Shown here in pieces: positions 1 to 34,483 of a stretch of DNA of 34,483 bases. Made by a program: the position numbers and the translations under genes. Under the pieces are notes generated by a model that was not told the origin of the DNA, made no database searches, and was given only the letters and a program-made list of their open reading frames with translations. Origin of the DNA: a virus (taxonomy: Duplodnaviria; Caudoviricetes); the IMG/VR virus record IMGVR_UViG_3300032212_000100, positions 1-34,483 of that record. The stretch is one strand, 5' to 3'. Every line of letters begins with the position of its first letter. The stretch's first letter is position 1.

Positions 1-127
1 TTTCACGTGTATTAGTAGCAAGCGGCATACCGCCTTCTTCATCACGATTATCAATCCATACAAACTTAAAGCCATAAAAAGCATCAATGTCACCATTGAT
101 AAGAGCTTTAATGTTTACAAAGTCAGC
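1..127. repeat. Terminal direct repeat, copy 1 (circular assembly overlap)
   Basis: 1-127 is identical to 34357-34483 and lies inside the capsid CDS. 127 is a common assembler k-mer size. Confidence 0.95.
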
Positions 128-685
128 ACTTGTAGCTTCGTTATCAGCAAGAAGGTCATGCTTACCGTTAGAATGAGCAACAAGGTAACGATCATTCATA
201 GGAACACCTTTAGCGTCCATAATCTTACTTGCAGCACGTAGCTTAGCAACATTCAAACCTGTGTTAGCACCACCAACACTTACAGCAACAGTTGAAGCAC
301 CAGCATAAGAAATAGTAGCATTCTTAATCTGATCAATAACAAGCTGGTCAAGACGACGTCCAAGCGCACTTGTAATCGTTTTAACAAGCTCTTGTCGTTC
401 TTCAATTGGAGCTTCTTCATTTGAGAAGAAATCAGTGTAGTCAGCTGCAAACCACTGGCTAAGAGTAGCTAGTGTTTGTGTGTGCGCAGCATCCATAACT
501 GGAACATCTTCATGGGTATTCTTTTGTTGAGCAGTACCTTTACCAAGTCCGTTGAACTGGTATGTACTCGCCATCACGTTAGTACGCAAAGAAACAGCAT
601 TACGAATAACACCTGCACCCTGAAATTCTTGTAAAACTTCAGAATCAAATTCCTTCTTTGCGGCAGTTGATAATGAAATAGTCAT
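1..685 (-). CDS. Major capsid protein, 5' part (continues at 34356..34187; 284 aa joined)
   Basis: ATG at 685 after SD GAGGTG. Reads MTISLSTAAKKEFDSEVLQEFQG...ALGRRLDQLVID...GDIDAFYGFKF, open to base 1 and in frame with the 34187..34384 ORF. Lies downstream of the scaffold and has T7/BPP-1-like capsid motifs. Not in the ORF track. Confidence 0.9.
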   Translation of the reverse strand, partial: MTISLSTAAKKEFDSEVLQEFQGAGVIRNAVSLRTNVMASTYQFNGLGKGTAQQKNTHEDVPVMDAAHTQTLATLSQWFAADYTDFFSNEEAPIEERQELVKTITSALGRRLDQLVIDQIKNATISYAGASTVAVSVGGANTGLNVAKLRAASKIMDAKGVPMNDRYLVAHSNGKHDLLADNEATSADFVNIKALINGDIDAFYGFKFVWIDNRDEEGGMPLATNTRE

Positions 686-729
686 ATCACACCTCATTTA
701 TTTATTTGTTTGTGTTTAATTTTTGTTCA

Positions 730-820
730 GAGGTGGGTAGCTTTTCAGGGCCAACTCCTAGAATTTCATGGTCTTCCTTACCATAAATCATACAAGGGCC
801 CAGAACGGGGTAGCCTGCAC
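730..820 (-). promoter_or_regulatory. Structured 5' leader of the capsid gene (three hairpins, two with the same internal loop)
   Basis: Hand-folded minus-strand hairpins at 820-790, 788-762 and 758-730. The GCTACC/GGCCC pair occurs twice. Confidence 0.55.
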
Positions 821-830
821 AATTTAATAA

Positions 831-860
831 AGTATATACGACAACAAATACAAATGTCAA
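831..860 (-). promoter_or_regulatory. Sigma70-like promoter for the capsid gene
   Basis: TTGACA (860-855), 18 nt, TATACT (836-831). Confidence 0.65.
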
Positions 861-884
861 CAGGGGCAAACGCCCCTGTTGACA
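855..884. terminator. Perfect 13-bp hairpin downstream of the scaffold gene
   Basis: TGTCAACAGGGGC-AAAC-GCCCCTGTTGACA, followed on the minus strand by the U-rich TTTGTATTTGTT. Confidence 0.6.
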
Positions 885-905
885 AGATACCTATCAATCA
901 CAGTT

Positions 906-1712
906 TTACTTAGGATACCTTTTCTTGAATGCCGCAGTTGCCTTGGCACGTTTTTCCTTGGCATCTGGCGCATACGCCTTCTCAGCAGCAATAGCTTCAG
1001 CTAAAAGATTATCAGCCTCAGCCTGAGAAACAATAGTTTCAGGTACACCAGGATTCTTAGGAACGCGAGTTGATGTTGATATATTTCTAATCTCATCAAA
1101 CAACTTAACCATTGCAGCACTTGAAGAAGAATCATGCAGAAGTTGATAAGACTCAGGAGAAAGCTTGCTCTTGTAAAAGCTGTTCAACCCCGCAATAAGC
1201 TCAGGTCCTCCAGGACCAAGAAGTTTCATTTCTTCTTCAGGGTTTGGCATAGAATCCAAATCACCTTTAATCTTCATAGCAACCAAAGTATTAAACTGAT
1301 CCTGAGAAAGCCCCATACCCTTTGCTACTTCCCTAAAAGATTCAACCATAGGATCATCATCAGGAACATCTACACCACTGAAAACATCATCTTCTGGAAG
1401 CTGTATCTCGTACTTATCAGGCAACTCACTAGCAGGCGGTCTATCACCAAACTCTTTACGCAAAGACTTGTAAGCATCTTCAAGATCCTGACCAGTTTTG
1501 TACTTACCGCCAATATAACCTTCAAAACCATCATCACCTTCTTTTGGTGATTCGCCTATATTTTCATTAACAGTGTGTCCAGCCAAAACATCATCACCCT
1601 GGTTTGCACCGTCAACTGGTGGTGTAACACCTTCAGCTGGTGGGTTTGCACCATCAGCTGGTGGCGTAGCGCCTTCAGCTGGTGGTGCTGCATTCATCAA
1701 AGAATCAGACAT
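906..1712 (-). CDS. Capsid scaffolding/assembly protein
   Basis: Acidic protein with GKYKTGQDLEDAYKSL and GLSQDQFN motifs typical of T7-like scaffolds, directly before the capsid gene. ATG at 1712 with SD AGGGG preferred over TTG at 1718. Confidence 0.8.
   Translation of the reverse strand: MSDSLMNAAPPAEGATPPADGANPPAEGVTPPVDGANQGDDVLAGHTVNENIGESPKEGDDGFEGYIGGKYKTGQDLEDAYKSLRKEFGDRPPASELPDKYEIQLPEDDVFSGVDVPDDDPMVESFREVAKGMGLSQDQFNTLVAMKIKGDLDSMPNPEEEMKLLGPGGPELIAGLNSFYKSKLSPESYQLLHDSSSSAAMVKLFDEIRNISTSTRVPKNPGVPETIVSQAEADNLLAEAIAAEKAYAPDAKEKRAKATAAFKKRYPK
1601..1686 (-). repeat. Four imperfect 21-bp coding tandem repeats (PPAEGAT/PPADGAN/PPAEGVT/PPVDGAN)
   Basis: Visible in both the DNA and the scaffold N-terminal translation. 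Confidence 0.85.
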
Positions 1713-1728
1713 AAACAAAATCCCCTAT

Positions 1729-2319
1729 TTAAGATTTAAATGCAGTTTCATAACTTGAAAGCATTTCTGAATTAATCGCATCAATAATTGACTTTGTTGG
1801 AGTATTTACTTTCAACTCTCTAAGATCAATCAGAATGCGAGAACCATCACAAGCCAACTTCAAACCAGGGAACTTTTTACCAACAGTAGCAGAAAGTCTA
1901 CTAACATCAACTTTAAGGTATTTTGTAAGTTTTGGCTTCTTCTCAGCTTTTTGCTTCTTCTCAGCTTTTGGCTTCTTCTCAGCAGCAGCATCCTCAGATG
2001 CTTTCAAAGCTTTCTCTTTTTCGCTAACATCTGGCTGGTCATCAGATACACATTCAGGCATGTTATCAAAATCCTCAGGCTCAGGTGAAGAGTCTACATC
2101 CTCAGAAACTTCTTCAGCACCATCGACACTTTCAACCTCTGTTTCTTCTGAGGCTCCTGTGTCAGCTGATGAATCCGTTTGTTGCTCTTGCTGTTCATGT
2201 GAATCAGCTTCCTGCGGCGTATCAATTTCTTGCGTGCCTTCTGCTTCATTTTGAGTGCCTTCCAAATTTTCAGTTACTTCACCAGCATTTTTTGCAGTTT
2301 TTTTACTCTTATTGCTCAT
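1729..2319 (-). CDS. Hypothetical acidic, low-complexity protein with AEKKPK-type repeats
   Basis: 196-aa ORF within the head operon, with an 18-bp repeat around 1930-1985. Confidence 0.75.
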   Translation of the reverse strand: MSNKSKKTAKNAGEVTENLEGTQNEAEGTQEIDTPQEADSHEQQEQQTDSSADTGASEETEVESVDGAEEVSEDVDSSPEPEDFDNMPECVSDDQPDVSEKEKALKASEDAAAEKKPKAEKKQKAEKKPKLTKYLKVDVSRLSATVGKKFPGLKLACDGSRILIDLRELKVNTPTKSIIDAINSEMLSSYETAFKS

Positions 2320-2617
2320 CTAACTTAGCTCCATTTTTTATATGATTTTTAATATAGCGAAACAAATTGTTTTCACCCTCTCTAAAAGACATACCCATAG
2401 CAATAGCAAGACCGTCATTACCGCCACGGGTCATTGTAGATCTGTTAACAGTAAAAGATTCAATAACAGCTAAAGCTTTCTCACCATCTTCACCAGAAAA
2501 AACATCGTAAAATAAACGATCTAGATACTTTTGCTGCTCTGCAAGGTTTTTAACCTCACCTTTGTGAATATCTTGATTTTGCTCAAACCAATTCCAACCT
2601 TCAGTATTCTCACTCAT
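2309..2617 (-). CDS. Conserved small protein downstream of the portal (BPP-1 Bbp19-like)
   Basis: VFSGEDGEKAL...FREGEN pattern and position after the portal. Confidence 0.65.
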   Translation of the reverse strand: MSENTEGWNWFEQNQDIHKGEVKNLAEQQKYLDRLFYDVFSGEDGEKALAVIESFTVNRSTMTRGGNDGLAIAMGMSFREGENNLFRYIKNHIKNGAKLDEQ

Positions 2618-2626
2618 AACAACCCT

Positions 2627-4186
2627 CTATTGTGCCGGAGGAACATCACCGCCAGGAGAAGATTCTCCTTCTGGTTGCTGTGCAGCATTCAACTGTTGTA
2701 AAATCTGCATAGCCCGCTCCCTTTGTTCATCATCAGCTTTTAATTTTTCGTCAACATCTAAATTCTTACCCAAAACTTCAGCATATCCATCAACATTTAC
2801 AAATAAAGGTAAAAGTTGAGGACCAACCAACGCCTGTATTTCTTCAACAAACCTGCGGTTATTAGCCATTTCCTCTTGTTTTTGGGCCTTTGCCAACGGC
2901 GATTCAATGCTAATTGATATTGCCTTTCCACCTACTTTAACATCTGTTAAGTCAACAGGCAACAATCCTTTTTTGTTTAAAATAAATAAAGACCTTTTAA
3001 CAACTGAAACAACGAGCTCATGCTGCATTCTATTAAATGACGAACCAATTCTTCCTGAAAGCTTCTCCTGTCGCATAATAAGCTCTGTTGGAGACCTGAC
3101 AGAACCAGAGACATCAGGAAGATCGTCTGTATACATAATCTTCTTAATATCTTCACGCATATCGCTCATGATAAACTGGCCAAGATTCAAATCACCACCA
3201 ACAGGAAGAGCATCAATTGGGTTACCACCTGGACCAAATGGAGCAGAAGGTATAATACCTCCTGGCTGAATCTTGATATTATGAGGGTTAATAACACCGT
3301 CATCAGAAACAACAAACATAGGTATCATTTTCAAAGCAGCAGATTTAAGCAGAAGTTCCTTTGTTTTATTAAGAGTCTTAACATCAGGTAAAGCCCTCAA
3401 CAATGCACCTCTACCCCAAACTTCGCCTGGCAAAACAGAAAATCTAAACACAATCCAAGGTGATGATTCGTTAACCTCTTCAAGAACGTTATATTTTCCA
3501 AGAACATCAACCGTATATGTATATGTCTGTTCATCGTAATCATGGATTGTTGACTCAAGAATATCAACTTCAGTTTCAGGTTTTTCAGAAAGCATCTTTT
3601 CAAGTTCTGCACCAAGAACAGCATCTGGCCATGTTGGTGTTATATTACGGATAGGCATGCGGTATTTTCTAAAAACAGTCTCAACTTTACCGTTAGGTCC
3701 TTCTTCCAAATAAAGCTGGTTAACAGGCACGCATAAAAACTCAAGTGGATTTTCATCATTACCTTCATTTAAAATAAGGGCACCTGTACCAACAACAACA
3801 TCCTGAAACGCTTCAGAAACCTGGATATTAAAATTAGAAGCATGAATATAGTTAAACATTGTTGTCCTGATAGAATCAAGTTGCTTCATAACCTCCTTAT
3901 GAGCTTCCTCTGGAATATCAACTCCTGGCTCAAAACCAACCCATTTAATGTATGCCGGTACAAGAGCAGCCTCAAGAGCAGACGCCAAATCATCCTTAGA
4001 CGTCTGAGCTGTACTGTCAAATATAATATCAGGGTTGGTTTTTTCTTGCCCCTTTTCAGTACCAGATTCATCAAACTGTTCACGTTCAGGAGAACCATAT
4101 CGCATCGCATCCTTATACGTAGACTTCCAAGAATCCTTACGATTCTTTGCAATTTCAAACCTTTGTTTACGTGAACTTATACTCAT
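2627..4186 (-). CDS. Portal (head-to-tail connector) protein, T7 gp8-like
   Basis: Motifs IFDSTA, VVGTGAL, PGEVWGRG, ALPDVKTLN, SPTE, ESPLAKAQK. ATG at 4186 (MSISSRKQRFE) avoids overlap with the upstream gene. Confidence 0.92.
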   Translation of the reverse strand: MSISSRKQRFEIAKNRKDSWKSTYKDAMRYGSPEREQFDESGTEKGQEKTNPDIIFDSTAQTSKDDLASALEAALVPAYIKWVGFEPGVDIPEEAHKEVMKQLDSIRTTMFNYIHASNFNIQVSEAFQDVVVGTGALILNEGNDENPLEFLCVPVNQLYLEEGPNGKVETVFRKYRMPIRNITPTWPDAVLGAELEKMLSEKPETEVDILESTIHDYDEQTYTYTVDVLGKYNVLEEVNESSPWIVFRFSVLPGEVWGRGALLRALPDVKTLNKTKELLLKSAALKMIPMFVVSDDGVINPHNIKIQPGGIIPSAPFGPGGNPIDALPVGGDLNLGQFIMSDMREDIKKIMYTDDLPDVSGSVRSPTELIMRQEKLSGRIGSSFNRMQHELVVSVVKRSLFILNKKGLLPVDLTDVKVGGKAISISIESPLAKAQKQEEMANNRRFVEEIQALVGPQLLPLFVNVDGYAEVLGKNLDVDEKLKADDEQRERAMQILQQLNAAQQPEGESSPGGDVPPAQ

Positions 4187-4194
4187 ACTACCAA

Positions 4195-4503
4195 CTATGC
4201 TCCATCCAATACAGACACCCACTCAACCAATGGAGCAGGCATTTCTTCAAAATTAAACCCAGATACAAGCTGTTCAAAATACTCAGGATAACGCTCGCTA
4301 GGTGATGATATCCAAAAATTATCAGATCCATCTTGAGCTGAATTAACAGCTGACCATCTCTCGATACGCTGCTTACCCTCTTTAATAACAACCTCACCAT
4401 CTACAACATCGTAACCATTGGCCTCGTATAGCTGTGCACCTATAGAAGATATCTGAGCCTCACAATCAACAGCCTGTTGCAGTGTTTTAAATACTAAAAT
4501 CAT
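4195..4503 (-). CDS. Hypothetical protein (third gene of accessory cassette 2)
   Basis: 102-aa ORF tightly following the 251-aa gene. Confidence 0.7.
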   Translation of the reverse strand: MILVFKTLQQAVDCEAQISSIGAQLYEANGYDVVDGEVVIKEGKQRIERWSAVNSAQDGSDNFWISSPSERYPEYFEQLVSGFNFEEMPAPLVEWVSVLDGA

Positions 4504-4504
4504 A

Positions 4505-5260
4505 CTATTTACCTAATATACTGTTATAATAATTTGTAAGGTTTGTAACTTCATCAAGCGTTATCTTGCGTTTAAATACTGCCCTTGCTACAAAATCACC
4601 CACCTGACCTCTTGCTCCATCATTACATGCCATAATTGCATAATCACCGGCCCCTGTTGTCCAAGCACCAAGGTTAGACCTACTTCTTGTTTCAACACCT
4701 TCCAGGTAACCTTTATTGTTAAAATCTGGCGAACCGTTTGTCGCAATTATAGAAGTCTGATACTCATCAAAAGTATTGGTCCAATAAGTTTCATTATTAG
4801 AATCAATGCCTGCGTTTTGCACCCTGGCTGTAGGTGTTGTAGGATTAACTTCAATCCTACACTCACTACCACTACCCATTGATATTAAAGCATCATACCC
4901 AGAAGTAGATGCATCAATTTTATAAACAGTTAAAATTGAAACATCAGTAAGACCGTTGATACCCAAATTATTACACGTCATATAGTCACCACCAGCGTTA
5001 CGCAACACTGTCTTACCGTTAACCGCGTTTGTAATAACAGCTGGCTGGTTAGCTCCCGTACCCTGGACATAGTGATTACCGTTTACAGTTAAGTCGTCTA
5101 TTTGCGAGGCAAAACCTCCTGCTTGTGTAATACTAGACTCGTCAAAAGAATGTATGAGTTGGAATGGATCTAAATCTAATGGATGAAACCCATCTACAGG
5201 CAAAACATCCTGAGATACAGAAGATATAACATCGTTTAACACATTACTTAAACGGCTCAT
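4505..5260 (-). CDS. Putative lectin-like (LamG/concanavalin-type) virion fibre or spike protein
   Basis: DESSITQAGG...QIDDLTVNGNHYVQGTGANQP...NGK start and EVTNLTNYY end resemble phage LamG-like head fibre domains. Inference only. Confidence 0.5.
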   Translation of the reverse strand: MSRLSNVLNDVISSVSQDVLPVDGFHPLDLDPFQLIHSFDESSITQAGGFASQIDDLTVNGNHYVQGTGANQPAVITNAVNGKTVLRNAGGDYMTCNNLGINGLTDVSILTVYKIDASTSGYDALISMGSGSECRIEVNPTTPTARVQNAGIDSNNETYWTNTFDEYQTSIIATNGSPDFNNKGYLEGVETRSRSNLGAWTTGAGDYAIMACNDGARGQVGDFVARAVFKRKITLDEVTNLTNYYNSILGK

Positions 5261-5535
5261 ATTGAAAGATCAATCTCAACTGACCCTGATGTAAAGTCGC
5301 CAGTTTTTACACCTGCACGATAGTACCATGACCCTGAACACTTACCATATTTTTCAGCTGGCGCCGTATGTTCCTCAATGTCCAAATACGTACCAGCAGA
5401 AGTGCGACATCTTTGCACAGTTACAGTTGCGACAAATGTTCCAGAAATTGATAAATCAAACTCACCTTTATCGACTCTAATAGGATCTGAAAACGTATTT
5501 TCAGCAGAAATAGATTTAGTTACAGAATCAGCCAT
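5257..5535 (-). CDS. Small beta-rich virion protein (putative spike base)
   Basis: 92 aa with LSISGTFVATVTVQR and YYRAG. SD AGGAG. Confidence 0.6.
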   Translation of the reverse strand: MADSVTKSISAENTFSDPIRVDKGEFDLSISGTFVATVTVQRCRTSAGTYLDIEEHTAPAEKYGKCSGSWYYRAGVKTGDFTSGSVEIDLSI

Positions 5536-5566
5536 AACAACTCCTTTTTGAATTAATTCAAAATTA

Positions 5567-5596
5567 ACTATATACCATCACAACTTAAGAGTACAA
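5567..5596 (-). promoter_or_regulatory. Possible promoter for cassette 2 and the portal operon
   Basis: TTGTAC, 18 nt, TATAGT. Same spacing and GTATATA context as the capsid promoter. Confidence 0.4.
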
Positions 5597-5626
5597 TAAA
5601 ATTGTTTTAACCTATTTTACGTTTAA

Positions 5627-5697
5627 GCCGCCTTAGCTCAACTGGCAGAGCAACCCTAATACGGGTGATGTGGGTTCAAGTCCTACAGGTGACACCA
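5627..5697 (+). tRNA. tRNA-like gene with truncated anticodon arm (isotype undetermined)
   Basis: Acceptor GCCGCCT/AGGTGAC, T8A9, D arm GCTC-AACTGGCA-GAGC, T arm GTGGG-TTCAAGT-CCTAC, discriminator A and encoded CCA. The anticodon arm is only ACCC-TAATAC-GGGT. Confidence 0.8.
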
Positions 5698-5713
5698 CTT
5701 AACGAGGTGATAT

Positions 5714-5902
5714 ATGAACCATCATTTTGAACCTGAAAACCGTTGCAAGGTATGCCAAACTTTAGATTGTGAAAATGAGATGTGCTTACCTGATGCACCA
5801 ATGCACATGATTGGTGATGAAGATATACCACAGCTTGGATCTGAAGAATCTGGTCGTTTCTTTCAACCATTGGATTATGTCCAAGAAAAAGGAGGTGACT
5901 AA
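5714..5902 (+). CDS. Small Cys-rich acidic hypothetical protein
   Basis: SD GAGGTG before the ATG, CxxC-x4-C-x4-C, located between the tRNA-like gene and a terminator. Confidence 0.6.
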   Translation: MNHHFEPENRCKVCQTLDCENEMCLPDAPMHMIGDEDIPQLGSEESGRFFQPLDYVQEKGGD

Positions 5903-5956
5903 TCTCTTTGCACTAAAGTGCATCGTAATAATTACCAGCCGTTCTCACCCAACGTT

Positions 5957-5982
5957 ACCCCCTTTAATTAGGGGGTTTTTTT
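5957..5982 (+). terminator. Rho-independent terminator of the tRNA-like cassette
   Basis: ACCCCCT-TTAATT-AGGGGGT running into T7. Confidence 0.8.
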
Positions 5983-6250
5983 ATGTTAAAGCTTTAATTT
6001 CATCAAGCTCATTCTGAATTTCTACGGTCCTTTTATTGTGAGCTTCAAGTTCGTCCTGTTTATCAGCCAACATACTTTCTTTCGTTACACCGTATAATGG
6101 TTGAAATCCTAGAGGGATTGTATCAACAACATTTCCGTCAACATCAAAAATCTCTTTATATGTTTGAATGTAGTATGTCGATTCTGGGCCTCCAACTTCA
6201 TCTATTACAGGTGCGTTTTCCCATCGTCTTATGCGTTTTTTTGGTATCAT
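5981..6250 (-). CDS. Hypothetical protein with C-terminal coiled coil (third gene of accessory cassette 1)
   Basis: 89-aa ORF immediately after the 596-aa gene. Confidence 0.7.
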   Translation of the reverse strand: MIPKKRIRRWENAPVIDEVGGPESTYYIQTYKEIFDVDGNVVDTIPLGFQPLYGVTKESMLADKQDELEAHNKRTVEIQNELDEIKALT

Positions 6251-6251
6251 A

Positions 6252-8042
6252 TTATTTCCCTACCCATGTTAATGTTAATGTTAAGTGATTGATTATTGGA
6301 TTATTTGTAGAACTAGTGTTTCTAATTTTCAATCCAACTGTATCAGCTGCAGCTAGATCAAGTATACTTGAACCAGAGCAGCACTCGCTTTCGTTAGCAC
6401 CTTTTGTTGTTGTGTGTGAAACAGTAGAACCGTCAACCGTTCCATTTACAGCAGCACCTATCTCAAAGTTTTGTGTACCACCGCCATCATACAAAGCAAC
6501 GCTCCATGTTAACAAATATTTCCCACCGTTATTTGCTGCGATTGTTAGTAAATCTGTTGCGAATGTCATACCATTTACAAACGTAACTGTATTACCAGTG
6601 ATATCATACCACGTATTTGCAACAGAAACCGTAATTGTTGTTGGAACTTCATTCTGATAGAACCCACCATAGTAACCATCATGCACAAGGTCGTGCAATA
6701 CGTCTGTGCGTCCTGTTCCTACAGCCTGTGAGTCAACAACCAAATCTGTTCCGTCATATTTAATTGTTGCATCAACTCCAGTACCAAACCCAAGGAACTT
6801 ATTATCAGCTAAATACATACCTGTAGAGTTTCCACCAAAATTAAAGTAATAAGGCAGACCATTTGTTACATTAGGCGTAATACCAAGAGAGCGCGTTGCT
6901 GTGTGATTTATGTTAAATGACGATACATAAGCATTAACTATCTGCCTGTTGGTATTAGTACCCATCTCAATACTTGTACCGTTGTAGAAGTTTATATACG
7001 TTGTTCTGTCACCATTAATACCAAGCCAGAAGTCACCAAAATCATTAAACATACCTGCATATTGTGTGTCAACTGTACTGTATCCAAAGAAGAAGTTGTT
7101 AGGTGTTGTTTCTGTATCAGGTAAAACAACCCTTGCATACCCTTTAGTATTAAGAGAATAGCTTACCTTTTCTGAACCAGCAGAGCTGAATTTTGCTAAT
7201 TTAGCACCAGAAGTAATTAGATCGTTTGTTGTATCAAAATTATACCCAACAGCCGCTGCACCATCTACAGCACCACTCAAGAACTGGAAAATATTCCCAT
7301 CATACTGGATTGTTGAATCTATACTATTACCAAATAATATTTTCTTACCATCACCTAAATAAACACCACCAAGCTTATACGTGGATGTCCCAGCACTTCT
7401 GTTACTACCAAGAGTTAAAACTGTACTTTGCGGTTCAAATGCAAAGTATGTTCCATCGCTACGGAAGCCACCCCAATATGAAGCACCATTACCATAACCA
7501 AATTGAACAACAGCAACATCTAACGCAGTACCAGCAGCAGGTGATGCAAAAGCACTAGCACTTGGGAAAATACCAATACCTTTACCACCTGTGTTGTCTT
7601 TGAATGAGTATGAACCAAGAATACCATCAGCCCACCATTTTGTGATACCACCAAAAGAGCCTGCGTTCATATCAAATATAGTTGATGGGTTACTTCCGAA
7701 TAAACCACCAACTGGATCACGCCTGATACTTCTTGCTGTGTTACCGCCTGTACTTATCCTGTCAATAACAGATCCAGCAGCTGTAAGATCGTTTGTCGTA
7801 TCCCTTAAAAAACCAACAGCACTCGCACTATCTGAAACACCACTTTTCATTTTCAATGCATAATCACCAGACTTTATAGCGTCTGGAGTATTAGCGACTT
7901 GTTGAGATCCTGTCCATACTCTTGAACCATCAAGCATTATATAATCTGGGTGGTCTTCTGCATCACCTAGACCGCCTAAAGAACCATGGTCAATAATACC
8001 ATCATCCCACATTATAGCATCTGATTCATTAGTCCACATCAT
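6252..8042 (-). CDS. Fibre/spike-like virion protein with probable C-terminal C1q/TNF-like (BclA-C) domain
   Basis: 596 aa, rich in G/T/S/N, with internal repeats. The C-terminal GKYLLTWSV...ILDLAAADTVGLKI pattern suggests a jelly-roll trimer. Confidence 0.6.
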   Translation of the reverse strand: MMWTNESDAIMWDDGIIDHGSLGGLGDAEDHPDYIMLDGSRVWTGSQQVANTPDAIKSGDYALKMKSGVSDSASAVGFLRDTTNDLTAAGSVIDRISTGGNTARSIRRDPVGGLFGSNPSTIFDMNAGSFGGITKWWADGILGSYSFKDNTGGKGIGIFPSASAFASPAAGTALDVAVVQFGYGNGASYWGGFRSDGTYFAFEPQSTVLTLGSNRSAGTSTYKLGGVYLGDGKKILFGNSIDSTIQYDGNIFQFLSGAVDGAAAVGYNFDTTNDLITSGAKLAKFSSAGSEKVSYSLNTKGYARVVLPDTETTPNNFFFGYSTVDTQYAGMFNDFGDFWLGINGDRTTYINFYNGTSIEMGTNTNRQIVNAYVSSFNINHTATRSLGITPNVTNGLPYYFNFGGNSTGMYLADNKFLGFGTGVDATIKYDGTDLVVDSQAVGTGRTDVLHDLVHDGYYGGFYQNEVPTTITVSVANTWYDITGNTVTFVNGMTFATDLLTIAANNGGKYLLTWSVALYDGGGTQNFEIGAAVNGTVDGSTVSHTTTKGANESECCSGSSILDLAAADTVGLKIRNTSSTNNPIINHLTLTLTWVGK

Positions 8043-8347
8043 GCATTCCTGTAATTAACAACAAGTTTAGAGCTTGTAGCATCAACATTTACAACCCTAA
8101 AAGCACTTGCAGACCCTACAAGCCTAGCTGCCTTCTTAGCAGAAACAGCACCATATGGCCAATCTTCCCATTCAACAGTACCTGGGTCATCATCCTCTTT
8201 AAATGGATATATCGTATGCTGAATCTTAGCTGTACCGCCTACAGGAGTTAACTCAATAGAAAACCTTGAAAATTTATCAGGCAAAATTAAAGGTGTACCA
8301 TTACCAACACCTGCATAATTATATATTTTTGATTGAACTAATGCCAT
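8039..8347 (-). CDS. Small beta-rich virion protein (putative spike base)
   Basis: 102 aa, similar in size, pattern and position to the 5257..5535 product. Confidence 0.55.
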   Translation of the reverse strand: MALVQSKIYNYAGVGNGTPLILPDKFSRFSIELTPVGGTAKIQHTIYPFKEDDDPGTVEWEDWPYGAVSAKKAARLVGSASAFRVVNVDATSSKLVVNYRNA

Positions 8348-8348
8348 T

Positions 8349-8564
8349 CTAACCGCCTAGCTTTGTATCAACACCAAGCTTTTCCCCAGCCTCACCACCA
8401 GCTGTACCAAACAAAGACCGTCTCCCTAACTGCCTCGTTTTTCTAAGCTTCTCCCTACGATCCAAATCCTCCTGGATCTTGGCACGCTCTTCATCTTCAC
8501 GTTTAAAAGCCTCGTTTTGTCGCCTTAAAGCAGACTGATCTATAGCCGGAGCCTTCTTTTTCAT
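8349..8564 (-). CDS. Small basic virion protein of the type usually found just upstream of the portal
   Basis: 71 aa ending GRRSLF...TKLGG. Confidence 0.6.
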   Translation of the reverse strand: MKKKAPAIDQSALRRQNEAFKREDEERAKIQEDLDRREKLRKTRQLGRRSLFGTAGGEAGEKLGVDTKLGG

Positions 8565-9025
8565 GATAAATCACCCCTTTTTTCAAATGTTTCATTCAAC
8601 TCATTAATGTCAATCGTATCAATTGTTGAGTTTTTTAGCCACAAATATAATTGGTAAGGTGTTATAGCAAAACATTTTCTTAAAGAGAGTATAGATTTAC
8701 TTAATGACACACAATACAAAAGACCCCTGCAAAAATCAACTTCAGATAAACCATTCTTAACCTTCAAAACCTTTGCATTATGCATAGAAACAAGTTCAAA
8801 TGCATATACATCAGCAGGAAGCTTTTCAAATCTTATATTAACATTACCATACAAATAATCAACACACTGCGTAACATTACCTATATCTGTGAAAACAAAA
8901 CAATGGCCAAACCCCTTACATGTAAACCAACGCCACCATGATAAATTCTCAGAATCAATAAAGGCTATATACCAATTAACAGTATGATCACAACTATTAG
9001 ACTCAACAAAATCAAATAAGCTCAT
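8561..9025 (-). CDS. Putative permuted papain-like (NlpC/P60-related) protein
   Basis: His before Cys (GFGHCF ... YCVS) followed by ITPYQLY. Confidence 0.5.
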   Translation of the reverse strand: MSLFDFVESNSCDHTVNWYIAFIDSENLSWWRWFTCKGFGHCFVFTDIGNVTQCVDYLYGNVNIRFEKLPADVYAFELVSMHNAKVLKVKNGLSEVDFCRGLLYCVSLSKSILSLRKCFAITPYQLYLWLKNSTIDTIDINELNETFEKRGDLS

Positions 9026-10527
9026 TATACGTTAAAATCCGTTCTAGCAGTTATGTTTCCTGTGAATTTACTGTTACTCCTTTTCATACTACGTGTTTCA
9101 CCTGCACCTGACAACCCATATTGAAGAGCATCATGCGGGTGTGAAAACTTACTTTTCTTATCAGGCTCATCAGCGTGTCTCTCTTCACCAGAAACCTGCA
9201 ACTGTCTATATTTATAACCACCATTAAAACCTCTACGCAAAACTTTACATGAAGGAGAAACAATAAATGCAGGCTCACCGTCAACCATTTTATTTAAAAC
9301 ATGTTCAACAGTTGCGATACGCTCACCTATACGGTTCGTTGTTGGAGCTGGCAATATCTTAAGACCTGCAGCGCGCGCTATCTCAACATACGTTCTTTCA
9401 TCGTTTTGAGACTTAAACGTACCAGCAGGATCTCCATACAAAGAGACCTCATTAGTTGGAAACTTGATAGCTATCTCACTTTTAAGCAACTGACAAAATT
9501 GTTCAGCACCCATATCTAACACACAAAGCTCATGAACAGCTTGCCATTGACCGCGTGAAGTTCTCTGTAAAAACACAACAGCTGGGCAACGCCCACTTGA
9601 GTCAAAACCACCTATAATCTGCCCGAACTCAATAATTTTTAAATTACTTTTTGCTGTATGTACACCATCATTCCATGACGCTTCATAAACAGGTTTACCA
9701 TCTTTAATAAAACCATATTTACCATGAACATAAACATCAACCCACTCTTTATTCTTACCAATAGCAAGGTTTTCATAGTAATTTTTTGGTAAGTTTTTAA
9801 TATTCTCAGCCTCACTAGATACACCGGAAGGTTGGTCAAAAAATTCCCATCTAGAAGAAGGCGAAAAACTTTCAATAGGAAGAATCTCTTTTGTATTAAC
9901 ATCAGCTCGCCAAGACTCATTTTCAGCTAAGTCATACCACCAGTGCTCATCTGTTGGTGGGTTTGTATCTGCTATAATACCAAACCTTGTTGGCCACTCA
10001 TTATTAGGAATACTATCTGGTTTCTCTTTTTTACTAGGATAACGACCAACACGGCCTGTAGCAGCATCAATAATAGCTTTTCTTATCTGCCTCGCTTCAT
10101 TAAACCAAATAAACGTTGCCTCCAAAGAAAGCAGTTTATCAATATCTTCAGGCTTATCTAAAGCAAGGAAAATAATTTCCATTTCCATCTTAGACCCATC
10201 AGCCATATTCTGTCTAATAACCTGAGTATATGGAGGTTTTTTACTTCTGCGGCCAAAACCATCACGCTCAGAAAACCAATCATCCCAACTTTTCATTGTT
10301 GTTGTTTCAAGTTGAGGTAAAGTGTTTCTTACAATAATGTGTCTTGTTTTTCTAACACCATTTATATCAGGCTCCTGCAAACATCCAAGCCTGTAAAGCT
10401 CAACAATACAGGCAACACTTTTACCAGAACCGATAGGGCCCATAATCCCACGAAAAAACGCAGGGCTATTATGAAATAACCCACATGTTTTTGATGCTTT
10501 ATAATTTACAGCCTTATTTTTCGACAT
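9025..10527 (-). CDS. terL: Terminase large subunit
   Basis: Walker A GPIGSGKS, Walker B WFNEA, DTNPP, and nuclease motifs GFD, YGDPAG, HPHDALQY. Confidence 0.95.
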   Translation of the reverse strand: MSKNKAVNYKASKTCGLFHNSPAFFRGIMGPIGSGKSVACIVELYRLGCLQEPDINGVRKTRHIIVRNTLPQLETTTMKSWDDWFSERDGFGRRSKKPPYTQVIRQNMADGSKMEMEIIFLALDKPEDIDKLLSLEATFIWFNEARQIRKAIIDAATGRVGRYPSKKEKPDSIPNNEWPTRFGIIADTNPPTDEHWWYDLAENESWRADVNTKEILPIESFSPSSRWEFFDQPSGVSSEAENIKNLPKNYYENLAIGKNKEWVDVYVHGKYGFIKDGKPVYEASWNDGVHTAKSNLKIIEFGQIIGGFDSSGRCPAVVFLQRTSRGQWQAVHELCVLDMGAEQFCQLLKSEIAIKFPTNEVSLYGDPAGTFKSQNDERTYVEIARAAGLKILPAPTTNRIGERIATVEHVLNKMVDGEPAFIVSPSCKVLRRGFNGGYKYRQLQVSGEERHADEPDKKSKFSHPHDALQYGLSGAGETRSMKRSNSKFTGNITARTDFNV

Positions 10528-11029
10528 CTATACACTCAGCATTTATAGTTTTCATATCATCACCACCAATATCAATATTAACGGTAACACTTACACCTTC
10601 TTGGTCTTTTCTATCCATTTGACCGGTCGCTTTTAGTGCATCGCTACTCATTTTTGCAAGTGTATTTGCAAACATAGCTTTTGTAGGGCCTTTTTCAGTA
10701 CGATAAACTTCATGAAATTCATCCATCAACTCCATATGCTTACCAGCTGTGAATTTTGCATTCATCCTATACTGGAAAGATGCAGATCTATTTATCTGAA
10801 TCATCTCATTTTCAACATAAGGGTTATTTAAAAACTCAGATCTCTTGTTATTTGGAACACCTGCTTCTTTTAACGCGTTGTCCTGGTCCAAATGTTCTGA
10901 ATAATGCTTAAAAAAAACAAGCTGCTGTTGACTAAATATGTAAGAGTCAGAAGAAGCACCCCCTCGCTTAGGTACAGATTCAGGTATTTTCCTTACTGGT
11001 ACTTTTTCATTTTTTTCTAAATCCGCCAT
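10514..11029 (-). CDS. Probable terminase small subunit
   Basis: Overlaps the terL start, has an N-terminal helical segment and C-terminal VTVNIDIG. ATG at 11029. Confidence 0.65.
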   Translation of the reverse strand: MADLEKNEKVPVRKIPESVPKRGGASSDSYIFSQQQLVFFKHYSEHLDQDNALKEAGVPNNKRSEFLNNPYVENEMIQINRSASFQYRMNAKFTAGKHMELMDEFHEVYRTEKGPTKAMFANTLAKMSSDALKATGQMDRKDQEGVSVTVNIDIGGDDMKTINAECIDVEK

Positions 11030-11327
11030 GAGCACCTTTATCTACAATAATTCCAAGCTCTTCAAGCCTAGAAACAACAATTTCATGCCTCAAAAACCTT
11101 GAAGCTCCACTGCGTCTAGCATTGTATGCAGCACGTGCACACCAACTACCATTACCAATACCTGCATTACTTGCAGCCAAAACCTTAACACCATGCAAAC
11201 TCCTACCGCCATCCCAACGTTCTTTTATCAAAGACGCAAGTTCATTAGCAAACCTTAAACGAGAAGCCTTAGCATCTTCTGTAAGCTTGTCATGCCACCA
11301 ATTCTTATGATCATATTTATTTTCCAC
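11007..11327 (-). CDS. Hypothetical basic protein
   Basis: 106-aa ORF overlapping the putative terS start. Confidence 0.6.
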   Translation of the reverse strand: MENKYDHKNWWHDKLTEDAKASRLRFANELASLIKERWDGGRSLHGVKVLAASNAGIGNGSWCARAAYNARRSGASRFLRHEIVVSRLEELGIIVDKGAHGGFRKK

Positions 11328-11392
11328 CCATCAACATTACCAGTGTGCATAGTACATTGCAACAAATTTAAAAAGATGTTTAAAATCAACGG

Positions 11393-11660
11393 TGTAACAA
11401 ACTGTAACAAACTTGTAACATAATTTTCTGTTTAATTTCAATGGTGTAACAAATGTAACTGATGTAACAAACTTTTCTCGAGAACCCCACATGCACACGC
11501 ACATGCGCACACGTGCACACGCACATGCGCACACACCCACATACGCTTATATATATATATTGTTACATTTGTTACATATATATATATAAAGCCAAAACCC
11601 TTTCTCACTTTCATCTTTTGCTGTAACAAGCATTTGTTACAAAATGTTACATTTGTTACA
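11393..11660. repeat. Iteron cluster, putative replication origin
   Basis: TGTAAC(A/T) at 11393, 11403, 11414, 11445, 11454, 11463, 11622. TGTTACA at 11561, 11570, 11635, 11645, 11654. A purine-pyrimidine alternating tract and (TA)n tracts lie in the middle. Confidence 0.75.
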
Positions 11661-11886
11661 AAAGTCAACAAATCCGCGCTCCCAAAATTTCCTCCAAACA
11701 TAAGCTGGATTTCACTTTTTAGTTGTTTATGTTAAAAAAACAGGAAAATAAAGATCCGCCTTTCGTGATAAGACTTTTATAAAACTAACCCCAATACGTG
11801 GGTGGCGGGACCGTTTTCCGGGGGCCTCTTTTTTTTCGCCATATACACCCCCCCTATCTACTTTTTAACCAAAACAAGCCATTTAG

Positions 11887-11912
11887 TGTAAATCACTGAA
11901 CAGTGGTTAACA
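11887..11912. other. Candidate serine recombinase crossover site (12-2-12 imperfect inverted repeat)
   Basis: TGTAAATCACTG-AA-CAGTGGTTAACA, arms match 10/12. Confidence 0.4.
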
Positions 11913-12089
11913 AAAAACCGCAAAAAATCCCCTTACATATGATAGATTTATTTAACTTTTAAACCCAAAATCAGCAAAATAACGGCCTGAGAATGCATAC
12001 AATTCAAGCTCAGCAAGGATTTTCGCTTATTATTTTGCTCACCACTTAGTAGCGCGGATTTGTAACTTTAAAAAAATACATAAAAGGGC

Positions 12090-12118
12090 TTGACGTTCTT
12101 ACAAAGAAACACTATAAA
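12090..12118 (+). promoter_or_regulatory. Sigma70-like early promoter
   Basis: TTGACG, 17 nt, TATAAA, with an A-rich upstream tract. Confidence 0.75.
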
Positions 12119-12126
12119 TATATTTA

Positions 12127-12150
12127 GCTGATAACTAAAAAGGATAAAAC
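12127..12150 (+). promoter_or_regulatory. Leader box pair 1 (putative antisense target) spanning the RBS
   Basis: GCTGATAAC (12127-12135) and GGATAAAAC (12142-12150), each complementary to a hairpin tip of the 14747-14903 RNA. Confidence 0.65.
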
Positions 12151-12153
12151 GAC

Positions 12154-12291
12154 ATGATAAAACAAATTAAAACGATCACAGCGCCATTTAGCGCAAAACA
12201 GTTGATGCTTGAATATGCGATTGTGCTTATATCAATATTCAGCTTCCTTTCACTATTAACAATAATTGCCGTAATGGCTGGGGGTGAATAA
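12154..12291 (+). CDS. 45-aa single-pass membrane peptide, first early gene
   Basis: MIKQIKTITAPFSAKQLMLEYAIVLISIFSFLSLLTIIAVMAGGE. SD AAAGGA, TAATG overlap with the next ORF. Below the ORF-track cutoff. Confidence 0.7.
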   Translation: MIKQIKTITAPFSAKQLMLEYAIVLISIFSFLSLLTIIAVMAGGE

Positions 12292-12530
12292 TGCAAAACC
12301 TACAAGCAATAGAAATAAAATACCTGCGCCCCACAAACACACGTGGCGCACGTATGCAAGCAACAGCTGCAGCAGGAAGAAAGCTTTTTCCGTACGATTT
12401 TGAAAAAACAATCCAAGAGCAAGCAAAAGACGTTGCAGCGCAATATTGCAAGCTTAAAGGGTGGAGCTATAAAACGCTGCACATTGGCATATTAAAGAAC
12501 GGCAATTCCGTTGCTGTGATGACAAGGTAA
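12291..12530 (+). CDS. Hypothetical early protein
   Basis: 79 aa with IEIKYLRPTNTRGARM, coupled to the upstream stop codon. Confidence 0.75.
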   Translation: MQNLQAIEIKYLRPTNTRGARMQATAAAGRKLFPYDFEKTIQEQAKDVAAQYCKLKGWSYKTLHIGILKNGNSVAVMTR

Positions 12531-12541
12531 AGGTTGGAATC

Positions 12542-12844
12542 ATGAAAAAAGAAATTATCTTAAAAGAGGTTTATGTCATGCGTGGCGCAAAAAGGGAAAA
12601 AGTGACATACCCAAGCAAATCAACAGACAAAAACTTAAAATTTAAACTAGGTGATAGGGTGGAATATACAAACGATTACGGCGTTAAATTTAAAGAACTT
12701 CAAATAATAGGTTTTTTTGAACCAAATTTAAATTGCCGTGTAGATGCTGGCTTGTGGAAAAGCGGTAAACGCTACCACATCAGCACAGATTGTCACTGGT
12801 CACCAGTGACAGAAAAAAGCCTAAAACTTGAGAGGAGCAAATAA
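12542..12844 (+). CDS. Hypothetical early protein (SH3-like FKLGDRV motif)
   Basis: 100-aa ORF in the operon. Confidence 0.7.
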   Translation: MKKEIILKEVYVMRGAKREKVTYPSKSTDKNLKFKLGDRVEYTNDYGVKFKELQIIGFFEPNLNCRVDAGLWKSGKRYHISTDCHWSPVTEKSLKLERSK

Positions 12845-12845
12845 G

Positions 12846-13127
12846 ATGCTGTTAACATACGCAAAAGGCAACGCTTATGCAGTTGTAAGGGATGACATGA
12901 CACACAACGGCTACATCGAACACATTAAAACAGGCATAACAACAGCATGGTTTGTATGCTCTGAAGGCGCCGAAGAACTTTTAAACCTTAGAAGATTAAG
13001 AAAGGCGCTAGGGAAAAACGGGCTTGACGGCGCATGCTCTGAATATTTTACGGAAGGTGCAACGGTTTACAACGCACTTTGCGAATACGGGCACATTCAC
13101 AACGGGCACTTTGAAAAAGGAGATTAA
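12846..13127 (+). CDS. Hypothetical early protein
   Basis: ATG at 12846 (MLLTYAKG) after SD GAGGAG. Confidence 0.65.
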   Translation: MLLTYAKGNAYAVVRDDMTHNGYIEHIKTGITTAWFVCSEGAEELLNLRRLRKALGKNGLDGACSEYFTEGATVYNALCEYGHIHNGHFEKGD

Positions 13128-13171
13128 AACATTCAATCCAGCGCCTTGCGGGGTGCTGGGGTGAGTATTTT
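13126..13171 (+). promoter_or_regulatory. Long imperfect intergenic hairpin (RNase III-type processing site or stabiliser)
   Basis: TCCAGCGCCT-TGCG-GGGTGCTGGG, extendable to about 19 bp with G-U pairs and two mismatches. Confidence 0.55.
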
Positions 13172-13182
13172 ACTCAAAACAA

Positions 13183-13204
13183 GCTGATAACAATTAAAAG
13201 GATA
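13183..13204 (+). promoter_or_regulatory. Leader box pair 2 (putative antisense target) spanning the RBS
   Basis: GCTGATAACA (13183-13192) and GGATA (13200-13204), the same arrangement as at 12127-12150. Confidence 0.6.
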
Positions 13205-13211
13205 TTATATC

Positions 13212-13496
13212 ATGACAAACGAACACATAAAAACGCAATGGCATATATCAGACAATAAGAAAATGCCTTATTTAATTTACAATAACAAAGGCTATGCCGT
13301 TGCTGACTGTAAAGTATATCACGGGAAAAGTGATATAAAATCAGACATGAACTTAATAGCAGCAGCGCCAGAAATGTTAGAAGCCCTTGAATCGGTGCTC
13401 CCTGATCTAAAACACTATATTTCAATACAAGGGGCAGGCCCAGACAAAAGGCTTGAGGCCGTTATTTCAGCAATTAAAAAAGCAAAGGGGGAATAA
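13212..13496 (+). CDS. Hypothetical early protein (LIAAAPEMLEAL family)
   Basis: Common phage motif NLIAAAPEMLEAL...AIKKAKGE. SD AAAGGA. Confidence 0.8.
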   Translation: MTNEHIKTQWHISDNKKMPYLIYNNKGYAVADCKVYHGKSDIKSDMNLIAAAPEMLEALESVLPDLKHYISIQGAGPDKRLEAVISAIKKAKGE

Positions 13497-13498
13497 TC

Positions 13499-13666
13499 AT
13501 GTACATGACAGTTCTTTATCACAGACACGAAACCCATGATCAATGGGCGGTTATTAACTGTAAAACTGGTGAATATTACCATGCAGAGACGCCAGACAAG
13601 CCGGCAAATGATGAATTAATGAGAAAATTAACCTTAGGAGCAAAGGCTCAAGAAAATGAAAAATGA
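13499..13666 (+). CDS. Hypothetical 55-aa protein
   Basis: MYMTVLYHRHETHDQWAVINCKTGEYY..., SD AGGGGG, fills the operon gap. Confidence 0.6.
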   Translation: MYMTVLYHRHETHDQWAVINCKTGEYYHAETPDKPANDELMRKLTLGAKAQENEK

Positions 13667-13835
13667 TATAAACGAAGTTTTCCGTATACTTGACGAAGCA
13701 ACGGAAGATATGCGAAACCCGCCACCGCATGAAGATATGAATCTAAAAACATCTCTTACAGGTGCAGAAATTGAAGGGATTTACGACAATATTGTATCAG
13801 CAATGAAAATATTGGAGGGAATATCAGATGAATAA
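13656..13835 (+). CDS. Hypothetical 59-aa acidic protein
   Basis: MKNDINEVFRILDEATED..., overlaps both neighbours. Confidence 0.6.
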   Translation: MKNDINEVFRILDEATEDMRNPPPHEDMNLKTSLTGAEIEGIYDNIVSAMKILEGISDE

Positions 13836-14493
13836 AGCCATTGCATACATCAGAGTTTCAACAGAAAAACAAGCTATCCATGGGGTTAGCTTGGAGGCTC
13901 AAGAGAAGAAAATCAAGGAATATTGCACGCGCAAAAACCTTGATTTGTCAAAAATAATGATTGATAAAGGCGTTTCAGGAGGTACAAAGCTAAAAAACCG
14001 CCCTGAAGGGTGCAAAATATCGCAAGAAATAGCAGCAGGAATAACGCATATTGTATCAGTGAAGCTAGATAGACTCTTTCGCGACACTGTTGACGCCCTC
14101 GTTTCAATTGAAACATGGGAAGAGAAAGGCGTTGCCCTTCACTTACTAGATTTTGCAGGTGAAGAGGTCAGCAGCAACAGCAGCGCAGGAAAACTAATGT
14201 TTACCATCCACGCAGGCTTTGCCCAAATGGAAAAAGATCTCATAAAAGAGCGCACAACAGTTGCCTTATCACACAAAAAAGCAAAGGGCGAAAGGTGCGG
14301 GCAAATACCATTTGGTTATACCGTAAACAACAAAGTTTTAGTTGAAGTGCCAGGGCGTGAAAAAGCATTGGAATGCATACATGAATTACACAAAATTGGG
14401 AAAAGTAGCCGCTTCATTGCAGATGCAATACAATCAGATTTTGGCCTAAAAGTAAGCCATGTAACCGTAAACAAGCTAATTAAGGAGATCTAG
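13828..14493 (+). CDS. Serine recombinase (resolvase/invertase family)
   Basis: AYIRVST catalytic motif, DKGVSG, KLDRLFR, MEKDLIKERT, then PFGY and a C-terminal HTH-like segment. 221 aa. Confidence 0.93.
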   Translation: MNKAIAYIRVSTEKQAIHGVSLEAQEKKIKEYCTRKNLDLSKIMIDKGVSGGTKLKNRPEGCKISQEIAAGITHIVSVKLDRLFRDTVDALVSIETWEEKGVALHLLDFAGEEVSSNSSAGKLMFTIHAGFAQMEKDLIKERTTVALSHKKAKGERCGQIPFGYTVNNKVLVEVPGREKALECIHELHKIGKSSRFIADAIQSDFGLKVSHVTVNKLIKEI

Positions 14494-14494
14494 T

Positions 14495-14737
14495 ATGATT
14501 TTTGGACCATGCCCGTACTGTGATGAAATAGTTGCTAACGCAATTCCAGATGAAACACCTGTATTCGGAAAAACAACATGTGAAAACTGTGGCAAAGAAT
14601 ACTGGTTAAGATACAGCAGAATATCCCCAGAAGCGTACACAAAAGAGCAGTTTGAAGATGAATATGAAATCAATAAAGAAACAAAAGTAATCAGCCTCAA
14701 AAGAAAAAATCTTGACAACGTAAACAAGGAAATGTAA
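14495..14737 (+). CDS. Zinc-ribbon hypothetical protein
   Basis: CPYC...CENC. Confidence 0.75.
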   Translation: MIFGPCPYCDEIVANAIPDETPVFGKTTCENCGKEYWLRYSRISPEAYTKEQFEDEYEINKETKVISLKRKNLDNVNKEM

Positions 14738-14740
14738 CGT
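14712..14740 (+). promoter_or_regulatory. Sigma70-like promoter of the predicted ncRNA
   Basis: TTGACA (14712-14717), 17 nt, TAACGT (14735-14740). No substantial ORF lies between it and the terminator. Confidence 0.7.
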
Positions 14741-14746
14741 ATCACA

Positions 14747-14903
14747 AGTTAATTGTTCCTTTAGAGATTAACTAAATTTTCAGGAAAGGTTTTATCCAAC
14801 CCTACCTGAAAAAGGGTGGGTCAGTTCAAATGTTATCAGCATTCAACTTCCAACCCATCCACCCATAAGTGCCCAATAAAAAGCCTCTTAACAGAGGCTT
14901 TTT
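14747..14903 (+). ncRNA. Predicted structured antisense sRNA (three hairpins plus terminator)
   Basis: H1 14747-14773, H2 14777-14812 (loop TTATCC), H3 14814-14860 (loop TTATCAG), bounded by a promoter and a terminator. H2 and H3 tips are complementary to the early leader boxes. Confidence 0.7.
14878..14903. terminator. Bidirectional rho-independent terminator
   Basis: AAAAAGCCTCT-TAAC-AGAGGCTTTTT between converging units. Confidence 0.9.
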
Positions 14904-14905
14904 AT

Positions 14906-15016
14906 TTATAGTTTTCTTAAATTATACTTATGCGTAAACAAACAGTGCACACAAACAAATTTACTTTCCACACACACACCAGAATGGAAACCAATCCAAC
15001 ACAAAAACTTCCTCAT
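14906..15016 (-). CDS. 36-aa Cys/His protein (DUF1660-like)
   Basis: MRKFLCWIGFHSGVCVESKFVCVHCLFTHKYNLRKL, SD AGGAG, ends at the terminator. Confidence 0.6.
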   Translation of the reverse strand: MRKFLCWIGFHSGVCVESKFVCVHCLFTHKYNLRKL

Positions 15017-15017
15017 A

Positions 15018-15269
15018 TTAAGATACTCCTTTTCCATCTAACACACGCCTTGCATCAGTGAGGATCTTAGTACCAGTTAAATAACCAGCAGAAGGGTGAT
15101 TTTTATCAAGCAACCCTTCAATAAAAGCTATCATGTTATCGTGCATATTGATACACAATGCCATTTCAGCTGCTTCCTCTTCATTTTCAGCCGTACATAT
15201 AAACTTTCTGTCGCGACTCACCAAAATATTAGCGTAAACACTTACAGGTTTTTTAATTGAACTACTCAC
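15018..15269 (-). CDS. Hypothetical protein
   Basis: 83-aa ORF in a tightly packed operon. Confidence 0.65.
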   Translation of the reverse strand: MSSSIKKPVSVYANILVSRDRKFICTAENEEEAAEMALCINMHDNMIAFIEGLLDKNHPSAGYLTGTKILTDARRVLDGKGVS

Positions 15270-15271
15270 AA

Positions 15272-15838
15272 TTACACCTTCACACCTTCCATAACATCAG
15301 ATTTTAAGTAAACAACCTGGTTGTTGTGTTCAGGGTGTCTTGCCTTCATCCACTCTTTTTTACTTGCATTGAACTTAACCGTTGCAATTGTATTACCACG
15401 CAATGTTGCTGCACGCTCCTTGGTAACAAACACCTTCCCATAAATTGTAAATTCACCCGTTGGCGTAACATTAAAATTACGTTCATGCGCAAGTTTTGAA
15501 TTTATAGCAGCCTTTCTATCAACACGCCCCCTCTCCCTTTCCGCGTGCTGTTCTTTTGTGACACCTATATTTTGTTTTGATGTAACGGCGCTTGTCTGAC
15601 CATCAGGTATAACATCCTTCAACTGTACAACATTACCAGCATCACGCTCCTTAGCTACTTTTGCAGCATTAAAAGCAGCCTCAGCAACACCCTTAGAAAG
15701 AGGGAGTACAGAAGTTTTTACTTTAATAGAACCGCCTGTTGTTTGATTCAAAATCTCAGCCTTCAGCATATCACCAGCATTTGCATTAAGTACGGAAAGT
15801 ATCCATTCCCTATCTATATTCATTTGTTTCATAATCAA
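15272..15838 (-). CDS. Hypothetical protein, possible C-terminal DNA-binding domain
   Basis: 188 aa. The C-terminal VTKERAATLRG...VVYLKSDV resembles excisionase/MerR-like HTH folds (weak). Confidence 0.65.
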   Translation of the reverse strand: MIMKQMNIDREWILSVLNANAGDMLKAEILNQTTGGSIKVKTSVLPLSKGVAEAAFNAAKVAKERDAGNVVQLKDVIPDGQTSAVTSKQNIGVTKEQHAERERGRVDRKAAINSKLAHERNFNVTPTGEFTIYGKVFVTKERAATLRGNTIATVKFNASKKEWMKARHPEHNNQVVYLKSDVMEGVKV

Positions 15839-16104
15839 TGTGTCCTTATATTTATTGTTGTATAACCTGGTTGTTTACCTTCACCTTCAGAGCAAAACTT
15901 AATAGCTTTGCCAAAATCCTTAAAGTGAATGTTCCTACGTATAGGATCTGCCAACGTATTTGGGTACCTATCTTTAAAATGGTTAAAGAAAGCATCACGC
16001 TGCTCACCATTTTTCAAGTAAACACACCCAAAAAGAGATCCTCCATCATCCTCCATAAACTCATGGAGTTCTTTATTCATCATTCGTTCACTGTTTTTTG
16101 TCAT
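15835..16104 (-). CDS. Hypothetical protein
   Basis: ATG at 16104 after SD GGGG. Confidence 0.6.
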   Translation of the reverse strand: MTKNSERMMNKELHEFMEDDGGSLFGCVYLKNGEQRDAFFNHFKDRYPNTLADPIRRNIHFKDFGKAIKFCSEGEGKQPGYTTINIRTH

Positions 16105-16498
16105 AATCAATCCCCGCATTAACGCTAACGTCATTTACATAAACATCACAATCAATGTCGTCCGTTGAAAGATTTTCATCAATTTTATAACCTGAAACAG
16201 AAATTCTGATCACACCTCTCCTAAATAAATCGCAAATACTAGATAGCAGCTGAGCCTCATCACCCCTGCACATGTTTACTGGAACAAACTCACCAGGCTC
16301 AATCTTAATATCTTTAGCAGCAACATTATCACCTTCCATAACAATAGGTGGTGGTGGCCTCTTAATAATAGACTGCACAACCTGCTTACCAATCATGGAA
16401 ACGCCTTCAAATGGCTCCCAACCATTATTGGTAAACTTCTCAACCTGTTCCTCAAGATCAGTAACACTCTTAGCTACAATTATTCTGTACATCATCAC
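16088..16498 (-). CDS. Hypothetical protein with DUF1737-like N-terminus
   Basis: YRIIVA...LEEQV...NGWEPFEGVS...QSIIK. Confidence 0.65.
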   Translation of the reverse strand: MMMYRIIVAKSVTDLEEQVEKFTNNGWEPFEGVSMIGKQVVQSIIKRPPPPIVMEGDNVAAKDIKIEPGEFVPVNMCRGDEAQLLSSICDLFRRGVIRISVSGYKIDENLSTDDIDCDVYVNDVSVNAGIDYDKKQ

Positions 16499-16785
16499 TG
16501 TTTTTTCCTTTCAATAAACTCTTTTGTTATATCCTTTAACCCTCTAATCCAATCAAACGCCAAAGGGCTATCATCACTCATTACTTCAAGGTCCGGCAAA
16601 GCATCTTCCCATGCCCTCCTTAAAATTTTCATATCAACCTTAGCTTCAGCTTCCTGAAACAGAAGGAAAATAGGTCTCAGCACCTTTTTATTACAACTTA
16701 TTTGGTACCTAACCTGCCCACATTCAAAAGCAACACGCTTTTGAATATCAGCAAGCTGCTTATCTGGTAACTTCTGTAAGGTCAC
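16495..16785 (-). CDS. Hypothetical protein
   Basis: GTG at 16785 after SD GGAGG. Confidence 0.6.
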   Translation of the reverse strand: MTLQKLPDKQLADIQKRVAFECGQVRYQISCNKKVLRPIFLLFQEAEAKVDMKILRRAWEDALPDLEVMSDDSPLAFDWIRGLKDITKEFIERKKQ

Positions 16786-16960
16786 GTCTTGTAAACCTCC
16801 TTTTTTTACCGGAAGATCCAACAACAAACACCGGTTTGTTAAGGTCAACACTCGCTTTACTATTAACAACATCTCGCATAGCATTTAAATAACTGCTTGC
16901 TTCAACATCTTTAAGTAAAATTCTACGCTTTGGAGTGCGGTAAATTACAGTAAATTTCAT
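16760..16960 (-). CDS. Hypothetical basic protein
   Basis: ATG at 16960 (MKFTVIYRT) after SD AGGAGGTG. Confidence 0.65.
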   Translation of the reverse strand: MKFTVIYRTPKRRILLKDVEASSYLNAMRDVVNSKASVDLNKPVFVVGSSGKKRRFTRRDLTEVTR

Positions 16961-16970
16961 ATCACACCTC

Positions 16971-19790
16971 CTAAAACGCCAATTCTTTTTTAATTTTCTT
17001 CTCAGGCTTAAGCACTGTATCAATCGGAATACGCACAGCACGCTGCACAACACCATCAGAAAACCTTACAGGATTCTTTGCAGGTGTAGCACCGTCAAGC
17101 CTCACCAAAAGCCTATGCCAACTGTTATATGGCGTGCCTCTTAAAATACCAGCCAAGTGTGTGTGGTTCTGAGCAATATAAATATTACGATCATCAGGGT
17201 TATCAACAACCTTAATACCATGGCGCTTCAAAACATCGTCCGCTTCTTTACTTTGAGACATAGTACCGTTAACAAAGTTCTTAATAAGCTCACCAATTGT
17301 ACGTTCTGTATGCACACTCCCCATTTGAACCTTAACGGGTGCCTGTACAATGTGGGCCAAGCACTTCTCATGGTCCTTTTCATCATCATCAGGTTTAGAA
17401 AGTGTCCAGTCCTTACTTTCAACCCACTCTTTAGCAAACTCAGGTGTAACAATACCGTCATGCTCAAGAGAGTAACGACCGGCACACAAAATACCTATCT
17501 GATCACCAACCCTCACATTGTCCAGGAACACAGCAACGGCATCACCAAAAATCTTAGCATTTGCCTGTATAACAGGGAGCATTTTAAATGTACGCATCTG
17601 AAGCGCAGATATATAATCCTTCGTTAAAATAGAAAGGAGGTTATTCTTATAATCAGTATAGCTTTTTGTACGCGCAAGCTTCTGCTCTTCATTTAAACCC
17701 TTTGGAGGATCCTTTAAAGTAAGCACGCTGATCCTAGAGCTATCAGCATAGTGCTGAATGTTCACGTTAATGGAGCTAAATATAAAGCTAGATCTCACCT
17801 TAAACTCAATTGAATCACCGCCAGCACCACCTTTAACAATGGTTGCCTCACTCTCACTACTTGCAGAACGTGCTAAATCAATAGTACGCTGAAGCTCAAG
17901 CAACCTCTGCTGGCTATCCCCCTCAAACTCATCAAAAACAACTGGAACGGCGTCACAGCCCAAGCTCTGGCGAACACCGGCCGTAGTAGTTTCACCTTTA
18001 ACAAACAAACAAACGTTACCGCAAGCCTTCTTGATAATGTAATTCATCACAGTTGTCTTACCAGATTCAGCAGATCCAGTAACCCACATGTGTGGCTTCC
18101 ACTCCAAGCCACCACACATAGGAGCAACAACGCAAAATCCTGCCAATAAGTCAGAGAAAATAGGGCTCTCCCACCTCAACCACTCACAAATATCAATGAA
18201 CTTTTTAGACTCTTCAACAGGAAGGGATCTGTCAGTATTAATACCAAGGTCCCCTTTAACCTCATACATAAAGTCACTCTCATACTCATATGTATCTACA
18301 ATCTCACCATTAATAAGGAGCTTCTGACCAATATTGAAGATAAGATCTCCATTATCCTCACGCCAAACACCACTACCTCTAATAATATCAGGGTTAAAGT
18401 AACCAACGGTTTCAGCCCAACGCTGCAGCGTATCACCGCAAGCATATCTATCAAGCCCACCTTTATTATCACCAAACAATGCATACCAAAAATCATTAGG
18501 CATAAGAGACTGAAGCTCAGGCATCATACAAAGCTGTGAAGGGCTAAGTGCCACAATAACACCACGCTTTTTAGTGATAAAGTAACACTTGTTATCGCTT
18601 GAATACCCCAAACATCTAAGGTCATGCTGTCCTTTTAAGGCCTCAACCTTGGCAAAATCAATATTATTATCAACCTTACCGTATGCACCTAAATCACTTT
18701 GCCCTGGTACTTCATCTTCTTTGCTTAAATCGCTCTTGATAATATTTACGAGATCCTCATATAAGCGAGGCACATTTTTAAGGTAATTAAACACCTTCTT
18801 ATCATCTTTTTCATCAGCCAAGTCCCACCCTTGGTCGTGGAACTTATCATGAATAGGCTCATAAGCTATCTTAACAGCACACTTAATTTCTCTCAGCTTT
18901 TGAGAAATAACCATAGCAGCCTTGGCCCCGGCCTTGTCATAGTCCGGGCAAATAACAACCTTTCTACCTTCCAAAGGAGACCAGTCAGTTTTAAGAGGTA
19001 CTTGGCTACCACCTGCCCATGTAACGATTGTAAATTTATCTGTAATCTTAGCCTTCTTCACCCAATCACACATACGGTGCCAGGTCTTCTCACCCTCAAC
19101 AATAAGTATAATTGCATCTGGGTTATTTTTTATTCCTGGCAACCCACACAACGGGCGGTTATCTGGCATATGTTTACAGTGCCAACCAGTAACATCCAAA
19201 GCTTTACCTGTACCTTTTTTCTTACCAGTTTTCGGGTCCTTCTCTTCTTTCTCCCAAACCCTACGGCCGTAGTTACAAGGCACTGGTGATTTTCTGCCTG
19301 TATCCTTGTTTCTGTACGTTGCAACACGCATTAAAGGAGATCCATCATAATCCTCATAAATGGTTACGAGCTCAGGAGATCCATTAAGTTTTGGCATCTC
19401 TTTACCTTCAGGTATAGGAAGAGGTGTGAAGATCTCTTCAATAAACTTCTTCTTCTTTTTTGAAAAATCATTACGCTTAACATAATCAAACTTAATATCA
19501 CCGCCTTTTATCTGCAGCGCAGCCTCATAATTATCTAGGCCATTTAAGTAAGCATACAAACTCAGAAGATCTCCACCCCTATCATCAGTAGCAAAATCGC
19601 TCCACTTACCGGTACGCATGTTAATACAAAAAGAACCAGGTTTAGAATCTTTGCGTGTAGGATTAACGCTAATCCACTCATGGCCACACTTCTTACCCTG
19701 AGGCAGCCAAGTCATCAAATGAGAATCAATATTACTACTGAGCTCATTTACAATATCTTTTATTAAATTTTTATTTGACACTTTCAACAT
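16971..19790 (-). CDS. Primase-helicase replication protein (Toprim plus P-loop ATPase; P4 alpha-like architecture)
   Basis: N-terminal NPTR...GKWSDFA...GGDLL, Toprim VEGEK and PDYD, Walker A GSAESGKT, Walker B VVFDE. Confidence 0.9.
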   Translation of the reverse strand: MLKVSNKNLIKDIVNELSSNIDSHLMTWLPQGKKCGHEWISVNPTRKDSKPGSFCINMRTGKWSDFATDDRGGDLLSLYAYLNGLDNYEAALQIKGGDIKFDYVKRNDFSKKKKKFIEEIFTPLPIPEGKEMPKLNGSPELVTIYEDYDGSPLMRVATYRNKDTGRKSPVPCNYGRRVWEKEEKDPKTGKKKGTGKALDVTGWHCKHMPDNRPLCGLPGIKNNPDAIILIVEGEKTWHRMCDWVKKAKITDKFTIVTWAGGSQVPLKTDWSPLEGRKVVICPDYDKAGAKAAMVISQKLREIKCAVKIAYEPIHDKFHDQGWDLADEKDDKKVFNYLKNVPRLYEDLVNIIKSDLSKEDEVPGQSDLGAYGKVDNNIDFAKVEALKGQHDLRCLGYSSDNKCYFITKKRGVIVALSPSQLCMMPELQSLMPNDFWYALFGDNKGGLDRYACGDTLQRWAETVGYFNPDIIRGSGVWREDNGDLIFNIGQKLLINGEIVDTYEYESDFMYEVKGDLGINTDRSLPVEESKKFIDICEWLRWESPIFSDLLAGFCVVAPMCGGLEWKPHMWVTGSAESGKTTVMNYIIKKACGNVCLFVKGETTTAGVRQSLGCDAVPVVFDEFEGDSQQRLLELQRTIDLARSASSESEATIVKGGAGGDSIEFKVRSSFIFSSINVNIQHYADSSRISVLTLKDPPKGLNEEQKLARTKSYTDYKNNLLSILTKDYISALQMRTFKMLPVIQANAKIFGDAVAVFLDNVRVGDQIGILCAGRYSLEHDGIVTPEFAKEWVESKDWTLSKPDDDEKDHEKCLAHIVQAPVKVQMGSVHTERTIGELIKNFVNGTMSQSKEADDVLKRHGIKVVDNPDDRNIYIAQNHTHLAGILRGTPYNSWHRLLVRLDGATPAKNPVRFSDGVVQRAVRIPIDTVLKPEKKIKKELAF

Positions 19791-20022
19791 CCTTTACCAT
19801 GTATTTTCTAAGAGCATTTTCAATTTTACTTGTTGTATGAGCACTCCAAAAACACAAGCATCCCTCCCAAAAAACCCTCTCCTTCTCAACCTCTATCAAG
19901 ACACCAACAAGATGATTAACTTCTGCATGCAACCTTGCATTCTCAGACATGATACTTTTTCCCATTTGTCTTGGTCGCTGAATGTACTTAAATGCACAGG
20001 GTTTAAATAATGACACCATCAC
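19771..20022 (-). CDS. Hypothetical protein
   Basis: 83-aa ORF overlapping the primase start. Confidence 0.6.
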   Translation of the reverse strand: MMVSLFKPCAFKYIQRPRQMGKSIMSENARLHAEVNHLVGVLIEVEKERVFWEGCLCFWSAHTTSKIENALRKYMVKDVESVK

Positions 20023-20029
20023 TCACCAC

Positions 20030-20449
20030 CTATCTCATAGCTCTTCTGAAGTGAGCATCTCTAAAAATACTATCTGAAGCTGAAATGAAAATCTGCTCAG
20101 CAATAGCCTTTGAAACATGCTTAAAAACAATCCTATAATAATGATCCTCTGGAACATCAAGATCACCATCATCAACAGGAACGTTCACAGATATTTTCTT
20201 TCCGTTCAATTTAAAACTCACCATGAAATGCCTCTTAATATTAACCGGGTCAAAATCAACTTCAGTTACAACCAGGCCAGCATCAAAATGCTTAACCTGA
20301 AGAAGCTGTGATTCAATTATTTTATCAAGCGCTGCTTGTTCAAGCTCCTTTAAATACCTAACCTGGTCAGTTGTAGGTGCATACTTATGGTTAACCTCTT
20401 TTGCGTAAGCGAATGTTTCGCCCTTGTTTACTATAGTTTTATCAAACAT
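20030..20449 (-). CDS. Hypothetical protein
   Basis: 139 aa, SD AAAGGA. Confidence 0.7.
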   Translation of the reverse strand: MFDKTIVNKGETFAYAKEVNHKYAPTTDQVRYLKELEQAALDKIIESQLLQVKHFDAGLVVTEVDFDPVNIKRHFMVSFKLNGKKISVNVPVDDGDLDVPEDHYYRIVFKHVSKAIAEQIFISASDSIFRDAHFRRAMR

Positions 20450-20461
20450 ATTATATTTCCT

Positions 20462-20887
20462 TTATCTTATAGAATTACCAAAAATCAATTCACGTTCAGC
20501 TTCTTTCCTAGTACACATACCACCATACAATGGGGCCGCAAGCTTTTTAGAAACGATCTTCAATGCTAACTGCCTCTTCTTAAAATTGTTTGCATCCTCT
20601 AGCATTCTGTTGTACTCAGCGCGGTGAGCCAAAAGCTCTTCATGGTACCTAAAATCTTTACTTGTTAGGTAGTGGTTCCACCATACAAGGCACTCTTCTT
20701 CTGTCATACCCTGCCTTTCACAATGTACAGACTCATGAGCTATAAGTGCAGGAGACAAATCAAACCCTGAAGGATTGTAGATCTTATTATTGTACGCAAA
20801 TATAACTCCAGGAGCCCAAGCACCTTTAAAAACCTTTGCAATTTCAGAGAAGTTTGGCGGTCTTTGTTTTACTATTTCCATAATCAT
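20462..20887 (-). CDS. Putative zinc metallopeptidase-like protein
   Basis: HESVH plus downstream EELLAH. Confidence 0.6.
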   Translation of the reverse strand: MIMEIVKQRPPNFSEIAKVFKGAWAPGVIFAYNNKIYNPSGFDLSPALIAHESVHCERQGMTEEECLVWWNHYLTSKDFRYHEELLAHRAEYNRMLEDANNFKKRQLALKIVSKKLAAPLYGGMCTRKEAERELIFGNSIR

Positions 20888-21162
20888 TCGCCTTTCGCTT
20901 TGTGTTTTTGGAGTAGTTTTTCGTATTTTGCAATTTTATACTCCAGTGCGTTTATCCTTACATCATGCTTCACAACTGTAGGGTTTTCAGAATTAGCGAA
21001 ATCAATACCACGTAATATTTTTGCACTGCTAAGAGCCGCTTTGTATTCCAACAGACATTCTTCCAAAGCCTCCACCAACTCCGCATTCTGCTGCTTGAGA
21101 ATTGCGTTTTGTTTAAGTAAAATTCCTTGTCTCGCTAATATCCTGTGTTCTTCACCCATCAC
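20884..21162 (-). CDS. Hypothetical coiled-coil protein
   Basis: 92 aa, 4-bp overlaps with both neighbours. Confidence 0.7.
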   Translation of the reverse strand: MMGEEHRILARQGILLKQNAILKQQNAELVEALEECLLEYKAALSSAKILRGIDFANSENPTVVKHDVRINALEYKIAKYEKLLQKHKAKGE

Positions 21163-21380
21163 TCACCTCCATCCGCTACAGGAAGCCCATGAAGGATCCT
21201 GTACAACATTACCAAATGGTTAAAGCTTGGCCTTGTACCGCTCTCCCATTTACTTACATATGTTCTTGGTACCCCCATAGCCTGAGCAACATCTACCTGC
21301 CTCATACCAGCTCCAAGGCGCAGCTTCTTCATATTATCCATGGTGCGCTCAATATCATATTCACTTTTATTTATTACCAT
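21159..21380 (-). CDS. XRE-family HTH regulator (Cro-like)
   Basis: MKKLRLGAGMRQVDVAQAMGVPRTYVSKWESG..RP. First gene of the replication operon. Confidence 0.88.
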   Translation of the reverse strand: MVINKSEYDIERTMDNMKKLRLGAGMRQVDVAQAMGVPRTYVSKWESGTRPSFNHLVMLYRILHGLPVADGGE

Positions 21381-21453
21381 TGTTCATCCTCAGCATTTTT
21401 AATTCATCGCAATACTTACATCTTAAAAGGTACTTGTAAAGAACTTTTTATTG

Positions 21454-21482
21454 TTGACTTAATTTTTTTTAAAGAGCATATT
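21454..21482 (+). promoter_or_regulatory. Sigma70-like promoter in the divergent intergenic region
   Basis: TTGACT, 17 nt, CATATT. Confidence 0.55.
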
Positions 21483-21511
21483 AACTTCACCAACAAACAC
21501 AAGGAGAAACT

Positions 21512-21730
21512 ATGGAAGGTAAGATACTAGACTTTGCTACAATAAAAGAAGCAAAAGAAAAGCTATTCAAAAATGGAGCAAGAGGCCTTGAGCAGTGCTT
21601 CCTATGTAAAACAATAGAAAAAAAAGAAGATATGCTGCACAGGCACAACTCATCCATGTGTAGGAAATGCTTCTTTGAAATGATAATGGCAAAGTTTTTT
21701 GTAATACATAAGGAGCGATATGGAAATTAG
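21512..21730 (+). CDS. Zinc-finger-like hypothetical protein
   Basis: CFLC...CRKC, SD AAGGAG. Confidence 0.7.
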   Translation: MEGKILDFATIKEAKEKLFKNGARGLEQCFLCKTIEKKEDMLHRHNSSMCRKCFFEMIMAKFFVIHKERYGN

Positions 21731-21995
21731 ATCTACAAAAAAAATAACTGGTCAAACAACCATGTTCAATATAAAAACTGGCGAACCTAAAACTGAAATA
21801 ACAACCATGATACAAACAGATGTGAGGCGACCTATAATTAGGAGCGTTAACCTGGTGTACAGAAAAAAAACAGAGCTTAAAATAAAACTAGCAGCAGCAC
21901 TTGAAGCGCAAGATATTATGCAGAGCGAGATGCTTATACTAAAATCATACAAACGACATCTAAAAAAACTCATCAAGAGAAACAAAGGGGCTTAG
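21720..21995 (+). CDS. Hypothetical basic coiled-coil protein
   Basis: 91 aa, SD AAGGAG, ends in the terminator. Confidence 0.7.
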   Translation: MEIRSTKKITGQTTMFNIKTGEPKTEITTMIQTDVRRPIIRSVNLVYRKKTELKIKLAAALEAQDIMQSEMLILKSYKRHLKKLIKRNKGA

Positions 21996-22006
21996 GCCCC
22001 TTTGTT
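21981..22006. terminator. Terminator between converging genes
   Basis: AACAAAGGGGC-TTAG-GCCCCTTTGTT. Confidence 0.8.
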
Positions 22007-22511
22007 ATTTACCAGCCAACGCAGCGGTCTTCTCTTTAGATCCAGCACTAGATCCAAAGAAGAAGTTAAACACCTGCCCAAAAGCAGCTGTAAGCGCCCC
22101 AAGAAGCACCAGAAGCGGTTCCCTGGTAGTCTCTGATATATCACCACCATGAATAGCAATAACGTACAGAACACTGAAGAAGCCAATGACAACAACAGTT
22201 GATAATACCGCAGGTGTACGGCTCATGGTCTGCATTTGCATTCTCCTTGCAGAATCACGGTCCTTCATAGCAATACCTTCAGCTTCGATCTGAAGGGCCT
22301 GCAACTTTTCAATATGCTGCAGCTCATACACACGGATCTTCTCCAACATCTCAGGATCACTAATCGCCAGCGCAATATCTGCAGGACTCTTACCAGTGCC
22401 AAGAACACTTGAAAGAATGGTGGCAGCAGCAGCACCTGCAGGGCCGCCAACCAACGTACCAAGAACAGGTGCCACACCTGAAACAAGATTTTTAATACTA
22501 TCCCAACTCAT
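22005..22511 (-). CDS. Holin-like membrane protein (3TM type)
   Basis: VAPVLGTLVGGPAG, DRDSAR, two C-terminal hydrophobic helices, FFFGSS. Follows the endolysin. Confidence 0.7.
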   Translation of the reverse strand: MSWDSIKNLVSGVAPVLGTLVGGPAGAAAATILSSVLGTGKSPADIALAISDPEMLEKIRVYELQHIEKLQALQIEAEGIAMKDRDSARRMQMQTMSRTPAVLSTVVVIGFFSVLYVIAIHGGDISETTREPLLVLLGALTAAFGQVFNFFFGSSAGSKEKTAALAGK

Positions 22512-22951
22512 TAAAAAACCTCCTCTATAGCAAGATATTTACCGTTAACCCTAGACCATGTAGCAGGATCAAAGTTTGTCCTATCCGGGCGATTGTCACC
22601 ATGCATCATAAATTTAACCTTACCGTTTATTTTTGTATCAGTATAAAGACCAATACCAGAAAACCCAGCCATCTTCGCACATTCAAAAGCACGCTTCATA
22701 TCAGCAGGTGTATCCATCCCTTCAGGGAAGAAGTCCATAGCCCTAACCTTCTTCCACTTCTTAACATTGTGGAGCGTCTTTTTGCTTGCGGGCAACTCCC
22801 TACCAAGAGCATCAGGATGAGGGCTTATCCTGACTGGTGCGCCCCACAAAAACCTGAACCTATCAGCACAAGAAAGTAAATCGCGACACATTAAAGGCCA
22901 CCACTTACCAAACTCACCAGGCTCAAAATAATTCAAATGAACATCAAGCAT
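22511..22951 (-). CDS. Endolysin, peptidase M15-like
   Basis: Zinc-ligand pattern TLH...AMD...GIGLY...MHGD. ATG at 22951 after SD GAGGAGG. Confidence 0.8.
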   Translation of the reverse strand: MLDVHLNYFEPGEFGKWWPLMCRDLLSCADRFRFLWGAPVRISPHPDALGRELPASKKTLHNVKKWKKVRAMDFFPEGMDTPADMKRAFECAKMAGFSGIGLYTDTKINGKVKFMMHGDNRPDRTNFDPATWSRVNGKYLAIEEVF

Positions 22952-23222
22952 CAGAAACCTCCTCATAAGTCTCATCAAAAGCCTTCTGCTTACATGGGTA
23001 TATCTCACCAAGAACACCTTTAATAAGCTTATCACCTGGTAACGCTACCATTGTACCTTCAAGGGTATTAACGTGCAGCCTCCCATGACAAAACGTAATA
23101 TCCCCTTCCTCATAAGCAGAAACAACCCATTCAGGTAGGTCGCTCCACTTCTCAATAGCAGACTGTATAAGATCAGAAACATCAGCAACGTCTACAACAA
23201 CAGGTTTTTTTCTATACTTCAT
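22944..23222 (-). CDS. Conserved phage protein (PGDYG-like family)
   Basis: KYRKKPVVV...TLEG...PGDKLIKGVLGEIYPCK...FDETYE. Confidence 0.75.
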   Translation of the reverse strand: MKYRKKPVVVDVADVSDLIQSAIEKWSDLPEWVVSAYEEGDITFCHGRLHVNTLEGTMVALPGDKLIKGVLGEIYPCKQKAFDETYEEVSDA

Positions 23223-23419
23223 TTCTTTTTAGCCTTAGATTTTTTCTTACCAAAAATTGACTGCATTGTTTTTGTTTCCCATATTCTAATACCGGTCCAG
23301 AATATTGTAAATAAAGCGGCTATGGCAGGTAATATCTGAGCCAATGTACCAACAGTAATACCAACAGCAGCAGCATCAACAGTATGCTTTGCAACTTCAA
23401 GTGCGTGGTGCTTAACCAT
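23219..23419 (-). CDS. Small holin-like membrane protein
   Basis: Hydrophobic core LPAIAALFTIFWTGIRIWET with a basic C-terminus. Confidence 0.65.
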   Translation of the reverse strand: MVKHHALEVAKHTVDAAAVGITVGTLAQILPAIAALFTIFWTGIRIWETKTMQSIFGKKKSKAKKK

Positions 23420-23694
23420 TATTCTTTTCCTTCTTTATTATACCAATACCAACCAAATGAACGCACCCCAACCCACATACCAAACGCAATAACATGAGCA
23501 GCTGCTACACGCCACCGCTCCATACCATCAGCACGCTTCCTTGCATCATTAAATAATTCAAGATCTGAAGTCCATCTACTTTTTGTTTTATCCCTGTACC
23601 TTACATCATGATGATAACACGGCTCATCAAAATATATCCCAAGAACTCTGTCAGGGAAAAATGAGCAGTGATCCATATTCATAAAACGCTTCAT
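23419..23694 (-). CDS. Phospholipase A2-like/DUF1353-like small protein
   Basis: CYHHDVRY...SDLEL...MWVGVRSFG. Confidence 0.5.
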   Translation of the reverse strand: MKRFMNMDHCSFFPDRVLGIYFDEPCYHHDVRYRDKTKSRWTSDLELFNDARKRADGMERWRVAAAHVIAFGMWVGVRSFGWYWYNKEGKE

Positions 23695-24059
23695 TTTTTA
23701 GGGTACTTCTTCTTAACCGCAAGGATCTTACCAAGCATTGAATCAGCGTCAGCAACAAGATTAGCACCACCCAAGCGTTGGCGATTCAACTCTTTCCATA
23801 TCGCATCAAGCTGATCACCTATTGATGGATATTCAGAAACTCTCTTCTCAACATTCAAAACAGCCATATCAAGCTGAGACCATTTTGAACCGTTCCATTT
23901 CTGTCTACCATCTTCAGGTGATGCACTTACTTCAATAGCACCAGAAGGTATTAATTTATTACCATCACTGAAACAACCTAAATAGCTTCCATCAGCATCA
24001 ACATAATGCAACATTTTAACTGTTTTTTTAGCCTTCGCTTTCTTTTGTTTTAAGCCCAT
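23691..24059 (-). CDS. Tail fibre-associated (chaperone-like) protein
   Basis: YVDADGSYLG...PEDGRQKWNG and YPSIGDQLDAIW...VKKKYPK motifs. Follows the tail fibre. Start uncertain (24059 or 24014). Confidence 0.6.
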   Translation of the reverse strand: MGLKQKKAKAKKTVKMLHYVDADGSYLGCFSDGNKLIPSGAIEVSASPEDGRQKWNGSKWSQLDMAVLNVEKRVSEYPSIGDQLDAIWKELNRQRLGGANLVADADSMLGKILAVKKKYPKK

Positions 24060-25384
24060 GCTACCACACCTACCCTCCAATTACCGTTTGTTAACGCAAC
24101 CCTTGCAAAGGTTGTTTTGTTTTGTATGTAAAATACAGACCCAGAGATACCACCATACCTCAATACTAAATTCGTAGCATCAAAACTAACAAGCACACCT
24201 TCTGAACCAGCAGACGTTGACTGAGTAGCTTCAGTACCAATAAACACTTTATCACCTATACTCCAACCATGTTCAGCAGTTGTACATTCTAGATAAACCT
24301 GGTGGAATATAGGCTCAACTCCAAGCCCATGAGCCAGCACAACACTAGAAACTGTTGTGATTGTGTTACCGCTAGACTCAAACCTTTTAGTAAAACCTAA
24401 ACCATTTTTAATAGCAGCTGCTGTAGCCGCTCTTGTTGTATCTGTACCAGTTTCAAACTCAGCATCAGTTAAAAGCTCAACATAACCTGTTAATAGTGCT
24501 GTTGCCTGCCTTACACTTGTAAGATCAACGTTTGCATCTGGCATTGTAACTGTACGTTTTGTACCAGTTGTAATGGCACTAACCTCAAAATCAAGCTGCT
24601 TTGTAGCATCTGCATTATCCTGAATCCTAAAAATAGAATCAGAAAAAATACCATCAGCAACCCAACTAGGGAGTGCATCAACACCTCCACTCACAAGCTT
24701 CTGCAAAGCTGTTCCAGCTGAAAAAAGTTCATGGCCTGTACCGGCCGCATCAACAACCAGAAGCCTACCAGTGTCTGTAGCAACAAGCGCAGGAAGGTTT
24801 ATTGATGAAGCGCTTGATGCAGCAGCAGCAGCAGAAGCAGCAGCTGCCGTGGCATCAGATGCTGCAGATACAGCGTTTGCTTCAGCATTTGTTATCTCTG
24901 TTGATGTTGGCCCGTTCTCTAAATCTGTACCAGCTGCATCCCATTGAATAACCCTGCTTGCCTCACCATCAGGGAATGTAGCATTAGCAAAAACAGAAGT
25001 TACAGAGAATCCGAACTTGCGAGCAATATCACGCTCAAGCTGCTGCATTGTAGCTACTAATTTTCTAAGTTCAACATTCCAGTCATTAGGATCAAAGTCA
25101 CCACCTTGCTGGTAATCAGTTAAACGCTCAATAGGAATATCACGTTCAATAGTAATAATATCACCTAGGGTTGCACCAGACACAAGCGTTGTGTTACCGC
25201 CATTATTATCATTAATTGTATCATTTGAATAATGCGTAATTTCAGTAAGCAAAGTATCATTCTGATAAACCTTCAAATCACCTGTATCAAAAATAATGAA
25301 AGGGTAAGGGAAAATAGTTTGCCCTGCCGTAGCCGTGTATTGTACGCGAGGCGTATTATCCTGAACTTCTAATGTAGCCATCAC
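24050..25384 (-). CDS. Tail fibre protein with T7 gp17-like N-terminal adaptor
   Basis: YTATAGQTIFPYPF...DLKVY...IERDIP N-terminus, Ala-rich coil, C-terminal AHGLG. Confidence 0.85.
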   Translation of the reverse strand: MMATLEVQDNTPRVQYTATAGQTIFPYPFIIFDTGDLKVYQNDTLLTEITHYSNDTINDNNGGNTTLVSGATLGDIITIERDIPIERLTDYQQGGDFDPNDWNVELRKLVATMQQLERDIARKFGFSVTSVFANATFPDGEASRVIQWDAAGTDLENGPTSTEITNAEANAVSAASDATAAAASAAAAASSASSINLPALVATDTGRLLVVDAAGTGHELFSAGTALQKLVSGGVDALPSWVADGIFSDSIFRIQDNADATKQLDFEVSAITTGTKRTVTMPDANVDLTSVRQATALLTGYVELLTDAEFETGTDTTRAATAAAIKNGLGFTKRFESSGNTITTVSSVVLAHGLGVEPIFHQVYLECTTAEHGWSIGDKVFIGTEATQSTSAGSEGVLVSFDATNLVLRYGGISGSVFYIQNKTTFARVALTNGNWRVGVVAWA

Positions 25385-28300
25385 TATTCTCCTTTTTCAA
25401 TATTACCAATTCCAGACAATTTTGGTTTTTTGCTTTTCCCAACAATGTCCTTAACAATACCACTTCTAAAATCATTATTCACCTGAATATCTTGAAGATC
25501 CCTTAAATCAATCTTCTGCAGAAGCTGAGCCTCAAGCTCAGGGTAACGTACAACAAGCTCTTCAATAGCCTCCTTCTTAGCAGCACGCCAAGTAGAGCTA
25601 AGAGCCAACCCTCTCTGAGAAACCTCGTTTATGAGAGAGTAAGATTTTGTACCTATAGTATTAGAAAGCCTATCACGTATACCTATTTCATCACGCCATA
25701 TATCGTTAAGTGCAACAAGATGCTCACCTTTTAACTCGAGTTTTATACCGTCAATATTAACAGTATTATTAAATCTCTCAGGAGCAAATCCAGTATTTAA
25801 CATCTCACCAACAATTTCATCTTGTTTTATTTTGTTGACGTTCAATGGCATACCATTCCAAAATTCAGTAGATTTTTCTACAGGCTCACCCAAAGCATTA
25901 TAAATAGCAGGAACATCATCATTCTGGAAATACAGTGTTTTTATCTGAGCATTAAATGTACTCATATCCCGCAAATACTTATCATCCTGTCTACTCAAAA
26001 AACGCATCATAGATGATGCCGGTGTCGCAGCACCAGCAAACCTTGACGCACCTTCAACCAATCGCTCACCACCAGATTCAGGATCTCTTTGAATAGATGT
26101 AACAGTCTCAACAACACCCTTAGGTCCAGACATAAGAGGAAGATCCAACATATAGTCAGAAAGGAATGTGGAGTATGTATCCCAAGTAAGCTTGAACTGG
26201 CTTGTTTGCTCCTCACCCATCGCCCTGTTAAAACCTTCTTTACCCATTGCGTGGCGCATATTAGCACCAGCCATTAAAGGAACAACCATAGGTGCAAGTT
26301 TTGTAATATCAATACTCTCATCATCATCCACAATAGCCATATCAGTAAGACCTAAAGATTTTTCAAGATCTTTAGAAGCCTTGCTACCATCACTATGAGG
26401 AACAATTTTTCCTTCATCATACATCTTCATACCCATCACAAATATGGCATTACCCGTAACAGCCCTTGAAACAGCATCACGGCGAGATGCACCGCCTTTT
26501 GAGAAGTCTTTGTAGAATCTTGGTGATATAGGCAGCCCTGCAACATTCTCAGCACCAAATGTGATTACAGGCGTTCTGTACATCATCTCGCTAAAAATAT
26601 TTACAGGAGTCGTAAAGAACGGAACAATAAATTTACCGCCTGGTATTTGATTTTGCAGCAAGTTTTGGGTTGACTTAAGCGTACCGCCTAAACGTTTTTG
26701 GAATGTAACAGCAAGAGCATCCTCTAAAGCCTTATCAACAGCCTGCTTACGCACAATCTCAGCCTTACCAGCAAGTTGCTGTGAGGCTGTTTTACTAAAG
26801 CCCAATTCCTGGATCTTGCTTACAAAGTTAACCTCTTCACCGCCGTTAAGAATCAATTCCTCTATACGCTTCTGAGCAGCATTGAAATCAATATTCTTCC
26901 CAGACTTAACCATAGCATCCAAACCAAGAACATCATCAACGTATATAGCGTTATATGTATGTCCACGCATCTCTTTACGAACAGAAATTGCTTTAGCCAT
27001 ATTATCCGTAGCGCGCATTGTTTCCCTGGCAAAACCACTACCTGCAGTAAATCCTAAAAAGTCTATTGCAGATCCAACAGTACCTTCAGCATCAAAAGCC
27101 TTCGCTGAAAAAGCACTTCTACTAACATTATCAAGCTTATCAAGCTCCATAATCCCACGTGATTCTGTCTTTGTTAAACCAGGAGTTTCAGTTCCGGTAC
27201 CCTTACGTAAAACGCCAACATCTTCAAGAACAGTTTGACCCTTCTTAAACTCAGTATTAAACGCACTTTTTATACCACCTATCTGAGGTCGTTGAGCCGC
27301 GACTTTACCTGCAGCAACAATAGCATTAGAACCAAGAAAAGCGGCATCAACATGACTTCTTAATACCTCTCCAAATTCAATGGCAACGCTTGTATAAGTT
27401 GGGTCACCAGCTTTTCTTATACCAGGAGTAGCTTGCAACGTTTTATCAAAAAGCCTTGTAGCATACATAAGCTCAGCACTCATGAGGTTAACACCCTGCG
27501 TAATAGGGGAAGAAAGAATACCGTTAATGTAGCTACTCTCAAATGCCTGGTAAAGTTTTACAGGTGTCGTTTTTTTATCTCCAACCTTCTGAAGCGCCTT
27601 AGTCAAATGCTTCATCAAAACATTAGGATCTGCAGAAAACGTTGTAACCAAGTCAATTGACTCGTTCATTTTCTCAACCATCAACCTGTAACCAGCCTCA
27701 TCACCTTTCAAGGCAGAAAGCTCTTTTCTTCCTGCATCAAACAACAACTTGTCTCGCTCACTCAGTATCGTTCTAGCAGCAGGTGAAAGTTCAGTTGTCT
27801 TTTGAAGAGCTTTACCAGCAGCACTTGCCTGTGTTTGCCAATAAGGCAAAGCAACATTAACAAGGTCGTTAAAGTCGTTTGTAGCTTTCTTGGCAAGGTC
27901 TTGCACCAAAGCCTCATCACTACTCCCTCTAACACTTGTATAAGCCTTCATACTACTGAAAGATTTTTGTATCTGAGATTCAACCAAAATATTAGCAGCT
28001 TGCACCTTTGCAGCCTCATCACCTATAGAAACAAGCTCTTTAGGCAAAAGAGCTTTAGCCTCTTTAACAGAAATCCCTTTTTCAGAAGCAATGCGCTTAG
28101 GAAGCCCTCTCATAGCCTCTGTTATCTGCTTACTCATATCATCAACCAAACCTAACAAAGTAGCCTCATCTGGCATACCTTGTCTCCCATCAACATCAAT
28201 GCGAACAATATCGCTAAGCTGGGCTTCAATAGGTTTATCAACATCAAGGTTATCTATATTCAGCCTTATTTGAACATGCTTTTCACCAGCCTCACGAACA

Positions 28301-29307
28301 GCAATACGTGAAGCTTCACCAACCTCTTTACCACTCAAACCTTTAGCAGCTTTTACAGTTGTAGCAAGAGCAAGGCCTGCCATTTCTGGCAACTTGTCAG
28401 CAAATTGTTTAACCCCTTCAGGAGCAACTTTAATCATACCCTGCACAACCTTGTCAGCAGTCATAATCAAAGCAAGCTCTTCAAGAGATTTAACCCCTCT
28501 CTTTATCATAACGTCATCAGGATCTTCAGCATCTAAAACTAACTTTACAGCTTCAAGCTCATTTGGAAACTTCGCAGTTAAAGATTGAAGAAGCGTATCA
28601 TTATCAGGCTCATCAACAAAACCAGCTGCTGCAACACCACCACCAAGGGAAGCTTTAGCACCAAGACCAAGGGCTTTTAAAACTTTTGTGCCGCTTGCAG
28701 CCTCAACAATAAAATCAACAACCTCAGCATACCCCCTAGCTACAGTGCTTTCAGCTTCAGGAACAGTAAACCCTGTTTCAAAATAATCCCTAAAGAATGT
28801 ACGCACATCGTTAAGAGCCTCTTTACCAGCACCATCAACAATAGAATCAATCTGCTCTTGTGTTACAACGTCCCCAGGCTTAGGGCCATCTTTTAACGTT
28901 CCAGCTTCAAGCCTCTCTTCAGCAATCTTTTCAGAGATCTTTGCAGCACCAAAGCCAACTATATCAGAAACAGTTGACACAAGCTTATTATAAACACGTG
29001 GCGGCGTACCAAGAGTTTGCAGTGGTATGTCAAGCCAAAGAGATCTTGCATCACTCTCAGCTTCAGGCGTTGGTAACGGCTCCTCATAATCAGGGTGGCT
29101 GTTATACTTACGCTCGTTAGAAATATGAGCCCTGGCAAAACTATCCTCTTCATCACTTGGTGCAGGCTCAAAAGCAGTACCAGAAACACTCTGAAGCTCA
29201 CTAAAGTCAGAAACACCCTCTTCTTCAACAGGTACATCTACAGGGGATACAGGAGCCTCAACAGGCCCTTCAACCGGTAACACATCAGCATCAACAACAC
29301 GTGCCAT
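25384..29307 (-). CDS. Large internal virion (ejection) protein
   Basis: 1307 aa, third of three genes between tail tubular B and the fibre, with PFFTTPVNI. Confidence 0.75.
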   Translation of the reverse strand: MARVVDADVLPVEGPVEAPVSPVDVPVEEEGVSDFSELQSVSGTAFEPAPSDEEDSFARAHISNERKYNSHPDYEEPLPTPEAESDARSLWLDIPLQTLGTPPRVYNKLVSTVSDIVGFGAAKISEKIAEERLEAGTLKDGPKPGDVVTQEQIDSIVDGAGKEALNDVRTFFRDYFETGFTVPEAESTVARGYAEVVDFIVEAASGTKVLKALGLGAKASLGGGVAAAGFVDEPDNDTLLQSLTAKFPNELEAVKLVLDAEDPDDVMIKRGVKSLEELALIMTADKVVQGMIKVAPEGVKQFADKLPEMAGLALATTVKAAKGLSGKEVGEASRIAVREAGEKHVQIRLNIDNLDVDKPIEAQLSDIVRIDVDGRQGMPDEATLLGLVDDMSKQITEAMRGLPKRIASEKGISVKEAKALLPKELVSIGDEAAKVQAANILVESQIQKSFSSMKAYTSVRGSSDEALVQDLAKKATNDFNDLVNVALPYWQTQASAAGKALQKTTELSPAARTILSERDKLLFDAGRKELSALKGDEAGYRLMVEKMNESIDLVTTFSADPNVLMKHLTKALQKVGDKKTTPVKLYQAFESSYINGILSSPITQGVNLMSAELMYATRLFDKTLQATPGIRKAGDPTYTSVAIEFGEVLRSHVDAAFLGSNAIVAAGKVAAQRPQIGGIKSAFNTEFKKGQTVLEDVGVLRKGTGTETPGLTKTESRGIMELDKLDNVSRSAFSAKAFDAEGTVGSAIDFLGFTAGSGFARETMRATDNMAKAISVRKEMRGHTYNAIYVDDVLGLDAMVKSGKNIDFNAAQKRIEELILNGGEEVNFVSKIQELGFSKTASQQLAGKAEIVRKQAVDKALEDALAVTFQKRLGGTLKSTQNLLQNQIPGGKFIVPFFTTPVNIFSEMMYRTPVITFGAENVAGLPISPRFYKDFSKGGASRRDAVSRAVTGNAIFVMGMKMYDEGKIVPHSDGSKASKDLEKSLGLTDMAIVDDDESIDITKLAPMVVPLMAGANMRHAMGKEGFNRAMGEEQTSQFKLTWDTYSTFLSDYMLDLPLMSGPKGVVETVTSIQRDPESGGERLVEGASRFAGAATPASSMMRFLSRQDDKYLRDMSTFNAQIKTLYFQNDDVPAIYNALGEPVEKSTEFWNGMPLNVNKIKQDEIVGEMLNTGFAPERFNNTVNIDGIKLELKGEHLVALNDIWRDEIGIRDRLSNTIGTKSYSLINEVSQRGLALSSTWRAAKKEAIEELVVRYPELEAQLLQKIDLRDLQDIQVNNDFRSGIVKDIVGKSKKPKLSGIGNIEKGE

Positions 29308-31028
29308 TATCTATTCACACCTCCACTAAAAATATCCTCAATAGAATTGATAACATCCTTATCAAACGGAAGAGTGCGGCCAAGAGTTGTTTGGCTATTC
29401 TTTTTACGCATCTCTCTCAACACCATTTCATAATTATCATGATCAATACTATCTACCTTAAACTCAGCACCACGAACACGGATACCTTTTTCATTAACCT
29501 CAAACCTCTGTATAGAAACACCTGCATTTACAAGCGTTCTAACGCGCGTCTGAATACTTATAGGGAGCTGTTCAACTTTACTCCTCACAACATTCTTATC
29601 ACCGCCAAGCTGGTTTATCCAATTGTTAAGCTCCACAGGAACTTCTTCAATTGATATTACACCATCCTCAAGCTTACTTCTAATCATATTAGCAGCTGAA
29701 GATCTCTTCAAAGCATTTTCTCTGTTAGATTTAACAATCGTTTCACGGTCAGAGTCAGAATAATCCTTCTCAGGAATATCAGTGAAAACACTATTTACAT
29801 ATCTGTCCAATGAAGATTTTACGCGCGGGTCCTGCATAACCTTACTTCTTAAAACAGAGATCCTATCAGAATAAGCATCACGGTCATCAGGAGAAAGTGT
29901 ATGTTTCTTTCTGTCATAAAAAGCCTCTAAATCAGTATCAACGTTTCTGATCTTATCTTCAAGCTCCTCAACAACACCAACGTTTGATACAATCTCCTTT
30001 CCAGAGATAACATCATTAATAGAATCTGTGAAAGACTCAACTTCTCCAATACTCATACCGTATTTATTAATAAGCTCTTTACGTGTTTTATTAAGAAGGT
30101 TAGGGTCAAGATCACCATCTACAGCAGAAATATAAAGTTCGTTCTGTATATTACTAGCCTCTTGCTCAAGAGCTTTTTTACGGCGAGACTCACCAGCAAT
30201 GCGTGAGTTTTCCATCGTAGCTTTTAAAGCAAACGCACTCTGAACATTCGCAGCATTCAAATTACCAGAAAGTTCAAGAACAGCAGTCGGATCTCCTGAG
30301 TTTGCAGCAATAACAATCACTGCATTATCCTGAACCTCATTCTGAACATTCTGCAAGTATGCAGGCTTAACTTCATCAGGTATAAAAGTAGTATTATCAA
30401 CAAAAGACTTAAGTTGAGCAGAAGCAATAATAAAACCATCGTTATCACCGCTTGCAAGCTTAGATGATATAGTCTCTTTCAACTCTCCTATATGGAGATT
30501 AAACTGATCTTTTGCAATTTTAGTATCCGCCTTAGCCCTTTCAACACGTAGCTGGCTATATTTTGAATCAATTGTAGCACGGGTCATCTCAGAAAGCGGC
30601 TGAGCAAGCTCAGAAGGCACACCTTCAATAACACCATCATGAAGAGCATTCGCCTCTGTCAAATACCCATCAGGGTTATCTATATTCCTAGCTTCAATAT
30701 CAGCAAGATTCTTAGACAGATCAGAACTAACACCAACACTATAAGACTCCAAAGCAGATGCGCGGTAAGATCTACCATATATTGTATTGTCATTCCTTAG
30801 CGCCGTTACATCAAAATTCTCATCTCTACCAGCAGCAGATCCAGCCTCAGCGCCTTCCTGCTTAGCACGCTCATCAGCTGCTTTGTTTATATATTTTGCA
30901 GCACTGTCAAATATATTAGCGCCAGTCTCAAAAAGCTGGGCCTCTGCCCTTGCACCAACAGACCTTACAATACCCTTACCCCTAACATCTACAGCCAAAT
31001 TCTCTTTAAAACTAGGTATAGAACCCAT
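29307..31028 (-). CDS. Internal virion (ejection) protein
   Basis: 573 aa, helical composition, T7 gp15-like position. Confidence 0.7.
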   Translation of the reverse strand: MGSIPSFKENLAVDVRGKGIVRSVGARAEAQLFETGANIFDSAAKYINKAADERAKQEGAEAGSAAGRDENFDVTALRNDNTIYGRSYRASALESYSVGVSSDLSKNLADIEARNIDNPDGYLTEANALHDGVIEGVPSELAQPLSEMTRATIDSKYSQLRVERAKADTKIAKDQFNLHIGELKETISSKLASGDNDGFIIASAQLKSFVDNTTFIPDEVKPAYLQNVQNEVQDNAVIVIAANSGDPTAVLELSGNLNAANVQSAFALKATMENSRIAGESRRKKALEQEASNIQNELYISAVDGDLDPNLLNKTRKELINKYGMSIGEVESFTDSINDVISGKEIVSNVGVVEELEDKIRNVDTDLEAFYDRKKHTLSPDDRDAYSDRISVLRSKVMQDPRVKSSLDRYVNSVFTDIPEKDYSDSDRETIVKSNRENALKRSSAANMIRSKLEDGVISIEEVPVELNNWINQLGGDKNVVRSKVEQLPISIQTRVRTLVNAGVSIQRFEVNEKGIRVRGAEFKVDSIDHDNYEMVLREMRKKNSQTTLGRTLPFDKDVINSIEDIFSGGVNR

Positions 31029-31543
31029 TAAGCACCCCCTCGGCCAACAGACCCTTTAGCAAATCCTAATAATGACTGACCAGCCTTAGCAATAGCCTGC
31101 TTACGTGCAGCTGCACCAGCCTGCTTACTTTGAGCCGCACCAGATAAGGACTGGCCAACCCTGAAGCTTGTATTTAAATCGTCTGTTAATTGCTCACGTT
31201 CAGCAGCAGCCTTGCTTTCTTTAGCTAAAACAGTAGGTGTACCAGAAGAAATACTTATACCACGCGATCCAAAAATAGCAGATTGTGAAGCAAGAGCAGA
31301 TCTTAAAGCCCTAAGCCTCGCAGTCTCACGCTGAGCGCCAGCAAGCTTCTCTCTTTGGGCTTCCTGCTCCTGTTGTCTAGCCTCAAGTGTATTGGCGTAT
31401 TCAGCCTCTCTCCCAGCCATAAGAGTAGACCCAACACCTGTAAGACCAATAATAGTACCCAAAAAACCAAGAGCACCAGAAGACGCTCCAGCACTTGCAG
31501 ATCCAGCAGAAAATAAAGAAGCGGCAGCAACAGATGTACCCAT
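31028..31543 (-). CDS. Small internal virion (ejection) protein
   Basis: Ala/Gly-rich with hydrophobic N-terminus, T7 gp14-like position. Confidence 0.7.
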   Translation of the reverse strand: MGTSVAAASLFSAGSASAGASSGALGFLGTIIGLTGVGSTLMAGREAEYANTLEARQQEQEAQREKLAGAQRETARLRALRSALASQSAIFGSRGISISSGTPTVLAKESKAAAEREQLTDDLNTSFRVGQSLSGAAQSKQAGAAARKQAIAKAGQSLLGFAKGSVGRGGA

Positions 31544-33240
31544 TAAAACTTAACCTCCAATACCATTCCAAACATTTTAAACTCTAGCGGCTGGTCCTGT
31601 GTAATTTCAACCTGAGCATCACGATCTATCCCAGACAAATTAACTCTACGCCACCCATTAATATAAGAAGGAACACCAGAAAAAACATCAGCTATAGGTG
31701 TAGATGCAGGCCTAAAACCATCTACAAGAATATTACGTGTATTCTCTAAATTAAGCCTAACAGACACTTTCCTCTTATACTCTGCTGTAAGTGTACCACC
31801 TTCTACAACAGCATCAAAAGGCATTGTTTTAACAAAGAACGCAAAGTCCATTCCAAACTCTGTATCAGAAACAGATTTTGATGTTGTTACAGCACCTGAT
31901 GCAACAGTAACATTATCCATCATAAAATTATCACCAACAGCTTTTACCTCTTCTCCCTCAAGATGAGAAAGACCGCTCCAGCTATCTGTAGCACTACCGC
32001 TTGTTTGTTGAATAGCAGCATCTGTTTTATAAGCCTCATCCAACCTTTCAATATACCGAACATCCGCACCATTAACACTACGCTTAACAGTAAAGTAGAC
32101 ATCTCCACCAACAACAGCAACATCTTCAAATTCACCCAGGGTTGTATATTTAGTCCACGCTGTAATACCCTGACCACGCAACGTATTCAAAACACCAACT
32201 GTTCCGTCAGCATTAACCATATATACATAATTAGCGTTACTACTCTCAACAGTACGTCTAAGAGCCATAGACACGCAGCTATTTATAATACTTGTAGACA
32301 TAATAGAAAGGCTCTCAGCAACATACGAAAGCTCTATATCTTTAAACACAAACTCTCTAAGATCCTTACCGTCATAAAACAGTGTGGCACCATCAACAGA
32401 AATAGGTTGCAAGTTTGTAACACCGTGACCTGTCTGCCTAATAATCGTAATATTAGTAGGCGTAATAGGAGCTGAATCCAATCCACTAGGTATATAAAAC
32501 TCACCACCCTCAGTAAATATCTGGAAATGCCTACCTGAATAACAACTTCTTATAGGGTTAGCCTGGCCACTATTAATGGTGATATTTATACCCTCATCAT
32601 CCAAACCTGTTCCTTCTGCCAAATTCTCAAAATCACCAACCTGGCTCATAAGCGTAGTTTGCGGTCTGCCTTTCAGACCACACAAAACAAGGCGTGCCTG
32701 ATGAAAACTACCGGAAACAGGCCAACCTCTAGATGCTGAAATTACAGGCTCAGCACCAGATCCATAGTCGTATGTTGGAATACCAGAAAAAGCAACTGCA
32801 GTTGCTGTAAACGTTGCAGCACCTGTCCTTGTTATTTTTATCGTTTGCAAATCTGGGTGAAATAAATACATGGTGTCAGCAGATTGTGTCCACTTCAAAT
32901 CAGGCAACATTGCCTCAGTAATAGAAGATATAGGTGCAGTTGTTAAAGTATCAACAAGAACATCATCTGCGTAAGCATCAAGCTGACCAGCACTAAATAC
33001 AAATAAATACTTTTGTTCGTTATTAAACTCAAACGGAGCCTTTTTAACAGGGTTATTACCAGGTGTTCCAACAATATACTTCAAACCCCACCTACGCTCT
33101 ATACCACCCTGCGTTATAACATTAATATTTGTAAGAGCAGAACCACCTTTAAAAAAGGTATCAAGGTCAGTACGAACAATTAAAGCAGGGTCAAGCTGCC
33201 CCGCTACGAAAGACGTCTGTGCTGATCGTATCTTAGCCAT
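31543..33240 (-). CDS. Tail tubular protein B (nozzle; T7 gp12-like)
   Basis: QTSFVAGQLDP, QGGIERRWG, WTQSAD, GWP...FHQARL. Confidence 0.88.
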   Translation of the reverse strand: MAKIRSAQTSFVAGQLDPALIVRTDLDTFFKGGSALTNINVITQGGIERRWGLKYIVGTPGNNPVKKAPFEFNNEQKYLFVFSAGQLDAYADDVLVDTLTTAPISSITEAMLPDLKWTQSADTMYLFHPDLQTIKITRTGAATFTATAVAFSGIPTYDYGSGAEPVISASRGWPVSGSFHQARLVLCGLKGRPQTTLMSQVGDFENLAEGTGLDDEGINITINSGQANPIRSCYSGRHFQIFTEGGEFYIPSGLDSAPITPTNITIIRQTGHGVTNLQPISVDGATLFYDGKDLREFVFKDIELSYVAESLSIMSTSIINSCVSMALRRTVESSNANYVYMVNADGTVGVLNTLRGQGITAWTKYTTLGEFEDVAVVGGDVYFTVKRSVNGADVRYIERLDEAYKTDAAIQQTSGSATDSWSGLSHLEGEEVKAVGDNFMMDNVTVASGAVTTSKSVSDTEFGMDFAFFVKTMPFDAVVEGGTLTAEYKRKVSVRLNLENTRNILVDGFRPASTPIADVFSGVPSYINGWRRVNLSGIDRDAQVEITQDQPLEFKMFGMVLEVKF

Positions 33241-33798
33241 CTACATCCTCACATCAACCAATGTAGCACTATCAACAGACTTATTAATAACACTCTGGCT
33301 ATTTATATTTCTAGCCTGAACACCAGCTTCCCTCTCCTGTTTTTCAATCTTACTTTCTTTAGCCTCATCATCAGTCAAGCCAATGGTAAACAACCTAGCA
33401 AGTCTCAACTCCAAAAACCTAGCAAACCATTCAGGGAATTTAGTCTCATCAGGCACAAAAGAATATTCTATAGAAACAGAAGTCGCATTACAAAGAAGCT
33501 TATCACCAAGAATATCAAAAGGTATGCCGTTTTCTATTTTAGTGACACGACCAAAACCAGGTGGCAGCTGGAATGCATATTTATATTCACTATCAAATTC
33601 AGGTGTATCAACAAGCCTCGCAAGAGCAACTTGATTATGTGCAAACCGCCACGGGTGCTCAGCAAGCAATGTATTTCTTGTACGGTCATACACAGCAGCA
33701 CAAACCTTACCTTCTCTTGTACTGTCAGTAATAGCATTAATAGGATCTGCACCAACAAGTATCAGACCCGTATTACACATTTCAACTTTTGAAGCCAT
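33241..33798 (-). CDS. Tail tubular protein A (adaptor; T7 gp11-like)
   Basis: MCNTGLILVGA...HPWRFA...YAFQLP. Confidence 0.88.
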   Translation of the reverse strand: MASKVEMCNTGLILVGADPINAITDSTREGKVCAAVYDRTRNTLLAEHPWRFAHNQVALARLVDTPEFDSEYKYAFQLPPGFGRVTKIENGIPFDILGDKLLCNATSVSIEYSFVPDETKFPEWFARFLELRLARLFTIGLTDDEAKESKIEKQEREAGVQARNINSQSVINKSVDSATLVDVRM

Positions 33799-33812
33799 TT
33801 GTATAAACCTTT

Positions 33813-33848
33813 TTTAAAAAAATAAGGGAGGAAAACCTCCCCCATTTT
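33813..33848 (-). terminator. Terminator after the capsid/decoration genes
   Basis: Minus strand GGGAGG-TTTT-CCTCCC followed by TTATTTTTT. Confidence 0.75.
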
Positions 33849-33850
33849 CG

Positions 33851-34129
33851 TTAGTCAGTGTCAGTTGCAGTAATTGCAGTACCATCAGATACGTCAACAA
33901 CACCACCAGAGTTAGATACAACAGGGTACAACATGTAAGCAGGTGTACCATCAGTATCAATATGAGCATAGATAAGGTCACCTACACCAACTTGGTCTGA
34001 TACATCATTGAAGTAACCAGCTGTATCAACATCAGCAGCCAGATCAACAGTAGCATAACCAAACATGCGTGGAACATTACTATTTTCATGAGCACTCATC
34101 TTTGCGAAATTATCACGATTAAAAGCCAT
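33851..34129 (-). CDS. Probable capsid decoration/cement protein
   Basis: 92 aa directly after the capsid gene, with VDTAGYFND...VGDLI. Confidence 0.65.
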   Translation of the reverse strand: MAFNRDNFAKMSAHENSNVPRMFGYATVDLAADVDTAGYFNDVSDQVGVGDLIYAHIDTDGTPAYMLYPVVSNSGGVVDVSDGTAITATDTD

Positions 34130-34186
34130 AACAATTTTCCTTTTTTATTTTGTTTAAATTTACTTCAAACACTCAGAAGCGTATTA

Positions 34187-34483
34187 CTACGCTTCGTAAG
34201 TATTTACAAGAACCAAGCCGTTTGTGTTACGAGCAATCGCACCGGCACGCATTTTACCTTTAGTCAACCAAGAATCCTTAGTAGGGATCCAATCAACATC
34301 AGTATTAACTTCGTTACCGATAGCTAAACCAATAGCACTTTTATGGAAAGCGTAGTTTTCACGTGTATTAGTAGCAAGCGGCATACCGCCTTCTTCATCA
34401 CGATTATCAATCCATACAAACTTAAAGCCATAAAAAGCATCAATGTCACCATTGATAAGAGCTTTAATGTTTACAAAGTCAGC
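34187..34483 (-). CDS. Major capsid protein, 3' part (joins 685..1)
   Basis: AFHKSAIGLA...SWL...GAIARNTNGLV, in frame across the overlap, ends TAG TAA. Confidence 0.9.
   Translation of the reverse strand, partial: ADFVNIKALINGDIDAFYGFKFVWIDNRDEEGGMPLATNTRENYAFHKSAIGLAIGNEVNTDVDWIPTKDSWLTKGKMRAGAIARNTNGLVLVNTYEA
34357..34483. repeat. Terminal direct repeat, copy 2
   Basis: Identical to 1-127. Confidence 0.95.

What the first reader, a model, noticed from the sequence alone, without database searches (positions are those of the whole stretch)
14712..14903. Candidate trans-acting two-loop antisense RNA that clamps early-gene ribosome-binding sites
Seen: TTGACA-17-TAACGT precedes ~155 nt with no substantial ORF, folding by hand into three hairpins and a terminator. 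The H2 tip GTTTTATCC (14789-14797) is the exact complement of GGATAAAAC (12142-12150). The H3 tip GTTATCAGC (14832-14840) is the exact complement of GCTGATAAC (12127-12135). These boxes are 6 nt apart, in the correct antiparallel order, and overlap the AAAGGA SD of the first early gene about 2.6 kb away. A second leader has a 10/10 match to the H3 tip (13183-13192) and a 5-nt match to the H2 loop (13200-13204). The H1 loop also exposes an anti-SD TCCTTT. Established: P1/P7 C4 RNA and P4 CI RNA use loop sequences to pair with bipartite leader targets and control immunity. Inference: this is an RNA-based repression or immunity circuit, placed at the distal end of the operon it controls, in a phage with no recognisable CI. 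I do not recognise it as a known family.
Basis: partly seen in the sequence, partly recalled or inferred. Interest (0 to 1): 0.85.

Follow-up and report, generated by a model that had tools for sequence, protein, structure and literature searches.

The report
Phage small RNA matching early leaders
An uncultured phage carries a predicted folded small RNA whose two hairpin tips are exactly complementary to the start region of its first early gene, so it likely blocks translation of that gene, although no transcript or related copy could be found to test this.

Summary
All coordinates check out. 14747-14906 folds into three hairpins plus a terminator (z -5.5; -4.0 without the terminator). It starts 7 nt after the genome's only TTGACA-17-TANNNT and has no Rfam hit. 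The H3 and H2 tips match 9+9 nt of the first early leader, the best two-site target in the genome. Shuffled controls reach this in 0.3-0.5% of trials. With accessibility counted, the two named leaders rank 1 and 2 of 52, by a thin margin. Other early genes are not enriched.

Against: no homologue was reachable, so there is no covariation test. The one syntenic relative obtained shows no such RNA, both strands fold equally well, and expression is untested. 'No recognisable CI' is not supported: an XRE/HTH_3 gene is present, and a palindromic operator candidate sits in the early promoter, at the same two promoters in the relative.

Best reading (0.55): a trans-acting two-loop antisense RNA that shuts off early translation, on top of protein control of transcription. 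It works like P1 C4 but is not a C4 member. Immunity is not shown.

The parts
14712..14740 (+). Predicted sigma70-type promoter of the RNA (TTGACA-17-TAACGT), overlapping the last codons of the 80-aa ORF
   Evidence: the only TTGACA-N17-TANNNT in the genome (0.73 expected per shuffled genome); predicted start 14747 is the first base of H1
14747..14773 (+). Hairpin H1; 11-nt loop with anti-SD TCCTTT (complement of AAAGGA in both leaders)
14777..14812 (+). Hairpin H2; 6-nt loop TTATCC; tip 14789-14797 complementary to box B
14814..14860 (+). Hairpin H3; tip 14831-14840 complementary to box A of both leaders; loop predicted 3-5 nt (7 if two weak pairs open)
14875..14906 (.). Symmetric 14-bp hairpin with T runs on both strands; predicted bidirectional terminator between the early operon/RNA and the convergent primase operon
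12090..12118 (+). Predicted early promoter (TTGACG-17-TATAAA), start about 12125-12126
12095..12109 (.). Palindromic operator candidate (GTTCTT-N3-AAGAAC, 1 mismatch) in the early promoter spacer
   Evidence: same position in G001 with 0 mismatches
12127..12135 (+). Box A of leader 1, at the predicted 5' end of the early mRNA
   Evidence: leader predicted unstructured from 12125/12126
12142..12150 (+). Box B of leader 1, overlapping the SD (12139-12144) and ending 3 nt before ATG 12154
12154..12291 (+). First early ORF, 45 aa with a hydrophobic stretch, no family; predicted target 1
13125..13172 (+). Long hairpin just upstream of leader 2, without a T tail; possible processing site (inference)
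   Evidence: z -5.9; a second contig in run X1 matches 13125-13179 with 3 differences
13183..13204 (+). Leader 2: box A (13183-13192), SD AAAGGA (13197-13202), 5-nt box B (13200-13204)
13212..13496 (+). 94-aa early ORF (phrog_1273, unknown function); predicted target 2
13828..14493 (+). Small serine recombinase (PF00239 only) in the early operon
14495..14737 (+). Last early ORF, 80 aa, two CxxC motifs; the family match covers residues 6-66 only, not the part holding the RNA promoter
21162..21383 (-). XRE/HTH_3 protein, 73 aa, first gene of the primase operon; candidate binder of the operator
   Evidence: 48% identical to the G001 orthologue
21430..21444 (.). Second operator candidate (1 mismatch), upstream of the XRE/primase operon

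Best explanation
14747-14906 is a predicted ~160-nt small RNA whose H3 and H2 tips are exactly complementary to two boxes in the first early leader, and it likely pairs there in trans and blocks translation initiation. Shown: the complementarity, its order, its overlap with the SD, and the repeat of box A before a second early gene. Predicted: the fold, the promoter and terminator, and an unstructured leader 1 that begins at box A. Inferred: H3 recognises box A (specificity) while H2, or the anti-SD loop of H1 at leader 2, covers the SD; the short tip stems open to give about 9+9 bp; ribosomes are excluded from genes 12154 and 13212, perhaps with polarity on the genes behind them. The RNA promoter has no operator and would fire together with the early promoter, so the most likely role is a delayed shut-off of early translation as the stable RNA builds up, beside XRE control of early transcription. 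Superinfection immunity in a carrier state is the second possibility (about 60:40 within this explanation; a judgement, not a measurement).
For: Structure z -5.5, and -4.0 without the terminator. Predicted start coincides with the first base of H1 at the only perfect -35/17/TANNNT site. Best two-site target over both strands of the genome is 12127 (-26.5 kcal/mol; next non-self -24.9). With accessibility, 12154 and 13212 rank 1 and 2 of 52 leaders (-11.2, -10.7). Nulls for 18 nt or more: 16 of 3000 and 60 of 20000; with a second leader at 15 or more: 2 of 3000 and 11 of 20000; 0 of 1587 foreign leaders reach 17. In 69 other AT-rich phage loci (1.02 Mb, 422 tip pairs) the best score was 16. The two leaders keep both boxes while the sequence between and after them differs. 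The division of labour matches that described for C4 loops a' and b' (PMC5320573, passages).
Against: No homologue: Rfam none; a single-sequence model found nothing below E 3.8 in 162 loci and nothing in 5 whole records. The syntenic relative G001 has no structured RNA at the matching position; it is distant (primase 43%) and its early genes differ. The minus strand folds as well (z -4.4 vs -4.0; H2 is better on minus, -16.2 vs -11.3), so folding does not fix the strand. The margin is small (third leader -10.2), and by single site the two leaders rank 3 and 4. The other 7 early genes are not enriched (p 0.74 and 0.47). In the genome-wide scan leader 2 was 9th among non-self sites. Part of the H2/H1 match is generic anti-SD sequence. 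The finding was picked from about 250,000 windows, so a within-genome probability near 1e-3 will also produce chance cases. One search is an imperfect control: it ignored loops under 5 nt and so missed H3 itself, and its loci are partly redundant.
Confidence: 0.55

Rival explanations
1. The RNA is real, but the match to the early leaders is partly or wholly chance; its C/U-rich loops act on host mRNAs or it has another role.
For: Two of three loops are generic anti-SD (TCC) sequence; a non-early gene (20449) scores 16 nt; best single-site partners pair with the unstructured linker, not the loops; selection from a very large scan.
Against: The H3 box is not SD-like, occurs on the + strand only in the two early leaders, and the joint match is reached in under 0.1% of shuffles.
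Confidence: 0.22
2. The GATAA boxes are binding sites for a protein (DNA operator at +2 of the early promoter, or RNA site), and the copies at 14789-14840 are further sites read on the other strand.
For: In G001 the element at the same position after the early -10 is a repeat that also occurs three times in the upstream non-coding region, which looks like a DNA site. Leader 1 has GATAA three times at 13-bp steps (12130, 12143, 12156). Half-sites of small serine recombinases contain a GATAA-like core (recalled, not from a call), and one is encoded in this operon.
Against: The boxes are not palindromic and form no inverted pair of crossover-site geometry (by eye). A DNA site has no reason to sit at the tips of two stable hairpins behind a promoter. 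The early promoter already has a separate conserved palindrome. Box A does not recur in the window's upstream non-coding region at one mismatch.
Confidence: 0.13
3. The functional molecule is the minus strand: a decoy RNA that shows the leader motifs themselves (GGAUAA, CUGAUAA, AAAGGA) in loops and titrates a translational repressor, as CsrB-type RNAs do.
For: Minus strand folds at least as well; two of its three loops hold GGA.
Against: No minus-strand promoter passed the scans between the terminator and H3, and the bidirectional terminator lies directly upstream on that strand; the + strand promoter fits H1 to the base.
Confidence: 0.06
4. No separate RNA: the segment is the structured 3' untranslated end of the early mRNA (stabilising or insulating hairpins) with no trans role.
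For: It lies between the last early stop codon and the terminator; the -10 element is weak (3 of 6).
Against: Perfect -35 at the right distance; does not explain the loop matches. A 3'-derived RNA could still act as in the best explanation.
Confidence: 0.04

Closest known systems
C4 antisense RNA of phages P1 and P7 (Rfam RF01695)
   Same: Three stem-loops; two loops pair with a bipartite target, one covering the ribosome-binding site and one binding upstream for specificity (PMC5320573, passages).
   Different: No Rfam match at gathering or at E up to 10. About 160 nt, tandem hairpins ending in a terminator, against about 77 nt cut from a precursor by RNase P. It lies 2.6 kb downstream of its first target behind its own predicted promoter. 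No antirepressor or icd gene was recognised in the operon.
CI RNA of satellite phage P4 (seqA/seqC)
   Same: Phage RNA that pairs with two short complementary sequences to shut off an early operon (PMC4825925, passage).
   Different: CI is processed from the leader it controls, its targets flank it, and it causes transcription termination. Here both boxes are adjacent at a translation start far upstream, and no terminator follows leader 1.
OxyS sRNA on fhlA mRNA (E. coli)
   Same: Separately transcribed multi-hairpin sRNA that uses two loops on one mRNA near the start (detail recalled; only the search listing was seen).
   Different: Host stress RNA; loop-loop pairing to a structured target (recalled), whereas leader 1 is predicted unstructured unless the transcript starts at or before 12123.
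Start-associated sequences (SAS) of cluster K mycobacteriophages
   Same: Asymmetric repeat just before start codons of non-structural genes, containing the SD, with partner unknown (PMC3203893, passages).
   Different: 11-19 copies per genome there, two here; different sequence; here a candidate complementary RNA is present.
P22 sar and lambda OOP/aQ antisense RNAs
   Same: Phage RNAs that repress phage genes by pairing (PMC12197685, passages).
   Different: These are, to my recall and for aQ per the passage, encoded in cis opposite their targets; this one is trans with short split complementarity.

Membership tests
C4 antisense RNA (RF01695 and related) | Match to the Rfam covariance model | tested here: not met
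   no C4-family match; only terminator-like sub-threshold hits
C4 antisense RNA (RF01695 and related) | Two loops complementary to a bipartite target, one overlapping the RBS and one upstream | tested here: met
C4 antisense RNA (RF01695 and related) | About 77 nt, cut from a longer precursor by RNase P at a GGW start of the closing stem | tested here: not met
   Predicted unit is about 160 nt of tandem hairpins with no closing stem; processing itself cannot be tested
C4 antisense RNA (RF01695 and related) | Part of an immI operon controlling icd and antirepressor | tested here: not met
   No such family among the nine early ORFs in PHROGs or Pfam; seven have no functional label
C4 antisense RNA (RF01695 and related) | Loop and target vary together between heteroimmune phages | not testable with these tools
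   No homologue reachable
P4 CI RNA | Encoded inside the controlled leader with targets on both sides | tested here: not met
   Both targets are 1.5-2.6 kb upstream
P4 CI RNA | Pairing causes premature termination | not testable with these tools
   No intrinsic terminator after leader 1; Rho-dependent polarity cannot be tested
CsrB/RsmZ-type decoy RNA | Many GGA motifs in loops of the transcribed strand; Rfam match | tested here: not met
   No Rfam hit; GGA loops are on the strand without a fitting promoter
Trans-acting base-pairing sRNA (general) | Independent transcript that represses the target by pairing | not testable with these tools
   Promoter, terminator and pairing are predictions only

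The most novel reading that the evidence does not exclude
This is one instance of an undescribed, recurrent class of phage small RNAs that are transcribed on their own at the end of the early region and clamp the shared leader of early genes with two or three loops, acting as a translational timer (and, through loop/box variation, an immunity-specificity code) unrelated in sequence to C4. It would be a second, RNA layer on a promoter that is also under XRE control.
Probability: 0.3. Interest if true: 0.75.

Novelty: new variant of a known kind. Interest (0 to 1): 0.5.

Why it matters
Phage RNAs that repress the phage's own genes in trans by short split pairing are known from few systems (P1/P7 C4, P4 CI, 24B_1). 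A separately transcribed RNA that shuts early translation would show how a small phage with only an HTH-size regulator turns early genes off, would offer a partner for unexplained start-associated repeats, and is directly testable as a 160-nt RNA plus a 28-nt leader in a laboratory reporter strain.

Tried and rejected
Relatives. TerL and recombinase single-protein scans of viral contigs gave 0 loci and 1 distant locus. The leader pattern gave 11 loci, none with a relative of the window's proteins or a two-loop complement. The recombinase alignment gave 8 viral loci at 29-39% and 2 genome loci at 25%. The metagenome scan returned only L097, an identical copy of the window's contig. TerL alignments gave 76 and 80 loci at 36-54%, from 6 and 14 of 64 parts of the collection. 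The leader-2 hairpin pattern gave 1 chance hit. The primase alignment gave only G001. blastn of phages and plasmids gave short chance or terminator matches. One close relative exists (34,649-bp contig; TerL 66%, recombinase 66%, primase 67% over the region searched) but its DNA was not obtainable.

Expression: no RNA holder listed; the single DNA run X1 may be the source. Low-depth contigs in X1 match the leader-2 hairpin and 14699-14735 and then diverge; the diverged leader letters were not displayed.

A wider regulon: raw duplex energies put four early genes on top (12154, 12846, 13212, 12542), but this vanished with accessibility, so I reject it. One search used an H2 loop off by one base (2 of 1500) and is superseded. 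An antisense 89-codon ORF (14745-14476) whose SD would be the H1 loop complement has no support (top score 0.83). A 10-nt complement of G001's second leader lies in unstructured sequence antisense to an ORF and is treated as chance. An inversion-site reading of the boxes was rejected by eye on geometry.

Literature: two specific searches returned 0 papers; some searches returned papers on the known systems. The library lacks most subscription papers, and no supplements were read; those of PMC2864571 and PMC12197685 could list further phage RNAs.

Full report
Context. The window is a 34.5-kb phage contig whose two ends overlap in the capsid gene. PHROGs identifies capsid, head-tail adaptor, tail tubular proteins, terminase, a 939-aa primase/helicase, a small serine recombinase and an XRE-type HTH protein. 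Nine short + strand ORFs (12154-14737) form an early-type operon between a repeat-rich non-coding region (11330-12090) and the convergent primase operon. The only run holding this DNA is a DNA run, X1, recorded as a microbial mat metagenome and possibly the source. The host is unknown.

Observation. Every coordinate is correct. 14747-14903 folds into H1, H2, H3 and a terminator at -45.7 kcal/mol, z -5.49, 0 of 200 shuffles; the three hairpins alone give z -4.0, 0 of 150. The promoter is the only TTGACA-N17-TANNNT in the genome. Such a site is expected 0.73 times per shuffled genome, so its presence is unremarkable, but its predicted start falls on the first base of H1. It overlaps the last codons of the 80-aa ORF, outside the part that matches a family (residues 6-66). 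The terminator is symmetric and would serve both strands. The early promoter TTGACG-17-TATAAA (12090-12118) puts box A at the 5' end of a 28-nt leader predicted to be unstructured; if the transcript began at or before 12123, box A would be a 7-nt loop on a weak stem, complementary to a 7-nt H3 loop.

Is the match more than chance? Scanning both strands for an H3 site followed by an H2 site, 12127 is best (-26.5; next non-self -24.9); leader 2 is 9th among non-self sites. With opening energies and the whole RNA allowed to pair, the two named leaders are first and second of 52 (-11.2, -10.7; third -10.2); at leader 2 the best partner for the SD is the H1 loop rather than H2; by single site they are third and fourth. 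Counting exact loop-covering matches for any pair of tips in any order, 18 nt is reached in 16 of 3000 leader shuffles and 60 of 20000 tip shuffles; with a second leader at 15 or more, in 2 of 3000 and 11 of 20000; 0 of 1587 leaders from other AT-rich phage loci reach 17 and 1 reaches 16. The second leader is a copy of the first, so it is not fully independent, and gene 20449 also scores 16. A blind run over 69 loci (1.02 Mb, 422 tip pairs) peaked at 16, but it ignored loops under 5 nt and missed H3 in the window itself. So the match is real at about 1e-3 within this genome. That is good but not conclusive after selection from about 250,000 windows. An apparent extension to genes 12846 and 12542 did not survive accessibility (the other 7 early genes, p 0.74 and 0.47).

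Strand. The minus strand folds as well (z -4.4 vs -4.0; H2 -16.2 vs -11.3; H3 equal; H1 slightly better on plus). The + strand is preferred only because of the promoter and because the terminator lies directly upstream on the minus strand.

Relatives. Rfam has no match. A close relative exists (34,649 bp, 66-67% in three proteins) but its DNA could not be obtained, which leaves covariation untested. The one syntenic record obtained, G001 (L098, L163-L165), shares TerL, TerS, the 106-aa gene, primase (43%) and XRE (48%) and has a serine-recombinase-like ORF by its N-terminal motif (by eye). Its early genes differ (ArdC, a small ORF, an IS1595 zinc ribbon). It has no structured RNA at the matching position and no match to a one-sequence model. 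The model found nothing below E 3.8 in 99 + 63 loci; a one-sequence model is insensitive, so this is weak evidence of absence. G001's second early leader resembles the window's boxes (GCTGATGAAAC, then AAAAAAGG before ATG) and there the GCTGA part sits in a local hairpin; I cannot explain this.

Protein control. A palindrome GTTCTT-N3-AAGAAC lies in the spacer of the early promoter in both phages (window 12095, 1 mismatch; L098 7459, 0). I defined the consensus from those two sites; the only other window site within one mismatch is 21430, upstream of the XRE/primase operon (2 sites observed, 0.11 expected in shuffles), and the only other G001 site within two mismatches is upstream of its XRE/primase operon. 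The XRE protein is the obvious candidate binder (inference). The RNA promoter lacks this site. The early promoter therefore likely has ordinary protein control, and the RNA need not stand in for a missing CI. The recombinase has only the resolvase catalytic domain, and no prophage was found in the one genome scan, so a temperate life style is not shown.

Mechanism. Most likely the RNA is made from its own promoter from the start of infection, accumulates, and binds the early mRNA: H3 on box A, H2 or H1 on the SD, opening the short tip stems to about 9+9 bp and excluding ribosomes from 12154 and 13212. The hairpin before leader 2 (z -5.9, shared by a second contig in X1) may be a processing site that exposes box A there. 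Only the complementarity is shown; the rest is prediction or inference. Confidence 0.55. Rivals: chance match with another function (0.22), protein sites (0.13), minus-strand decoy (0.06), plain 3' UTR (0.04).

Known systems. It works like P1/P7 C4 (two loops, one on the RBS, one upstream; PMC5320573, passages) and loosely like P4 CI (PMC4825925, passage), but fails membership on model match, size, processing architecture and operon context. Papers seen: passages of PMC5320573, PMC8201110, PMC4825925, PMC2864571, PMC12197685 and PMC3203893; listing only for the OxyS papers; the OxyS two-loop detail and the recombinase half-site core are recalled. Two targeted searches for a trans-acting phage RNA against early-gene ribosome-binding sites returned 0 papers; the library is incomplete. 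Earlier notes of this scan list 101 findings holding similar words, of which I saw 8; none is similar in sequence. They are unchecked AI notes: they suggest a recurrent theme and also warn of reader bias, and I do not count them as support.

Verdict. Observation confirmed; antisense interpretation plausible and statistically supported in one genome, unproven; immunity framing not supported. New variant of a known kind; interest 0.5.

Noticed in passing
window 12095-12109 and 21430-21444; L098 7459-7473 and 530-544: 15-bp palindrome GTTCTT-N3-AAGAAC at the early promoter and at the XRE/primase operon promoter in both phages; likely XRE operator
   Followed up: partly
window 13125-13172: Long hairpin without T tail before leader 2 (z -5.9), shared with 3 differences by a second contig in run X1; possible RNase III-type processing site
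   Followed up: partly
window 5627-5694 (+): tRNA-like element (Rfam tRNA 37.9 bits, not called by ARAGORN) with a short anticodon arm, opposite to the late genes, followed by a 62-aa ORF (5714-5902) and a terminator-like hairpin
   Followed up: no
window 698-905 (-): Structured leader before the capsid gene (z -4.7 to -4.9); a TTGACA-18-TATACT promoter at 860 whose -35 lies in one arm of a long inverted repeat
   Followed up: no
window 11400-11700; L098 8050-8230: TGTTACA/TGTAACA, TATATA and CACA-type repeats between the small terminase region and the early promoter in both phages; origin- or packaging-like
   Followed up: no
L098 7997, 7949, 7918, 7439 (-): Four copies of GCGGTGGACAA, three in the upstream non-coding region and one at the predicted start of the early transcript
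   Followed up: no
L098 6400-6435 (-): Second early leader resembles the window's boxes, with the GCTGA part paired in a local GAAA hairpin; no complementary structured RNA found in G001
   Followed up: partly
L163 576-637: Near-perfect inverted repeat of about 30 bp (z -9.5) between two genes of G001
   Followed up: no
window 12846-12858 and its SD: Start of ORF 12846 matches the H3 tip at 12 of 13 nt and its SD pairs with the H1 loop with G-U pairs; not significant once accessibility was counted
   Followed up: yes
window 12154-12291: First early gene is a 45-aa peptide with a hydrophobic stretch and no family
   Followed up: partly
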